Translations under genes and position numbers: made by a program
Notes under the pieces: model-generated
The model's database searches: none
What the model was told of the DNA's origin: nothing
The model's input: the letters and a program-made list of their open reading frames with translations, nothing else
Origin: Phenylobacterium sp.
Lineage (GTDB): Bacteria > Pseudomonadota > Alphaproteobacteria > Caulobacterales > Caulobacteraceae
Assembly (NCBI RefSeq): GCF_036495085.1
Contig: NZ_DASXNL010000008.1
Location: 30,015 to 94,014, forward strand
Length of the DNA: 64,000 nt
Direction: 5' to 3'
Shown here: piece by piece, positions 1 to 64,000 of the stretch
Numbering within the stretch: position 1 is the first letter of the stretch
How the letters are laid out: every line of letters begins with the position of its first letter

Positions 1-63
1 CTCGGGGCGATGGGGAACAAGCTGGTTGGCACGTTCAACAAGGTGTCGACCGCTCTGCCATAG
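1..63 (+). CDS. Flp/Tad type IVb pilin, 3' end only (gene starts before window)
   Basis: Frame 1 reads LGAMGNKLVGTFNKVSTALP*, closely paralleling the C-terminus of the pilin at 337-501 (LGLMGNKLANTFNTVTSDLP*). Confidence 0.85.
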   Translation, partial: LGAMGNKLVGTFNKVSTALP

Positions 64-92
64 GGCCAGATCCCCAAAACAGTCATTCCAAG

Positions 93-126
93 AAACCCCC
101 GGCGGGCATCTCGCCGGGGGTTTTTT
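93..126 (+). terminator. Intrinsic terminator after first pilin
   Basis: CCCCCGGCG-ggcatct-CGCCGGGGG followed by T6. Confidence 0.9.
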
Positions 127-205
127 GTCTAAAGGCCAGGACGGAAAATAAACAAAAGTTTCATGTCGTTGATTCCTCTATAATAATCGTCAAAGTCAGG
201 AATTG

Positions 206-270
206 TTAAGTACGCCTATAAATTGTGCCACCCGGTTTACTCGCGATTAAGTCACTTATGGCATTTTTAT
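206..270 (+). promoter_or_regulatory. Cluster of degenerate CtrA boxes in pilin promoter
   Basis: TTAA-N7-TATA (206-220), TTTA-N7-TTAA (236-250) and TTAT-N7-TTAT (256-270) in an AT-rich region upstream of pilA; Caulobacter pilA is a known CtrA target. Confidence 0.7.
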
Positions 271-336
271 ATTGCAATTTGGGCGGCAACCGAAGGGCTT
301 GCAGCTCCAGTCTTTGGATATAGAGGAGATCAAGTC

Positions 337-501
337 ATGGGTAAGTTCGTGCAAAAGTTCGCGAGTGATGAGTCTGGCGCCACCGCCATCGAATACGGTC
401 TCATCGCCGCCCTGGTCGCCGTGGTCCTGGTGACCGCGCTTGGCCTGATGGGCAACAAGCTGGCCAACACCTTCAACACGGTGACCAGCGACCTGCCGTA
501 A
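337..501 (+). CDS. pilA: Flp family type IVb pilin
   Basis: MGKFVQKFASDESG|ATAIEYGLIAAL Flp cleavage/motif; RBS AGAGGAG at 322-328 supports start at 337 rather than 223. Confidence 0.95.
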   Translation: MGKFVQKFASDESGATAIEYGLIAALVAVVLVTALGLMGNKLANTFNTVTSDLP

Positions 502-530
502 GCCGCGGCGTTCGTTCCGTTCAAAAAGGA

Positions 531-559
531 GCCCCGGCGATCCCTCGCCGGGGCTTTTT
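531..559 (+). terminator. Intrinsic terminator after second pilin
   Basis: GCCCCGGCGA-tccc-TCGCCGGGGC-TTTTT. Confidence 0.9.
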
Positions 560-625
560 CCTGTTGGCTGGGTGAAACCCTCCGTTCATCTGCAGGCGCC
601 AAGTTCGCCCGGACGGAGTGACGCG

Positions 626-1135
626 ATGATTCACCTTTTGCAGACCCTCTTGCTGCTGGTCTTCCCTGCGCTGGTGATATTCGCCGGCCTGCGCGACGCG
701 ACGACCTACATCATACCCAATTGGATCTCCCTGGCGCTCGTCGCGGCCTTTCCCGTGGCGGCCCTGGCTCTTGGCCTGCCGCTGCCGACCATAGCCCTGC
801 AGTTCGGGATCGGCGCCGCTGCTCTTGTCCTGGGCTTCGCGATGTACGCCGTGCGCTGGATCGGCGGCGGAGACGCCAAGCTGTTCGCCGCCGCGGCGCT
901 CTGGATTGGCTGGCCGGCGGCGGTGACCTACCTCGGCCTGACCGGAATCGCAGGAGGCGTGCTGGCGGTGGCGCTGCTGGGCATCCGCTCGGCTTACGTT
1001 CGGCCCTTCATCCCATCGGGACCCCGCTGGCTTGCTCGCCTGATCGAACCCGGGGAAAGCGTGCCCTACGGCGTCGCGATCGCGGCCGGCGCCTTGGCGG
1101 CGTTCCCGGCCTCGGCGTTGTTCGCCAGGCTTTGA
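626..1135 (+). CDS. cpaA: Prepilin peptidase CpaA (A24 family)
   Basis: Hydrophobic protein with GLRDATTYIIPNW and IGGGDAKL aspartate motifs, C-terminal VPYGVAIAAG; adjacent to pilA. Confidence 0.92.
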   Translation: MIHLLQTLLLLVFPALVIFAGLRDATTYIIPNWISLALVAAFPVAALALGLPLPTIALQFGIGAAALVLGFAMYAVRWIGGGDAKLFAAAALWIGWPAAVTYLGLTGIAGGVLAVALLGIRSAYVRPFIPSGPRWLARLIEPGESVPYGVAIAAGALAAFPASALFARL

Positions 1136-1217
1136 TCACGCGCCGGCAGCGGTTGCGGGTCTGGCGCGGATACGACTAGGAGAGAATATCCTGCCCCCCT
1201 CTCGCGAAGGCGCTCCG

Positions 1218-2597
1218 ATGTCCGACGTGATCCTCGAAAACGCGGAAGGCCCTGCGGTCCCCGTGCACGCGCTCCTCGAGAGCGAGACAGCCTCGGCGCT
1301 GAACGCCTCGCCACCGGCGGCCAAAGCCTTCGCGGCGATCTCCGATTTCAAAGGCAAGGCCGGCCAGGTTCTGGCCGTGCCGGGCGCCGACGGAGCGCTG
1401 GCGAGCGTACTGTTCGGCCTCGGCGGTGGCGGCGATCCGATGGTGTTCCGCACGCTGGCCGCCAAGCTCCCCGCCGGGACCTACCAGATCAAGCGGGCGC
1501 CTGAAGGCTTGGATGCCGGCCAAGCCGCACTGGCCTTCGCGCTCGGGAGCTATCGGTTCGACCGCTATAAAACCCACGGCGGCGAGCGCGCCAAACTGGT
1601 CGCCGACGGTGTCGACGTGGCTGAGGTCCGCCAGGTGGCGCACGCCTGCGCGCTGGCCCGCGACATGATAAACACGCCGGCCAACGACTTGGGGCCCCTG
1701 CAGCTCGAAACCGTCGCCCGCGAGATCGCCGAGCAGCACGGGGCCCAGTTCACCGTCATCGCCGGCGATGGACTGCTGGAGGCGAACTACCCTGCCGTGC
1801 ACGCGGTGGGCCGCGCCGCCACTCCCGCGCGCGCGCCAAGGATGATCGAACTCACCTGGGGTGAGGCCGGCAAGCCGCTGGTCTGTCTGGTGGGCAAGGG
1901 CGTTGTGTTCGACTCAGGGGGCCTCGATATAAAGCCTTCGGCCGGAATGCGGCAGATGAAGAAGGACATGGGCGGGGCGGCGCACGCGCTGGCGCTCGGG
2001 CGCATGATCATGGCGGCCGGCCTGTCTGTTCGCTTGGCGGTGCTGGTCCCGGTCGTGGAGAACGCCATTTCGGGCGACGCCATGCGGCCGGGCGACGTCT
2101 TGGCCTCACGCAAGGGCCTGTCTATCGAGGTCGGCAACACCGATGCGGAAGGGCGCCTGATCCTGGCTGATGCGCTTACCCGCGCCGGCGAACTGGAACC
2201 TGCCCTGACGATCGACATGGCCACACTCACCGGGGCCGCGCGCGTAGCGCTCGGGCCGCAGTTGCCGCCGTTCTACACCGACGACGAGGCCCTCGCCGCG
2301 GACATCGAGCGGGCGGCCAAGGCGGCGGCCGACCCGGTGTGGCGTATGCCGTTGTGGAAGGGCTACGCCGAGGCCCTCGATAGCGATGTGGCCGAGATCA
2401 AGAATGACCCCGACGCGTGGGCGCAGGCCGGCTCGGTGACGGCGGCGCTCTTCCTGCAGCGCTTCGCGCCGGCGGGGCCCTGGGCGCACTTCGACATCTT
2501 CGCTTGGAACCCGCGGAACCGGCCAGGCTTCCCGGCAGGCGCCGAGGCGCAGGCCATCCGCGGACTCTATCGCATGATCCGGGAGCGATTTGGGTGA
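1218..2597 (+). CDS. M17 leucyl aminopeptidase family protein (PepB-like)
   Basis: LVGKGVVFDSGGLDIK, MKKDMGGAA and NTDAEGRLILAD M17 signatures. Confidence 0.95.
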   Translation: MSDVILENAEGPAVPVHALLESETASALNASPPAAKAFAAISDFKGKAGQVLAVPGADGALASVLFGLGGGGDPMVFRTLAAKLPAGTYQIKRAPEGLDAGQAALAFALGSYRFDRYKTHGGERAKLVADGVDVAEVRQVAHACALARDMINTPANDLGPLQLETVAREIAEQHGAQFTVIAGDGLLEANYPAVHAVGRAATPARAPRMIELTWGEAGKPLVCLVGKGVVFDSGGLDIKPSAGMRQMKKDMGGAAHALALGRMIMAAGLSVRLAVLVPVVENAISGDAMRPGDVLASRKGLSIEVGNTDAEGRLILADALTRAGELEPALTIDMATLTGAARVALGPQLPPFYTDDEALAADIERAAKAAADPVWRMPLWKGYAEALDSDVAEIKNDPDAWAQAGSVTAALFLQRFAPAGPWAHFDIFAWNPRNRPGFPAGAEAQAIRGLYRMIRERFG

Positions 2598-3442
2598 GCG
2601 CCTCGCTGGAGAGCGAGGATCCGCGGGTGACCCCGATGCGCGATGGCATCGCCAGCCGCGCCCTGGAGGGGCTGGTCCGCGCCGAAGTCTACCTCGATCC
2701 CAAGATCATGAGCTGTGTGGTTCCAGCCGCCGGGATTCATCGCGCGCCGGACGTGGCGTCGGAACAGATGGACCAGATCCTGTTTGGCGAGACCTTCGAG
2801 ATCATCGAGGAAGAAGGCGGCTTCTTCTGGGGCCAGGCCAGGCGCGACGGCTATGTCGGCTTCGTCGTGGACGCATCGCTTGCGCCGCCGGGGCCGGAGC
2901 CGACTCACCGCGTCAGCGCTGTCCGCACCTACGCCTTCGCCGAACCGAGCATCAAGAGCCGGGCGAGCGGCCCTTTTTCAATGAACGCGCTGGTCGCCGT
3001 CGAGGCGCAGGAGGGGCGACTCAGCAAGGTGGCCGGTGGCGGCTGGACGACCTCCGATCACCTCACGCCGATTGGCGTGTTCGAGAGCGACGCTGCGGCC
3101 GTCGCCGAGCGTTTCCTAGGCGCGCCGTACCTTTGGGGCGGCCGCGAGAGCCTGGGCCTCGATTGCTCGGGCCTGGTGCAGCAGGCGCTGTTCGCCTGCG
3201 GTTTGGCCTGTCCCCGCGATGCCGACCAGCAGGCGCATATCGGACGGCCGATCGAGCGCGAGGCGTTCGGGCGTGGCGACCTGGTGTTCTGGAAGGGTCA
3301 CGTCGCGATCGGGCTCGACAAGACGCGCATCGTCCATGCGAACGGCCACCACATGATGGTCGCCGTCGAGCCGCTGGAGACTGCGATCAGCCGGATTTCC
3401 CGAGCCGGCGAAGGCCAGCCGACGGCGTTCCGCCGGCTCTAG
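2594..3442 (+). CDS. NlpC/P60 (C40) peptidase with N-terminal SH3-like domain
   Basis: PYLWGGRESLGLDCSGLVQ and GDLVFWKGHVAI catalytic motifs; GTG start overlaps upstream TGA. Confidence 0.9.
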   Translation: MSASLESEDPRVTPMRDGIASRALEGLVRAEVYLDPKIMSCVVPAAGIHRAPDVASEQMDQILFGETFEIIEEEGGFFWGQARRDGYVGFVVDASLAPPGPEPTHRVSAVRTYAFAEPSIKSRASGPFSMNALVAVEAQEGRLSKVAGGGWTTSDHLTPIGVFESDAAAVAERFLGAPYLWGGRESLGLDCSGLVQQALFACGLACPRDADQQAHIGRPIEREAFGRGDLVFWKGHVAIGLDKTRIVHANGHHMMVAVEPLETAISRISRAGEGQPTAFRRL

Positions 3443-3447
3443 CGCGG

Positions 3448-4170
3448 CTACTTCGCGGCGGGAGGTTTGCCGGCGTCAGGCTTGGTCGCGGCGGGAGCCG
3501 TGGCCGGAGCCGCAGGTGCGGCGGGCGCGGCACCAGCCGCCGCGGGCTTGTCGCCCGGCGCCGCGGCGGCGCCCGCCGCCGGAGCGGCGCCCGCCGCCGG
3601 AGCAGCAGCCGCGGCGGCCGCCGGGTTCGGGGCCGGGATCGGCAGGCTGGAGCCCTGGCCGTGCAGGTAGGCGATGACGTTGATGCGGTCCTGTTGTTGC
3701 TTGAGACCGACGAAGGTCATCTTCGTGCCGTTGATGTAGGCCTGCGGGCCCTTCACGAACTCATAGATGTGCTCGTAGTCCCAAATCGGCTGCTTGGCGG
3801 CGAAGGCCTTCATTCCGTCGGAATAGGCGAAGCCCGCATGGCTGGCCGGCGCGCGTCCGACGACGCCCCAGAGGTTCGGGCCGGTGCCGTTGGGGCCGCC
3901 ATTGTCGGCGTTGTGGCAGGACTTGCATTTCTCGAAGACCGCGGCGCCGGCCACGGGATCTGCGGTCTTCAACACCGTGCCCCAGTCGGGCGGAACTTCA
4001 GGTGCGGCGGCGCCGCCGCCGGCCGCTTCCTGGACCTCGACCTTGAAGCCTGGTTTGGCGACTTTTTCCTGGCTGAAGACGCCCCCTGTGAGCTGCACCA
4101 GTCCGGCAATGACAAAGCATGTCGCCAGCACAGCGCCGGCGTACTTATTGAAGGTCAGACTGTCGCTCAT
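3448..4170 (-). CDS. Membrane-anchored cytochrome c (CycM/c2-like) with Ala/Pro-rich tail
   Basis: CKSCH heme motif, GPNLWGVVGR, GTKMTFVGLK; N-terminal TM helix. Confidence 0.93.
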   Translation of the reverse strand: MSDSLTFNKYAGAVLATCFVIAGLVQLTGGVFSQEKVAKPGFKVEVQEAAGGGAAAPEVPPDWGTVLKTADPVAGAAVFEKCKSCHNADNGGPNGTGPNLWGVVGRAPASHAGFAYSDGMKAFAAKQPIWDYEHIYEFVKGPQAYINGTKMTFVGLKQQQDRINVIAYLHGQGSSLPIPAPNPAAAAAAAPAAGAAPAAGAAAAPGDKPAAAGAAPAAPAAPATAPAATKPDAGKPPAAK

Positions 4171-4318
4171 CGTCCCGAAATCAGCCCTCTAATCGCCAGA
4201 AGCACAAGCCGGCGAAAGCGCGGGAATCCCGCCCCTTGTTGCGTCCGGCTCTCTTACACGCTACCGGCGCTCGCGCAACCGCCCAAGCACAGCCACAAGC
4301 ATTGCCCCTGCTCATCCC

Positions 4319-5071
4319 ATGACGCCCATCGTCCTGATCCCAGCGCGCATGGCCGCGACCCGCCTGCCCGGAAAGCCGCTGGCCGATATCGGTGGTCTGC
4401 CGATGATCGTGCGTGTGCTGAGGCAGGCGGAGGCTGCGGACCTTGGTCCCGTGGCCGTGGCGGCCGGCGACGCCGAGGTCGTCGCGGCGGTAGAGTCCGC
4501 AGGTGGTCGCGCGGTGCTCACGGAGCCCGACCTCGCCTCCGGTTCCGACCGCATTGTCGCCGCGCTCGCCGTGCTCGATCCTCAGAGGCGCCATGACGTG
4601 GTCATCAACCTACAGGGCGACATCCCCTTCGTCCGGCCCGATGCAGTTGTGGCCGTGGCGCGGTTGCTCGAAGCGAGGCAAGGGTGCGACATTTCGACGG
4701 TCATGGTCGCTGAGGCGGATCCGGCGGAACGCACGAACCCTGACATTCCCAAGGTGGTGGCGGCCATGGAAGCTGACGGCCGCTCGGCGCGCGCGCTCTA
4801 TTTTACCCGCTCGGTGCTTTACGGAGACGCGCCGGTCTGGCTGCACCACGGCATCTACGGATTCCGGCGCGAGGCGCTGGAGCGCTTTACAGCAGCCCGG
4901 CCATCGCCGCTGGAGCGACGCGAGCGGCTGGAGCAATTGCGGGCGCTGGAGCTCGGGATGTCGATCTGGGCTGCGGTTATCGATGAGGCTCCGATCTCGG
5001 TGGACAATCCAGCCGACCTAGCGCGCGCCCGCGCGTACGCCCGATCGATCCAGGACAGGGGGAGCTTATGA
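4319..5071 (+). CDS. kdsB: 3-deoxy-manno-octulosonate cytidylyltransferase
   Basis: IPARMAATRLPGKPLADI, SGSDR, INLQGD and ERLEQLRALE motifs. Confidence 0.95.
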   Translation: MTPIVLIPARMAATRLPGKPLADIGGLPMIVRVLRQAEAADLGPVAVAAGDAEVVAAVESAGGRAVLTEPDLASGSDRIVAALAVLDPQRRHDVVINLQGDIPFVRPDAVVAVARLLEARQGCDISTVMVAEADPAERTNPDIPKVVAAMEADGRSARALYFTRSVLYGDAPVWLHHGIYGFRREALERFTAARPSPLERRERLEQLRALELGMSIWAAVIDEAPISVDNPADLARARAYARSIQDRGSL

Positions 5072-5913
5072 GCCAGGGACGTATCGCCTTTCAGGGCGAA
5101 CTCGGCGCCAACAGCCACGAGGCCTGCATGGCGGCCTTCCCGGATCTGGAGCCGGTCCCGCACGCGACCTTCGAGGCCGCCTTCCAGGCCGTGAAGACCG
5201 GCGACTGCCAGCTCGGCATGATCCCGGTGGAAAACTCCACGGCCGGTCGCGTTGCGGACGTGCACCACCTTCTGCCGGCGTCGGGCCTGAAGATCGTCGG
5301 CGAGCGGTTCAAGCCGATCCACTTCCAGCTGATGGCCAACCCGGGCGTGAAGCTTGAGGACGTCGAGACCGCCGTGAGCATGGCCTTTGGACTGGCTCAA
5401 TGCAGCAAGCTCATCCGCCAGCTTAAGCTGAAGACCGAATCTGTCGGCGACACGGCCGGCGCGGCGAAGCTGCTGGCGCAGAATCCCGATCCGACGCGGG
5501 CGGCGATTTCGCCGGCGCTGGCGGCTGAAATCTACGGCCTGAATATCCTCGCCCGCGATGTCGAGGACGAGCATCACAACACCACCCGATTCCTGGTGAT
5601 GACCGCAGAGAAAACGCCGGCCCCGCCGCCGTTCACGACGCCCTGCATCACCAGCTTCGTATTCCGCGTCAGGAACCTGCCGGCGGCGCTCTACAAGGCG
5701 ATGGGCGGGTTCGCGACCAACGGCGTCAACATCTCCAAGCTCGAGAGCTACATGGAGAACGGCGCCTGGACGGCCACATTCTTCTACGCCGAGGCCGATG
5801 GTCGACCCGAGGACCGCGGCTTGGCCCTGGCCTTCGAGGAGCTGCAATTCTTCTCGGAAAAATTCGAGATTCTGGGCGTCTACCCGGCCGATCCGTTCCG
5901 AACGCGCGGGTAG
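5068..5913 (+). CDS. pheA: Prephenate dehydratase
   Basis: IAFQGELGANS, IPVENSTAG, NTTRF motif and ACT domain (ISKLESY). Confidence 0.95.
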   Translation: MSQGRIAFQGELGANSHEACMAAFPDLEPVPHATFEAAFQAVKTGDCQLGMIPVENSTAGRVADVHHLLPASGLKIVGERFKPIHFQLMANPGVKLEDVETAVSMAFGLAQCSKLIRQLKLKTESVGDTAGAAKLLAQNPDPTRAAISPALAAEIYGLNILARDVEDEHHNTTRFLVMTAEKTPAPPPFTTPCITSFVFRVRNLPAALYKAMGGFATNGVNISKLESYMENGAWTATFFYAEADGRPEDRGLALAFEELQFFSEKFEILGVYPADPFRTRG

Positions 5914-6014
5914 ATCTCGGCTGGCCCTCTTCGGGGAGCCTTACTGGAGGGATCCTCCGGTTCTGAAGGGCGCGCCCTCTGTCGTTTCACGCCACACCCC
6001 GCGGGGGGCGCGAT

Positions 6015-6950
6015 CTAACTCCCTTCCTCCACCCAGGCTTTTATGAGCTGGTGGGCGATGGCCATGCGCTGGGGCGCGAAGGTTCCGTCGAGCCTGCCGG
6101 CGATGAGTTCGCGGGCCTCGTCACGGGTGAACCAGCGGACTTCGGAGAGCTCAGTCTGGTCGGGGGAGCCCTCTTCATCCTCGACCTCGGCGATCAGGCC
6201 GATCATCAGTGACGACGGATAGGGCCAGGGCTGGGTCGAGTGGTAGCGGACCTTCACGGCGTGCAGGCCCGCCTCCTCGTTGAGTTCGCGCGCGCAGGCC
6301 TCCTCGATGCTCTCGCCAGGCTCCAGGAAACCGGCCAGCGCCGAGAACATGCCCTTGGGCCAGGCCTCCTGGCGGCCCAGCATGCAGCGCTCGCCGTGGT
6401 AGGGCAGCATGATCACCACCGGGTCGGTGCGCGGGAAGTGCTCTGACCCGCAGGCCGGGCACTGGCGCTTCCAGCCGCCGTCGGTGGCCTCACTGGGTTC
6501 GCCGCAGACCGCGCAGTGCTTGTGCCGGCGGCGCCACTCGAACATCTGCTTGGCGGTGGCGAGGATCGCGGCGTCGGGGCCGGGGACTTTGAGGGCGATT
6601 GCGCGCAGATCCTCGAATTTTCCGAACCCCTGGAGCGGTCCATCGCCCGGATCTGCGGAGTCCTCCATGTCGACCGCGAAGACCGCGGTATCTTTCCAGA
6701 GGCCCATGAACAGCAGCCGCTCGGGGCCGCCAGCCAGCTCACCGACCAGCTTGGCCGGCAAATAGGCGATCTGCATACCGCCTTCCTTGGACGGCTCCAC
6801 GAAGGGCCGCCCGTTCCACATGGCCAAGCCGATCGAATCGGGCGCCGCCAGCTGCTCGGCGATCCACTCGGGTTTGGCGCGGCGGTCGCTGGCGCGATCC
6901 AGCGGATTGCCGGCGAAGGTGTTCTGGAAGGCGTCTAGTGGCATGGGCAC
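6015..6950 (-). CDS. nudC: NAD(+) diphosphatase
   Basis: Zn ribbon CAVCG..CPACG, FPRTDPVVI, Nudix box AGFLEPGESIEEACARELNEE, QPWP. Confidence 0.95.
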   Translation of the reverse strand: MPMPLDAFQNTFAGNPLDRASDRRAKPEWIAEQLAAPDSIGLAMWNGRPFVEPSKEGGMQIAYLPAKLVGELAGGPERLLFMGLWKDTAVFAVDMEDSADPGDGPLQGFGKFEDLRAIALKVPGPDAAILATAKQMFEWRRRHKHCAVCGEPSEATDGGWKRQCPACGSEHFPRTDPVVIMLPYHGERCMLGRQEAWPKGMFSALAGFLEPGESIEEACARELNEEAGLHAVKVRYHSTQPWPYPSSLMIGLIAEVEDEEGSPDQTELSEVRWFTRDEARELIAGRLDGTFAPQRMAIAHQLIKAWVEEGS

Positions 6951-7007
6951 ATCTTCTAGGGCCCAAGCCTCGCTTCGTCATCCCAGGCTTTGCCGCCCCG
7001 CCGATGC

Positions 7008-7289
7008 TCAGGCCCGGGCGCGGACGCCGAAGCGCTGAGCGGCCCGTACCTTGGCCTTCTGCGCCTCGGTCTCGCGGTCGCGCGGCGGGGCGTGGGTCTC
7101 AAGGCCGTGCAGCAACCGGTGGCCGGCTGTGAACACATCCTCGACCGCGGCGTTGAACGCCGCCTCATTGGCTTTCGAGGGGGCATTGAAGCCGGTGAGT
7201 TTGCGTACGAACTGCAGCGACGCCGCGCGGATCTCATCGTCGCTCACGGGCGGATCGAAGTTGAACAGGGTTTTGATGTTGCGGCACAT
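7008..7289 (-). CDS. DUF2277 family small protein
   Basis: MCRNIKTLFNFDPP..DDEIRAASLQFVRKLTGF family-typical N-terminus; start at 7289. Confidence 0.85.
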   Translation of the reverse strand: MCRNIKTLFNFDPPVSDDEIRAASLQFVRKLTGFNAPSKANEAAFNAAVEDVFTAGHRLLHGLETHAPPRDRETEAQKAKVRAAQRFGVRARA

Positions 7290-7438
7290 GAGGAGCCCTC
7301 CGTGGCGACAGGATAGCGCCATCGAGCCGCGGCGTGGAGCGCGGCGGCGCGATCCCGCCCAAATGGATGCGGGTACGCTGCGATAGCGTCTTACCCGTTC
7401 ATCAGATTGAAATGATAGATGTTCACTTTTTGGCCGCA

Positions 7439-7454
7439 CGGCGTAATAGTTGCC
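7439..7454 (+). promoter_or_regulatory. Possible sigma54 -24/-12 promoter
   Basis: CGGCGTA-ATAG-TTGC has the GG-N10-GC spacing ~50 nt upstream of 7505; the -24 element deviates from TGGCAC. Confidence 0.35.
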
Positions 7455-7504
7455 TCGCTGGTGTGGTGACGGGCGCCGGCGAGTAAGTTTTTTGGGGGCG
7501 CCCG

Positions 7505-8701
7505 ATGCCTCAAGATGCTGCCACGATCAACCTGTCCGCCCTACGGGGGCCAGAGCTTCGGCGATTGCTCGACTCCTCCCGCGAACGCGGCCAGGCCGCG
7601 CTCTCCTATCAGATCCTGCAGGAGATGGCGTCGCGCCGCGAACGCCGCGAGAAAGGCGGGCCAAAGGCCCTCTTCACCGGGCGGCGGCCGGCCGAGCCGC
7701 GTGTAATCTCGGTCGACTTCAGCGATCCCCTGGAGCGCGAGAACGACGCGGCGCTGGATGATTTGCCGCCGCTCGCCGCCTGGCGCGCGCCGTCGTCTGA
7801 GCCGGACCCGGCCGCCACTCTGCGCCTGGAGACCGAGGCGCCGGCGCCTCGAGCATCGCGGCGAGCGGCCAAGCCACCGAAGCCCACAGCGGACCTGGGG
7901 GCAAGCCCAGAGCCCCCCGAGCCGCAAGAGGAGCCGCCGCCGCTGACCAATTGGGGGCCCTCGTCGCCCGAGCCGGACCTGGCTTCTCTCCAACTGGAGA
8001 CGCCGACGCCCGCCCGGCCGCCGCGCCGATCGCGCTGGCTGGCAGCCGGCTTCGCCGCCGGTATCGCCGCCGGCGTCGCCGTCGGCTGGTGGGGCGCGGC
8101 GCTAACCCGCGGAACTCCGCCCCTCCGTGTGGCCTCGGCCGACCCCGCAGCACATACCGCCACGCCGCCGGCGCTCAGGGCTGCGCCCGCAGCGGCCACG
8201 CCGGCCAATGCGGCAGTCGCCCCGATCGCCGCCGAGCCCGAGCCAATTCCCGAGGCTCCGTCGGACGCGACCGCCAGTTCTCCGCCGCCGGAATCCCAAG
8301 AGACGACCTCAGCGTTCCCGGCCGCGTCGGACGCGGCCCGAGACACTGCGGCCACTGCGACGGCGTCCCAACCGTCTGCTGCCGCGCCCACGCCGACAGA
8401 GGTTGTGAGGATCGCGCCGGCCGGCCCCAAGGGCTGCGCAGCCAAGCCGACCCCGGCGGACCGGACGATATGCGAGGTTCCGAAATTGCAACGTCTGCAG
8501 CGGGACCTGCAGGCGTCCTATGCCAAGGCGTTGGCGGCTCACGAGGATCGCGACCTGCTGCGCGAGCACCAGCTTGCCTGGCGCGACGCCCGCAATGACG
8601 TATCCGACCCCGATCGCCTGGCCCGTCTCTACGAGCAACGTATCCAGAAGCTGAAGGCGGCGACGGCCGTTGCGCGCCAGCAACGGGAAGCCCCCCACTG
8701 A
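7505..8701 (+). CDS. Single-pass membrane protein with Pro/Ala-rich linkers and C-terminal LprI/DUF1311-like domain
   Basis: TM WLAAGFAAGIAAGVAVGWWG; C-terminal C..KPT.ADRTIC..PKL..L..DL..SY..AL...Q.AW..ARN..LY..RI pattern. Confidence 0.65.
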   Translation: MPQDAATINLSALRGPELRRLLDSSRERGQAALSYQILQEMASRRERREKGGPKALFTGRRPAEPRVISVDFSDPLERENDAALDDLPPLAAWRAPSSEPDPAATLRLETEAPAPRASRRAAKPPKPTADLGASPEPPEPQEEPPPLTNWGPSSPEPDLASLQLETPTPARPPRRSRWLAAGFAAGIAAGVAVGWWGAALTRGTPPLRVASADPAAHTATPPALRAAPAAATPANAAVAPIAAEPEPIPEAPSDATASSPPPESQETTSAFPAASDAARDTAATATASQPSAAAPTPTEVVRIAPAGPKGCAAKPTPADRTICEVPKLQRLQRDLQASYAKALAAHEDRDLLREHQLAWRDARNDVSDPDRLARLYEQRIQKLKAATAVARQQREAPH

Positions 8702-8771
8702 GGCTCAAGGCAGCGCACCCGCGACCTCCTTGCCCTTGCCTCCGCACTCCCGATCCGCCATATCCCCGCGC

Positions 8772-8865
<94 letters not shown>

Positions 8866-8952
8866 ACCTCTTCCTCCTGATCTCGATATTCTCCTCGACG
8901 GTGTCCGCGGACACCGGCTTTCCCCTTTGCCGGGAGCGGACCATCCTCTTAC

Positions 8953-10758
8953 ATGAGCGCCATGGCCGACGAAGACCTCACCCGGGTGGAAGACCAACCG
9001 CCGGAACGTGATCCGAACACGGGGGACATGTTCGCAGGCGCGCCGAAGACGCCGAGCGATGGCGCCTCGGCGGCCTACACGGTCATCGCGCGCAAATACC
9101 GCCCCAAGACCTTCGACGACCTCTATGGCCAGGAGGCCATGGTTCGGACGCTGAAGAACGCCTTCGCCTCAGGGCGGATCGCGCACGCCTTCATGCTGAC
9201 CGGCGTGCGGGGCGTGGGAAAGACGACGACGGCGCGGTTGCTCGCGCGCGCCCTGAACTACGAGAGCGATACGGTCCATGAGCCCACGCTTGATCTGGCC
9301 GTCGAGGGCATCCACTGCGCGTCGATCATCGAGGGGCGGCACATGGACGTGCTGGAGCTCGACGCGGCGTCCCGCACCAAGGTCGACGAGATGCGCGAGC
9401 TCCTGGACGGGGTGCGCTATGCGCCCGTCTCGGCGCGCTACAAGGTCTACATCATCGACGAAGTGCACATGCTCTCGACGCAGTCGTTCAATGCGCTGCT
9501 GAAGACGCTCGAAGAGCCCCCGCCGCACGCCAAGTTCATCTTCGCGACCACCGAGATCCGCAAGGTGCCGGTGACCATCCTGTCGCGCACCCAGCGATTC
9601 GACCTGCGGCGCGTCGAGCCCGACGTGATCGTCAGGAACCTGGAGATGGTCTCCGAGGCGGAGGGCGCCCGCGTCGATGCCGACGGGCTGATGCTGATTG
9701 CGCGAGCCGCCGAGGGCTCGGTGCGCGATGCCCAGTCGATGCTCGATCAAGCCATAGTCCAGGCCGATCCGGGCCAGACCGTCACGGCAGCGACGATCCG
9801 TGACATGTTGGGCCTCGCCGACAGAGCCCAGACAATCGCCCTCTTTGAGCAGGTGATGCGCGGTGAGGCCGGGCCTGCGATCGAGACCTTCCGCACGCTC
9901 TACGGCTATGGAGCCAACCCCGACCAGGTGATGCTGGACCTCCTGGACCACTGCCACGGGGCGTCGGTGGCCAAGGCCGTCGGCCCGCAGGCGTTGATCA
10001 TGCCCAAGGACCAATCGGCCCGGCTCGCGGCCGTGGGATCGGCGGTGTCCGCCGGCGCCCTGTCCCGGCTGTGGCAACTCACGTTGAAAGCCTACGAGGA
10101 GGTGCGCCGTGCGCCTGACGCGGCCGCGGCCGTCGACATGGCGCTGATCCGCCTGGCCTACGCGGCCGATCTGCCGGGGCCGGAGGAGGCGCTGAAGCGG
10201 TTGCAGGCGGGAGATGCGCCGACTGGCGGTGGCGGCCCGGGCGGTCCCTCCGGCAGCGGAGCCGCAGCCTCGGGCGGAGGCGGGGCCCAGGCGGTGGCGC
10301 GGAGCTACGCGGCGCCTCAGCCGCAGTCCACGACGGAACCCGTCGCGACGCTGCACACCTTCGAGGAGATGCTGACGCTTATCGACCGCAAGCGCGACAT
10401 TTCCCTCAAACTCGATGTGGAGCGTTTTGTCAGGCCGATCAGCTTCCGGCCCGGCGCAATCGAGTATGAGCCCGCGCCCGGGGCCCCGGCCAACCTCGCC
10501 CAACGCCTGGTCGGACGGCTGAAAGAGTGGACCGGCGAGCGCTGGCTGATCGCCGCGCAGGGCGGGGGTGGGGCGGAGAGTCTATGGGAGCGCCAAAAGC
10601 GCGAGGAGCGTGAGGTCCGCGCCCGGATCGAGCAGGATCCCTTCGTGCTGTCGGTCATGCAGGCCTTCCCCGGCGCTGAGATCGTCAGCGTTCGAACCTT
10701 GCCGCAGCCCGCCGCGGCCGAGGGCGAAGTCTCCGAGGACGATGACGATGAGGATTAG
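8953..10758 (+). CDS. dnaX: DNA polymerase III subunit gamma/tau
   Basis: ARKYRP, GVRGVGKTT Walker A, IIDEVHML, SRTQRF. Confidence 0.97.
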   Translation: MSAMADEDLTRVEDQPPERDPNTGDMFAGAPKTPSDGASAAYTVIARKYRPKTFDDLYGQEAMVRTLKNAFASGRIAHAFMLTGVRGVGKTTTARLLARALNYESDTVHEPTLDLAVEGIHCASIIEGRHMDVLELDAASRTKVDEMRELLDGVRYAPVSARYKVYIIDEVHMLSTQSFNALLKTLEEPPPHAKFIFATTEIRKVPVTILSRTQRFDLRRVEPDVIVRNLEMVSEAEGARVDADGLMLIARAAEGSVRDAQSMLDQAIVQADPGQTVTAATIRDMLGLADRAQTIALFEQVMRGEAGPAIETFRTLYGYGANPDQVMLDLLDHCHGASVAKAVGPQALIMPKDQSARLAAVGSAVSAGALSRLWQLTLKAYEEVRRAPDAAAAVDMALIRLAYAADLPGPEEALKRLQAGDAPTGGGGPGGPSGSGAAASGGGGAQAVARSYAAPQPQSTTEPVATLHTFEEMLTLIDRKRDISLKLDVERFVRPISFRPGAIEYEPAPGAPANLAQRLVGRLKEWTGERWLIAAQGGGGAESLWERQKREEREVRARIEQDPFVLSVMQAFPGAEIVSVRTLPQPAAAEGEVSEDDDDED

Positions 10759-11173
10759 TCTCGGGACGAGCGCGATCGCCGCGGGGCTGGCACTGGCGCC
10801 CGCCGCGCTCGCCCAGGCGCCCCTGATCCATCAGGTGCTCCCCAACGACCCGCAGATGGCTCTGACGATGGCCACGGTCGACCTGCCGCCTGCCGGCGCG
10901 GGGCCGGTGACCACGGCAGGACAGGCCGGACATCGCCATCCTGCGGCCGTTTACGCCTATGTGGCGAAGGGCGCGGTGCTCTCTCGCCTGGGCGATGAGC
11001 CGGAGCGCCGGTACGGCGCTGGCGAGGCCTGGTCTGAGACGCCGCTGCAGCCGCATTATATTGTCAACGCCTCGAAGACCGAGCCCGCCCGTCTGGTGGT
11101 GGTGCTGATCTCCAAGGCGGACACCAAGACGCTTACGGAGGCGCTTCCGAAGGTGAAGGAGCTGGCGAAATGA
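10748..11173 (+). CDS. Secreted cupin-domain protein
   Basis: Signal peptide MRISLGTSAIAAGLALAPAALA-Q; HRHPAAVYAYVAKG and GEAWSETP..PH cupin motifs; overlaps dnaX stop and ybaB start. Confidence 0.8.
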   Translation: MRISLGTSAIAAGLALAPAALAQAPLIHQVLPNDPQMALTMATVDLPPAGAGPVTTAGQAGHRHPAAVYAYVAKGAVLSRLGDEPERRYGAGEAWSETPLQPHYIVNASKTEPARLVVVLISKADTKTLTEALPKVKELAK

Positions 11174-11490
11174 AGGATCTCTCCTCGCTGATGAAGCAGG
11201 CCCAGGCCATGCAGCAGAAGCTGGGCGAGGCCCAGGACAAGATCGCGGCCCTGGTTCTGGAAGGAACCGCCGGCGGTGGCATGGTCAAGGTCGCAATCAA
11301 GGGCACGGGCGAGCTCAGCCGGGTGGATATCGACGAGAGCCTGATGACGCCCGGCGAAGCCGAGATGGTCGCCGACCTCGTGATGGCCGCCCACGCCGAC
11401 GCCAAACGCCAGCTCGACGCCGCCCAGGCTGACCTGATGAAGGAGGCCGCGGGCCCCTTCGCCGGCATGCCTGGCATGCCGAAGTTCTGA
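11170..11490 (+). CDS. ybaB: YbaB/EbfC nucleoid-associated protein
   Basis: [27 protein letters not shown] motifs; position before recR. Confidence 0.95.
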
Positions 11491-11491
11491 A

Positions 11492-12094
11492 TTGGCCGCT
11501 TCCGCCGGACCTGAGATCGAACGGCTTATCGGTCTGCTTGCCAAACTGCCGGGCCTCGGGCCGCGGTCGGCGAGGCGTGCGGCTCTGGCGCTGCTGAAGC
11601 GCCGGGAGCAACTGCTCAGCCCTCTGGCCGATGCGCTGTCCGAGGCGGCGGCGCGAGTGAAGGTCTGCTCGGTCTGCGGGTCGCTGGACACTCAGGATCC
11701 CTGCGCGATTTGCGCCGACGGCCATCGCGACGGGAGTCTGATCTGCGTCGTCGAGGAAGTCGGTGCGCTTTGGGCGATGGAGCGGGCCAGCGCATTCCGC
11801 GGCCGCTATCACGTGCTTGGCGGCCTGCTTTCGGCGCTGGACGGCGTCGGCCCCGAGGCCCTGCGGGTGAACGGCCTCGTATCCCGGGCGGCTTCAGGCG
11901 AGGTCCACGAGGTGATCCTGGCGTTGCCGGCCACCGTCGACGGCCAGACCACGGCGCATTACCTGGCGGATCGGCTGGGGCACGCAAACGTCGCGGTGAC
12001 GATGCTGGCGAGGGGCGTGCCGGTCGGCGGAGAACTCGATTGGCTCGACGACGGCACGATCGCCCAGGCGATGAGGGCGAGAAGGCCGGCCTAG
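11492..12094 (+). CDS. recR: Recombination protein RecR
   Basis: [11 protein letters not shown] HhH, CSVCG..DPCAIC Zn finger, toprim [14 protein letters not shown]. Confidence 0.97.
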
Positions 12095-12263
12095 CAGTCC
12101 ACCTCGGCGGGGACGCCAGGATGGGAACCCTGAACCCATCGGATGGGCGCCACGTCCTGGGCCTTGCGGCCTTCGGTCTCCGCGAATCCTGCTTGCCGAG
12201 CTGCTTCCTGCGCCTCTGCGGGCGGCGGATGACAATCTAGCTCCGACTCACCGTGTGCGCTAA

Positions 12264-12278
12264 GAACGCAACATGAAC
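12264..12278 (+). promoter_or_regulatory. Alphaproteobacterial LexA (SOS) box
   Basis: Exact GAAC-GCAACAT-GAAC overlapping the rmuC ATG. Confidence 0.8.
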
Positions 12279-13490
12279 GGCTTGGTTGTCGCCACTATCG
12301 GGTTCGCGCTAACCGCGCTCGCCGCCATCGTCTGGGCGATGAAGGAGCGGCTGCGCGCAGCTGCGGCTGAGTTACGGGTCGAGATGTTGCGCGAGCAGAC
12401 GGACCTGGTCCGCGCGCAGGTCACCCAGTCGGCGACCGGCGTCGCCGAGGCGATCCTCAAACGGAACGAGGAGGCGATCCACAGTCGCGAGCAGTTCGCC
12501 CAGGCGCGGCTGGAGGCGCAGCTCAAACCGGTGGCCGAGAGCCTGCAGAAATTCCAGGAACATGTGGCGCTGGTGGAGAAGGCCCGGGTCGAGGAGACCG
12601 GCGGGCTGAAGGAACAGATCGCGGCATTGCTCAACGCCTCGGCGGCGACTCAGGACGAGGCGCGCAAGCTCTCGGCGGCGCTTAGGCGTGGAGCGGGCGT
12701 GCAGGGGCGATGGGGCGAACAGACCCTGCGCAACGTGCTGGAGGCCGCCGGGCTGGCGCATCGTTTCGACTTCAATGAGCAGGCCAGCACCGACACCGAG
12801 GAGGGTCGGCGTCGGCCCGACGTCACCGTGCGCCTGCCGGGCGGCGGCGTCTTCGTGATCGACGCCAAGTGCTCGCTGAACGCTTTCCTGGAGATGCAGG
12901 ACGCGGCCGATGAGGCAACCCGCGAGGCTTGTGGGTTGCGCCACGTGCAGAGCGTGCGCGGTCACGTCCAAGGGCTCTCGGCCAAGGCCTACTGGGACCA
13001 GTTCGAGAACTCGCCGGATTTTGTGGCGATGTTCGTGCCCCTGGACTCGGCGATGGCCGCGGCGCTGGAGCGCGCGCCCGACCTGATGACCGAAGCCATG
13101 GACCGCCGCGTGGTGATCGTCACGCCGACGACACTCTTCGCGCTCTGCAAGGCGGTGGTTTATGGCTGGCGGGTCGAGGAGCAGGCGGCCAACGCCCAGA
13201 AGATCGCCGAGCTGGGGCGCGAGCTTTACAAGCGCATAGCCGTGATGGGCGGCCATGCCGGCGGTCTCGGCAAGGCCCTCGAAACCGCGGTGGCGAAATA
13301 CAATCAGTTCGTGGGCTCGCTGGAGACCCAGGTGCTGACCCAGGCCCGACGCTTCGAGGACCTGAAGGTCGACCATGAAGGCCGTGCGGTCACCCAACTT
13401 GAGCCGCTCGATACCGCGGTGCGTCCGCTGACCAAGCTGTCCCCCGAAACGCCGCCGCAGGTGCGCCTCGTGGCCGGTGACGAGGCCTGA
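12273..13490 (+). CDS. rmuC: DNA recombination protein RmuC
   Basis: N-terminal TM and coiled coil; RGRWGE-like QGRWGEQTL, RPDVTVRLP, VIDAKCSL, PDFVAMFVP. Confidence 0.93.
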   Translation: MNGLVVATIGFALTALAAIVWAMKERLRAAAAELRVEMLREQTDLVRAQVTQSATGVAEAILKRNEEAIHSREQFAQARLEAQLKPVAESLQKFQEHVALVEKARVEETGGLKEQIAALLNASAATQDEARKLSAALRRGAGVQGRWGEQTLRNVLEAAGLAHRFDFNEQASTDTEEGRRRPDVTVRLPGGGVFVIDAKCSLNAFLEMQDAADEATREACGLRHVQSVRGHVQGLSAKAYWDQFENSPDFVAMFVPLDSAMAAALERAPDLMTEAMDRRVVIVTPTTLFALCKAVVYGWRVEEQAANAQKIAELGRELYKRIAVMGGHAGGLGKALETAVAKYNQFVGSLETQVLTQARRFEDLKVDHEGRAVTQLEPLDTAVRPLTKLSPETPPQVRLVAGDEA

Positions 13491-13543
13491 GGCGCTTCGT
13501 CTCGCGTCTTGACGGTCGGCTGTAGCAATCCTACGTCCGCGCC

Positions 13544-14053
13544 ATGGCCATCCGAGAGATCCTTGTCGTTCCCGATCCCGTCCTTAAGAAGGTCTCGGCG
13601 ACCGTCGAACGCGTCGATGACGCCCTGCGCGCGCTCATGGACGACATGCTCGAGACCATGTACGCGGCGCCCGGCATTGGCCTGGCCGCGATCCAGATCG
13701 GCGTCCCCCAGCGGGTGATCGTCATGGACATCTCGCGCCAGGAAGAGCCGCCGGCGCCCCGCTATTTCGTCAATCCGGAGATACTCTGGGCGTCCGAAGA
13801 GACCCTGCCCTATGAGGAGGGATGTCTGTCGGTGCCGGAGATCTACGATGAGGTCGAACGTCCCGCGCGGGTGAAGCTGCGTTACCTGGACTATAAGGGC
13901 GAGACCATCGAGGAAGATGCCGAGGGCCTGTTCGCGGTCTGCATCCAGCACGAGATGGACCATCTGGACGGCGTGTTGTTCATCGATCATCTCTCGCGCC
14001 TGAAACGCGAGCAGGCGGTCAAAAAGGTGAAGAAGCAGGCCAAGGCGGCCTGA
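13544..14053 (+). CDS. def: Peptide deformylase
   Basis: [13 protein letters not shown] and QHEMDHL motifs. Confidence 0.97.
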
Positions 14054-14098
14054 GAGACGACCCCGTCAGCGTCAGCCCTCGGCGCTGAAGCCCGGGAT

Positions 14099-14416
14099 CT
14101 ATCGCTTCGTGGCGTTGTCGGCGGCTTTGTCCAAGGCGTCGCTGGTCTTTTGGGCTGCGGTCTGGGCGTCCGCCTTCAGCTTGTCGCCGGCCTGATCGGC
14201 GGCCACCTTGGTCTTGGCGGCGGCTTCACTGGCGCCTTGTTTGATGTCCGAGCCGAGGTCCTTGACGGCCGGCGTCGCGGCGACGTCCTTGGCGGCCTGT
14301 CCGACCTGAGAGCCGACGGATTTGAGATCGTCTGTTGTCTTCTCCTGGGTCGGCTTTGAGCAGGCGGCGACAGCCAGCCAGAGGCCCAGAATGACCGCGA
14401 GGTGCGAGTTGCGCAT
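14099..14416 (-). CDS. Small Ala/Lys/Asp-rich lipoprotein
   Basis: Lipobox LAVAA-C; helical repeat-like body; RBS GAAGGAG upstream. Confidence 0.8.
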   Translation of the reverse strand: MRNSHLAVILGLWLAVAACSKPTQEKTTDDLKSVGSQVGQAAKDVAATPAVKDLGSDIKQGASEAAAKTKVAADQAGDKLKADAQTAAQKTSDALDKAADNATKR

Positions 14417-14438
14417 ACGGGGCTCCTTCGAATCGCCA

Positions 14439-14453
14439 TTAACTAACTGTTAA
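14439..14453. promoter_or_regulatory. Perfect CtrA box
   Basis: TTAA-CTAACTG-TTAA, 23-37 nt upstream of the lipoprotein start and between it and fmt. Confidence 0.85.
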
Positions 14454-14512
14454 GCTTATCCGAAGTTCCCGGGCTTTGCGCGCGGACTCCCCTGCAGGTA
14501 GAACCGGCGCAC

Positions 14513-15439
14513 ATGCGCATCGCTTTCCTTGGGACCCCCGACTTCGCGCTCGCCGCCCTGCGCCGCATCGTCGAGGCCGGGCATGACGTCGCCTGCGTCT
14601 ATTCCCAGCCGCCGTCGCCGCGCGGCCGCGGGCAGGTGTTGAAGCTCTCTCCAGTGCACGCGTTCGCCGCCGAGCAGGGCCTGCGGGTCCGCACGCCCGT
14701 CTCCATGCGCGACCCGGCCGAGATCGACGCCTTCGAAGCGCTCGGGCTCGACGCGGCCGCGGTGGTGGCGTTTGGCCAGATCCTGCCCGGCGCGGTGCTC
14801 GACGCTCCGCGGCTGGGATCTTTCAACCTGCACGGCTCGCTGTTGCCCCGCTGGCGTGGCGCGGCCCCAATCCAGCGGGCCATCATGGCCGGCGATCCGG
14901 TGACCGGCGTCGAAGTCATGCGGATGACCGAAGGCCTGGACGAAGGCCCCGTGCTGGCGAGCGAGAGCTTGCGCATCGGCCCGCTGGACACCACCGGTAC
15001 ATTGCATGACCGGATGGCTGCGGTGGGGGCCGAGCTGCTGTCGCGGACCCTGGCGGACATTGAGCGCGGGGTCGCGCGCGAAACGCCCCAGGCCACCGAC
15101 GGCGTGATTTACGCCAAGAAGATCCGGGCTAGGGAAGCCAGGATCGCCTGGACGAAGCCGGCCGCAGAGATCGACCGCAAGATTCGCGGGCTCTCGCCGT
15201 TCCCGGGCGCCTGGTTTCAGCTCCCCACCGACAAGGGCCCCGTCCGGGTGAAAGTCCTGCTCTCCGCCTTCGAAGAGGCAAGCGGCGAGCCCGGCGAAGT
15301 GCTCGATGACCGGCTGCTGGTCGCAACAGGGGAGGGGGCCGTGCGGCTGCTTCGAGTCCAGCGCGAAGGGCGGGGACCGCAGGACGTGGAGGCGTTTCTG
15401 CGCGGCCAGCCGGTGGCCAGCGGGACCCTGCTCAGCTGA
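14513..15439 (+). CDS. fmt: Methionyl-tRNA formyltransferase
   Basis: [35 protein letters not shown]. Confidence 0.97.
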
Positions 15440-16185
15440 TGCCGCGCTACAAACTCATCCTGGAATACGACGGCGGGCCCTACTGCGGCTTTCAGGCCCA
15501 GGCGAATGCGCCGAGCGTGCAGGCATCCCTGGAACGGGCGGTCAAGGCGTTCTGCGGCCAAACGCTGCGCGTGGCCGCCGCTGGGCGCACCGACACCGGG
15601 GTTCACGCCACGGGACAGGTGGTTCATGTCGACCTCGAGAAGGACTGGCCGGCGGAGACGGTGCGCAAGGCCCTCAACGCTCACCTTCGGCCCGAGCCGA
15701 TTGTCGTGTTGACCGCCGAAGTGGCGCCGGAGGGCTGGCATGCGCGGTTCTCGGCGATCGAGCGGCGGTACCGCTACCGCATCCTGAACCGCCCGAGCCC
15801 GCCGGGCCTGGACCAGGGTCATGTCTGGCATGTGAAGGCGCCGCTGGACGCGCAGGCCATGCACGCCGCAGCCCAGGCCCTGGTCGGTCACCACGACTTC
15901 ACCACCTTCCGCGACCTGGCTTGCCAGGCGAAGTCTCCATTGAAGACGCTGGACGTGGCCGATGTGCGCCGCGAGGCCGATGAGGTTGTGCTGATCTTCG
16001 AGGCCCGCTCTTTCCTGCACCGCCAGGTCCGCTCGATGACGGGTTCGATTGCCGAGGTGGGGCTCGGCCGCTGGACAGCTGAAGACCTGAAAGCCGCGCT
16101 CAAGGCGAAGGACCGCAAGACCTGCGGCCCGGTAGCGCCGGCCGACGGGCTATATCTGACGGGCGTGAGCTATCCGCCGGCTTGA
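15439..16185 (+). CDS. truA: tRNA pseudouridine(38-40) synthase
   Basis: EYDG..GFQ.Q, AGRTDTGVHA, FLHRQVRSM. Confidence 0.97.
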   Translation: MPRYKLILEYDGGPYCGFQAQANAPSVQASLERAVKAFCGQTLRVAAAGRTDTGVHATGQVVHVDLEKDWPAETVRKALNAHLRPEPIVVLTAEVAPEGWHARFSAIERRYRYRILNRPSPPGLDQGHVWHVKAPLDAQAMHAAAQALVGHHDFTTFRDLACQAKSPLKTLDVADVRREADEVVLIFEARSFLHRQVRSMTGSIAEVGLGRWTAEDLKAALKAKDRKTCGPVAPADGLYLTGVSYPPA

Positions 16186-16238
16186 GTTCCAGCACGTCGA
16201 GGAACCCTCAGCCAGCTTCGCTGGCAGCTGCTGAACGA

Positions 16239-17402
16239 TCAGGAGCCGGTGGTCTGCTCGGCGGAGAAGGTTTGGAAGTAGCGCTCGATCAGCCGTTCGT
16301 AGACCGCCTGCAGTTGCAGGATCTCGGCCACCGGCGCGCGTTCGTCGACCTGGTGCATGGTCCTGCCGACGAGGCCGAGCTCCACAACCGGACACAGCGC
16401 GCGGATGAAGCGGGCGTCGGACGTCCCGCCGGTGGTGGAAAGCTCCGGCGCGCGGCCGGCGGCGTCGTAGACCGCGCCCGCCACCACATCGGTGAATGGA
16501 CCCGGCTCGGTCAGGAAGGCCTCGCCACTGATCTGGGGGACGACGACGACGGTCCCGGCGAAACCTTGAGCCTCCGCCGCGGCCTCGTTTTCGATCCAGC
16601 GGGCCAGGTCGGCGCCGGTGTGGCGCGGATTGAACCGGATGTTGACCCGCGCCCTGGCGATCCCGGGGATCACGTTGGTGGCCGTATTGGGGACGTCGAT
16701 CTGGGTGATTTCCAGGTTCGATGGCTGGAATTCGGGATAGCCGTTGTCCAGCTGGCGCTCCTGCAGGCGCAGCAGCAGCCGCAGCAACACCGGAACCGGG
16801 TTGGCGGCGCGGTGCGGATAGGCGACGTGGCCCTGGACACCCTCGACGGTGATCTCGGCGTTGATCGAACCGCGGCGACCCACCTTGATCATGTCGCCGA
16901 AGACCTCGCTGGAGGTGGGTTCCCCAACGACGCAATGGTCAATCACTTCGTCCTCGATATCCAGCGCCTCAACGACCATTTTTGTGCCGTGAGTGGCCAC
17001 GCCCTCCTCGTCGCCGGTGATCAGGAACGAAAGCGATCCCGCGACCTGGCCCGCGTCGATAGCCTTGGCGGCCGCGGCGGCGAATGCGGCGATGGCCGAC
17101 TTCATATCAACGGCGCCGCGTCCGATCATGACGCCGTCCACGACCTGGGCGTCGAAGGCGCCCTGGCTCCACGCCGTCACATCCCCCACCGGCACGACGT
17201 CGGTGTGGCCTGCGAAGCAGAGATTGGGGCTTTCGGTCCCATAGCGGGCGTAAAGGTTCTCGATCTCGCCGAACAGCATACGGCGGCATGTGAAGCCAAG
17301 GCCGCGCAGGGTCTGCTCGACGATGTCCATGGCCCCGGCGTCGGCAGGGGTCACCGATGGGCGGCGGATGAGCTCGCGCGTTAGCTCGATGGCGTCGATC
17401 AT
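16239..17402 (-). CDS. dapE: Succinyl-diaminopimelate desuccinylase
   Basis: FAGHTDVVP, GRGAVDMKS, TGDEEG, GRRGS, QGHVAYPH, GGTSDARF. Confidence 0.96.
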   Translation of the reverse strand: MIDAIELTRELIRRPSVTPADAGAMDIVEQTLRGLGFTCRRMLFGEIENLYARYGTESPNLCFAGHTDVVPVGDVTAWSQGAFDAQVVDGVMIGRGAVDMKSAIAAFAAAAAKAIDAGQVAGSLSFLITGDEEGVATHGTKMVVEALDIEDEVIDHCVVGEPTSSEVFGDMIKVGRRGSINAEITVEGVQGHVAYPHRAANPVPVLLRLLLRLQERQLDNGYPEFQPSNLEITQIDVPNTATNVIPGIARARVNIRFNPRHTGADLARWIENEAAAEAQGFAGTVVVVPQISGEAFLTEPGPFTDVVAGAVYDAAGRAPELSTTGGTSDARFIRALCPVVELGLVGRTMHQVDERAPVAEILQLQAVYERLIERYFQTFSAEQTTGS

Positions 17403-17447
17403 GGCGGCGCTTTATCCTGCAATGGTCGTTCAGGCGAGAGGCGAGGC

Positions 17448-17909
17448 ATGCCTAAGATCGAGGTCGAGGCGCTGGAGCTGCGCTCGGGGTGCAATTATCC
17501 GCCACCGTTTGCCGAGGTCTGCCTGGGCTCCACCTGGCGCAAGCTCGGCGACGCAGCCGATCTGACCGACTTCGGCGTGAACCTGGTGCGGCTGGCGCCT
17601 GGCAGGTGGTCGAGCCAGCGGCACTGGCATACCCACGAGGACGAGCTGGTCTACCTGCTGGCTGGCGAGGTGGTATTGGTGGAAAACGACGGCGAGCAGG
17701 TCCTGAAGCCGGGCGACTGCGCGGCCTGGAAGGCGGGCTCTCCGAACGGCCACTGCCTGCAAAACCATAGTGACCACGATGCGATCTATCTCGAGATCGG
17801 CTCCCGGCGGCCGGAGATCGACGCCTGCGACTATCCGGACATCGACATGGTGGCGCGGCCGATGGAACGCTTCTACCGCCACCGGGACGGGACGCCGTAC
17901 GAGCCTTAA
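17448..17909 (+). CDS. Cupin-domain protein (COG3837-like), copy 1
   Basis: FGVNLVRL.PG.WSSQRHWHTHEDE and NGHCLQN motifs. Confidence 0.88.
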   Translation: MPKIEVEALELRSGCNYPPPFAEVCLGSTWRKLGDAADLTDFGVNLVRLAPGRWSSQRHWHTHEDELVYLLAGEVVLVENDGEQVLKPGDCAAWKAGSPNGHCLQNHSDHDAIYLEIGSRRPEIDACDYPDIDMVARPMERFYRHRDGTPYEP

Positions 17910-17985
17910 CCTTGATCGCATCGATCAATCTCGCCGCGGGCGGGACGCAACGGTAGGCTCCGGGCCTCTCCGGAGGGAACCTGCC

Positions 17986-18468
17986 ATGCCCAAGATCGAT
18001 ATCGACGCTGCGCCCACCCGCTTCGGCACAGGGTATCCGCCGCCCTATGACGCGCCGTGCCTGGATCGTAGGCGCTGGAAGCTTGGCGATGCGGCGGGCT
18101 TGACCCAGTTCGGAGTCAATCTGCAGCGGCTGGCGCCTGGCGTCTGGTCGAGCCAGCGGCACTGGCATACGGCCGAGGACGAGTTCGTCTGGGTGCTCTC
18201 GGGCGAGGTGGTGCTGGTCACCGACGAGGGCGAACAGGTATTGAAGGCGGGCGACTGCGCGGGCTTTCCGGCCGGCGCGCCCAACGGCCACCATCTGCAA
18301 AACCGCTCGGACGCCGAGGCAGTCCTGCTCGAAGTGGGCTCGCGCCGGGAAGCGGAGGACGGCTGCGACTACCCGGATATCGACCTGACGCTGGTCCCCG
18401 GCGAGACCGAGTACCGCCACAAGGACGGTACGCCGTACACGGACACACGAACGGCGCGAAGCCGGTGA
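17986..18468 (+). CDS. Cupin-domain protein (COG3837-like), copy 2
   Basis: SSQRHWHTAEDE and NGHHLQN; paralog of 17448-17909; RBS GGAGGG before ATG 17986. Confidence 0.88.
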   Translation: MPKIDIDAAPTRFGTGYPPPYDAPCLDRRRWKLGDAAGLTQFGVNLQRLAPGVWSSQRHWHTAEDEFVWVLSGEVVLVTDEGEQVLKAGDCAGFPAGAPNGHHLQNRSDAEAVLLEVGSRREAEDGCDYPDIDLTLVPGETEYRHKDGTPYTDTRTARSR

Positions 18469-18497
18469 TGACGGGTCGGCTCGCTCTTGCCGGCGGC

Positions 18498-19325
18498 TCA
18501 GTCCCGGAGCAGCTCGTTGATGCTCGTCTTCGAACGCGTGCGCTCGTCCACCGTCTTCATGATCACCGCGCAATAGGTGGATGGCATGCCCTCGTGGGGG
18601 CTGGGGCGTGAGCCGGACATGATCACCGAATAGGGTGGCACCTCGCCGGTGATCACCGCCCCGGTCTTTCGGTCAACGATGGGGGTCGTGGAGGTTAGGT
18701 AGACGCCCATCGAGAGCACCGAGCCCTCGCGCACGATAACACCCTCAGCGACCTCCGAGCGGGCGCCGATGAAGCAGTTGTCCTCGATGATCGTTGGGTT
18801 TGCCTGAAGGGGCTCCAGGACGCCGCCGATGCCGGCCCCGCCGGAGATGTGGCAATGCTTGCCGATCTGGGCGCAGGAGCCGACGGTGGCCCAGGTGTCG
18901 ACCATCGTGCCTTCGTCGACGTAGGCGCCAATATTGACGAACGAGGGCGTCAGCACCGCGCCCCTGGCGATGAACGAGCCCTTGCGGACAACCGTGCCCG
19001 GCAGACAGCGGAAGCCCGCAGCCTCAAAGCGCGCGGCGTCCCAGCCGGTGAATTTCAGCGGGACCTTATCCCAGTAGGGGCCGGGCGCATCAGCCTGGAC
19101 AAGGCTGTTGGGCGTCAGGCGAAAGAACAGGAGGATCGCCTGCTTGGCCCACTGGTGGGTGACCCACTGGCCGTCGGCCTCGCGGGTGGCGACGCGCAGG
19201 GTCCCGGCGTCCAGACGCTCGATGGTTTCCAGGACGGCCTCACGCACGCGACCTTTGGTGGCTTGGGTGACGGCTTCGCGATCCTCCCAGGCGGCCTCGA
19301 TCACGTGCTTCAGATCATCTGACAT
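18498..19325 (-). CDS. dapD: Tetrahydrodipicolinate N-succinyltransferase
   Basis: [43 protein letters not shown]. Confidence 0.97.
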
Positions 19326-19997
19326 TCAACTGGCTTCCCTAAGACGGGCGCCCGCGAGGAAGGGCGCGAGCATGGCGGTCTTGTACCGGACGAAAGATGC
19401 GTTCGAGGCCTCGGCGTGCGGGCCGACCAGCACCGTGGTCATGCCCAGCTCGGCAGCCGGCGCAAGATTGCCTTCCCGATCTTCGAAGAAGGCGGTCGAG
19501 CGAGGGGCGATGTCATGGGCGGCGGCCATTCGCGCGAACGTGGCCGGATGCGGTTTTGGCACATAGTCGGCAGCGCCGATGTCGAAGACATCGTCGAACA
19601 GTTGGTCGAGGCCCAGGCGCTTCAGCACCCGCTCGGCATGGACGTCGTCTGCATTGGTGAAGATCAGGCGGCGTCCCGGCAGGCGGGCGATGGCGGCGAC
19701 CAGATCTGGATCGCGCGAAAGTGCCTCAAGCGACATGTCGTGGAAGATCTTGTGGAAGTCATGAGGGTCGACCCCATGATGCTCGACAAGGCCGCCGAGC
19801 GTCAGGCCATACTCGGCCAGATACTTCTTCTGCAGCTTGTAGGCCTCGTCATGCGGCAGGCCGGTCACGCGCTCGACGTAGTCGGTCATCCGCCGCTCGA
19901 TCTCGCCCATGAAGCCGGATTCGACCGGGTAGAGGGTGTTGTCCAGGTCGAAGAGCCAGGTGTCGACGTGGCGAAGGTCGGCAGGCTGGGCGTTCAT
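19326..19997 (-). CDS. Pyrimidine 5'-nucleotidase (HAD family)
   Basis: [11 protein letters not shown] motif I, FTNA, KP, FFED..GNL. Confidence 0.9.
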
Positions 19998-20908
19998 TCG
20001 CAGACGAGCGTGCCCGCCCCGTGCTCGGTGAACAGTTCGACCAAGAGGGCGTGCGGCCGGCGGCCGTCCAGGATGACCACCGCGCCGACGCCGGCTTCCA
20101 CAGCGGCGATGGCGGTCTCCAGCTTGGGGATCATGCCGCCAGTCGCGACACCGTCGGCGATGGCCGCCCGCGCCTCGGCCACCGTCATCTGGCGGATCAG
20201 CTCACCGTTCTTGTCCAGCACGCCCACCACGTCAGTGAGCAGCAGCATTCGCTTGGCGTTGAGCGCGCCGGCCAGCGCGCCCGCCACGGTGTCGGCGTTG
20301 ATGTTGTAGGTCTGGCCATCCTCGGCGACGCCGATCGGGGCGATCACGGGGATGTAATCCTCGTCGGCGTAGATCAGGGCCTCGATCAACTTGGGATCGA
20401 CCCGCTTGGGATCGCCCACGAAGCCGAGGTCGACCATCTTCTCGATCTCGCTGTCGGGGTCTTTCTTGGTTCGGGCGACTTTCTCGACGGTGATCAGCCG
20501 CGCGTCCTTGCCGGAGAGCCCGACGCCACGCACGTCGGCTTCCTTGCCCGCGAGCGTGATCCAGTTGGCGATCTCCTTGTTGATCGCCCCGGAGAGCACC
20601 ATTTCGGCCACTTCCATGGTCGCCTCGTCGGTGACGCGCAGGCCATCGATGAAAGTCGACTTCACGCCGGCGCGCTCAAGCATGGCCGAGATCTGTGGGC
20701 CGCCGCCGTGCACGATGACCGGATGGACGCCCAGCATCTTGAGCAGCACCGCATCGGCGGCGAACAACTTGGCGACCTCTTCCTCGCCCATGGCATGGCC
20801 GCCGTACTTGATGACCACTGTCTCGCGGTCATAGCGCTGGATGTAGGGCAGGGCCTCGGCGAGCGTCTTGGCCGTCGCCCATCCCTCGCCTTGAGTGTCG
20901 TTCGTCAC
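19994..20908 (-). CDS. argB: Acetylglutamate kinase
   Basis: [36 protein letters not shown]. Confidence 0.97.
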
Positions 20909-21018
20909 GGGCGCGCCTGGCTCTTGGAACTTCGGAGCGCTCCGATAGCGGAGAGCGCGGCCCCTGTCACCTTTGCCCGGGCCTTGCTAAGCCTGCTTTC
21001 GAGACGCGGGGGCCGGGG

Positions 21019-21701
21019 ATGAGCACGCGTATTGCGACTGTTGTGACGGCGGCTGCGGCCGCCTGGACCTTGGCGGCGGCCGGCGCCGGGGCCGCGAGCG
21101 TGGCCGTGAGCGCCGACCGGCTGCTGGACGTGGCGAGTGGAAAATATGTCGACAAGCCGCGGGGGGTGATCACCGACGGTCGGATCTCGGCGGTGGAGCA
21201 CCAGGGCGAGGCGGTTCCAGCCGGCGCCGAGCCGGTCGACCTGCCTGGCGTGACGCTGCTGCCCCCCTGATCGACATGCACGTGCACCTGACGTCCTCGC
21301 CACTCTACGCCGGCTACAACCAGCTGCAGTTTACCGACAGTTTCTGGCCGAACATCGGCGCGGCGCACGCCAAGGCGACGCCCGAGGCCGGCTTCACAAC
21401 CGTGCGCAACGTGGGCTCCCAGAACTTCGACGACGTGGGCCTGCGCCAGGCGATCGACGCGGGGTATGTCCCAGGGCCGCGGATCGTGACGGCCACATAC
21501 GCCATCGGCTCGACCGACGGCCACTGCGACTCGACCTTCTTCCCCCCGTCGATGAAGCAGAAGGGCGATGCGGTCATCGACAGCCCCGACGCCGGCCGAC
21601 AGATGGTCCGCCAGCTCCACAAATACGGCGCCCAGGTCATCAAGATCTGCGCCACTGGCCGGCATTGGGTAGCAGACACAACCAAGCCGACGCGCGCGTA
21701 A
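21019..21701 (+). pseudogene. Frameshifted and truncated secreted amidohydrolase (Xaa-Pro dipeptidase-like)
   Basis: Signal peptide and VDLPGVTLLP in one frame; (L)IDMHVHL..AGFTTVRNVG..GPRI..GHCD..IKICATG in another (1-nt loss in CCCCCC at 21262-21267); homology stops at ~21660, C-terminal half absent. Confidence 0.85.
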
Positions 21702-22033
21702 TTTACTGCTCATCCTTCAGCGTTGGGCGGGGGCGGTCGGTCGCCGGCACTGCCCGCCGACCGCGACCGGTTGTGACTGAGGCTGTGTGGAAACGCGCAG
21801 GCTAGGTCGAACGCGGTCTTGCGCTGCACGCCAACAACCCGACATTCCCAAGGTCAGTGCAGGGTGGTTTTCCATCGTTCGGAACGCCGCTTTCGGCGTT
21901 TCTCGGCATCGGCTTTTAGCCGGACAATCCCTTTGTCGCCGCTTCGCATGACCTCGGCTTGACGGCAAAGCTTGAAGAGCGCGCAATGGTTGCGTCCGAT
22001 CCAAATACAGCGCAGGCGGCAGTAGGGGCACCG

Positions 22034-22627
22034 ATGATACGACGAGTGATGACTTGGGGCCCGGTGGTGGGAACGGTCGCGGCAGGGACCCTGCTGATCG
22101 GCGCCGAGCCTGTCACGCCTAGGCCCTTCCCGCCCTTGCCGGTACCGCCCATCCCGCACCAGGCCGTGCCGCCATACCTCGCGCGGATCACAATTTCCGG
22201 CGATGCCAAGATGACCGGCGTGTTCGAGAGTTGCGTGGACCCGGCGGCGATTATCAGGACCGCGCAGGCGCGGGCGAAGGCTCGAGCGGCGGATGCGCCG
22301 TCGCCTGTAGCCGGGTGCAGCCATACGAGCGAGGTGCGGGCGGATGGCTCCGTCCATACCGAGATGAGCTGCGACCGGGCGAAGGGCGCGAACGCCAGCT
22401 TCCGCATGATCAGCGATGGGACGCCGAACGACCTGCGCATGCATTTGGAGCGGTACGAACCCGCGACGGGGGCTCCGAAGACGACCATCTCCGACAGCCA
22501 CATCGTCCGCCTGGGGCCGTGTCCAGCCGACCTTGAGCCAGGCCAGATGCGGCGGCCCGGCGGGTCCATCATCGACAGGGGCGAGGCGGCGCGGCTTCTT
22601 GAGGACGCCCGAGGCACGGCTCCCTAG
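22034..22627 (+). CDS. Secreted hypothetical protein, DUF3617-like
   Basis: N-terminal hydrophobic segment, four spaced Cys, terminal ..RLGPC.. pattern typical of DUF3617; start uncertain (21959/22034). Confidence 0.55.
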   Translation: MIRRVMTWGPVVGTVAAGTLLIGAEPVTPRPFPPLPVPPIPHQAVPPYLARITISGDAKMTGVFESCVDPAAIIRTAQARAKARAADAPSPVAGCSHTSEVRADGSVHTEMSCDRAKGANASFRMISDGTPNDLRMHLERYEPATGAPKTTISDSHIVRLGPCPADLEPGQMRRPGGSIIDRGEAARLLEDARGTAP

Positions 22628-22654
22628 GGAGCGACACCCTGTCCGGCCGCATTG

Positions 22655-22747
22655 GGTCGTCAGCACGCTTTGGCTTCCTGCCCGAAACTTGCCGTTCACG
22701 GGGGTTGGCCGCCGGTTAGCTGAATGTCTCGAATCCGGCGCCATCCC
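22655..22747 (+). repeat. ~93-bp intergenic repeat, copy A
   Basis: Hand alignment gives ~72/93 identity to 25641-25732 (shared GGTCGTCAGCAC, TTGGCTTC..GCC.G.AACTTGCC, AGCTGAATGTC, GAAT.CGGCG.CATCCC). Confidence 0.85.
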
Positions 22748-22773
22748 GGCGGCAGCTCGTGGCGCGTCACGGC

Positions 22774-23286
22774 CTACAGCCGTCCAGCCGCCTTTAGTGA
22801 AGCTTCGATCTCGGGAAGGGACCGAAATAGCAGATACGGATCGGACGGAGAGGACAGGAAGCCGTGCCGTTTCCAGAACTCGATCGCCTCCTCATCGATG
22901 GCCCGCACCAAGACGGCGCGCCCGCCGGTAAGACGAGCACCGAGCACCGCGCGCTCCAGCGCATGGCCGAGGAGAGCTGCGCCGAGACCATGGCCGGCGT
23001 AGGCCAGGTCAATCGCGAGCTGCCCGAGCAGCAGACAGGGTATGGGGTTCGGAGGCTGGCCGGTCCGGATTTTCCTCGGCAGGACTGCGGCCTCGATGGC
23101 GGTCGGCGACAGCCCGTAGTAGCCGACGACCCGCTGCTCATAGTGAACGACGACAACCACGGTGAAGCCGTTCCGTTGGTTCGCCACTGCGCGGCTCTTC
23201 AGCCACGCGTTCAGCGCGGGCTTGCCGCAGTCGAAGCTTGTGAGGTCGTGGTTGGAGGTAAGGACCTCGGGCGCGGAGAACGACAA
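22774..23286 (-). CDS. GNAT acetyltransferase toxin (TacT/AtaT family)
   Basis: FDCGKPALNAWL, VVGYY.L, PIPCLLLGQLAID..YAGHGLG..LL, AIEFWKRHGF. Confidence 0.92.
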   Translation of the reverse strand: MSFSAPEVLTSNHDLTSFDCGKPALNAWLKSRAVANQRNGFTVVVVVHYEQRVVGYYGLSPTAIEAAVLPRKIRTGQPPNPIPCLLLGQLAIDLAYAGHGLGAALLGHALERAVLGARLTGGRAVLVRAIDEEAIEFWKRHGFLSSPSDPYLLFRSLPEIEASLKAAGRL

Positions 23287-23547
23287 CTACTGTTCCCAGG
23301 GCGTCCGGCGCTTCAGTAGCTCCACCATCTCAGGCACGGCCGCTGGTGACGCATCGAGGGCGGCCTTGAACGCTTCGAAATCAGCGGGATCCAATCGGAC
23401 AACCGATTGTTCCAGCAAGACCTCTTCAGCGGCTCGTACGGCGGCCTCGCGCACGAAGTCGGTCCGCGAGCGGCCGCGCAGATCGGCTGCTCGGTCGATG
23501 ATCGCCAGGTCCTGTTCCGGCAGGCGCATGGAAAGTGGCGTGGTCAT
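23287..23547 (-). CDS. DUF1778 RHH antitoxin (TacA/AtaR family)
   Basis: LSMRL....IIDRAADLRGRSRTDFVREAA..AAEEVL..Q..L...DFEAF.AALD. Confidence 0.92.
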   Translation of the reverse strand: MTTPLSMRLPEQDLAIIDRAADLRGRSRTDFVREAAVRAAEEVLLEQSVVRLDPADFEAFKAALDASPAAVPEMVELLKRRTPWEQ

Positions 23548-23569
23548 CGGACTACCTCCAGGGCCCTAA

Positions 23570-23599
23570 ATTAGTTTGATGTAGCGCATTTTGCAATAC
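23570..23599 (-). promoter_or_regulatory. TA promoter with palindromic operator
   Basis: Minus strand TTGCAA-N17-TAATTT; palindrome GTAnnGCA-N3-TGCnnTAC (23581-23599) overlaps -35; RBS GGAGG downstream. Confidence 0.65.
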
Positions 23600-23785
23600 G
23601 GACCGGGGTCCGGGCCATGGCTTCAGCCTGCGCGCCGCTGAAGGACTGTGCGAATGTCGGGTTGCTGCACATGATCCAATTTCCGCTTGTGGCGCTAAGG
23701 AGCTGAGGGCGCGCGGCCTGTCTTGTCTCAAGCTGAGGCGTTGGCCGATGTCGCTGGAGTTTGAGACTCCCTTTATGCCTGCGAT

Positions 23786-24727
23786 TTGGGGCCGCGATCG
23801 ATGCGGATCGCGAGACGACAGCAGGATCAACTCGTGACGGTCAGAACAACGCCGCGTAGAGCATCGCCGGCCAGGCCGATGAAGGTTCGCGATCGGGCTT
23901 TCGATCTGCACAAGACCGGGGTCGAGCGGTTTGACTGGCGCGACCCGTACCACGTGGCCGTGACGATCTCCTGGCCAGTATTCGCCGGACTCGCCTTTGG
24001 CGGTCTGCTCGCGCTCAATGCGGTTTTCGCGGGGCTTTATGTGCTCGAGCCGGGAGCCGTCCAGAACCTGCCGCCAGGCGACCTGGCCCGGGCATTCTTC
24101 TTTTCGCTCGAGACGCTAGCCACCGTGGGCTACGGGGAGATGGCGCCCCAGAGCCTCTATGGACACTCCGTGGCTGGGATCGAGATCGTGGTGGGCATGG
24201 CCTGGGTCGCGATCTTCACGGGCCTGCTGTTTGTCCGATTCTCCCGTGCTCAGTCCAAGATCCTGTTCGCCGACAAGATCGTGGTCGCGCCCCACAACGG
24301 CGCGCCAACGCTCATGGTCCGGATCGCCAACGGCCGCATGACCATGCTCACGCACGCCTCGGCCCGCCTCACAGTCTTGATCCCGGAGATCTCATCGGAA
24401 GGCTATTCGTCGCGGAGCGTTCATGACCTTCGGCTGGTGCGCGACAACATGCCCATCTTCCCGCTGACCTGGACAATGATGCACGTCATCGACGAAACCA
24501 GCCCGCTCCGCGGGCTCGGCCCCGATGAGCTCCGCGCGAAGGATGTGCGTCTATTCCTTACGGTGGAAGCCCGCGACGCCGCCCTCGGTCAAGTCGTGCA
24601 GGACCTCGCCGCCTTCCGGCCACACCAGATCGCGTTTGACCGTCGGTACGCGGACGCCGTTACCGTCGATGAACAGGGGCGCACCGCAGCCGATATTTCG
24701 CTACTGAGCGAGTTGGTCGAACTATAG
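23786..24727 (+). CDS. Inward-rectifier (KirBac-like) K+ channel
   Basis: FFFSLETLATVGYG filter, two TMs, GLLFVRFSR, LMVRIANGR, WTMMHVIDETSPL; start uncertain. Confidence 0.93.
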   Translation: MGPRSMRIARRQQDQLVTVRTTPRRASPARPMKVRDRAFDLHKTGVERFDWRDPYHVAVTISWPVFAGLAFGGLLALNAVFAGLYVLEPGAVQNLPPGDLARAFFFSLETLATVGYGEMAPQSLYGHSVAGIEIVVGMAWVAIFTGLLFVRFSRAQSKILFADKIVVAPHNGAPTLMVRIANGRMTMLTHASARLTVLIPEISSEGYSSRSVHDLRLVRDNMPIFPLTWTMMHVIDETSPLRGLGPDELRAKDVRLFLTVEARDAALGQVVQDLAAFRPHQIAFDRRYADAVTVDEQGRTAADISLLSELVEL

Positions 24728-24836
24728 GCGGACGCCCCCCACGCCGTGAATGTCCGGATGTTGGAGGAGCTGCAAGGTCCGAAACTGGCGCTGAGCTGCC
24801 GTCCGGCCCTCAATAATCAGCGCCACCGGGGCAGGT

Positions 24837-25268
24837 TTAGTCTCGCGTCGCTAGGTTCTTTCCGGTGGGGTGTAAGGCCAGAAACGCCTTGAGGATCTGG
24901 TTGAAGAAACCCGGAGGCACGAAGCCATAGTCATAGCGATCCTTGCGGGCGACTTTCCTGAGATCGTACCCAGGCCACAAAAACTCGTTGCCCTCCGTAA
25001 CGACCACCCAAGAGCGCTGATCGTCCAGCCCCAAGTGACGCTTGACCGGTGCAGGGATCTCGACCGCTCCGCCTGGGATGGTCGGGGCGCTGTGCGTGAT
25101 CGGGAGCACGGTGACGACCGTCGCGCCGTCCGCTTCACGATCTACCGCCAAGACGATCACGCTCGGGCGATCTTTGAGCCCCTCGTCTTGTCCGGCTTGG
25201 TGCTCGCGGCGCCAAAGATAGGCGTAGGCGATGACGAGGCCCGTCTCCGGGGTAGGGATCGTCGCCAT
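24837..25268 (-). CDS. PemK/MazF-like toxin (divergent alphaproteobacterial family)
   Basis: G.VI.YAYLW..E..G.DEG.KDRP.VIV, VTVLPITHS.P, HLGLD..RSWVV..E.N.F.WPG.DL. Confidence 0.7.
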   Translation of the reverse strand: MATIPTPETGLVIAYAYLWRREHQAGQDEGLKDRPSVIVLAVDREADGATVVTVLPITHSAPTIPGGAVEIPAPVKRHLGLDDQRSWVVVTEGNEFLWPGYDLRKVARKDRYDYGFVPPGFFNQILKAFLALHPTGKNLATRD

Positions 25269-25277
25269 GCGGCGGGA

Positions 25278-25550
25278 CTATTTCGGGTCGAGTAGGGCGT
25301 CGAGATGCGCGTGGCGGGGGTCCATACGCGATCCAGCAATCGCTCTTACCTTTTCGTCCGATAGCTCAGCGGTCGCGAAGCTTTGGCGCTGCTCTCTGAA
25401 GCGCCTAAATTCCTCGTAGTCATCCGGTCCAATAAAGTAGCCCGTGACCTGGCCATGGCTCGACACGGCTACGACCTCTCGCTGAGCCTGCATCCGATAG
25501 CGACCAAAATTTCGGGTGAACTCTGAGGCGGGTACTACTGTTGCTGCCAT
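25278..25550 (-). CDS. Phd/YefM-type antitoxin
   Basis: VPASEFTRNFGRY..AQREVVAVSSHG..TGYF..PDDYE Phd-like N-terminus; directly upstream of toxin. Confidence 0.8.
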   Translation of the reverse strand: MAATVVPASEFTRNFGRYRMQAQREVVAVSSHGQVTGYFIGPDDYEEFRRFREQRQSFATAELSDEKVRAIAGSRMDPRHAHLDALLDPK

Positions 25551-25581
25551 CGGGACACTTTCCTCTCGCGCCTCTTAATAT

Positions 25582-25612
25582 GCGTCAATTACGCGATTTA
25601 CGCAAGTTACGC
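25582..25612 (-). promoter_or_regulatory. Probable TA operator: 3 x TTACGC at 9-bp period plus one inverted half-site
   Basis: TTACGC at 25589, 25598 and 25607; GCGTCA at 25582. Confidence 0.6.
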
Positions 25613-25640
25613 GGGTATGCGTTGATGGAAGAACTATACC

Positions 25641-25732
25641 GGTCGTCAGCACAAATTGGCTTCTCGCCGGGAACTTGCCATCGACGGCGCGAGCCGCCCG
25701 GCAGCTGAATGTCTTGAATTCGGCGGCATCCC
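25641..25732 (+). repeat. ~92-bp intergenic repeat, copy B
   Basis: Direct repeat of 22655-22747. Confidence 0.85.
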
Positions 25733-25749
25733 AATGGCCGCTCATGGCG

Positions 25750-25969
25750 GATTGTGTTGAAAAACTCCATTTTTGGCGACCGCCCCCGAAATTCCGGGCC
25801 TCTGGCGGGACGTTTGAAATCGGACGCGGGGGACACCGTGCGAAATGACGCTGAACCCCTCAGTGCTCATCCCAGTTCGAGCACGGCGGCATCAATTGCT
25901 GATTTGGCGTCGCAAGCTCATTCAGGCCAATTTTTGAAGCCCCCGATTTCGGGGTTTATCAGCACAATC
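25750..25969. mobile_element. 220-bp MITE (non-autonomous, IS1182-like ends)
   Basis: TIRs GATTGTGTTGAAAAACTCC / GGGGTTTATCAGCACAATC (16/19 complementary), flanked by GGCG direct repeats (25746-25749, 25970-25973); no credible ORF. Confidence 0.8.
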
Positions 25970-26027
25970 GGCGCAGAGCGCTCATTGCGCGGTTGGCAAC
26001 CATGACAGGATCGACCGCGCTTGACCG

Positions 26028-27734
26028 TTACTGCCAGTCCAACAAGCGCCGGCGCCTGTCGGCCTTCAAAGTGGCCAAGGCCTTGTCGTAGGCGTTGAGT
26101 TTCGCAGAATTGGCCTCCTGGCGGGCAAACACCTTGTCGCCAAACTCCATCACCTGGCGGGCCTTCGGGTCATAGGTTGGCCACGTCGCAAGCCCCGGCC
26201 CGTTAGGGTCACCGGTCTTGACGAACCGCACCCAGGCCCCGCTCATCGCGGCCCCGAGGGCTTGGTCCGTGGCGTCTAACCCACTGATTTTCATGGATGG
26301 GTGTGCGAAGTTGTCGAGCGCGTAGACCATCTCGCTGGAATGGAAGCTACCGGCGATGGGGGGCAACCCGAAGACCTTCCAGGTGGCCCGGGTGAATTCA
26401 TAGCGCCAGACCGGCTGGTGGTGGACAGACATCGCGCGGGCGGCCGATCGCGCGCTGGCGACGAGGAGCCAATCGGTCACATACCGGATCGCGGCTGGCT
26501 GCACCTCGGCGTCCTTGGTCGCCGGATATAGCGACAGCAGAGTGTCGGAAACGGCGGGATAGCGGCGCTGTGCGAAAACGCGCCAGTCCTCGACCGTCTT
26601 GATCGGCATGCCAAATGAGAAGACCGAGCCATCGTCGGCGGTCGTGCCGACGAGCAGCGGAACCCGCGCCACCTTCCCCGCGTCGAACAGCGTCATCGGC
26701 TCGTCGGGCAGAACGTGACCATCGACGATCGGCCAGAATTCGATGCCCCGGTCAGAGAACTGCAGATCGGTCCGGACCTGAGCCTTCGCCAGCAATTCAG
26801 CCGCCGACAAGTGGCGCAGGGCCTCGATATCGGCGCCCACCGAAAGTCCTTCAGCCTCGGCCGACCGTAGACCATAGGCCGGCTCGCGCAGGTGCTGCTG
26901 CGGATACCAGACATAGCCAGGGCTTTCGCTGATCCCAGACCGGAACAGCCCTTTCGCCAGCGGCGAGGCCATCAGGTAGAGCACGGACACTCCGCCGGCG
27001 GAACAGCCCATGATCGTCACCTTCTTCGGATCGCCGCCGAAGGACGCGATATTCGCCTGAACCCATTTCAGGGCGGCGATCTGGTCGAGCAGACCGTAGG
27101 CGCCCGACGTGCCGGAAGGATCCTCCTTCGACAGCGCCGGATGCGCCATGAAGCCAAACACTCCGAGTCTGTAGTTGAAGCTCACGACGACGACGCCGCG
27201 TCTGGCCATCGCCGCCCCGTCTTCGGCGGGGAATGCGCTGCTGCCGCCGAAGAAACCGCCCCCGGGGATGTCCACCATGACGGGAAGCCTCTCGCCCGCC
27301 CTGTGTGGCGGCGACCAGACATTCACCGTCAGGCAGTCCTCGCTGACGTGGGTGAGGTCGGTTGGCGGCCCCGGCGCGGGGCCCTGCATGCAGGGCGAGC
27401 CGAACGCCTCGGCCTTCAGGACGCCCTTCCAGCCGGCCGCCGGCTGCGGCGGGCGCCAGCGCAGCCGTCCGACCGGCGGCGCGGCGAACGGGATGCCCTT
27501 GAAGGTCGCGACCCCGTCGACGTCCAGCCCCGAGACCTCGCCTGAGCGGGTCACGACGATCGGCGACCGGGCCTCGGCCGGCAGCGCGGCCGCCACGGAC
27601 GCCAGAACGAAACCGCAGATGCTGGCGACGGCGCCCAGTCGCCCGAGCGGCGACCGGGTCACGGCCCTGTGATATGACTCGGACGAACCGCGGGGCGAGG
27701 GGTTTGGGGCTAGTGCTTGCGAAGATATCGGCAT
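26028..27734 (-). CDS. Secreted type-B carboxylesterase/lipase (pNB-esterase-like)
   Basis: FKGIPFAAPPVG.LRW, SEDCLTVNVW, GGGF.GGS, NYRLG.FGF, DQIAALKWV..NI..FGGDP, GCSAGG nucleophile elbow; start uncertain (27734 or GTG 27662). Confidence 0.92.
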   Translation of the reverse strand: MPISSQALAPNPSPRGSSESYHRAVTRSPLGRLGAVASICGFVLASVAAALPAEARSPIVVTRSGEVSGLDVDGVATFKGIPFAAPPVGRLRWRPPQPAAGWKGVLKAEAFGSPCMQGPAPGPPTDLTHVSEDCLTVNVWSPPHRAGERLPVMVDIPGGGFFGGSSAFPAEDGAAMARRGVVVVSFNYRLGVFGFMAHPALSKEDPSGTSGAYGLLDQIAALKWVQANIASFGGDPKKVTIMGCSAGGVSVLYLMASPLAKGLFRSGISESPGYVWYPQQHLREPAYGLRSAEAEGLSVGADIEALRHLSAAELLAKAQVRTDLQFSDRGIEFWPIVDGHVLPDEPMTLFDAGKVARVPLLVGTTADDGSVFSFGMPIKTVEDWRVFAQRRYPAVSDTLLSLYPATKDAEVQPAAIRYVTDWLLVASARSAARAMSVHHQPVWRYEFTRATWKVFGLPPIAGSFHSSEMVYALDNFAHPSMKISGLDATDQALGAAMSGAWVRFVKTGDPNGPGLATWPTYDPKARQVMEFGDKVFARQEANSAKLNAYDKALATLKADRRRRLLDWQ

Positions 27735-27831
27735 GGGTTGGCTCCGCCTTGAGGGTGGAAGGACTCGCCGGCCACAAAAGCCCGGCCGCGCCGCACCGTC
27801 GCGGACGGCGCGATGACCGATCGCCGACCTA

Positions 27832-29796
27832 TTGCCGATGAGCGCCGACCTTTTCGTGCGCGGCGTCGAGTTGGCCGGTGAGCCCGACTTCCATCTCGGC
27901 GCGCTCTTCGTGCGGCCGTCGCGGCGCGAGATCGAGGTTGGCGGGCAGGCCGAGAAGCTTGAGCCGCGCGTCATGCAGGCCCTGGTGGTGCTGGCGGCCA
28001 ACCGCGACCGGGTGGTCTCCCGTGACCAGCTGATCGAGTCCTGCTGGGATCGTCGTATCGTCGGCGACGACGCCATCAATCGGTGCATGGCCAAGGTGCG
28101 GCGGGTCGCTCGGGCCCATGGCGGCTTCACCCTGGAAACCGTGCCGCGGGTCGGGTATCGGCTGAGGCTCGCGGCGCCGGGGGCGACGGCGGCCAAGAGC
28201 CGTCGGCTGCGCTGGGTGTGGCCCGCCTCCGTGGTCGGCGCAGCCCTTGTGCTCGCTGCCCTGGGTTGGTTCATGTGGCGTGGTGGCGCCACCCCGCTGA
28301 CGGCGGATAGCCCAGTCGCGATCCGGTCGTTCCAGTCCGTCACGACAGACGCCGCCGCCCGCGTTTTTGCGGTCGGCGTGGCCGACGACACCGCGGGCCT
28401 GTTGACCGAAAACGGCATCGAGATCGTGGCCGTCGACAGCCGTCGGCCACACCTTGAGATCGAGGGAACTGTCAGCGCTGACGCCGGCCGGCTGCGCACC
28501 AGGGTTCGCTTGCGCGATCCTCGGGCGGACGCGATTTTGTGGTCGGAGGAATTCACCGCTCCGACGTCCGAGGCGGCGCGCCTCCGCTTCGAAACCTCCT
28601 GGCGCCTGGTCGCCGCCGCGCAGACGGCCCGCGAGCTTCTTCGTGACCGCAGCCGCGACCTGGATTCCGTGGCTCTGGGGCTGGCGTTACAGACGCTGGA
28701 CTCCGCCCAGCAGTCGAGTTGGAAGCCGCTCAGCACGGCCGACGCGCTGGTGCGCCGCGCGCCGCTTTATGCGCCGGGTTGGGCCCTTCACGGCATGGTC
28801 CGGTTGGTCGAGTCCTCCTACGCGTCCGAGCCAGAGGCTGAGGCGTTGCGCCGGCAGGGGGTGGCCGACGCCCAGCACGCGCTCTCGCTGCGGCGCGACT
28901 TCGGTCCCGCCTACGGTTTGCTCGCCCTGGCCACACCGGTTCGGGACTGGACGGAACGCGCGCGCTTGCTGGAAAAAGGCCTGGCCCTCGCCCCAGGCCG
29001 CCTCAGCTCTACCATGGCCGACTTCCTGTCGAATAGCGGTCGCGTCGAAGACGCTCGGATGCTGAGCGAGCAGATCCTCGAGCGTGGACCCTCCCAGCCC
29101 GCCAACGCCGGCCAGGCTGTCGAAATTCGGTATCTCCGCGGAAGGACTCACGATGCGCAGGCCGGTGTCGACCGCTACTTGCCCATGCGCCCAGCCGACG
29201 CCAGCCTCCGGACGGCGGGGCTCGCTGTGGCCGTCCTGGCCGGAGATCCAGACCAGGCCCTGGCCATCTTGGGCGACCCGGCGCGCCGGCCGATCGACTT
29301 CACGGCGGAGACCCTACGCGCGACGACCGGCTTCGTGAATTGGCGGAAGTCCCAGACCGCGTCCGATCGCGAAGCGGCCCGCGCGGCGATCATGGCCGCC
29401 ACCGGCGCGCGCGGGCTGCAGCCCGGCCTGGCCGTGCAGATGCTGAGCGCTCTGCGCGAGATCGACAACGCGTTCGAGGTCGCGGATCGCTACGCTCAAG
29501 ATAGGCGGTTCCAGCGCCTCTATGGCCTGTCTCGGATCGGATTCCTATTCGGGCCGGCGACCGCGCCCCTCCGCGAGGATCGGCGGTTCGTCGACTTGGC
29601 GCGAACGCTGGGACTGCTGGACTACTGGCGGTCCAGCGCCCGCTGGCCCGACTTCTGCGAAAGCGAGCCGCGCTCGGTCTGCGCGGCTATGCGGGCCGGT
29701 CCTTCTGCTGGCCGCGCACCAGCGTCTTCCGTAAGCCGGCGCCCGCCGCAGCTGGAAATTCACCGCCGCCCGCGAACCGCGACCGCTCCCAGGTGA
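27832..29796 (+). CDS. CadC/ToxR-like winged-helix transmembrane regulator with TPR-like C-terminal domain
   Basis: LEPRVMQALVVLA...VVSRDQLIE.CW..IVGDDAINRC..KVRR..LETVPRVGYRL wHTH, one TM, helical repeats. Confidence 0.85.
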   Translation: MPMSADLFVRGVELAGEPDFHLGALFVRPSRREIEVGGQAEKLEPRVMQALVVLAANRDRVVSRDQLIESCWDRRIVGDDAINRCMAKVRRVARAHGGFTLETVPRVGYRLRLAAPGATAAKSRRLRWVWPASVVGAALVLAALGWFMWRGGATPLTADSPVAIRSFQSVTTDAAARVFAVGVADDTAGLLTENGIEIVAVDSRRPHLEIEGTVSADAGRLRTRVRLRDPRADAILWSEEFTAPTSEAARLRFETSWRLVAAAQTARELLRDRSRDLDSVALGLALQTLDSAQQSSWKPLSTADALVRRAPLYAPGWALHGMVRLVESSYASEPEAEALRRQGVADAQHALSLRRDFGPAYGLLALATPVRDWTERARLLEKGLALAPGRLSSTMADFLSNSGRVEDARMLSEQILERGPSQPANAGQAVEIRYLRGRTHDAQAGVDRYLPMRPADASLRTAGLAVAVLAGDPDQALAILGDPARRPIDFTAETLRATTGFVNWRKSQTASDREAARAAIMAATGARGLQPGLAVQMLSALREIDNAFEVADRYAQDRRFQRLYGLSRIGFLFGPATAPLREDRRFVDLARTLGLLDYWRSSARWPDFCESEPRSVCAAMRAGPSAGRAPASSVSRRPPQLEIHRRPRTATAPR

Positions 29797-30019
29797 AGCC
29801 ATGGGTCGAGGCTCGGTCGCCGAAGTCCGGAAGCCGAAAGCCGCACTCTCCCAAGTTCCGTCATAGGGTCGAAAGCCGCCATCCGCTGACCCCAGCGAGT
29901 GTCCGCTTCCTGGAGGTGAAGAATGGTCCGGAGGTGGCGCGGTGCAGCCATATCGACGGGCGTTCGCCAGGGCGAGGTAGATAGCTGACGGAGAACGTCG
30001 CTCGCTAAGCGCGGCGTGG

Positions 30020-31669
30020 ATGCTAGGATCGGAAGGGGTGTGCGCAGGGGGCAACTTGTATTCGGTCCATCTCGATCAGGCCTGTTTCCCAGCTCAGGCC
30101 GACGACGCCGTTCTCGAAACCACCGTCGGCGGGGTCCTGCGTGCGCGCGCCGAGGCTTCGCCGAGCGCCGAGGCGCTGGTCGAAGCCGATATCGCTGGCG
30201 TGCTCAGGCGGCGCTGGACCTATGCCCAATTGCTGGCTGACGCCGAACGGTTGGCCCAGGCGCTGTTGTCGCGCTACCGCCCCGGCGAGCGGATCGCCGT
30301 CTGGGCTCCAAACATCCCAGAATGGGTGATCCTGGAGTATGCCGCCGGCATGGCCGGCCTGGTGCTGGTGACCGCCAATCCGGCCTATCGCCCCCGCGAA
30401 CTGCAATTCGTGTTGGAGCAGTCCCGCGCGGCCGGCCTGTTCATGGTCGGTGAGTACCGCGGCAATCCGATGTCGGCGATCGCTGCTGAGGTCGCAGCCC
30501 AGGTCCCGGCGCTGCGTGAGGTCATCGACCTGGAGGACGCAGCCGCCCTCTACGCCGGCCATGATCCCTCCATCGAGCTGCCTCAGGTGAAGCCGACCGA
30601 CGCGGTGCAGATCCAGTACACTTCCGGCACAACCGGCTTTCCGAAGGGCGCGGTGCTGCACCACCGCGGCATCACCAACAACGCCCGCTTCGGCCATCGC
30701 CGCTACGGCGCACGCGAGGGCGAGACCTCACTCAACTTCATGCCGATGTTCCACACCGCCGGCTGCGGGATGGCGACGCTGGGCGCCTGCCAGGCGGGCC
30801 TGCGGATGATTCTCGCCAAGCTGTTCGATCCGCCGCGGATGCTGGACATCATCGCGGCGGAGCGGGTGGACATCAGCCTCGGCGTGCCGACCATGCTGGC
30901 GGGCCTGTTGGAGGCCCAGGCCATCCAGCCCCGGCATCTCAGCTCGCTGCGGCTGATGGGATCGGGTGGGTCGATGGTGCCACCGGAGCTGATCCGCCGC
31001 GTGCGGGCCGAATTCAACTGCGAATTCCAGACGGTCTATGGTCAGACTGAGAGTTCGCCGCTTCTCACTCAGACCCAGAGCGATGACGCTCTGGAAGACG
31101 TCTACACCACCGTCGGACAGCCTCTCCCGCAGACCGAAATCTCTATCCGCGATCCCGGGACCAACGCCGTCATGCCCGTGGGCGCAGTCGGCGAGATCTG
31201 CGCCCGGGCCTACGCCGTGATGCTGGAATACAACGACGATCCCGAGGCCACCGCCAAGGCCGTGGACGCCGACGGCTGGCTGCACACCGGCGACCTCGGG
31301 ACGCTCGACGCCCGGGGCTATCTGAAGGTCACGGGGCGGGTGAAGGAGATGATCATCCGGGGCGGCGAGAACTTGTTCCCCGCCGAGATCGAGAGCGTTC
31401 TCCTTGAGCATCCGGACGTAGCCGAGGCGGCCGTGGTCGGAGCACCTGACGAGCGCTGGGGCGAGATAGTCCTGGGCTTCGTGCGGCTGACGACGGGCGC
31501 CGAGCTGGACCGGGCGGCGCTGATCGCCCATTGCCGCGAGCGCATCTCGCCGCAGAAGACCCCGGCCCGCTGGATCGTGGTCACCGATTGGCCGCTGACC
31601 GGCTCCGGCAAGATCCAGAAGTTCGTTCTGCGCGACCGCTTCGTAGCCGGCGAGTTCGAGGTGGTTTAG
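30020..31669 (+). CDS. AMP-binding acyl-CoA synthetase
   Basis: YTSGTTGFPKG, YGQTE, GWLHTGDLG, KEMIIRGGENLFPAEIE, GSGKIQK. Confidence 0.95.
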   Translation: MLGSEGVCAGGNLYSVHLDQACFPAQADDAVLETTVGGVLRARAEASPSAEALVEADIAGVLRRRWTYAQLLADAERLAQALLSRYRPGERIAVWAPNIPEWVILEYAAGMAGLVLVTANPAYRPRELQFVLEQSRAAGLFMVGEYRGNPMSAIAAEVAAQVPALREVIDLEDAAALYAGHDPSIELPQVKPTDAVQIQYTSGTTGFPKGAVLHHRGITNNARFGHRRYGAREGETSLNFMPMFHTAGCGMATLGACQAGLRMILAKLFDPPRMLDIIAAERVDISLGVPTMLAGLLEAQAIQPRHLSSLRLMGSGGSMVPPELIRRVRAEFNCEFQTVYGQTESSPLLTQTQSDDALEDVYTTVGQPLPQTEISIRDPGTNAVMPVGAVGEICARAYAVMLEYNDDPEATAKAVDADGWLHTGDLGTLDARGYLKVTGRVKEMIIRGGENLFPAEIESVLLEHPDVAEAAVVGAPDERWGEIVLGFVRLTTGAELDRAALIAHCRERISPQKTPARWIVVTDWPLTGSGKIQKFVLRDRFVAGEFEVV

Positions 31670-31689
31670 GTCGTCTGCGGCGCATTTCC

Positions 31690-31712
31690 GTCCGCTTGGG
31701 TCGCTAGCGGAC
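31690..31712. repeat. Perfect copy of palindromic repeat family
   Basis: GTCCGCT-TGGGTCGCT-AGCGGAC hairpin at right edge of accessory region. Confidence 0.8.
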
Positions 31713-31782
31713 GCAGAGGAGAGGCGGCATAGAGTCTGCGCCTGGCGGCCTGGGGCCTTGGCCTTCGTCGGGACGAGGGGAC

Positions 31783-32421
31783 CTAAACCGAACAGGCCGC
31801 GACGATCTCGGCGCGGAGTTCAGGGATACCCAGGCCCTTCTCGGCGGAAGTGGCCACCACGCGGGGGAAGGCGGCGGGCCGTTTGGCGATGGCGGCGAGC
31901 GTCTTGGCGGTGACCGCCTCGACCTCCGAGGCCTTCAGCTTGTCGGCCTTGGTCAACACGATCTGGTAAGAGACCGCAGCGACGTCGAAGGCGTCGAGGG
32001 CCTCCTTGTCCACGTCCTTAAGTCCGTGGCGGCTGTCGATCAGCAGAAAGGCGCGCTTAAGGTTCGGCCGGCCTCGCAGATAGTCGCGACCGAGGTTCTG
32101 GAACTTCTTCACCTCGCCCCGTGAGGCCCGCGCGAAACCGTAGCCCGGCAGGTCGACCAGCCTGAGCCTGCCGTCGGCGACGAAGAAATTCACCTCTCGC
32201 GTGCGGCCCGGCGAATTCGAGGCCCGCGCCAGGTGCAGGCGCCCGGCCACCGCATTGATCAAGGTGCTCTTGCCCACGTTGGAGCGGCCGGCGAAAGCCA
32301 CTTCCGGCAGATCGGCGGGGGGGAGGCCGGCGATGTTCACCGCCCCCATCATGAAGCTGACCTCGCGAGCGAAGAGGACGCGGGCCGCCTCCAGGGCGTC
32401 GGCGTCGAAGACCTCTGTCAC
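31783..32421 (-). CDS. engB: Ribosome biogenesis GTPase EngB/YihA
   Basis: [23 protein letters not shown]; GTG start overlaps yidC stop. Confidence 0.96.
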
Positions 32422-34199
32422 CCCGCAGCCTTGCCCGTGACGCGCGCGAAGAACTTGTCGATGGGGTTTTCCACCTTGAAGCGGCGCATCATCACGTACT
32501 GCTGGACGGTGGTGAGCACGTTCGACCAGGTCCAGTAGATCAACAGGCCCACGGCGAAGGGGGCCATGATGAACATGAACACCCACGGCATCAGCTGGAA
32601 GATCTTCTGCTGAGCTGGATCGACACCGGTCTGCGGGGTCATGGACGTGGTCAGCCACATGGTGATCCCGTAGGCGAGCGGCAGGATGCCAAGATGCAGC
32701 GTCGTGTCGAGGATGCCGCCAACCAGCGGCAAGTGGGCCGGGTTCCAGGGGATCAGGCCGAACAGGTTCCAGATGGTCGTCGGATCACGCGCCGAGAGGT
32801 CGTTGATCCAGCCCATGAAGGGGGCGTGGCGCATCTCGATGGTGACCGACAGCACCTTGTAGAGCGAGAAGAACACCGGGATCTGCAGCAGGATCGGCAG
32901 GCAGCCGGCCAGCGGATTGACCTTCTCCCGCTGGTAGAGGGCCATGATCTCCTGCTGCTGCTTGGCCGGGTCGTCCTTATAGCGCTTGCGAAGGTCCTCC
33001 ATCAGGGGCTGCACCTTCTTCATCTTGGTCATCGACTCGTACTGCTTGTTGGCGATCGGGAAGAAGGCCACGCGCACGCAGACGGTGAGCAGCAGGATGG
33101 CGATGCCGAAGCTGCCCACATGGGCGAAGATGTATTCAAGGAAGGCGAAGATCGGCCGGGTGAAGAACCAGAACATGCCCCAGTCGACGGCTTCGTCGAA
33201 GTGGGGGATGGCGAGATTGGTCTGATAGGCCTTGAGCAGGGGTACGACCTTGGCGCCTGCGAAGAGATGCTGCGCGACGCTCACCTGCTGCCCGGGCGCG
33301 ATCGTCCGCGCCCCGCCGGTGTAGTTGGCCTCAAAGACGTTGAGGTCGCCGTCCTGGGCGTCGCGGAAGACGGCGTGGATCTGCTCGGATGCGTTCGGGA
33401 TCAGCGAGGCCAGCCAATACTTGTCCGTGATCCCGGTCCAGCCTCCAACGGAGTTGAATTCCTGGGCGGCGGCGCCCTTCTTCGAGAGGTCCTTGTACTT
33501 GAACGACCGGACGCGGCCATCGAGGTAGCCGATCGTGCCTTCGTGGACGATGCCGGACTTGCCCACCTCAGGCGGCACGCCCTGGCGCTGCACAGAGCCG
33601 TACGGAGCCAGCGTCACCGGCCCGGCGCCGGTGTTGGTCACTGTGTCGGTGAACTTGAACATGTAGTTCTCGTCCACGTCGACCCGCCGCGCGAACGTGA
33701 GACCCTGGCCGTTGGAATAGGTCATCACCACCGGGTGGCCGGGGCTTAGCGTCGTGCCTTGCGTCAAGGTCCAGACCGTGGTCGCGCTCGGCAGGCCAGG
33801 CACGTTCTGGCCGACCCAGCCGAAATCCACGAACCAGGGGAAGGCCGCGCCTTCGGGGCGCAGCATCTCGACCGGCGGCGAGTCCTTGGCGGTGGTCTGG
33901 CGGTAGCGCGTGAGGAAGAGGTCGTCGAGCCGGGCGCCGCGCAGGGAGATGGAGCCCTTCAACGCCGGGGTCTCGATCGGGACGCGTGGGCTGGTCGCGA
34001 GCGCTGCGGCGCGGGTGACCGCCGGCGGAGCGGCCATCGCAGGCGCACCGGGCATGACGGCGGCGGCGGCGGGTGGATGCGCCTTCAGCTCGGCCTGCCG
34101 GCGCTTGGCCTGCGGGTCGATCACGTACACCTGATAGATGACGAACAGGATCGCGGCGCACACGCCGAAGATGAGCAGGTTGCGGTTGTCTTCGGTCAT
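32418..34199 (-). CDS. yidC: Membrane protein insertase YidC
   Basis: [43 protein letters not shown]. Confidence 0.97.
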
Positions 34200-34213
34200 C
34201 GAGGGGAGGCTGC

Positions 34214-34609
34214 TCAATCTTGCGGGGGTGGGGCGCGTGCAGGGTCGCGCGCGCGGCCATCGCCATCGGCGGCGAGCCTTATCAGCGCGCTTTTCACATC
34301 GTCAAGCAAACGCGACCAAGGGCGGGTGGTCACACCGCCGCGGGCCACGAAAACATAGTCGAAACCTGGGGACGCCAGCGCGGGAAGCAAGAGGCGGGCG
34401 GCCTCACGCAGGCGCCGCTTTGCCCGGTTGCGCTCCACGGCGCCGCCGATACGCTTGGTGGCGGTGAAGCCAGCGCGAACCAGAGGCCTATCGTCACGGG
34501 GGCGGGCCTGGACGAGCACGGCGCCGCGCGCGCAGTGAGCTGCTTGCGCGCAGGCCAGGAAGTCCGGGCGCTTCTTCAGGCGTTCGATTTTGAAGAGGGC
34601 GTCGGTCAC
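34214..34609 (-). CDS. rnpA: Ribonuclease P protein component
   Basis: [33 protein letters not shown]. Confidence 0.95.
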
Positions 34610-34634
34610 GCCGACACCATAGCTTAAGCCGGGC

Positions 34635-34769
34635 TTAGGCGCTCAGGCGCTTGCGGCCCTTGGCGCGGCGGCGCGCCAGCACCTTCTGCCCATTCTTGGT
34701 GGACATGCGCAGGCGAAAGCCGTGGCGACGGGCGCGGACGAGACGGGAAGGCTGGAAAGTCCGCTTCAC
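34635..34769 (-). CDS. rpmH: 50S ribosomal protein L34 (not in ORF track)
   Basis: Own translation: (V)[43 protein letters not shown]. Confidence 0.97.
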
Positions 34770-34897
34770 GGAAGGCTCCGGGGTCGAAAATCGAGCGGCG
34801 GTGGATAGTGGATCGGGCCGGCGGTGTCAACCTTGCGGCGCGCTACGCCCTCATAGGCGCGCCACCGTGGCCCCAACGGCAGCGGCGCTGCGGCCGG

Positions 34898-35878
34898 CTA
34901 CAGATCCGGCCGGACGATCGTTTTGCCGACCACCTTGCGCTCAGCAAGGGAGTCATAGGCGGCGCGCCATTCGCTGAGGGGGTATTCCTTGTCGACACGG
35001 GGACGGACCTTGCCCTCCTCGGCGAGCTTCCAGATCGCCTCGTGGTTTTCGCGGCCGCGTTCGGGGTACTGGCGCCCGTATTCACCGGCGCGGACGCCCA
35101 TCACCGAGAAGCCCTTGATGAGTGCGATATTGACCGGCAGCACCGGCAAGCGGCCCGACGTGAAGCCGATGGACAGGATGCGGCCGCCGAAGGCGATGCA
35201 ACGCAGGCTCTCGTCAAAGACGTCGCCGCCGACCGGATCGTAGATCACATCAGCGCCCCTGCCGCCGGTGAGCTCCTTCACGCGTTCGCGGAAGCCGCTC
35301 GTCACGTTGACTGTGGCGTCGGGGGCGTATTCGGCGGCGATGGCGGCGAGCTTGGCGTCGGAGGCGGAAGCGGCGATGACGCGCGCGCCCATGACCTGGG
35401 CGAGGTCGACGGCGGCCAGGCCGACGCCGCCTGCTGCGCCGTGCACCAGAACCCACTCCGCGGGCTGGAGGCGGGCGCAGCGCTCGAAGGCGACGTAGGC
35501 CGTGAGATAGGCCACCGCGTAGCCGGCCGCCTGGCTGAAGCTGAGAGTGTCGGGCTTACGGCGCAGCCCCGCAGCCGGGAGGACGGCGAATTCGGCCATG
35601 CCGCCGCGGCCGCCGCCCGCGACCGCCTCGCCCGGCGCGAAGGCCGTGACGCCGGGGCCGAGCACGTCGACCTCGCCGGCCAGCTCCATGCCGGGGACGA
35701 AGGGGACCGGAGGCTTGTGCTGGTGCTCGCCTCGGGTCTGCATGAGGTCGGGGAAGTTGACCGCCGCCGCACGCACCCGGATCCGCACCTCGCCGGGGCC
35801 CGGCTCCGGCGTCGGGATCTCCTTGACGATGCAGCCGGCATAGTCGGGCGCCAACCGCTCCACGACGAGGGCGCGCAT
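34898..35878 (-). CDS. NADPH:quinone oxidoreductase family (MDR) protein
   Basis: VNFPD, PFVPGME.AG, VLVHGAAGGVGLAA, YDPVGG. Confidence 0.93.
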   Translation of the reverse strand: MRALVVERLAPDYAGCIVKEIPTPEPGPGEVRIRVRAAAVNFPDLMQTRGEHQHKPPVPFVPGMELAGEVDVLGPGVTAFAPGEAVAGGGRGGMAEFAVLPAAGLRRKPDTLSFSQAAGYAVAYLTAYVAFERCARLQPAEWVLVHGAAGGVGLAAVDLAQVMGARVIAASASDAKLAAIAAEYAPDATVNVTSGFRERVKELTGGRGADVIYDPVGGDVFDESLRCIAFGGRILSIGFTSGRLPVLPVNIALIKGFSVMGVRAGEYGRQYPERGRENHEAIWKLAEEGKVRPRVDKEYPLSEWRAAYDSLAERKVVGKTIVRPDL

Positions 35879-36924
35879 CAGGCGATGCGGCCTTGGAAGC
35901 CTTCGCGCACCAGGCCGGCCACCTCGCGGCAGGCGGTGTCGGCGGCGGGCACCGCGCCGGTGAAGGCCGTGAAGGCGTGCGCAAGGCTGTCGTAGCAGCG
36001 GTAGACAGTCGGCACGTGAGCCTCTCTCAGCCGCCGGGCATAGGCCTCACCCTGGTCAAGCAACGGGTCGAAGCCGGCGGTGACCACAACGGCCGGGGCC
36101 AGGCCCGCAAAGTTCTCTGCGCGGAGCGGCGACAGGCGCGGGTCGGCCGGATTGTCGCCCGGACCCATGTAATGCCCGGCGAACCAGTCCAGGGTCGCGC
36201 GGTCGAGCGGGAAAGCCTCGCCGTAGGTGGTCATCGACGCGCTTTCGCAGGCGATATCCACCCAAGGATAGATCAGAAGCTGCAAAACCGGCTGCGGTTC
36301 GCCTGTGCGCCTCAGTTCCTGGCAGACAGCGGCGGCGAAGGCGCCGCCCATGGAATCCCCCCCGATCGCCGCGCGGCCCGGCGGCGCGCCGAAGCGCTCG
36401 GCGTTGTCGCGGCCGTAGCGGTAGGCGGCCAGGACGTCTTCGAGGCCGGCGGGGAAACGATGTTCCGGCGCCAGGCGATAGTCGACGGAGAGCACCGGTC
36501 CTCGGGTGTCCTTCGCCAGAATGCCGCAGAAGGCATGGCAGGTCTGCAGGTCCCCGATAACCCCGCCACCCATGTGAGCGAAGATCATCAGCGGCGTTTC
36601 CGGCTCCTGGTTGTCCGGTCGATAGAGCCTCGCCGGAATCGCGGCCGCCGGCCCAGGGATCGTGACGGGTTCAACGCGGACGCCGGGTTCCGGGTCTCCG
36701 CTCATGCTGGCCAGAGCATCGGCGCTGGCGCGTCGAGCGTCCTCGGGTGACAGCGTTGTCATCGAGGGCGAGCTACGGGCCTGGGACGCCAGGTACTGCA
36801 GCCGGGGTTCGAGGGTCCTGCCCCCCTGATAGACAACTCCGGCGCCCGACATCAGTCGCAGCACCGCAACGGGCAGGCTCAGCACGGTGCGGACAAGCAG
36901 GCGTTGGCTGGCGGCGCTTGGCAT
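35878..36924 (-). CDS. Alpha/beta hydrolase (HSL-type esterase)
   Basis: HMGGG, VDYRLAPEH.FP, GDSMGG, FDPL.D, H near C-terminus. Confidence 0.92.
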   Translation of the reverse strand: MPSAASQRLLVRTVLSLPVAVLRLMSGAGVVYQGGRTLEPRLQYLASQARSSPSMTTLSPEDARRASADALASMSGDPEPGVRVEPVTIPGPAAAIPARLYRPDNQEPETPLMIFAHMGGGVIGDLQTCHAFCGILAKDTRGPVLSVDYRLAPEHRFPAGLEDVLAAYRYGRDNAERFGAPPGRAAIGGDSMGGAFAAAVCQELRRTGEPQPVLQLLIYPWVDIACESASMTTYGEAFPLDRATLDWFAGHYMGPGDNPADPRLSPLRAENFAGLAPAVVVTAGFDPLLDQGEAYARRLREAHVPTVYRCYDSLAHAFTAFTGAVPAADTACREVAGLVREGFQGRIA

Positions 36925-36926
36925 GG

Positions 36927-37562
36927 TCAGGCGGGCCCCTTGGGCAGGCCTTTCAGGCCGTTGAGGATCATTCTCACCGCGAATTCGGCGGCGCCCGTCG
37001 TATCGACGGGCCGGCGTTCCAGCATCTTGTCGCCCACATCCCTGGCGATGGCGATGCAGGCGGCGGCCATGTAATCCGGGTCGGCCAGCGGGCCCTTGCG
37101 CTCGGCGATGGCCTCGGCCAGCGCGCCGCGTACGTCGGCGAAGACGGCCGCCATCTCGGGAGTCTCGCCCTGGACGTGGAGGTGCGGCTCACCGGCTGGA
37201 CGGCGCGCGGCCCAATTCCTGTGTTCGTCCGCAATGAAGTCGAAGTAGGCGCCGATGGCCCGCTCGACAAAGGTCTCGAAGCTGTAGCCCTGGCCGCGCA
37301 GGCCTTTCAGAATTGGCCCGAACCGCCGCGCCCCGTCGTCGGCGAGGGCGGCGAACACCTCCTCCTTGGAGCGGTAGTAGTTGTAGAACGTACCTGCCGC
37401 GAGGCCCGTGCGGCGGATGATGTCGCGGACCGTGGCGGTCTCATAGCCCAACTCGCCGAATACCTCCCGCGCAGCGTCGAGAATGGCCTGGCGATTGGCC
37501 ACCTTGGTCTGCTCACGTTTGCCGACGGTCAGGGAAGCGGGGAGATAAGCGACCTGGGTCAT
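36927..37562 (-). CDS. TetR/AcrR family regulator
   Basis: AILDAAREVF..GYE.ATVRDI..GTFYNYYRSKE HTH; ATG 37562 preceded by AAGGA (alternative start 37598). Confidence 0.9.
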   Translation of the reverse strand: MTQVAYLPASLTVGKREQTKVANRQAILDAAREVFGELGYETATVRDIIRRTGLAAGTFYNYYRSKEEVFAALADDGARRFGPILKGLRGQGYSFETFVERAIGAYFDFIADEHRNWAARRPAGEPHLHVQGETPEMAAVFADVRGALAEAIAERKGPLADPDYMAAACIAIARDVGDKMLERRPVDTTGAAEFAVRMILNGLKGLPKGPA

Positions 37563-37585
37563 GGGTCCTTTCGGAGACTCAAAAG

Positions 37586-37597
37586 TGACACGCGTCA
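37586..37597. promoter_or_regulatory. Putative TetR operator
   Basis: TGAC-ACGC-GTCA palindrome ~25 nt upstream of the TetR start. Confidence 0.5.
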
Positions 37598-37628
37598 TCC
37601 TAAGGGGTCTCGCCCCGAAAAGCCAAGG

Positions 37629-38537
37629 CTAGACGGTCCGTTGGGCGCGATCCTTTTCGTTCGCCGAGCGGATGGAGTCGCGGGCGGCCTCCCACTCGGC
37701 GTCACCCCATTCGGACAGGCGATTGAAGCCGCCGCCGCTGCGCAGGTGCGATCCGCCGTCGATGGCGATCGTCTGACCGTTCACGTAGGCCGAGCCCGGG
37801 TCGAGCAGGTAGACGGCCAGGTTGGCGAGTTCGCGCATCTCGCCGTTGCGATCGAGCGGGATCGTGGGATCCTTTTTTTCTGAAGCCGTGCCGGCGCCCG
37901 GGTTCAGCCGCGCCCAGGCGCCTTCGGTTGGGAAGGGGCCAGGGGCGATGGCGTTGAAGCGGATGCCTCGGTTGCCCCACTCCACGGCCAGCGATTGAGT
38001 CATGACGTTGAGGCCTGCCTTCGACATGGCCGAGGGCACGGTGAAGGGGCCGCCGTTCCACACCCAGGTCGTCAGGATCGAAACCACGGAGGCGTGCTTG
38101 CCTTCCTTGAGCCAGCGCTTGCCGCACTCCAGCGTCACGAAGAAGGAGCCGCGGAAGACGATGTTCGAGATAGCGTCGAAGCCGCGGGCGGAAAGGTCCT
38201 CGGTGCGGCTGATGAAATTGCCGGCGGCGTTGTTGACGAGGCCCGTCAGCGCCCCGCCGTCGGCCCAGACGGCGTCGATCATCTCGGCGATCGCCTCGGG
38301 CACGCGGATGTCGCAGGCCAGGCCCACACACTTTCCGCCGTGGGCGTCGGTGAGTTCCTTGGCGGCGGCCTCGACCACGCCGCCGCGCCGCCCGCAGATA
38401 TAGACCTCGGCGCCCAGGAGCAGGCAGGCCTCGGCCATCACCTTGCCAAGGCCGGTGCCCCCGCCGGTGATCAGGATCCGCTGGCCCTTCATCAGGCCAG
38501 GGCGGAACATCAGCTGGTCCTGGGTGAGCTCGGCCAT
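37629..38537 (-). CDS. SDR oxidoreductase (2,4-dienoyl-CoA reductase-like)
   Basis: ITGGGTGLG, NNAAGNF, SAMSKAG, NAIAPGPF; start at 38537. Confidence 0.9.
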   Translation of the reverse strand: MAELTQDQLMFRPGLMKGQRILITGGGTGLGKVMAEACLLLGAEVYICGRRGGVVEAAAKELTDAHGGKCVGLACDIRVPEAIAEMIDAVWADGGALTGLVNNAAGNFISRTEDLSARGFDAISNIVFRGSFFVTLECGKRWLKEGKHASVVSILTTWVWNGGPFTVPSAMSKAGLNVMTQSLAVEWGNRGIRFNAIAPGPFPTEGAWARLNPGAGTASEKKDPTIPLDRNGEMRELANLAVYLLDPGSAYVNGQTIAIDGGSHLRSGGGFNRLSEWGDAEWEAARDSIRSANEKDRAQRTV

Positions 38538-38620
38538 CGGGATTCCTTCCTCTTGAGATTTTCCCGATCGGACGCCTCTGACCCTAGGGAGGTCAACGGG
38601 CGAGTTTGCGATCTCCGCAC

Positions 38621-39430
38621 TTAGGCGACTTCCACCCGCTCGATGAGGGCCATGGCGGCCGCCGGCGCTCGCACCTTCCCCTCGTGGATGACGAAGGCGT
38701 AGACCTCGCGCGGCGTCTTCGGGGCCGGGTTCGCCGCGTCGACCGCCGGCAGATCGTCGGGCCGGCCGCCTTCGGCGTAGGCCTTGAGCCGCTGGGCCCA
38801 GAGGTCGAGCTTGTCGGCCGGATAGGCCGTCTCGATATCGTCTGAGCCTGTCTGTAGGCGGGCGTAGACCACCTCGCCGGTCACGTCGGGGATCAGCGGA
38901 TACTGGGCGTGGTCGGCCAGGCACGCCGTCACACCGTACTTGCGGGCGAGCGCGATGAATTCCGGCGTCATGAAGCTGGCATGCCGCGGTTCGATGACGT
39001 GGACCAGTGGCAGGCCGTCCTGGGATTTCGGCAGCAGCCTGAGGAAGGCCTCGAAGTCGTCTGGCTCGAACTTCTTGGTTCCCATGAATTGCCACAGGAT
39101 CGGGCCCAGCCGGTCTCCGAGCTCGGTCAGGCCCTGGGAAAGGAAGCGGTGCAGGCTCTCGCCCATCTCACCCAGCACCTTGCGGTTGGTGCAGAAGCGT
39201 GAGGCCTTGACCGAGAACTTGAAGCCGTCCGGGGTCGCGGCCCGCCATTTGGCCCAGCTGTCAGGCTTGAAGCTGGAATAGTAGGTGCCGTTGATCTCGA
39301 TGGCGGTGAGGTGCGAGGCGGCGTAGGCGAGCTCGTCGGCCTGCTTGAGGCCCGCAGGGTAGAACACCCCACGCCACGGCTCGAAGGTCCAGCCCCCGAT
39401 GCCCGCCCGGATGCGTCCCGCCGTCACCAT
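38621..39430 (-). CDS. DUF72 (YecE-like) protein
   Basis: IGGWTFEPW...FYP, IEINGTYY, FSVKA, LGPILWQF, EPRH.SF, YARL. Confidence 0.92.
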   Translation of the reverse strand: MVTAGRIRAGIGGWTFEPWRGVFYPAGLKQADELAYAASHLTAIEINGTYYSSFKPDSWAKWRAATPDGFKFSVKASRFCTNRKVLGEMGESLHRFLSQGLTELGDRLGPILWQFMGTKKFEPDDFEAFLRLLPKSQDGLPLVHVIEPRHASFMTPEFIALARKYGVTACLADHAQYPLIPDVTGEVVYARLQTGSDDIETAYPADKLDLWAQRLKAYAEGGRPDDLPAVDAANPAPKTPREVYAFVIHEGKVRAPAAAMALIERVEVA

Positions 39431-39447
39431 CGCACCTACCCCATCTG

Positions 39448-41115
39448 CTATTTCCGTTCAGCCGCAGTCTTGTCTCGCGCGGCCTTGAACTCAGAACCCG
39501 CCTTCCACTCCGGCCACTCGCGCGAATTGGCGAGCTGCATGCCGAGGTCGTAGCCGATCGTCAGGTCCTGGGCCATGCCGGAGAGGTCCCAGTTGGGATC
39601 GAACTCATCGGCCGGCTGGTGGTAGCGGTCGCGTACGTACGCCTCCTGGGCAGCCTTTCCGGCCTCGACGCCGCCCTTCACCAAGTCGCGGCCGGAGCCG
39701 AACGAGAGCGCGGGCAATCCCTGCTTGGCGAAGGAGAAGTGGTCGGAACGGAAGAAGCTGCCCGCCTCCGGCCGGCTGTCCTTCGTGAAGTAACGGCCGT
39801 GCGCCTTGGCGACGGCGATCAGGTCGTCCTGCAAGGTCAGGCCGGCGTCGCCGGAGGTGGAGATGTCTTTGGCGGGGCCGTTCACAGCCGCACCGTCCAT
39901 GTTGATGTTCGCAACGGTTGTCGCCAGCGGATAGAGCGGGTTGGTGGCGTAGTACTCCGAGCCGAGCAGCCCTTTTTCCTCGGCGGTCACCGCCATGAAC
40001 ATGGTGGTGCGCTCCGTACGCGGGCTGTGCGCAAAAGCCCGGCCCAGTTCGATCAGGCCGGAGACGCCCGAGGCGTTGTCCACTGCGCCGTTGTAGATCC
40101 GGTCACCCCTGGCGTCCGGGAGGCCCACGCCAAGGTGGTCCCAATGGGCGGTGTAGATGATGCGTTCGCCAGGGTGCTTGGTCCCCGGCAGCACGCCCAC
40201 GACGTTATGCGAGACGACCTTCCTGGCGTCGACGGCGAAGTCTGTGGAGAAGGTCACGCCGGACAGGGTGACCGGCTTGAACTCGCGCGTCTGGGCCTGC
40301 TTCTTCAGGGCCTCGAAATCGAGCCCGGCCCGCCTGAAGAGGTCGATCGTCGTGTCGCGCTGAATCCACGCCTCGATCGGGGCGTGCGCTTCGGACGGGT
40401 TCTTGCGGATGATGTCGAAGACTGCGTTGGTGTTCGAATTCCTGACCGTATTCCAGCCATAGGACGCAGGCGCCGTCTCGTGGATCACGATGAAGCCGAT
40501 CGCGCCCTGGCGCGCGGCCTCCTCGTATTTGTAGGTCCAGCGGCCATAGTAGGTCATCGCCTTGCCGCCGAAGTCACCCTGGCCGGTCTCGAAGTCGGGG
40601 TCATTGACCAGGACGAGCGCGATCTTGCCGTGCAGGTCGACGCCCTTGAAGTCGTCCCAGTTCCGCTCGGGCGCCTTGACGCCATAGCCCACGAAGACGA
40701 CCGGCGCGTCCTTGACGGAGACGTGGTCGACACCGGTCTCGGCGGCGCGGATCGCCACTTCGTGGCCCTGCGTCCAGGTCAGGGTCTCGCCGCCCGCCTT
40801 CACGCTGACGGCCACCGGGCCCTTGATGTCGAATTGGGCGAGCGGCACGTCCTGGGTCCAGGCGCGGCCGGTCTTGGTCTTGTCGCCGCCGGGCTGCAGG
40901 CCCGCGGCCTTGAACTGCTCGGAGATGTAAGCGACGGACTTCACCTCGCCCGCTGTCGCCGGCCCGCGGCCTTCGAAAGCGTCAGAGGCCAGGACCTTGA
41001 CGTGCTCCGAGAGCTTGGCCGGATCGATGTGCGGATCTGCCGCAAGGGCGGAGGTCACGAAAGTGGAGGCCGCAAAGACGCAGGCTGCGGTGCCCAGCAG
41101 AATCTTTTTCATCAA
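39448..41115 (-). CDS. Secreted M28 family metallopeptidase with PA domain
   Basis: Signal peptide; TAHWDHLG, NGAVDNASG, TAEEKGLLGS, NINMD, RSDH, YHQPAD. Confidence 0.93.
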   Translation of the reverse strand: MMKKILLGTAACVFAASTFVTSALAADPHIDPAKLSEHVKVLASDAFEGRGPATAGEVKSVAYISEQFKAAGLQPGGDKTKTGRAWTQDVPLAQFDIKGPVAVSVKAGGETLTWTQGHEVAIRAAETGVDHVSVKDAPVVFVGYGVKAPERNWDDFKGVDLHGKIALVLVNDPDFETGQGDFGGKAMTYYGRWTYKYEEAARQGAIGFIVIHETAPASYGWNTVRNSNTNAVFDIIRKNPSEAHAPIEAWIQRDTTIDLFRRAGLDFEALKKQAQTREFKPVTLSGVTFSTDFAVDARKVVSHNVVGVLPGTKHPGERIIYTAHWDHLGVGLPDARGDRIYNGAVDNASGVSGLIELGRAFAHSPRTERTTMFMAVTAEEKGLLGSEYYATNPLYPLATTVANINMDGAAVNGPAKDISTSGDAGLTLQDDLIAVAKAHGRYFTKDSRPEAGSFFRSDHFSFAKQGLPALSFGSGRDLVKGGVEAGKAAQEAYVRDRYHQPADEFDPNWDLSGMAQDLTIGYDLGMQLANSREWPEWKAGSEFKAARDKTAAERK

Positions 41116-41171
41116 TCTCTCAGAGGGGGAGGGAAAACTGCCGCGAACCTAGTGGCCCCAGCGCCCTGCGC

Positions 41172-41951
41172 CTAGGCCGCGTTGGCGCGACGTTGATCGA
41201 TGAACACCGCGATGCCGTCTAGCACCCGCTGCAGTCCAAACTCAAAACTGCGGATATGGTCGGGGCCGGTCTCCTTGGCCGCCTTGTAGGCTTCCCCGAC
41301 CCGCAAGGTGGTGGGGTAGCGGGTGGGCTCGACCAGGCCTTTCAGCAGCTGTTCGTTAAGCGCCCACCATTGCTCGTCGGTCAGTCCGCTGTGAAGCTCG
41401 ACCTCCCGGGCCTCAAGCGCGGCGCGGACTGAGCCGCGCACGTAGTCGCCGACGAGCGAGGTCAGGAGATCCATCTCAAGCTCGCTGAGGCCCAGGCCGT
41501 CGACCGCCTGCAATGTCGCCTCCACCCGCGCCAGGATGTTTGGGCCGAGCGGCGGACGGTGGACACCGACCTGAGTGATCCAGGGGTGGCGCTGGGCGCG
41601 CGCCCAGCCCTGCCGGGCAAGATGTTCAAGCTTGGGACGCCAGCCTGCCGAGGGCGGAAGGTCCGCCTTTTCGTCTTCGGCGGCCACGCGATCCAGCATC
41701 AGGTCGACAAGCTCGGCTTTCGACGGCACATAGGTGTAGAGCGACATCGTCGAGAGCCCCAGCGTCTCGGCCACCCGGCGCATGGAAAGCGCAGCCAACC
41801 CGTCTGCGTCGGCGAGCCCGATGGCGGCCTGCACGACCTCCTCGACCGAATGTCGGGGCTTGGGCCCGCGCCGGCCGGCGCCCGTCACGCCCCACAGAAG
41901 CGCGATGCTGCGTCCCGGATCGCCGCCGCCAGTGAATTCCGTCGCCATCAA
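41172..41951 (-). CDS. TetR/AcrR family regulator (TetR_C-type)
   Basis: AAIGLADADGL.ALSMRRVA.LG.STMSLYTYVPSK; C-terminal FEFGL..VLDG. Confidence 0.92.
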   Translation of the reverse strand: MMATEFTGGGDPGRSIALLWGVTGAGRRGPKPRHSVEEVVQAAIGLADADGLAALSMRRVAETLGLSTMSLYTYVPSKAELVDLMLDRVAAEDEKADLPPSAGWRPKLEHLARQGWARAQRHPWITQVGVHRPPLGPNILARVEATLQAVDGLGLSELEMDLLTSLVGDYVRGSVRAALEAREVELHSGLTDEQWWALNEQLLKGLVEPTRYPTTLRVGEAYKAAKETGPDHIRSFEFGLQRVLDGIAVFIDQRRANAA

Positions 41952-42178
41952 CCCAAGTTACACGGCGAATAATACTTTACAACATACGGAGTTTGGCTAA
42001 GAGGAGGCGCTCGCGTTAGGGGTTCGGGAGAGGCGCCGGCAGCAAATGCCGCCGTCACTAGGCTTGTGTGTTCATGTCGCTAGACGTCGGGTTCCGGCCC
42101 CTGCATCCATTGTGGCCGTGGGCGGTGACTAGGAACGCGTCGCCAAGTCACCCTGCGGCTCTGTCACGAAAATCCGGC

Positions 42179-43621
42179 ATGCGTTCCTTCATCTCCGCAG
42201 CACCTGTCTGCCTTGCACTTGGAGCATGCCTCGTTCTCGGCGCCTGCGCCCATGTGCGCGCGCCTGACGTGCGCCTGCCCGAAGGCTATGAAGCTCCCAG
42301 GGGAACCGCTCCAATTGGCGCCGTCGAGCTGGACCGCTGGTGGTTGGCGTTTCACGACGACCAGCTCACGGCCCTGATCGAACAGACGCTGGTCGCCAAC
42401 CCCGACGCGCGCAGCGCCGCAGCCCGCCTGGCGGAGGCCCGCGCCGTCCGCACGGAAGCGCTGGTGCAGTTCCTGCCGCAGGGCGACATCCACGGCTCGA
42501 CGAGCCGCACCGACACCCACCAGTTGGCCGGCACGGTCATCGATATCCCGGGCTTCACGACGAGCGGCATTTCCAACGCTTCGGCGGCCAATTTCAATGT
42601 CTCCTGGGAAGTGGACATCTTCGGGCGCTTCTTCGCGGCGCGCAGGGCGGTCGACGCCGATCTCGCCGCCGCCCGGTTTGATTATGAAGCCACCCGCGCC
42701 AGCCTCGCAGCCGACGTCGCAGACGCCTACTTCCTGGCGCGCGGCCTGGCGATCCAACTGGACGACGCCCGCGAAACGGCGCGGATCCAGGGCGAGCTCT
42801 ACGACACGGCGACCAGGCGGGCGCAGGTGGGGATCGGGGCGCGCGCCGATGCAGACCGCGTGGCTGGCGATCTCGCGCAGGCCAAATCGCAGGCCGCGGG
42901 GCTGGAGGCCGAGCTGCAGGTCCAGCGCCGCACCCTGCTGGTGCTGGCCGGCCGTACCATCGAGCCCACCGAAAACGTCGCGATCGACGCCAGCGTGGGC
43001 GTGCTGCCGCCGATCCCGGACTCTCTCCCAAGCCAGATCCTGCAACGCCGGCCCGATGTGCGTGAGGCCGAGGCGCGGGTCGCCGGCCAGGCCGGGCGCT
43101 CCGACGCAGATGTCCTGGCCTTCCTGCCGGTGCTGAACTTCACGCCCGGGATCGGCTGGCAGAAGCAGTCGCAGCCGGGGTTCTCGGTTACCGCCCAGTC
43201 CCTGGTTCTCGGGGGCAACATCGCCCAACCCTTGCTGTCGATCCCTCGGCTGTTGGCCGAACTGAAGGCCCAGAATGCGCGCACGGAGCAAGCCGTGATC
43301 GCCTATGAAAAGGCCGTGCAGACCGCATTCTCCGAATCCGAAGCCGCGCTGGTTCGGCTCGACTCGGACCGTGCCCGGGTGACCGTGCTTACCGACGGTG
43401 AAGCCCGCTCCGCCAGGGGCTACCAGGCCGCGAAGCTCGGATACGACCGTGGCCTGACGGATCTGCAGACAACCCTGAGCACGGAGGAGTCGTGGCGGAA
43501 CACCCGGTCGCAGCTCACCGCCGCCCAGGTGCAGGCGCTTAGGCGCACGGTGCAGGTCTACAAGGCGATCGGCGGCGGCTGGCCGGCGGACCATTTTCCC
43601 TCTGATAAGCAGGCCCGCTGA
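42179..43621 (+). CDS. RND outer-membrane lipoprotein (NodT/OprM-like)
   Basis: Lipobox LGA-C; RWW..F.D.QL..LI, SWEVDIFG, RRPDVREAE, YKAIGGGW. Confidence 0.93.
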   Translation: MRSFISAAPVCLALGACLVLGACAHVRAPDVRLPEGYEAPRGTAPIGAVELDRWWLAFHDDQLTALIEQTLVANPDARSAAARLAEARAVRTEALVQFLPQGDIHGSTSRTDTHQLAGTVIDIPGFTTSGISNASAANFNVSWEVDIFGRFFAARRAVDADLAAARFDYEATRASLAADVADAYFLARGLAIQLDDARETARIQGELYDTATRRAQVGIGARADADRVAGDLAQAKSQAAGLEAELQVQRRTLLVLAGRTIEPTENVAIDASVGVLPPIPDSLPSQILQRRPDVREAEARVAGQAGRSDADVLAFLPVLNFTPGIGWQKQSQPGFSVTAQSLVLGGNIAQPLLSIPRLLAELKAQNARTEQAVIAYEKAVQTAFSESEAALVRLDSDRARVTVLTDGEARSARGYQAAKLGYDRGLTDLQTTLSTEESWRNTRSQLTAAQVQALRRTVQVYKAIGGGWPADHFPSDKQAR

Positions 43622-43624
43622 AAC

Positions 43625-44779
43625 GTGACCCGCATGAAAAAATCCACGGCCTCTCTGGTCCTCGTCCTTGTGCCGCTGATGGCGGCCCTCACGCTGGGCG
43701 GGTGCGGCAAGCCGAAGCCCAAGGTGACTGAGGCCCAGCTCGCCCGCACCGTGCGTGTCGTCCGCCTGGGGGCGCAGTCGATCACCGGGGCCCTGGCGGC
43801 GTCCGGCGACCTGACGCCGCGCGAAGAAGCCGCGGTGCTGCCCGAGGTCTCGGGCTTCCGCGTTTCCCGCGTCCTGGTCGATGTCGGCGACACGGTGAAG
43901 AAGGGGCAGACCCTCGTGACGCTGGACCCGGCGTTGCTCCAGGGCCAACTTGCCCAGCAGGAGGCGCTGGCCGCCCAAGCCGAAGTCAACGCCAAACAGG
44001 CTGAGGATCAGGCCAACCGCGTGAAGGACCTCGACGACGCCGGCGTACTCTCGCAGGAGGCGATCGACCAGCGCCGCTTCCAGGCGCGCGCCGCGCAGGC
44101 GACCGCCAACGCCCAGGCCGCAGCGTTGCGCGACGTTCGCACCCGCAACGCCAAGCTGTCGGTGACGGCGCCGGTGAGCGGCCTGATCCTGGAGCGGACG
44201 GTGCGACCTGGCGACATGTCGGTCGCCGGAAACGGCACGCCCTGGTTCCGAATCGCCCGTGACAGCGAGATCGAGTTGGCCGCCCAGCTATCCGAGGACG
44301 ACCTCGCCAAGATCCGACCCGGCCAGCATGCCGAGGTGACCCTGCCCAGCGGCGTGATTGTCCAGGGCGTCGTGCGCCTGGTGAGTCCTCAGATCGATCC
44401 GCAAACCAAGCTGGGCGTGGTCCGGGTCCACCTGCCTGTCGACCGCAACGTCCGCGCCGGGGGCTTTGGGCGTGCGGTGTTCACCGATGTCAGTGGAACG
44501 GTGCTGGCGGCGCCGGAGACCGCCATCCGCTATGACGCCGACGGCGCAAGCGTGATGGTCGTGGGTCCCGACAACCGCGTCAGGCGTGCGCCGATCCAGG
44601 CCGGCCGCCGCGGCGGAGGCCTGGTCCAACTGATCAAGGGGCCGCCTGCCGGCTCCCGGATCGTGCAAAACGCCGCGGCCTTCCTGCTGGACGGTGACCT
44701 GATCAAGCCCTCCGAAGGTGCTGAACCCACCCAGGCCGTTACGAATCCGCCCACGTCCTCGAAGGTGGCCACGCGATGA
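43625..44779 (+). CDS. RND periplasmic adaptor (MFP)
   Basis: Lipobox LGG-C; V.VDVGD.VKKGQ.L, VTAPVSG, IDPQT. Confidence 0.93.
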   Translation: MTRMKKSTASLVLVLVPLMAALTLGGCGKPKPKVTEAQLARTVRVVRLGAQSITGALAASGDLTPREEAAVLPEVSGFRVSRVLVDVGDTVKKGQTLVTLDPALLQGQLAQQEALAAQAEVNAKQAEDQANRVKDLDDAGVLSQEAIDQRRFQARAAQATANAQAAALRDVRTRNAKLSVTAPVSGLILERTVRPGDMSVAGNGTPWFRIARDSEIELAAQLSEDDLAKIRPGQHAEVTLPSGVIVQGVVRLVSPQIDPQTKLGVVRVHLPVDRNVRAGGFGRAVFTDVSGTVLAAPETAIRYDADGASVMVVGPDNRVRRAPIQAGRRGGGLVQLIKGPPAGSRIVQNAAAFLLDGDLIKPSEGAEPTQAVTNPPTSSKVATR

Positions 44780-47700
44780 GCGAGCGCCGCTTCGCCATAT
44801 CATCATGGGCCATCCGCAATCCGGTTCCGGTGGCGGTATTGTTCATTGGCCTCGTTCTGGCGGGCGTGATCGCCTACCTCGGCCTGCCGGTAAAGCAGTA
44901 CCCAAATATCCAGTTTCCGGTCGTAGCGGTCACGATCACCCAGAACGGCGCTGCGCCCGGAGGCATGGAGACCCAGGTCACGCGACCGGTCGAGGATGCG
45001 TTGGCCGGCGTCACTGGCGTCAAGAACGTCCAGTCGACCGTGACACAGGGCGTCTCCACGACCTCGATGGAGTTCGAGATCGGGCAAGACCTCCAAAAGA
45101 AGACCGAAGAAGTCCGCGCCAAGATCAGCCAGGCCCGCGCGATCCTGCCGCGCGACATCGACGAGCCCATCGTCTCCCAGATCGAGATCGACTCGGCGGC
45201 GCCGATTCTCACCTATGCCGTCTACGCGCCGAGCATGTCCGACGATGAGCTCTCCTGGTTCATCGACGACACCGTCTCGCGTGAACTGCAGGCGGCCAAG
45301 GGCGTGTCGCAGGTCAACCGCGTGGGCGGTGTCTCGCGCGAAATAAACGTGGTCATCAACCCCGACCGCCTGGCCGCGCGCGGCTTGACCGCGACCCAGG
45401 TCAACACCGCTCTGCGCGGCGTCCAGGTCGATGCGCCTGGGGGACGTGCGCAGGTCGGCGGCCGCGAGCAGACGCTCAGGGTCTATTCCAACGTCGCCTC
45501 GGTCGAGCAACTGCGGAACCTGAATATCCCGACCGGCGTCGGGCGCTTCGTGAAACTCTCAGACGTGGCCGATATCGGGGACGGGACCTCGGAGGTGCGC
45601 GGGTTCGCGCGGCTCAACGGGCGGCCGGTGGTTGGCTTCCAGGTCGCCAAGACCAAGGAAGCCAGCGACGTCGTTACCGAAGATGCGGTCGTCGCCAAGA
45701 TCGCTCAGCTCGAGAAGACGCACCCGGGCGTCAAGTTCACCAAGATCTTCTCCTCGGTCGACGAGACCCGCGCCAGCTTCCATGCCACCCAGCACGTGCT
45801 CGGCGAAGGCATGCTGCTGGCCGCGGTCGTGGTGTTCTTCTTCCTACGCGACTGGCGCGCCACGATGATCACCGCGGTCGCAATGCCGATCTCGCTGATC
45901 CCCACCTTCTTCGTGATGAAGCTGCTCGGCTTCTCGCTGAACGTGGTGACGCTCCTGGCCCTGACGCTGGTCGTGGGCATCCTGGTCGACGACGCCATCG
46001 TCGAGATCGAGAATATCGAAAAGCGCGTGGCTCGGGGTTTGCGCCCCTATCAGGCGGCGCTCGAAGGCGCCGATGCGATCGGCCTGGCGGTGGTGGCCAC
46101 GACCATGGCGATCGTCGTGGTGTTCACGCCGGTCAGCTTCATGCCGGGCATCCCAGGTCAGTTCTTCAGGGAGTTCGGCCTCACGGTCTCGGTCGCCGTG
46201 CTGTTCTCGCTGTTAGTTGCGCGCCTGGTGACGCCGCTCATGGCCGCCTACCTCATGAAGCCCTCCGCCCGGCCGCACGAGCGCAAGCCCTTCAAGGGGT
46301 TCTACCGCAACGCCCTGGAGTGGGCGCTCGCCCACCGTATCGTCGCGGCGATCGTGGGCCTCGTGATGTTCATCTGTTCCGTGGCGCTCTTCCCGCTGCT
46401 GCCGCAGGGATTCCAGCCGGCCGGCGATCCGGACTTCATGTATGTGGATATCCAGGGGCCTCCGGGCGCCTCGGCCGCCGACATGGAAGACACAGCGGGG
46501 CGGATCAACGCCCTCTTCGTCAAGCAGCCCGAGGTCAGCGGCGTCTTCATCCAGATCGGCTCGACGGTCTCCACGTTTGGACCTGGGACCGTGGGCGGCG
46601 GCGCTAGCGATCTTCGCAGCGGCACCGCGACGATCCTGCTCAAGACCCACCGCAGGGCGAACGGCGACCAGATTCGCAACCGCCTGCGCGACCAGCTCCG
46701 CGCGATACCGGATGCGCGCCTGAACTTCCTCGATTTCCAGGGAGCGGCCGGATATCAGCAGATCCTCACCGGCGACAATCCGGAGAACCTTCAGCGCGCC
46801 GCGCTCGAGCTGGAGCGCGAGATGCGCCACCTGCCGGAGCTGGCCGATCCGCACCCTTCCAAGCCGCCGGAAGCGCCTGAGATCGTCATCCGCCCGCGAC
46901 CTGATGAAGCCGCCAGGCTTGGCGTCTCAGCCGACAACCTCGCCACCATCGTTCGTGTCGCCACGGTCGGGGACATCGACGCAAACGTCGCCAAGTTCAA
47001 CGAGGGCGAACGGCGCATTCCGATCCGCGTCCGGCTGCCGCAGACCGCCCGCGCCGACATCCAACGGATCGGCGCCCTGCGCGTCCCGACCGCATCGGGA
47101 GGCTCGACGACGCTGGACAGCATCGCCGACGTCACCTTCCAGGCTGGCCCCGCGCGCATCGATCGGCTGAATCGCGAACGCCAACTGACGGTTCGCGCCG
47201 AGCTGAACGGCGTTGAGATGGGTCAGGCGCAAAAGGCGGTGAACAATCTGCCGATCATGAAGCACCTGCCGCCGGGCGTACGGCCCGCCGCGATCGGCAA
47301 CCAGCAGGCCATGGCCGAACTGTTCGGCGGCTTCCTGCTGGCGATCTTCGCCGGTGTGGCGATGATCTTCGGCGTGCTGGTGCTGCTGTTCCGTAGCTTC
47401 TTCAAGCCGACCGTGATCCTCTCGGCCCTGCCGCTGGCGGTGGGCGGCGCCTTCCTGGGCCTGCTGATTTTCCACCTGTCGTTGTCGATTCCCTCGTTGA
47501 TCGGCTTCCTGATGCTGCTCGGCCTGGCCGCCAAGAACTCGATCCTGCTCGTGGAGTACGCCATCGAGCGCGAGCGGGACGGCATGAGCCAGCATGACGC
47601 GATCATTGAAGCGTGCCGCGAACGCGCGCGGCCGATCATCATGACCACCATGGCGATGGCCGCCGGCATGCTGCCAACGGCGCTTGCCCTCGAGAAGGGC

Positions 47701-47892
47701 GCAGAGTTCCGCCAGCCGATGGCCGTGGCAGTGATTGGTGGCTTGATAACCTCGACCGCCCTTTCACTGGTTCTGGTCCCAGTGGTCTATGAATTCATTG
47801 ATGATTTCGAGCAGTGGCTGCGGCCTAAGCTGGCCCGGTTGGTGACGCCGAGGCTGGCGACGCACGAGCCCGCGCCGGTGGATCGGCTTTAG
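44776..47892 (+). CDS. RND efflux permease (AcrB/MdtB family)
   Basis: WAIRNP, GILVDDAIV.IENI, AKNSILLVE, RERARPI.MTT, proton-relay residues present. Confidence 0.96.
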   Translation: MSERRFAISSWAIRNPVPVAVLFIGLVLAGVIAYLGLPVKQYPNIQFPVVAVTITQNGAAPGGMETQVTRPVEDALAGVTGVKNVQSTVTQGVSTTSMEFEIGQDLQKKTEEVRAKISQARAILPRDIDEPIVSQIEIDSAAPILTYAVYAPSMSDDELSWFIDDTVSRELQAAKGVSQVNRVGGVSREINVVINPDRLAARGLTATQVNTALRGVQVDAPGGRAQVGGREQTLRVYSNVASVEQLRNLNIPTGVGRFVKLSDVADIGDGTSEVRGFARLNGRPVVGFQVAKTKEASDVVTEDAVVAKIAQLEKTHPGVKFTKIFSSVDETRASFHATQHVLGEGMLLAAVVVFFFLRDWRATMITAVAMPISLIPTFFVMKLLGFSLNVVTLLALTLVVGILVDDAIVEIENIEKRVARGLRPYQAALEGADAIGLAVVATTMAIVVVFTPVSFMPGIPGQFFREFGLTVSVAVLFSLLVARLVTPLMAAYLMKPSARPHERKPFKGFYRNALEWALAHRIVAAIVGLVMFICSVALFPLLPQGFQPAGDPDFMYVDIQGPPGASAADMEDTAGRINALFVKQPEVSGVFIQIGSTVSTFGPGTVGGGASDLRSGTATILLKTHRRANGDQIRNRLRDQLRAIPDARLNFLDFQGAAGYQQILTGDNPENLQRAALELEREMRHLPELADPHPSKPPEAPEIVIRPRPDEAARLGVSADNLATIVRVATVGDIDANVAKFNEGERRIPIRVRLPQTARADIQRIGALRVPTASGGSTTLDSIADVTFQAGPARIDRLNRERQLTVRAELNGVEMGQAQKAVNNLPIMKHLPPGVRPAAIGNQQAMAELFGGFLLAIFAGVAMIFGVLVLLFRSFFKPTVILSALPLAVGGAFLGLLIFHLSLSIPSLIGFLMLLGLAAKNSILLVEYAIERERDGMSQHDAIIEACRERARPIIMTTMAMAAGMLPTALALEKGAEFRQPMAVAVIGGLITSTALSLVLVPVVYEFIDDFEQWLRPKLARLVTPRLATHEPAPVDRL

Positions 47893-47955
47893 GCGAACAC
47901 TGGCCAAGGTTCGCCAAGGGCGCCTACTCTCGCAGGCAGGCGGCGGGAGGGCGCG

Positions 47956-48870
47956 ATGGGAACTGTCTCGGCGGGGCGGGCGATCGCGGCGGGGTTCAGG
48001 CTGGTGGGCCGCGAGCCGCTGAGCTTCCTGGTCTGGATGGCCGCCTATCTGCTGGTCGGAGTACTTCCGCAGATAGGCGCCTTTGCGCTGGTCGCGCCGG
48101 CGTGGTCACGGATGATGCGGGAGCTCACCGCAACCGCCGACGCCGGTGGGGCGATGCCCTCCGCCGAAATGATGCGAATGCAGCTGCAGATGATGCAGGC
48201 GCAGCCGATTGCTTGGCTCGCCGGTGTCGTCAGCCACACGCTCGTGCTGAGCGCGATCTACCGCGCCGTACTGTTCCCGGAAGAGCGGAGGTTCTTCTAC
48301 CTGCGGCTCGGCAAGCGGGAGCTTTGGCTTGGGCTCGTCATGCTGGTCTTGGCGGTGATGCTGTTCCTGGCGTTTCTGGCGCTCATGCTGCCCCTTGCCG
48401 TGATCGGCGGAATTGTCGCGGCGGTTTCGCCTGACAGTCGGATGGTCGGCGCTGTGATCGCGCTCATGGTGCTTATGGGTCTAGGAGTCGGGTTGTGGGC
48501 GGCGCTCAGGCTCTCGATGGCGACGCCCATGAGCTTCGCCGAGAACGGCTTCAGGCTCTATGAATCCTGGGGCGTCACCCGGGGACACGCGGGGAAGATG
48601 TTTCTGGTGGGCCTGGCGTTGGCGGTCATCATCTGGATCGCCGAACTTGTCGTCGCCGGCGGTGCGATCGGGGCGGTCGGGACCGCGGGCTTCGAGCACT
48701 TGGGCGACTGGTTCCGACACCCCCACTTCGACCTGGCGAGCGCCACGCCCTGGATCGTCGCCGGGTGCGTTGCGGCCGCCTTCCTGTCGACCGCTTTCTT
48801 CACACTTTTCGGAGCGGCCTGGGCGGAGATCTATCGCGAGCTCTCAGGCAAGACGCAGCCCGCCGTCTGA
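47956..48870 (+). CDS. Polytopic membrane protein, unknown function
   Basis: About 6-7 hydrophobic segments, RBS GGGAGG, coding-like composition. Confidence 0.75.
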   Translation: MGTVSAGRAIAAGFRLVGREPLSFLVWMAAYLLVGVLPQIGAFALVAPAWSRMMRELTATADAGGAMPSAEMMRMQLQMMQAQPIAWLAGVVSHTLVLSAIYRAVLFPEERRFFYLRLGKRELWLGLVMLVLAVMLFLAFLALMLPLAVIGGIVAAVSPDSRMVGAVIALMVLMGLGVGLWAALRLSMATPMSFAENGFRLYESWGVTRGHAGKMFLVGLALAVIIWIAELVVAGGAIGAVGTAGFEHLGDWFRHPHFDLASATPWIVAGCVAAAFLSTAFFTLFGAAWAEIYRELSGKTQPAV

Positions 48871-49860
48871 CTAGAGCTCGCCGCGCAAGACCTGGGCGAA
48901 AAGCTCCGGGTCGACGTTGCCGCCGGAGAGCACCACTCCCACTGTCTTGCCCTGGGCGGAGAGCTTGCCGGCGAGCAGCGCGGCCAACCCGACGATTCCG
49001 CCAGGCTCGACGACCAGCTTAAGCGTCGAGAAGGCGTAGCGCATGGCCTCGGTGACCTCGGTGTTGGTGACGTCGAGCGCGCCGGTGACATTCTTCTTCA
49101 GCATTGGGAAGTTGATCACGCCGGGCGCAGGGCTTTCCAGGGCGTCGCAGAGAGAGCGGCCGGTGGGATGGATGGTCACCCGCTCGCCGGCCTTCAGCGA
49201 GAGCGCCAGGTCGTCGAAGCCGGTGGGTTCTACAGCCCAGAGCTCTGTCGCCGGCGACAGAGCCTTCACGGCTTCCGAGACGCCGGCCATCAAGCCGCCG
49301 CCGCTGGCGGGCGTCAGGACGAGAGCGAAGCTGGCGCCCAGCGTCTCGGCCTGGCGGACCATCTCGAGGCCGGCGGTGCCCTGACCCGCGATGATGTGCG
49401 GGTCGTCAAAGGCCGGTACGACGACAGCGCCGCGGCTCGCGGCGATCTCCGCGGCGATCGCCTCGCGGCTCTCTTTCAGTCGGTCGTAGAGCCTGATATC
49501 GGCGCCGTAGCTGCGGGTGTTGGCGACTTTCATCGCCGGCGCGTCGGACGGCATGACGATCAGGGCGGGCATGCCGAGCAGCCTGGCGGCCAGCGCCACG
49601 CCCTGAGCGTGATTGCCGGAGGAGAAGGCCACGACACCGCGCTTGCGCTCTTCGGGGGTCAGTTGGACCAGCCGATTGTAGGCGCCGCGGAACTTGAAAG
49701 CCCCGACCCGCTGCAGGGTTTCGAGCTTCATGAGCACCCGGCCGCCCACGCGCTCGTTCAGCGCCGGACTCTCCACGAGCGGCGTCTCGACCGCATGTCC
49801 CCGGATCCGGGCGGCGGCCGCCTCGATGTCGGCGAAGGTGACAGTCGCAGCGGCGCTCAC
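48871..49860 (-). CDS. PLP-dependent threonine/serine dehydratase family protein
   Basis: [50 protein letters not shown]; GTG start overlaps VOC stop. Confidence 0.93.
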
Positions 49861-50276
49861 TTTGCGAACACCATCGCGTCGTCGGCGAAGGCCTTGAACT
49901 CCAACGCATTGCCGGAGGGGTCGAGGAAGAACATCGTGGACTGCTCGCCGGGCTCCCCCTTGAAGCGCGTATGAGGCTCGATGATGAACCTGGTCCCCGC
50001 GGCCTGGAGGCGCTCGGCCAGCGCGTCCCAGTCGGCGGGGTTCAGGATGGCCCCGAAATGGCGCACCGGCACGGCATGGCCATCGACGCTGTTGGTCGAC
50101 ATGTGGCCGACCTCTTCCGGCGCGAGGTGGGCAACGATCTGGTGACCGTGGAAATCGAAGTCGATCCACGCGTCGCTCGAGCGGCCCTCAGGGCAGCCCA
50201 GCAGCTGACCGTAGAACGCGCGAGCCTCGGCCAGGTCGCGAACCGGGAACGCCAAGTGAAAGCGGGGAATGTCCAT
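49857..50276 (-). CDS. VOC/glyoxalase family protein
   Basis: [31 protein letters not shown]. Confidence 0.9.
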
Positions 50277-50567
50277 CGGCGCCTGATAAGCGAAGAATGC
50301 CGGGCGGTCCACGAGCCACACATGCCGTCCGCTTTCGACCCCCTGGCTTCCACGCCAGCCGTGGCCGAAAGATGGAATCACCGAAACTCTGCTGACCTGA
50401 TGCCTCCTGTTGTTCGTCTCCTTGGCGTCGTTCGTGGACAATCGGATGCAGGTCGTCTAAACCCCGCGCCGGCCCGGTTCGCCGGCGCCTCAGTTTGATC
50501 CAAGCCAGTCGCCGAGCACCTGTCGAAGGGCGGCTGGTGTCTCCCGGCAGGTGGAGGGATCGTACCC

Positions 50568-51854
50568 ATGGCCAATGTCACCGTGATCGGCGCCCAGTGG
50601 GGCGACGAGGGTAAGGGCAAACTCGTCGACTGGCTGTCGAACCGCGCCGACGTAGTGGTGCGCTTCCAGGGCGGGCACAACGCCGGCCACACGCTGGTGG
50701 TCGGCAACCAGGTCTACAAGCTGTCGCTGCTGCCGTCGGGCGTCGTGCAGGGAAAGCTCTCGGTGATCGGAAATGGGGTGGTCGTCGATCCCTGGCACCT
50801 GCTGGAAGAGATCGCCAAGCTCGGCGGCCAAGGGGTGGCGATCACACCGGACCTGCTGGTGCTGGCCGACAACGCCTGCCTGATCCTGCCGCTGCACCGC
50901 GACCTTGATCAGGCCCGAGAGGCGGCGGCGATCAAAAAGATCGGCACCACGGGCCGCGGCATCGGCCCAGCCTACGAAGATAAGGTCGGTCGCCGCGCGA
51001 TCCGCGTGGCCGACCTGGCCGACCGCGAGGCCCTGGAAGCCAAGATCGACCGCCTGCTCGCCCATCATGCTCCCCTGCGGCAGGGGCTCGGGCTGCCAAA
51101 GGCCGACGGCGCTGCGTTGCTGGCCGAACTCGAGAAGCTCGCACCGAAGATCTTGCCCTTCGCCAAGCCGGCCTGGCTGCTGCTTGGCGAGCTGGTGAAG
51201 TCGGGCAAACGGGTGCTGTTCGAGGGCGCACAAGGGGCGCTCCTGGACGTCGACCACGGGACCTATCCTTATGTGACTTCTTCCAACACCGTCGCCGGCC
51301 AGGCCGCCGCGGGCTCCGGGCTCGGGCCCAAGGGGCCGGGCTATGTGCTGGGGATCGTCAAGGCCTACACCACCCGCGTCGGGGAGGGGCCTTTCCCCAC
51401 CGAGCTCACGGACGAGGTCGGCCAGCACCTGGGCACGGTGGGCAAGGAAGTCGGCACGGTGACCGGCCGTAGCCGCCGCTGTGGCTGGTTTGACGCCGCG
51501 CTGGTCCGCCAGTCCGTGGCGCTGAACGGCATAAGCGGCATCGCGCTCACCAAGCTCGACGTGCTCGACGGGCTGGCGACGCTGAAGATCTGCGTCGGCT
51601 ATCGGCTCGGTGACCAGACCCTGGGCTACCTGCCCGCCGGCCTGAAGGCGCAAGGGGAGCTCACGCCGATCTACGAGGAGATGGAGGGCTGGAGCGAGAC
51701 CACCCAGGGGGCGCGGTCCTGGCGCGACCTGCCGGCGAACGCCGTCAAGTACGTCCGCCGGATCGAGGAATTGATCGCCGCGCCGGTTGCGTTGCTCTCA
51801 ACCAGTCCCCAGCGCGACGACACCATTCTGATGCGAGATCCGTTCCAGGATTAG
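50568..51854 (+). CDS. purA: Adenylosuccinate synthetase
   Basis: [46 protein letters not shown]. Confidence 0.98.
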
Positions 51855-51937
51855 ATCGTTGGATGAACAGGGTTATCGTCAAGGCGTTCTTTACCAGCGG
51901 CGGTTAGTTAAGAGGAGCCAGCAGGAGCCCGCCGCCC

Positions 51938-52747
51938 TTGTTCAACACCGACGCCAAGATCATCCAGCGCATGGCGCCGTTGCTGCAGCGGGTGATGATC
52001 GTGGATCCACAGCCGGCCGGCGCGCGGCTGATCAGCGAACTGATGCGCGACATCGCCCGCTCTCAGATCTGTGTGGCGGAGACGGAGGCGAAGGCCCTGC
52101 GCTTGACCGCCAGCTTCGAGCCGCAGGTCATCTTCGCCGAGCACGGTTCGACGCCGGTGGACGGCGTGGCCTTCACCCGCAACCTGCGCCGCAGCCACCT
52201 GCCGTGCCGTTACGCGCCGGTGATCATTGTGACCGGTCAGGCCACCGCGGCCGGCATCCTGGAGGCCCGCGACGCCGGCGTTCACGAGTTCCTTCGCAAG
52301 CCATTCACGCTCAAGGACCTCCTGCGGCGGCTGGAGGCGGTGACGCTTCGTCCGCGCGATTGGGTCGAGGCGGTCTGCTACGTCGGCCCCGACCGGCGGC
52401 GGTTCAATTCGGGCGACTATACCGGCGCCCTGAAGCGCCGCTCCGATGCGCGCGCGACGCCTGATTCAGAGCGCCTCGCCCAGGCCCTGAAGATCCTGCG
52501 CTCGGCGATCGTCGCGGTCGGCAGCGATCCCGTTCAGGCCATGCGCTCCATGCAGGCCCAGGTCACCGACCTGCGCAAATGCGGCATGAGCGTCGCCGAC
52601 CTGAAGCTGACCACCTCGGCCATCGACTTCGGCCGTCATCTCGACCAGATCGAGCGCAAGGGCGCACCCTACGATGGCGAGGAACTGGCCGCGAAAGCCG
52701 CCCCTCTGCTGGCCTACATGCCACAGGAAGAAGCCGTCGCGGCGTGA
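51938..52747 (+). CDS. CheY-like receiver protein with Arg-rich c-di-GMP-binding region (Cle-like)
   Basis: Receiver fold (MIVD..., EFLRKPF) followed by W....YVGPDRRR.....Y.G..KRRSD; phospho-Asp position appears to be Glu. Confidence 0.75.
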   Translation: MFNTDAKIIQRMAPLLQRVMIVDPQPAGARLISELMRDIARSQICVAETEAKALRLTASFEPQVIFAEHGSTPVDGVAFTRNLRRSHLPCRYAPVIIVTGQATAAGILEARDAGVHEFLRKPFTLKDLLRRLEAVTLRPRDWVEAVCYVGPDRRRFNSGDYTGALKRRSDARATPDSERLAQALKILRSAIVAVGSDPVQAMRSMQAQVTDLRKCGMSVADLKLTTSAIDFGRHLDQIERKGAPYDGEELAAKAAPLLAYMPQEEAVAA

Positions 52748-52797
52748 GGCCAGCGTGGCCGTCGCCGCGGCGTGACGCGGACGCCCGAGCGGGCGCG

Positions 52798-53541
52798 CTA
52801 CTCGACTTCCCAATCGAACTCGCCGCGCACGTCGAAAGGCGCTTCGCAGAGGCATGTGTTCAGGCCTTCACGGGTGCCTTTGCGCGGCAGGCGGAAGACG
52901 AACTCGATGCGGTCCTTCGCGAAGGATTTGTGTTCGCCGACGATCTTGCAGCCCTGGCCCTCCAGCACCTGGCGATAGACCTGGGCGCATTCTCCGACGC
53001 GTCCCGGCGGGAGCTGGCTGATCCTGACGCGGCAGATGGGCCGCGAATCGAACAGGTAGATCAGGACGAAGGCGAAGAGCGTGGTGATCGCCGCAAAATG
53101 CGGCAGGCCGAGGCCGCAGCTCAGCCCCACCAGGGTGACGATGATAAGCCGGCCGGTATTCCGCGCCGAGGCCGTATCGGTGCGGAACCTCATTAGCCCG
53201 CCGAGGCCGAAGACCACTACGCCGACGACCATGCCGAACTCGCGCACAGTCACCCCGATCACCGCGCCGATGAAGGCGTAGAGAATATAGACCCTGGGCA
53301 TGTCGGCTTCGCTGAGGGTATCCACCGTACGCGGAGTAGTCGGGTGGTAGGCGATCAGCACGCTTAGCCCTGTCGCCATGAGCAGGGCGCCGATCGACTC
53401 GGCCATGAAGCGCGTGTCGAGGAAGCCGGCCCAGCCGGCGGCGGAAAGCTGGCCCTGCGGCGCCTCGAACAGCCCGTGGGTCTGAGCCCAGGCGACACTC
53501 GGCGCCAACAGCAACAGAAGAAAGATCGTCAGCGATCGCAT
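52798..53541 (-). CDS. DUF4956-like membrane protein with signal peptide
   Basis: AWA-Q signal, 4-5 TMs, FGLGGLMRFRT..A..TG..I..VGL.CG.G pattern and C-terminal ACT-like domain. Confidence 0.7.
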   Translation of the reverse strand: MRSLTIFLLLLLAPSVAWAQTHGLFEAPQGQLSAAGWAGFLDTRFMAESIGALLMATGLSVLIAYHPTTPRTVDTLSEADMPRVYILYAFIGAVIGVTVREFGMVVGVVVFGLGGLMRFRTDTASARNTGRLIIVTLVGLSCGLGLPHFAAITTLFAFVLIYLFDSRPICRVRISQLPPGRVGECAQVYRQVLEGQGCKIVGEHKSFAKDRIEFVFRLPRKGTREGLNTCLCEAPFDVRGEFDWEVE

Positions 53542-53660
53542 TTGATATCCGCCCACGCCCAATTGGGCAGGTTGGGCGCGGCCCGCGGCTTTGGCAAGCG
53601 GGGCCACCTGGAGATACCGAAGGCGGTGCGCCCGCGCCGTCGAGGCGATATGATCGGCCC

Positions 53661-54779
53661 ATGACCAGGGTGTTCGCCGGCTTACTCGCCGTGCTCGCGG
53701 TGAGCTTAGCGGCTCCCGCGCAAGCGCAATCCGCATGGGACCATGTCGCCCGCGTAGTGGTGATCGGTGACCTGCACGGCGATTATGGAAAGTTTCACGA
53801 CCAGCTCATCCAGGCCGGCCTGATCAACGGGCGGGACGCCTGGAGCGGGGGCGCGACCCACCTTGTGCAGCTCGGCGATGTTCCTGATCGCGCTCCCGAC
53901 ACCCGCAAGATCCTCGATCTGCTGATTAAGCTCGAGCCGCAGGCGCGCCGCGCAGGCGGCTACGTGCACGCACTGATTGGCAACCACGAAGCCATGAACA
54001 TGGAGGGCGACCTGCGCTATACGACGCCGGCGGAATTTGCGGCGTTCGTGGATCGCGATTCCGCGGCGCGACGCGACGCCTACTATGCCCGCGTCGTCGA
54101 CGCGCTGAAGGCGAACCCGCCGGCCGCAGGAGTGCCGACCTTCGACGAGGCGTTTCGCGCGAAGTTCGACGCCGAGCACCCGCTGGGCTGGGTGGAGCAT
54201 CGGGCCGCCTGGTCGCCGAACGGTGTCTACGGACGGTGGGTGCTGACGCACAACGCGGTCATACGCATTGATGACGCCCTCTACCTGCACGGCGGGATCG
54301 GCCCGGAGTTCGCGAGCTTTGACATCGATGTCCTGAACAAGGCTGTGATCTCCGCCCTGCGCCACGATCCGCAGGACGCCGCCGGCCCCCAGGACATCCT
54401 GTGGAACGAGCAGGGCCCGCTCTGGTATCGCGGCATGGCGATGAACGACGAGGCTACGGAAGCCGCGCACGTCGCCGCGGTCCTGACGCGCTATAAGGTG
54501 CGCCGCATCGTGCTCGGCCACACCAAGCGCTACTCTATGGTGAACGCCCGTTTCGACGGCGGGGTGATCCTGACCGACATCGCCGTCCCAGGTGGTTGCC
54601 TCGACCCTCATGGGTTCCTGATCAAGGAAGGCGACACCCTCACCGCCGTGCACCGCGGCCACCGCCTGACGCTGGGCCTGTCCGGCGCAGCGCATGACGC
54701 TTACCTCGCCGAGATCGCGGCCCTGGACCGTGCGGTCGCGCTTGGGGCGGGGCTCGCCCCGACATGCACGGTGAAATAA
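53661..54779 (+). CDS. Secreted calcineurin-like/PPP metallophosphoesterase (Shewanella-like phosphatase type)
   Basis: AQA-Q signal; GDLHG, GDVPDR, GNHE, HGG, GHT motifs. Confidence 0.9.
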   Translation: MTRVFAGLLAVLAVSLAAPAQAQSAWDHVARVVVIGDLHGDYGKFHDQLIQAGLINGRDAWSGGATHLVQLGDVPDRAPDTRKILDLLIKLEPQARRAGGYVHALIGNHEAMNMEGDLRYTTPAEFAAFVDRDSAARRDAYYARVVDALKANPPAAGVPTFDEAFRAKFDAEHPLGWVEHRAAWSPNGVYGRWVLTHNAVIRIDDALYLHGGIGPEFASFDIDVLNKAVISALRHDPQDAAGPQDILWNEQGPLWYRGMAMNDEATEAAHVAAVLTRYKVRRIVLGHTKRYSMVNARFDGGVILTDIAVPGGCLDPHGFLIKEGDTLTAVHRGHRLTLGLSGAAHDAYLAEIAALDRAVALGAGLAPTCTVK

Positions 54780-54782
54780 CGC

Positions 54783-55844
54783 CTAGCGACAGTGCCCGAC
54801 TAAACTTTTCTGGACGCGCTGCGGATCATCAAGAACCGCATAGAAGCCGTCGATGAAACGCGCCGTCTTGTTGCGGAAGCCGTCGTTCAGGCGCGGCTCG
54901 CCGTTGATCAGCGCCATCACCTGCGCGCGGTGGTCTCGGTATTCCTCGACGACGGCGGGAATATCGCCGCTGCTCACGCAATAGCCACGGTAGAGGCGCT
55001 CCGTCAGTTTGGTCACCGGAAGACTGGGTGGCGGTCCCGCGTACGGCGAATCCACAAAGCCTGAGTAGTCGAAGTCATAGGGCACCGGCGCCACGCCGCT
55101 CGCTGTGGCCGGCGTCGCCTTCCGCGCGGCGACAAGAAGGGCGTTGTGGCAGCAGTCGGCGCCCGGCGGTGCTGCGAGAAAATCCCAGTCGAGGTTGCCG
55201 ATCATGAACTCGAACAACGCCGCTCGCGCCGAAGCCCGCGCGTCCAGCTGCGCTGCCGAGATCTCGTGCGACTTGGCCGCGAGGTGGTCGCGCTGGTTGC
55301 GGTCGGCGACATCGTCGATGTTCTCGACCAGGAAGCCGAACCGCTTCACCGGCTCGCCACCGCCGGCGCTGTTCTGATACGTGACGTCCGCCGCGCGCAC
55401 CCGGAAGCTCATCGGCGTCATCAGATTGTAGAGCCGATAGGCGAGGTACTCGAGCACGATGCGTTGCTCATAGTCCGACACCGGCCGGCAGTAGGTCACC
55501 AGCTTGAGCTTGTGCTGACCCTGGAAGACGGTTCCGTGCGCCGCGGCCTTGTCGAACTTCAGGTAGAGCGGCGGAAAGCTGCAATAGCCGGCGGTGCGCC
55601 GGGTGTGGCCGCGCGGTCTCAACTCGACGGGCAGGGTCTTGGGAGCGCCCGCGCCGTCGACGACCGACAGGCTGGCTGGGTAAGGCTTAGTGCTCGTCTT
55701 GGCGCTGCTGACCAGGGCCGGAAAAGGGGCGCTGATGACGATTTGGAGAGGTGCGTCACTGGAAAACAGCCGCGATTGCGCCGCTGCAGGTAGTGCGACA
55801 GCCCACGTAAGCGCCATGAGCCCGCACCAAAGCGCCCTGTCCAT
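54783..55844 (-). CDS. Secreted protein with CotH/atypical kinase-like motifs
   Basis: AAA-Q signal; KLKLVTYC, EYLAYRLY, GFLVE, FEFMIGNLDW..HN, PYDFD resemble CotH/PI3K-like kinase elements. Confidence 0.6.
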   Translation of the reverse strand: MDRALWCGLMALTWAVALPAAAQSRLFSSDAPLQIVISAPFPALVSSAKTSTKPYPASLSVVDGAGAPKTLPVELRPRGHTRRTAGYCSFPPLYLKFDKAAAHGTVFQGQHKLKLVTYCRPVSDYEQRIVLEYLAYRLYNLMTPMSFRVRAADVTYQNSAGGGEPVKRFGFLVENIDDVADRNQRDHLAAKSHEISAAQLDARASARAALFEFMIGNLDWDFLAAPPGADCCHNALLVAARKATPATASGVAPVPYDFDYSGFVDSPYAGPPPSLPVTKLTERLYRGYCVSSGDIPAVVEEYRDHRAQVMALINGEPRLNDGFRNKTARFIDGFYAVLDDPQRVQKSLVGHCR

Positions 55845-56000
55845 ACCGGTTCCCCCTCGGCTTCAAGGCTGATCTTGGCATGGCCAGCGAAAGCCTTGAA
55901 GGGGCCGGTGAGCGCCGATTACCGATCAGGTCGCTACGTCGTCCGCGAGCCGCCGGCCCCCGCGCCAGGCATTTATCGACGCCGGCGTCTCGTCGCGGAC

Positions 56001-56034
56001 AAAAAAAGGGCGTCCACTTGGTCGGTGGACGCCC
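56001..56034 (-). terminator. Intrinsic terminator of rpoH
   Basis: Minus strand GGGCGTCCAC-N7-GTGGACGCCC-T7. Confidence 0.9.
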
Positions 56035-56063
56035 TTCGATGGTTCCTTGAACCGCGCTTAAGC

Positions 56064-56951
56064 CTACGCGTCGACGAGGTTCCGCTCCTCGGCGGCGGCT
56101 TTCATCGACTTCTGCAACTTCTCGAAGGCGCGTACTTCGATCTGGCGCACGCGCTCGCGGCTGACACCGTACTGAGAGGCGAGCTCTTCCAGGGTTGTGG
56201 GCTCGTCCTTCAACCGGCGCTCGGTCAGAATGTGCCGCTCGCGGTCCGTGAGCTCGGTCATGGCCTCCTCAAGGAGGCCCATCCGGAGCGACTTTTCCTG
56301 ACTGTCGGCGACAACGCTTTCCTGGCTGGGTGTCTTGTCGTCCACCAGCCAGTCCTGCCATTCGCTCTCGCTGTCGGCCCGCATGGGCGAGTTCAGTGAG
56401 GCGTCACCGCCGGAGAGGCGGCGGTTCATCGATACGACTTCCTCGTCCAGCACCCCCAGCTTGGTGGCGATCACGCTCACCTGGTCGGGGTGGAGGTCGC
56501 CCTCCTGAAGGGCGGAAATCTCGCTCTTCGCCTTGCGCAGGTTGAAGAACAGCTTCTTCTGCGCAGCGGTGGTGCCCATCTTCACCAGACTCCAGGAGCG
56601 CAGGATGTACTCCTGGATGGACGCGCGAATCCACCACATGGCGTAGGTCGCCAGGCGGAAGCCCTTGTCCGGGTCGAACTTCTTGACCGCCTGCATCAGA
56701 CCGACGTTGCCTTCGGAAATCACCTCACCGATCGGCAGGCCGTAGCCGCGATAGCCCATGGCGATCTTGGCCACGAGGCGCAGGTGGCTGGTCACCAGTC
56801 GATGGGCGGCGTCGGGATCCTCATGCTCCTGCCAGCGCTTGGCCAGCATGAACTCCTCGTCTTTCGCCAGCATCGGAAACTTGCGGATCTCGGACAGGTA
56901 TCGGCTGAGGCCGCCGTCCGGCGACATCACAGCTAGGGCGCTTGCGGCCAT
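56064..56951 (-). CDS. rpoH: RNA polymerase sigma-32 factor
   Basis: LVTSHLRLVAKIA, RpoH box QKKLFFNLRK, GVSRERVRQIE. Confidence 0.98.
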   Translation of the reverse strand: MAASALAVMSPDGGLSRYLSEIRKFPMLAKDEEFMLAKRWQEHEDPDAAHRLVTSHLRLVAKIAMGYRGYGLPIGEVISEGNVGLMQAVKKFDPDKGFRLATYAMWWIRASIQEYILRSWSLVKMGTTAAQKKLFFNLRKAKSEISALQEGDLHPDQVSVIATKLGVLDEEVVSMNRRLSGGDASLNSPMRADSESEWQDWLVDDKTPSQESVVADSQEKSLRMGLLEEAMTELTDRERHILTERRLKDEPTTLEELASQYGVSRERVRQIEVRAFEKLQKSMKAAAEERNLVDA

Positions 56952-57168
56952 GCTTCATCCCCTCAATTTTCTTGGACGTCCTGGCCCGTGCGCAAACTTG
57001 CGCACAGCGTCCACCCGTCCCCCTCACCCGCACAGATATGTACGAGATGGCGGCGACGGAAGACCGTTGGGAGGACGGTCTGAATGTCCGACTGCTCTAG
57101 TGGGACTTTCTAGCGTCCGAAGTTGGCGCCATCAAGGCGATGATATCTCACAAGGTCCGCAACAAAGC

Positions 57169-59973
57169 TCACGAGAAGAGCTTGCGGAAGCTGATCCGCC
57201 AGGTCCGGCCAAGGGGGTCTATGTAGGCCGGCTGGAAGTTCAGGGGCGTCACGCCATTGGCGTCTCGAACCTCGACGCGCTCGTCGAAGATGTTGGACAC
57301 CGACAACGTGACCCGCGAGCCCTTCAACCAGGGCGCGCGGTCCATGAGGGCCGTGCGGCGACCAAGGTCGGCGAATACGCGGGCATTCACCTTCACGACG
57401 CCTGAAAAGCTCAGGTCGCTGGCGCCGTCGTCTGCGCCGCCGCGCACCATTGTGCCGATTTTCCAGTCGGCGTTGAGCTCAGCGCCGAAGCCTCGCTCGG
57501 CGATGTTTATCTGCGCCTGGATTTCGTGGCGCGGCTGGCCGCCGAGCCCCCCGAGCGAGGCGCCGTTGAGGAAGTCGAGCACCGGCCCTTCCGGGCCGAC
57601 GAGGTAGCGGTTTACGAAATAGACCGTGTGGAACACGCTGATGCGCAGTCGGCCGTCCCGCGAGCCGCCACGCCCGCCAAAGCCGCCGGACGGCGCGCCG
57701 GCGACGCCGTCCGGTGGTGGTCCGGCGAATTGCCCTGCGCCGCCGTCCGGGGCGGGCCCGTCAGGCGCTCGGCCCGGAGCGCCGGGCGGTCTCTGTTGCC
57801 GCGGCGTGGCACTCGGCGGAAGCGCGCGGCGGATCTGGACGAGCGCCGCATTGCGCGGCGGTGGGGCGGTGACGGGGCCGATCGGGCGAGAGTAGTCGAA
57901 GCCCCATTTCAAAGAGCTGACGTCCTGGCTGGCGAAATTGAGCGGGCGCTCGTCGACTTCGGTCAGATCGCCGTCGGCGTCGCGCAGGAAGCGGTCGGGA
58001 AAGGCGGCTTCGATGTCCGCTGTGACCGCCGGGAAGGTGGCTATCGGGTTCTTGTAATGGATCTTGTTGTAGTCGGCCCGGAAGATCAGCTGCTTGTCGG
58101 AAAAGGGCTGCCAGGTCACCCGGATCGAGGTGCGATAGCGATCGTCGGAGACCAAGTCCGGATTGCCGCCGGAGATCGCGGTGACGTCGACGGTCTGTCC
58201 GGTCACATAGTCGAAGATGCGCGTGCCCGGGGTGAGAAGCACTGTCGCGCCGAGTTGTTGCTGCGTCGGCGCACCCTGGTCGTGGAGGCGAGACGCCAGG
58301 ATGCTGAGGCCGGTGATCGGGGTCCAATGGACGCCGTAGCCGAAGGTGGTGAGCGTCCCAAAGTCGGATACGCTCTCAACGGCGGCATTGGCATTGAGAT
58401 TGATGTCTCCGAACATCGCCAGCACGTTGGCTTTTCTGCTGGTCAGGGGCACGTCGAAACTGGCTTGCAGATTGCCGCCGCTCCGAGTGAGGTCAGAGGA
58501 CAGCTCAACCCCGCCGCGTTGCGACTGCGAAGAAAACTCGCTCCCCGAAGCGCCGATTCGCAGGCTGGTCCGCACCGGTCCAGCCGGCATCTTGAACAGT
58601 ATTCCGGACGCTATGAACTGGATGTTGCCGCTGTCGGACTTCGAGTGGCTGGTGTCCTGGGGGCGCAGCGCCAGGAGGCTAGTGGGCAGCGCGCCGAACG
58701 GATTGACGCCAGGAGCGCCAGAGAGGAGCGCGTTCTGCAGGGCCGCCGGGTCGACTCCCAGGTCGTTGGCGTTGCGATTGTCCGCATGATCGTAGTTGCC
58801 GGTCAGCGCCAGCCGCCAACTGGCGACGTCGCGGTTGAAGCTGACACCAAGATGGCCGGTCCAGGTGTCGGCGCTCTGCTGCAGGGGGCCGAAATCCTGG
58901 ACGTAGCGGTCCAGCTGCACCGCTTCCGCAAAGGGCGAGAACGGGTCGGCGGCCGGGACCAGCAAACCTATCCCCGGCAGCCCGCGCTGGGCGTCGCTGG
59001 AGGTTGCTTCGAACGTGGCGTTCACGGTGGCGCTGATGTCAGCAAATATCGGGCGGGTAAGGGTCGCGTTGAGGGCGGCTTTTTGCGTTTCCGGCACGAG
59101 GGTGCGGAAGGCCCTGACGTCGGTCACGTTGGGGACGTTCGCAGTGGGAACGAAGTCGGAGAGCGTGAGGACCCGAGCGGCCACGCCCGCGGGGACGCCA
59201 GCGATCGTCACCCGTTGGCCGGCGAGCGCGCTCAGCGCCGGGTCGATCTCCCCACTGGACGTGGGCCCGAGCACATTGCCCGCCAGGTCGAACGGCGTGC
59301 CATTGGTAGGTGAGATCACGTCCCGCTGCGCCTCGGTCAACGAGGACTGGGTGTTGACCTTCAGGTTGATATTGAAGCGTTGCTCGCCTGCGATCCGTGT
59401 CGCGCTGAGCTCGGCCTGGCCGCTTGCTGCGCCGCCTGCGGTGGTCGCTCCGCCGCCCGCTTCGGCGGTCTGCGCGCCGAAGCTGGGCTTGAGCACGATG
59501 TTCACCACGCGCTGGTTGGCTGAGAAGCCGTACTTGAGCGCCGCCTCCTCAGGCAGAATGTCGACTCTCAGGATCGCCTCGGTAGGCAGGTTGCGGATCT
59601 CATTGAAGCCCGAGATGCGGCGGCCGTTGACCAGGATCGCGGGCCCCTCCCCGCCGCGCCCGCTGTTGCTGCCGATTTCCGGGGCCAGTTCGTCGAGTAG
59701 GTCCGTGATCGTGCTGACGCCGTAGGCCGCGACGTCCTCCGGCGCGAGCTGAAGGTCCGGCTTGATGTCGCCGACGACGGCGCCGGGCTCTGTGCGTGGC
59801 TCGGCGGTGACGACCAGTTCGGAGACGGTGCCGGGCTTGCCCACAATCGCGGACTCGGACGGGGCGGCCGCCGGCGCGGCGGCCGATGCGCTTGCCAGCA
59901 CAGCGAAGCCTGCGCTGGCGCACAGCTTTGCGGCCAGCCGGCGCCGAAAGGTCGTCAGGTCCGTAGAAATCAC
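57169..59973 (-). CDS. TonB-dependent outer-membrane receptor
   Basis: Signal peptide, TonB box VSELVVTA, plug ILVNGRR..IR.LP.EAI.RVDIL..YG..VVNIVL, C-terminal P.GRTW.ISFRKLF; start at GTG 59973 inferred. Confidence 0.88.
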   Translation of the reverse strand: MISTDLTTFRRRLAAKLCASAGFAVLASASAAAPAAAPSESAIVGKPGTVSELVVTAEPRTEPGAVVGDIKPDLQLAPEDVAAYGVSTITDLLDELAPEIGSNSGRGGEGPAILVNGRRISGFNEIRNLPTEAILRVDILPEEAALKYGFSANQRVVNIVLKPSFGAQTAEAGGGATTAGGAASGQAELSATRIAGEQRFNINLKVNTQSSLTEAQRDVISPTNGTPFDLAGNVLGPTSSGEIDPALSALAGQRVTIAGVPAGVAARVLTLSDFVPTANVPNVTDVRAFRTLVPETQKAALNATLTRPIFADISATVNATFEATSSDAQRGLPGIGLLVPAADPFSPFAEAVQLDRYVQDFGPLQQSADTWTGHLGVSFNRDVASWRLALTGNYDHADNRNANDLGVDPAALQNALLSGAPGVNPFGALPTSLLALRPQDTSHSKSDSGNIQFIASGILFKMPAGPVRTSLRIGASGSEFSSQSQRGGVELSSDLTRSGGNLQASFDVPLTSRKANVLAMFGDINLNANAAVESVSDFGTLTTFGYGVHWTPITGLSILASRLHDQGAPTQQQLGATVLLTPGTRIFDYVTGQTVDVTAISGGNPDLVSDDRYRTSIRVTWQPFSDKQLIFRADYNKIHYKNPIATFPAVTADIEAAFPDRFLRDADGDLTEVDERPLNFASQDVSSLKWGFDYSRPIGPVTAPPPRNAALVQIRRALPPSATPRQQRPPGAPGRAPDGPAPDGGAGQFAGPPPDGVAGAPSGGFGGRGGSRDGRLRISVFHTVYFVNRYLVGPEGPVLDFLNGASLGGLGGQPRHEIQAQINIAERGFGAELNADWKIGTMVRGGADDGASDLSFSGVVKVNARVFADLGRRTALMDRAPWLKGSRVTLSVSNIFDERVEVRDANGVTPLNFQPAYIDPLGRTWRISFRKLFS

Positions 59974-60125
59974 TCGCCGATCATCCGCAGGCCGGCCGCA
60001 AACGGCCCGCCGTGGTCCCCAAAAAAGCCCGGCCTGTCTGGTCGCCTCCAAGCCCGGCCAATTGAGGGCGCCATTGTTGCGTCGGCATTGCCTCTCGTCG
60101 GCGGACGCTTGCGCTTGTGAAACGC

Positions 60126-61148
60126 TCAGAGTTGCTCGAGCAACGCCTGCAGCGTTGCGATGTCCGGCGGCAAGGGGCTCTCGAACCTCAGGACCTCGCC
60201 AGTGACCGGATGGCGGAAGCCGAGCACGGCAGCATGCAGCGCTTGGCGCTTCAGGCCCGCCTCGGCGATCGCGGCGCGGACCTTTTCCGCAGGTGGGCCT
60301 GAGCCGTAGGTGGGGTCGCCCAAGCATGGCGCGCCGGCCGAGGCGAGATGCACACGGATCTGGTGGGTGCGGCCGGTCTCCAGGGTGCAGGCGACGCGGG
60401 CGGCCAGAGGCTTTTCCTTGGCGCCGAAGGTCCGCTCGACGGCGTAGTGGGTGACCGCGTGACGCCCGCCGGATTTCACCAGGGCCATCTTCTTCCGATC
60501 GCTGGACGAACGCGCGATGGCGCCCTCAATGGTTCCACGGCTGGCCCGCGGCGCGCCGCGGGTGAGCGCGATGTAAACCCGATCGATGGCATGCGCGGCG
60601 AACAGGGCAGAGAGCCCGTTGTGGGCCGCGTCAGTCTTGGCGGCGACGACAATGCCGGAGGTGTCCTTGTCGATCCGGTGCACGATCCCCGGCCGCGCCA
60701 CGCCGCCGATACCCGAGAGGCTCGCGCCGCAGTGATGCAAGAGCGCGTTGACGAGGGTGCCGCTCTCGCTTCCGGGCGCCGGATGGACCGCCATGCCGGC
60801 CGGCTTGTCGACCACGATCAGGTCGGCGTCTTCGAAGAGCACGCTTAGGGGGATCGCCTCGGGGGCCGGCTCAGCAGCCACCGGAGGCGGGATCTCCAGG
60901 CGATAGGCGCCGGGCAGCGCCTTACCCGAGGCGTCGTTGACCGGCACGTGGTCGCGCCTGACGCGCCCCTGGGAGATAAGCGCCTGGATCCGGGCGCGTG
61001 ACATATCCGGCAAGAGGTCGGCCAGCATCTTGTCGACCCGCCCGCCAGCCTCGTCCGGGCCAACCGTCAGCAGCCGCACGCCGACGGCTTCGCCGCCGCC
61101 GCCATCAGGGTCGTCGCCGTCCGGGACGTCGGGCGAGTCAACGGCCAT
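60126..61148 (-). CDS. rluD: RluA family 23S rRNA pseudouridine synthase
   Basis: S4 domain, VVDKPAGM.VHP, GIVHRIDKDTSG, TGRTHQIRVH, RQALHA. Confidence 0.95.
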   Translation of the reverse strand: MAVDSPDVPDGDDPDGGGGEAVGVRLLTVGPDEAGGRVDKMLADLLPDMSRARIQALISQGRVRRDHVPVNDASGKALPGAYRLEIPPPVAAEPAPEAIPLSVLFEDADLIVVDKPAGMAVHPAPGSESGTLVNALLHHCGASLSGIGGVARPGIVHRIDKDTSGIVVAAKTDAAHNGLSALFAAHAIDRVYIALTRGAPRASRGTIEGAIARSSSDRKKMALVKSGGRHAVTHYAVERTFGAKEKPLAARVACTLETGRTHQIRVHLASAGAPCLGDPTYGSGPPAEKVRAAIAEAGLKRQALHAAVLGFRHPVTGEVLRFESPLPPDIATLQALLEQL

Positions 61149-61455
61149 GCTTGCCGCTGGCGTCTTCCTCGCGACCGGTGATCGAGCCTTCGCTGAACAG
61201 ATACTTCTTGAGCTGCTCGTTCACTTCACCGTCGTTGCGACGAATCCACTCCAGCACCATGGCCGCATGCTCCAATTCCTCGTGCGCGTTGTGCAGCAGG
61301 ATCGCCTTGAGACCTGGGTCGTCGCAGTCGTCGGCGCGCTGGCGATACCAGTCGACGGCCTCGAACTCCTCGATCAGCGAGGTGGTGGCATAGTGTAGGT
61401 TCAGCGTTTCACGACGCAGCTTCTCACGTGGAACGTGCAGGGCTTCACTGGACAC
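61138..61455 (-). CDS. Encapsulated-ferritin (EncFtn)-type ferritin-like protein
   Basis: SLIEEFEAVDWYRQR and HNAHEELEHAAMVLEWIRR match the EncFtn ferroxidase pattern; GTG start with RBS GGAGAG. Confidence 0.9.
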   Translation of the reverse strand: MSSEALHVPREKLRRETLNLHYATTSLIEEFEAVDWYRQRADDCDDPGLKAILLHNAHEELEHAAMVLEWIRRNDGEVNEQLKKYLFSEGSITGREEDASGKHGR

Positions 61456-61529
61456 GGGGGCTCGCTCTCCTGTGATATTTTCAGCCTTAATACGTGGGCG
61501 TGAGAACAAGCGCGAGGGCGGGGCCAGGG

Positions 61530-63191
61530 ATGCGGATCGACAGGCGCAGGGCATTGGCCTTGCTGGGTCTGGGCGCGGCGGCGCCCGCAACGCGGGTCGC
61601 CGCGCGAGAGGGCCGCGCCTTCCGGCACGGTGTGGCCTCGGGCGATCCGTTGCAGGACCGGGTGATCCTTTGGACCCGCATCACACCGTCCGGCGCCGGT
61701 GAGGTGGCCTATAGCTGGAGCCTCAATCCGACCGACCGAAGGGGGGGCGGCGCCAAGCGCGGCCAGGGCATCACCGGCGCCGATCGCGACTACACGGTGA
61801 AGGTGGACGTGTCCGGCCTAGACCCGGCGCGGGCCTACAGCTTCCAGTTCGAGGCGGGCGGGGTGAAGTCGCCGGTTGGTCGCACCAGGACCCTACCGGT
61901 GGGGCCGACCAAGGACGCGGTCCTCGCGGTCTGCACCTGCGCGCTCTATCCCAACGGCTACTTCAACGCCTACGGCGCGATAGCCGCCCTGCCCAGGGTC
62001 GATGCGGTCCTGCATCTGGGCGACTACATCTACGAATACGGTGGGCCTGGCTCTTACGGCATGGATAGCGCCGTGGCCGGCGAGCGGCCGCACGACCCGC
62101 CGCACGAATGCCTGAGCCTCGCCGACTACAGGCGCCGTCACGCGCAGTACAAGACCGACCCTCAGCTGCAGGCCGCGCACGCCCGCGCGCCCTGGATCGT
62201 CGTGTGGGACGATCAAGAGACGGCGAATGACAGCTGGATGGGTGGAGCCGAGAACCACCAGCCGGCAGCGGAGGGTGACTGGAACGTCCGCAAGGCGGCC
62301 GCTATCAAGGCCTACTACGAGTGGATGCCGATACGCGAACCGGCGGGCGGCGGCTTCTCCATCAACCGCAGCTTCGACTTCGGTGACCTGGCCAGCCTGT
62401 TCATGCTGGAGACCCGGCTTACCGCCCGCGACCACCAGCTTTATCCCGACAAGGAGATGCCAGCCGCGCCGACTGCCGCAGACTTGGCGGCGTGGCGTCA
62501 GCGCTCGGCCGATCCTGCGCGCAAGATGATGTCGACAAGCCAGGAGGCATGGCTTGGCAAGGAGCTGGCCGCCTCGGTGAAATCCGGGCGTCCCTGGCAG
62601 GTCATCGGCAACGAGGTGGTGATGGCCAGGCTCGTCACCCCGCCTATCCACAAATACATGAGCGGTGAGGCTTATGCCGCCGCCAAGGCGGCGCTGACGC
62701 GCGCCGGCGTAAATCGGTTGGGGCGCATCGAGGCGAATGCGGCGCTGGGGCTGCCCTGGGGCGCCGACATGTGGGATGGATACCCTGCCGATCGCGCGCG
62801 GCTGTACAGCCTGATCCAGAAGGCCCGCGCCAACGCCATCGTGGTTTCCGGCGACAGCCACGCCTTTTGGGCCAATGAGCTCTACGACGCCGAGACCGGC
62901 GGCAAGCGAGTGGCGGTCGAGTTTGGGACGGCCGGGATCAGCTCGCCGGGGCCCGGTCTTTCCATCGCCTCGATCCCGCTGGGTGATGCTTTCGCCAGGC
63001 ACAATCGCGAGGTGCTCTTCAACCAGCAGACCGCCAACGGCTTCGTGCTGCTGACCCTTACCCATGCCCAGGCGACCGGCGAACTCGTGGCCGTCTCCAG
63101 CGTCAAGGACCGGGCCTTTACGACCAAGGCGATCGCGACCTACCGCGCCACGCCGGGTCCAGCCGGCGTGTCGGGATTGAAGGCGGTTTAG
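61530..63191 (+). CDS. phoD: PhoD-like alkaline phosphatase D (Tat-exported)
   Basis: Twin-Arg signal DRRRALALL; FRHGVASGDP, HLGDYIYE, WDDQE (canonical WDDHE), WDGY, SGDSH. Confidence 0.92.
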   Translation: MRIDRRRALALLGLGAAAPATRVAAREGRAFRHGVASGDPLQDRVILWTRITPSGAGEVAYSWSLNPTDRRGGGAKRGQGITGADRDYTVKVDVSGLDPARAYSFQFEAGGVKSPVGRTRTLPVGPTKDAVLAVCTCALYPNGYFNAYGAIAALPRVDAVLHLGDYIYEYGGPGSYGMDSAVAGERPHDPPHECLSLADYRRRHAQYKTDPQLQAAHARAPWIVVWDDQETANDSWMGGAENHQPAAEGDWNVRKAAAIKAYYEWMPIREPAGGGFSINRSFDFGDLASLFMLETRLTARDHQLYPDKEMPAAPTAADLAAWRQRSADPARKMMSTSQEAWLGKELAASVKSGRPWQVIGNEVVMARLVTPPIHKYMSGEAYAAAKAALTRAGVNRLGRIEANAALGLPWGADMWDGYPADRARLYSLIQKARANAIVVSGDSHAFWANELYDAETGGKRVAVEFGTAGISSPGPGLSIASIPLGDAFARHNREVLFNQQTANGFVLLTLTHAQATGELVAVSSVKDRAFTTKAIATYRATPGPAGVSGLKAV

Positions 63192-63814
63192 CGGCGCTCC
63201 AGCGCCAGGCGCACGCCGAAGGCCAGGAAGACGCCGCCGGTGAGCCGGTCCAACCAACGCACGATGCTCGCCCGCTGCAACGCGCCAGCGATCGGTCGGG
63301 TCGCGCCGATCAGGCAAGCCGACCAGGCCAGGCCGAGCGCCGCATGGATCGCCGCCAGCAGAAAGATGAAGGGCGCCGGGGAGACGCCGTTCGCCAGGAA
63401 CTGCGGCAGAAACGAGATGTAGAAGACGCCGACCTTGGGGTTCAGGAGGTTGGTGAGGAGTCCGCGTCGCATCCAGACGATGTCGCTGCCGGCCAATTTC
63501 GGGCCACCAGCAAGCTCGAACCGCGCGCGGGGCTTTAGGATCAGGTTGAGGCCGAGCCAGACGAGATAGCCGGCCCCCACCCACTTGAGGACGGCGAAGG
63601 CGAACGTCGAGGCGGTGATGAGGGCGCCCAGGCCCAGGGCCACGGCCGCGCCCCAAACCAGGCAGCCGGTTATGATTCCCGCCGCAGCGAAGCCCGCTCG
63701 TTTGGGCCCTTCGACCGCCGCGGTCCGCAGGATCAGCGCGGTGTCCAGGCCCGGGGTCAGCGTCAGCAGGCCGGCAGCGACCAGATAAGCGAGGAGGGCC
63801 TGGGTGACGGTCAT
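63188..63814 (-). CDS. LysE/RhtB family translocator
   Basis: [36 protein letters not shown]. Confidence 0.93.
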
Positions 63815-64000
63815 GGCCGCTCGACCAGCTTTCCGTCCTTGATCACCCGGTAGAAGCAGGATCTTGCGCCGGTGTGGCAGGCGCCGCCATCGCCCTGCGG
63901 CAGGACTTTCAGCCAGACGGCGTCCTGGTCGCAATCGATCCGCGCCTCGACAACCCTCTGGACCTGGCCGCTGGTCGCCCCCTTGCGCCAGAGCTCGCCG
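63811..64000 (-). CDS. hisI: Phosphoribosyl-AMP cyclohydrolase, 3' part (runs off window; not in ORF track)
   Basis: Own translation: [10 protein letters not shown]...DCDQD...[12 protein letters not shown]; stop overlaps LysE start. Confidence 0.93.

Follow-up and report, generated by a model that had tools for sequence, protein, structure and literature searches.

A shell-less, tag-less EncFtn-like ferritin gene between phoD and rluD in Phenylobacterium: one more member of an already named class

Introduction

The closest described systems are the EncFtns of Rhodospirillum rubrum (Rru_A0973, PDB 5DA5) and Haliangium ochraceum (5N5F/7OE2), which are encapsulin cargo proteins of the FLP-TP type. 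They end in a linker of 20-40 residues and an SLGIGSLK targeting peptide, and their genes lie directly upstream of that of an iron-storing family-1 encapsulin. Tag-less R. rubrum EncFtn assembles on iron as a D5 decamer and oxidizes Fe2+, with at most about 48 Fe per decamer and no mineral core; iron storage by this protein needs the shell (PMC5012862). Bacterioferritin and Dps are closed 24-mer or 12-mer cages that mineralize iron; EncFtn, by contrast, forms an open ring that does not store any (PMC5012862).

Untagged relatives have been named 'Non-EncFtn' by He et al. in 2016 (PMC5012862) and 's-FLP' in a 2024 review, where their encapsulation status is given as unknown (PMC11202242). The prototype is the tag-less NE0167 of Nitrosomonas europaea (PDB 3K6C), which crystallizes as a decamer (PMC11202242). 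No functional study of shell-less EncFtn relatives was found in the literature.

Here we describe an EncFtn-like gene in a window from Phenylobacterium sp., the window being the whole stretch of 64,000 nucleotides that was analyzed. The original prediction for this locus was that of an orphan encapsulated ferritin, independent of a shell and coexpressed with the rRNA-modifying enzyme encoded by rluD, upstream of a TonB-dependent receptor (TBDR) gene and rpoH. The features of the locus are collected in Table 1.

Table 1. Features around the EncFtn-like gene, in window coordinates.
Feature	Position	Strand	Description
rpoH (sigma-32)	56064..56951	-	TIGR02392, 373.6 bits (cut-off 323.1)
ORF between rluD and rpoH (the predicted TBDR)	57169..59943	-	924 aa; start inferred; sub-threshold Plug match only, 18.7 bits (cut-off 23.9)
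rluD-type 23S rRNA pseudouridine synthase	60126..61148	-	340 aa; TIGR00005, 277 bits; PF00849 and S4 domain
11-nt overlap ATGGCCGTTGA	61138..61148	-	rluD ATG at 61148, inside last codons and stop of EncFtn-like gene
EncFtn-like gene	61138..61455 (including stop codon)	-	105 aa; GTG start; no targeting peptide
Divergent spacer, phoD / EncFtn-like gene	61456..61529	.	74 bp; ACAGGAG ribosome-binding site, TAnnnT-like element; no Fur box
phoD	61530..63191	+	PhoD-family phosphatase; PF09423, 324 bits; PF16655, 87 bits; twin-arginine leader MRIDRRRALALLGLGAAAP

Results

Fold and active site

The GTG start codon of the EncFtn-like gene is supported by the ribosome-binding site in front of it and by the orthologues, which begin with MSSE(A/G)LH at the same place. 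The encoded protein matches the Pfam EncFtn-like family PF22277 over model positions 2-85 of 85 with 124 bits (cut-off 27). A phmmer search of the PDB with this protein returned H. ochraceum EncFtn (7oe2, E 7e-31), R. rubrum EncFtn (5da5, E 4e-30) and the untagged NE0167 (3k6c, E 4e-23). In Foldseek alignments it shares 55-58% of its residues, across the complete core, with the EncFtn structures from R. rubrum and H. ochraceum. A weak match to the Pfam Rubrerythrin family, of 25.3 bits, was also present. An AlphaFold2 model, built on an alignment of 27 sequences and with a mean pLDDT of 89, superimposes in Foldseek on the chains of 5DA5 with an rmsd of 0.9-1.0 Å over 88-89 residues and on 3K6C with an rmsd of 1.1 Å. 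The helices predicted at residues 15-42, 47-74 and 76-85 are the two long antiparallel helices and the short C-terminal helix of the EncFtn fold.

Residue numbers were set by alignment to R. rubrum EncFtn. The ferroxidase-center residues Glu32, Glu62, His65 and Tyr39 of that enzyme correspond to Glu30, Glu60, His63 and Tyr37 of the window protein, the entry-site residues Glu31, Glu34 and Trp38 to Glu29, Glu32 and Trp36, and His57, Glu61 and Glu64 to His55, Glu59 and Glu62. All ten residues are invariant throughout the 27-sequence alignment, which covers tagged and untagged relatives. Ferroxidase-center, entry-site and putative exit-site residues are identical to those of the R. rubrum and H. 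ochraceum EncFtns. The ferroxidase pattern that had been called intact is indeed complete. Judged from sequence and model, the window protein is a two-helix protomer in which every ligand of the di-iron ferroxidase center is retained, and it may be expected to have ferroxidase activity. This predicted activity of a di-iron ferroxidase center held by four helices would be shared with the classical bacterioferritin and Dps cages, as would a part in the detoxification of iron.

The C-terminal tail

The window protein matches TIGR04535, the NCBIfam model of encapsulin-associated ferritins, only at model positions 2-98 of 114 and with 110.7 bits against a cut-off of 125. Since the alignment stops at position 98 and the score stays below the cut-off, the targeting-peptide part is missing. 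The alignment leads to the same conclusion: encapsulin-linked relatives run on with a linker of 15-30 residues followed by SLGIGSL(K/R), and the window protein stops where this linker begins, with a C-terminus, ITGREEDASGKHGR, that ends 8-14 residues past the core. The absence of an LGIGSL-type cargo-loading peptide, which had been claimed from the sequence, is thus confirmed, and the 105-residue product is a short EncFtn in the sense that its core is followed neither by a long disordered C-terminus nor by a targeting peptide.

Two other positions for a loading signal were considered and rejected. The final residues SGKHGR do not qualify as a cryptic targeting peptide, as the protein varies between 100 and 105 residues within the genus and its last residues coincide with the overlap with the rluD start in most loci. 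The N-terminus is collinear with those of the R. rubrum and H. ochraceum EncFtns and shows no extension that could hold a loading peptide.

Search for an encapsulin shell

No encapsulin gene adjoins the EncFtn-like gene. In the assembly of the organism itself, which consists of 197 contigs and is 95.6% complete, the family-1 encapsulin model PF04454 gave no match, and tblastn searches with three alphaproteobacterial encapsulins gave a best E value of 0.36. The NCBIfam model for family 2A encapsulins also had no match in this genome, in a search that had no positive control. None of the 37 Phenylobacterium genomes sampled contains a family-1 encapsulin, and 20 of them carry the EncFtn-like gene; likewise, no PF04454 match above the Pfam cut-off occurred in any of 61 related genomes, including two EncFtn-positive ones that are closed or near-closed (G009 and G016). 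Because these two carriers are among the 37 shell-less genomes, the caveat that attaches to the completeness of the organism's own assembly is removed at the level of the genus. The lack of an adjacent shell gene is therefore upheld and the shell independence in the original prediction is supported, and an encapsulin elsewhere in the genome that loads the protein through an N-terminal peptide, named there as one refuting observation, was seen in neither of its parts. The genome encodes, in addition, a bacterioferritin (Bfr) outside the locus and a rubrerythrin-like protein, and no Dps was found in it.

The window protein thus resembles the s-FLP/Non-EncFtn prototype NE0167 in its EncFtn fold, intact di-iron center, short C-terminus, missing targeting peptide and missing partner shell. 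It differs from the NE0167 type, which has 95 residues and ends in LFTDKPIAHE, by a length of 105 residues and a further acidic segment, the one given above as its C-terminus. From the R. rubrum and H. ochraceum EncFtns it is set apart by having neither linker nor targeting peptide and by the lack of a family-1 encapsulin gene directly downstream.

Shell-less EncFtn proteins in Alphaproteobacteria

To place the gene in its class, 401 alphaproteobacterial genomes sampled evenly across the class were surveyed. PF22277 matched in 74 of these (71 strong matches), an encapsulin was present in 25, and 23 had both, which leaves 51 of the 74 EncFtn-bearing genomes (69%) without a family-1 shell. The premise that an encapsulin is the usual neighbor of an EncFtn fails for Alphaproteobacteria. 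In all 23 genomes that possess both genes, no more than a few hundred bases separate the EncFtn gene from that of the shell, and an SLGIGSL-type tail is found on all sampled EncFtn copies from these genomes. Shell-less proteins are spread over many alphaproteobacterial families.

Three classes can be distinguished by their tails: the NE0167 type of 95 residues, a short-tail type of 100-105 residues that ends around ITxLEExAMGRxx and includes the Phenylobacterium proteins, and the tagged EncFtn proteins. A maximum-likelihood tree, based on only 98 columns and with 59 of 107 inner branches unresolved, contains a split with SH-aLRT support of 95 between 40 and 71 rows. The 40-row side holds the Phenylobacterium and other short-tail orphans and the 71-row side the NE0167-like and tagged proteins, so that on these 98 columns the window protein lies with the 100-105-residue orphans, across the supported branch from NE0167. 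Several conserved core positions differ as well; for example, HNMREEIEH in the shell-less clade replaces HNRDEEKEH of the tagged EncFtns.

The surroundings of shell-less genes in other families are not conserved. At 20 such loci, examined over 6 kb to either side, only the EncFtn gene itself recurs widely and no partner gene is conserved, iron or redox genes included; the immediate neighbors are a mixture of MFS, DAO, SDR, ETF-QO, CysRS and other genes.

Overlap with rluD and local gene order

The 11-nucleotide overlap between the EncFtn stop and the rluD start that had been predicted is present. Counted from the last base of the EncFtn stop, the rluD ATG is at exactly -11 in 12 of the 19 loci compared within the genus; the remaining loci have offsets of -4, +1, +1, +19, +19, +50 and +201. 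A survey of 80 species-level Caulobacteraceae loci with an EncFtn-like gene, taken from named records, found rluD at -11 in 27 and within 250 nucleotides in a further 22. Carriers of an orthologue include Phenylobacterium kunshanense BUT-10, P. deserti YIM 73061 and P. ferrooxidans HK31-G. At 14 of the 16 orthologous loci labeled Caulobacter rluD is absent; in Caulobacter sp. ErkDOM-C, the EncFtn-like gene is monocistronic, and the next gene, which is convergent, encodes a TonB-dependent receptor. Near 50 EncFtn-like loci of other alphaproteobacterial families no rluD was found, with the exception of one at a distance of about 2.5 kb. Neither a terminator nor a promoter-like site was detected between the EncFtn-like gene and rluD.

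The conserved overlapping start and the single shared upstream region make coexpression with rluD, as originally proposed, plausible, but a functional tie does not follow, as the arrangement is confined to Phenylobacterium-like genomes. The overlap is conserved at the 27 loci; rluD is absent from most Caulobacter loci, and other families have no conserved partner at all. The gene rpoH is located downstream as stated, with a TIGR02392 score above the cut-off. The intervening ORF of 924 residues matched no Pfam or NCBIfam family at E<=1e-3, and its label as a TBDR is no more than tentative. A functional link to rluD, the TBDR or rpoH, which the original description implied, finds no support in this lineage-limited arrangement. 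Coupling of the EncFtn-like gene to rluD does exist, but as synteny specific to one lineage; it reflects how the genes are ordered and not a functional partnership.

The divergent phoD gene and the shared spacer

The most conserved neighbor is the divergent phoD gene, which is present at 65 of 80 Caulobacteraceae loci, at 37 of 41 in Phenylobacterium and at 15 of 16 in Caulobacter. The spacer that separates it from the EncFtn-like gene measures 62-120 bp across the Caulobacteraceae loci, and phoD is kept at loci from which rluD is absent. This genome has only one copy of phoD. Outside the Caulobacteraceae the association disappears: the 50 EncFtn-like loci of other alphaproteobacterial families have no phoD nearby.

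The elements listed for the spacer in Table 1 were read from an alignment of 55 spacers and a comparison of upstream regions. Upstream of the EncFtn-like gene, the best match to a Fur box has 9 mismatches in 19 positions, close to the mean of shuffled sequences, no other recognizable iron or oxidative-stress operator was found, and a scan for sigma-70 consensus promoters gave no match. Inspection of the spacer by eye revealed no Pho box. A terminator-like hairpin at 61453-61474 was rejected: found on the + strand alone, it needs G-T pairs and therefore does not form in the EncFtn mRNA.

Patchy presence within the genus

About half of the Phenylobacterium genomes (17 of 37) have no EncFtn-like gene. 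Among the genomes without the gene, phoD falls inside the sampled flank in eight, and in all of these it directly adjoins rluD in divergent orientation; at three more EncFtn-less loci, phoD is missing from the nearest 1.5 kb. Two of the EncFtn-less genomes retain traces of the gene. In G004, rluD directly follows a sequence homologous to positions -77 to +6 of the EncFtn start, ribosome-binding site included, with 76% identity. G029 has lost the body of the EncFtn gene and retains its upstream region and first 12 nucleotides. Genomes that keep the gene maintain it by purifying selection, the median dN/dS being 0.18 over 190 pairwise comparisons within the genus. A complementary distribution with classical ferritins was considered and discarded, since EncFtn-positive and EncFtn-negative genomes have on average 1.15 and 1.12 PF00210 genes, respectively. 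That 17 congeners lack the EncFtn-like gene, irrespective of how many classical ferritin genes they have, indicates that it is dispensable.

In the simplest reading of the gene order, the divergent pair of phoD and the EncFtn-like gene would be ancestral. The rluD gene would have arrived downstream in the Phenylobacterium lineage, where it came to be read from the EncFtn promoter with translational coupling, and the EncFtn gene would afterwards have been deleted at least twice. In present-day Phenylobacterium, rluD would be carried on the EncFtn transcript and coupled in translation through the 11-nucleotide overlap, the transcript itself starting from a compact promoter in the 74-bp spacer shared with phoD.

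Discussion

The locus is a genuine but ordinary find: shell-less and tag-less forms have already been described, and they are the commoner state in Alphaproteobacteria.

We consider it most likely, with a probability of roughly 0.55, that the protein, a shell-independent version of the EncFtn fold, forms a free ferroxidase ring in the cytosol and thereby lowers labile Fe2+. This is judged the best explanation because the active-site residues and the fold are identical to those of R. rubrum EncFtn. Protomers would pair through a shared Glu/Glu/His di-iron site, as in tag-less R. rubrum EncFtn and NE0167, and the pairs would assemble into an open ring of ten. Such a ring would oxidize cytosolic Fe2+ with O2 or H2O2, neither mineralizing nor storing iron, and would serve as a soluble ferroxidase and Fe2+ buffer. 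The Fe3+ produced would be taken over by other acceptors, such as the bacterioferritin encoded outside the locus.

Some observations do not fit easily with a free ferroxidase ring. An enzyme that releases insoluble Fe3+ is not obviously a useful device. The lack of a Fur box or another iron or oxidative-stress operator, and of conserved iron or redox neighbors, also counts against it, as does the absence of the gene from almost half of the congeners, with the 95.6% completeness of the organism's own assembly to be kept in mind.

Alternatively, the same four-helix di-iron site could support other chemistry, for instance that of a rubrerythrin-like peroxide reductase or a scavenger of O2 or NO. 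This would be in agreement with the weak Rubrerythrin match and with the departures of the shell-less clade at conserved core positions, and it would avoid the problem that a free ferroxidase has no evident store to feed. However, all EncFtn ferroxidase and entry-site residues that have been proven by mutagenesis are invariant, and the neighborhood offers no rubredoxin or reductase partner. We regard such chemistry as unlikely.

A second proposal starts from the phoD gene. B. subtilis PhoD holds one Fe3+ together with two Ca2+, and cytoplasmic insertion of the iron has been proposed by those who solved its structure (PMC4223295); PhoD enzymes are exported by the Tat system. In Caulobacteraceae, the ring could be a cytoplasmic supplier of Fe3+ to PhoD as it folds before export. 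The twin-arginine leader of the window PhoD, its status as the sole copy in the genome and the persistence of the short divergent arrangement at loci without rluD are all compatible with this. Against it stands that the adjacency is seen in one family only and may reflect inheritance of a gene order which the very short spacer protects, and that phoD is absent from the loci of other families. Moreover, Phenylobacterium species without the EncFtn gene retain phoD at the same place, and a Pho box was not recognized in the spacer by eye. We therefore treat the phoD linkage as a lead and not as a result, and consider a role in PhoD maturation improbable as matters stand.

The patchy distribution raises the question whether the gene is left over from an encapsulin system that was lost, is now disappearing itself and does little at present. 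The 17 congeners without the gene, the remnant of 12 nucleotides in G029, the position of rluD against the EncFtn start region in G004, and the lack of a link with the number of classical ferritin genes can all be read in this way. A decaying gene would, however, not be expected to show a median dN/dS of 0.18 and invariant catalytic residues, nor would a relic explain a shell-less clade that is widespread in many alphaproteobacterial families, and little weight can be given to this explanation.

It is more doubtful still that the protein is encapsulated after all, in an unrecognized shell or a distant encapsulin, with a non-canonical signal at the N-terminus or in the short acidic tail. The review of the family leaves room for a binding sequence of undefined nature in short tails (PMC11202242), and an assembly that is 95.6% complete could lack a shell gene. 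Yet PF04454 has no match above the cut-off in the 61 related genomes, closed ones included, the family 2A search (without positive control) and tblastn (E >= 0.36) were negative, neither a capsid-like nor any other conserved neighbor was seen at the 20 loci of other families, and the N-terminus is collinear with those of tagged EncFtns.

Least credible of all is that the protein works together with RluD, or in ribosome biogenesis and the heat-shock regulon: the overlap kept at a third of the family loci (27 of 80, with rluD close by in 22 more) and rpoH downstream on the same strand would fit, but rluD is absent from most Caulobacter loci and from the surroundings of orphans in other families (save the one about 2.5 kb away), 17 of 37 congeners have a functioning rluD and no EncFtn, with G004 using the same promoter for it, and RluA-family pseudouridine synthases are not known to require a metal.

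The window protein is one more member of a large and already named shell-less EncFtn class. Shell-less forms outnumber encapsulated ones about two to one in Alphaproteobacteria, where the survey shows a clean split in which the tag goes with an adjacent shell and the absence of the tag with the absence of a shell anywhere in the genome. As most members of the family are shell-less, the name 'encapsulated ferritin' is misleading for most of them. The pairing with phoD in Caulobacteraceae, which encodes an Fe3+-dependent, Tat-exported phosphatase, provides one concrete hypothesis on what a free ferroxidase ring that does not store iron may be for. If the supply of iron to PhoD proved true, it would be the first physiological role for the shell-less EncFtn class, and the ring would be the first maturation factor for Fe3+/Ca2+ alkaline phosphatases, linking the acquisition of iron to that of phosphorus.

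Other ferritin-superfamily proteins and the rluD–rpoH interval

Besides the EncFtn-like protein, the ferritin-superfamily complement of the genome carrying the window (G000) consists of a rubrerythrin-like protein, whose gene on contig C195 adjoins that of a 460-aa Cys-rich Fe–S-type oxidoreductase, and a single Bfr on contig C186; Dps was not found in this genome. At E ≤ 1e-3, neither Pfam nor NCBIfam had a family matching the 924-aa ORF that the original prediction labelled a TBDR; the ORF's sole signal was a Plug match below threshold (18.7 bits). Its product is a large unclassified protein, probably exported.

Features considered in the window and elsewhere in the genome
Feature	Position	Strand	Remark
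phoD and spacer to EncFtn-like gene	window 61456-63191	+	compared across loci L089-L168
LysE/RhtB-type amino-acid exporter gene	window 63188-63808	-	convergent with phoD; PF01810, 105.7 bits
924-aa ORF	window 57169-59943	-	between rluD and rpoH
Rubrerythrin-like protein, 138 aa	contig C195:31551-31697; locus L055, 1501-1917	-	

Conserved neighbours and probable losses of the EncFtn-like gene

The EncFtn-like gene and rluD do not overlap in several Phenylobacterium species (L092, L094, L109, L111, L115, L123, L143, L161), where rluD is found 1.4-1.8 kb downstream; an insertion therefore separates the two genes at these loci. Start-region remnants persist in Phenylobacterium genomes lacking the EncFtn-like gene, as seen by comparing L056, L059 and L067 with loci L016 and L008. 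The EncFtn promoter, RBS and start are fused to rluD in G004 (L056), the first 12 nt of the gene are retained in G029 (L059), and G021 (L067) has a stretch resembling VSRAQALHASPE (by eye only). Taken together, these sequence remnants suggest that the gene was deleted independently at least twice in Phenylobacterium.

Among 80 species-level Caulobacteraceae loci with the EncFtn-like gene, phoD is its most conserved neighbour, exceeding rluD; it is present and divergent in 65, with a spacer of 62-120 bp. PhoD enzymes require Fe3+ and are exported via Tat (PMC4223295). These properties, together with the conserved adjacency, suggest that a maturation link between the EncFtn-like protein and PhoD is possible.
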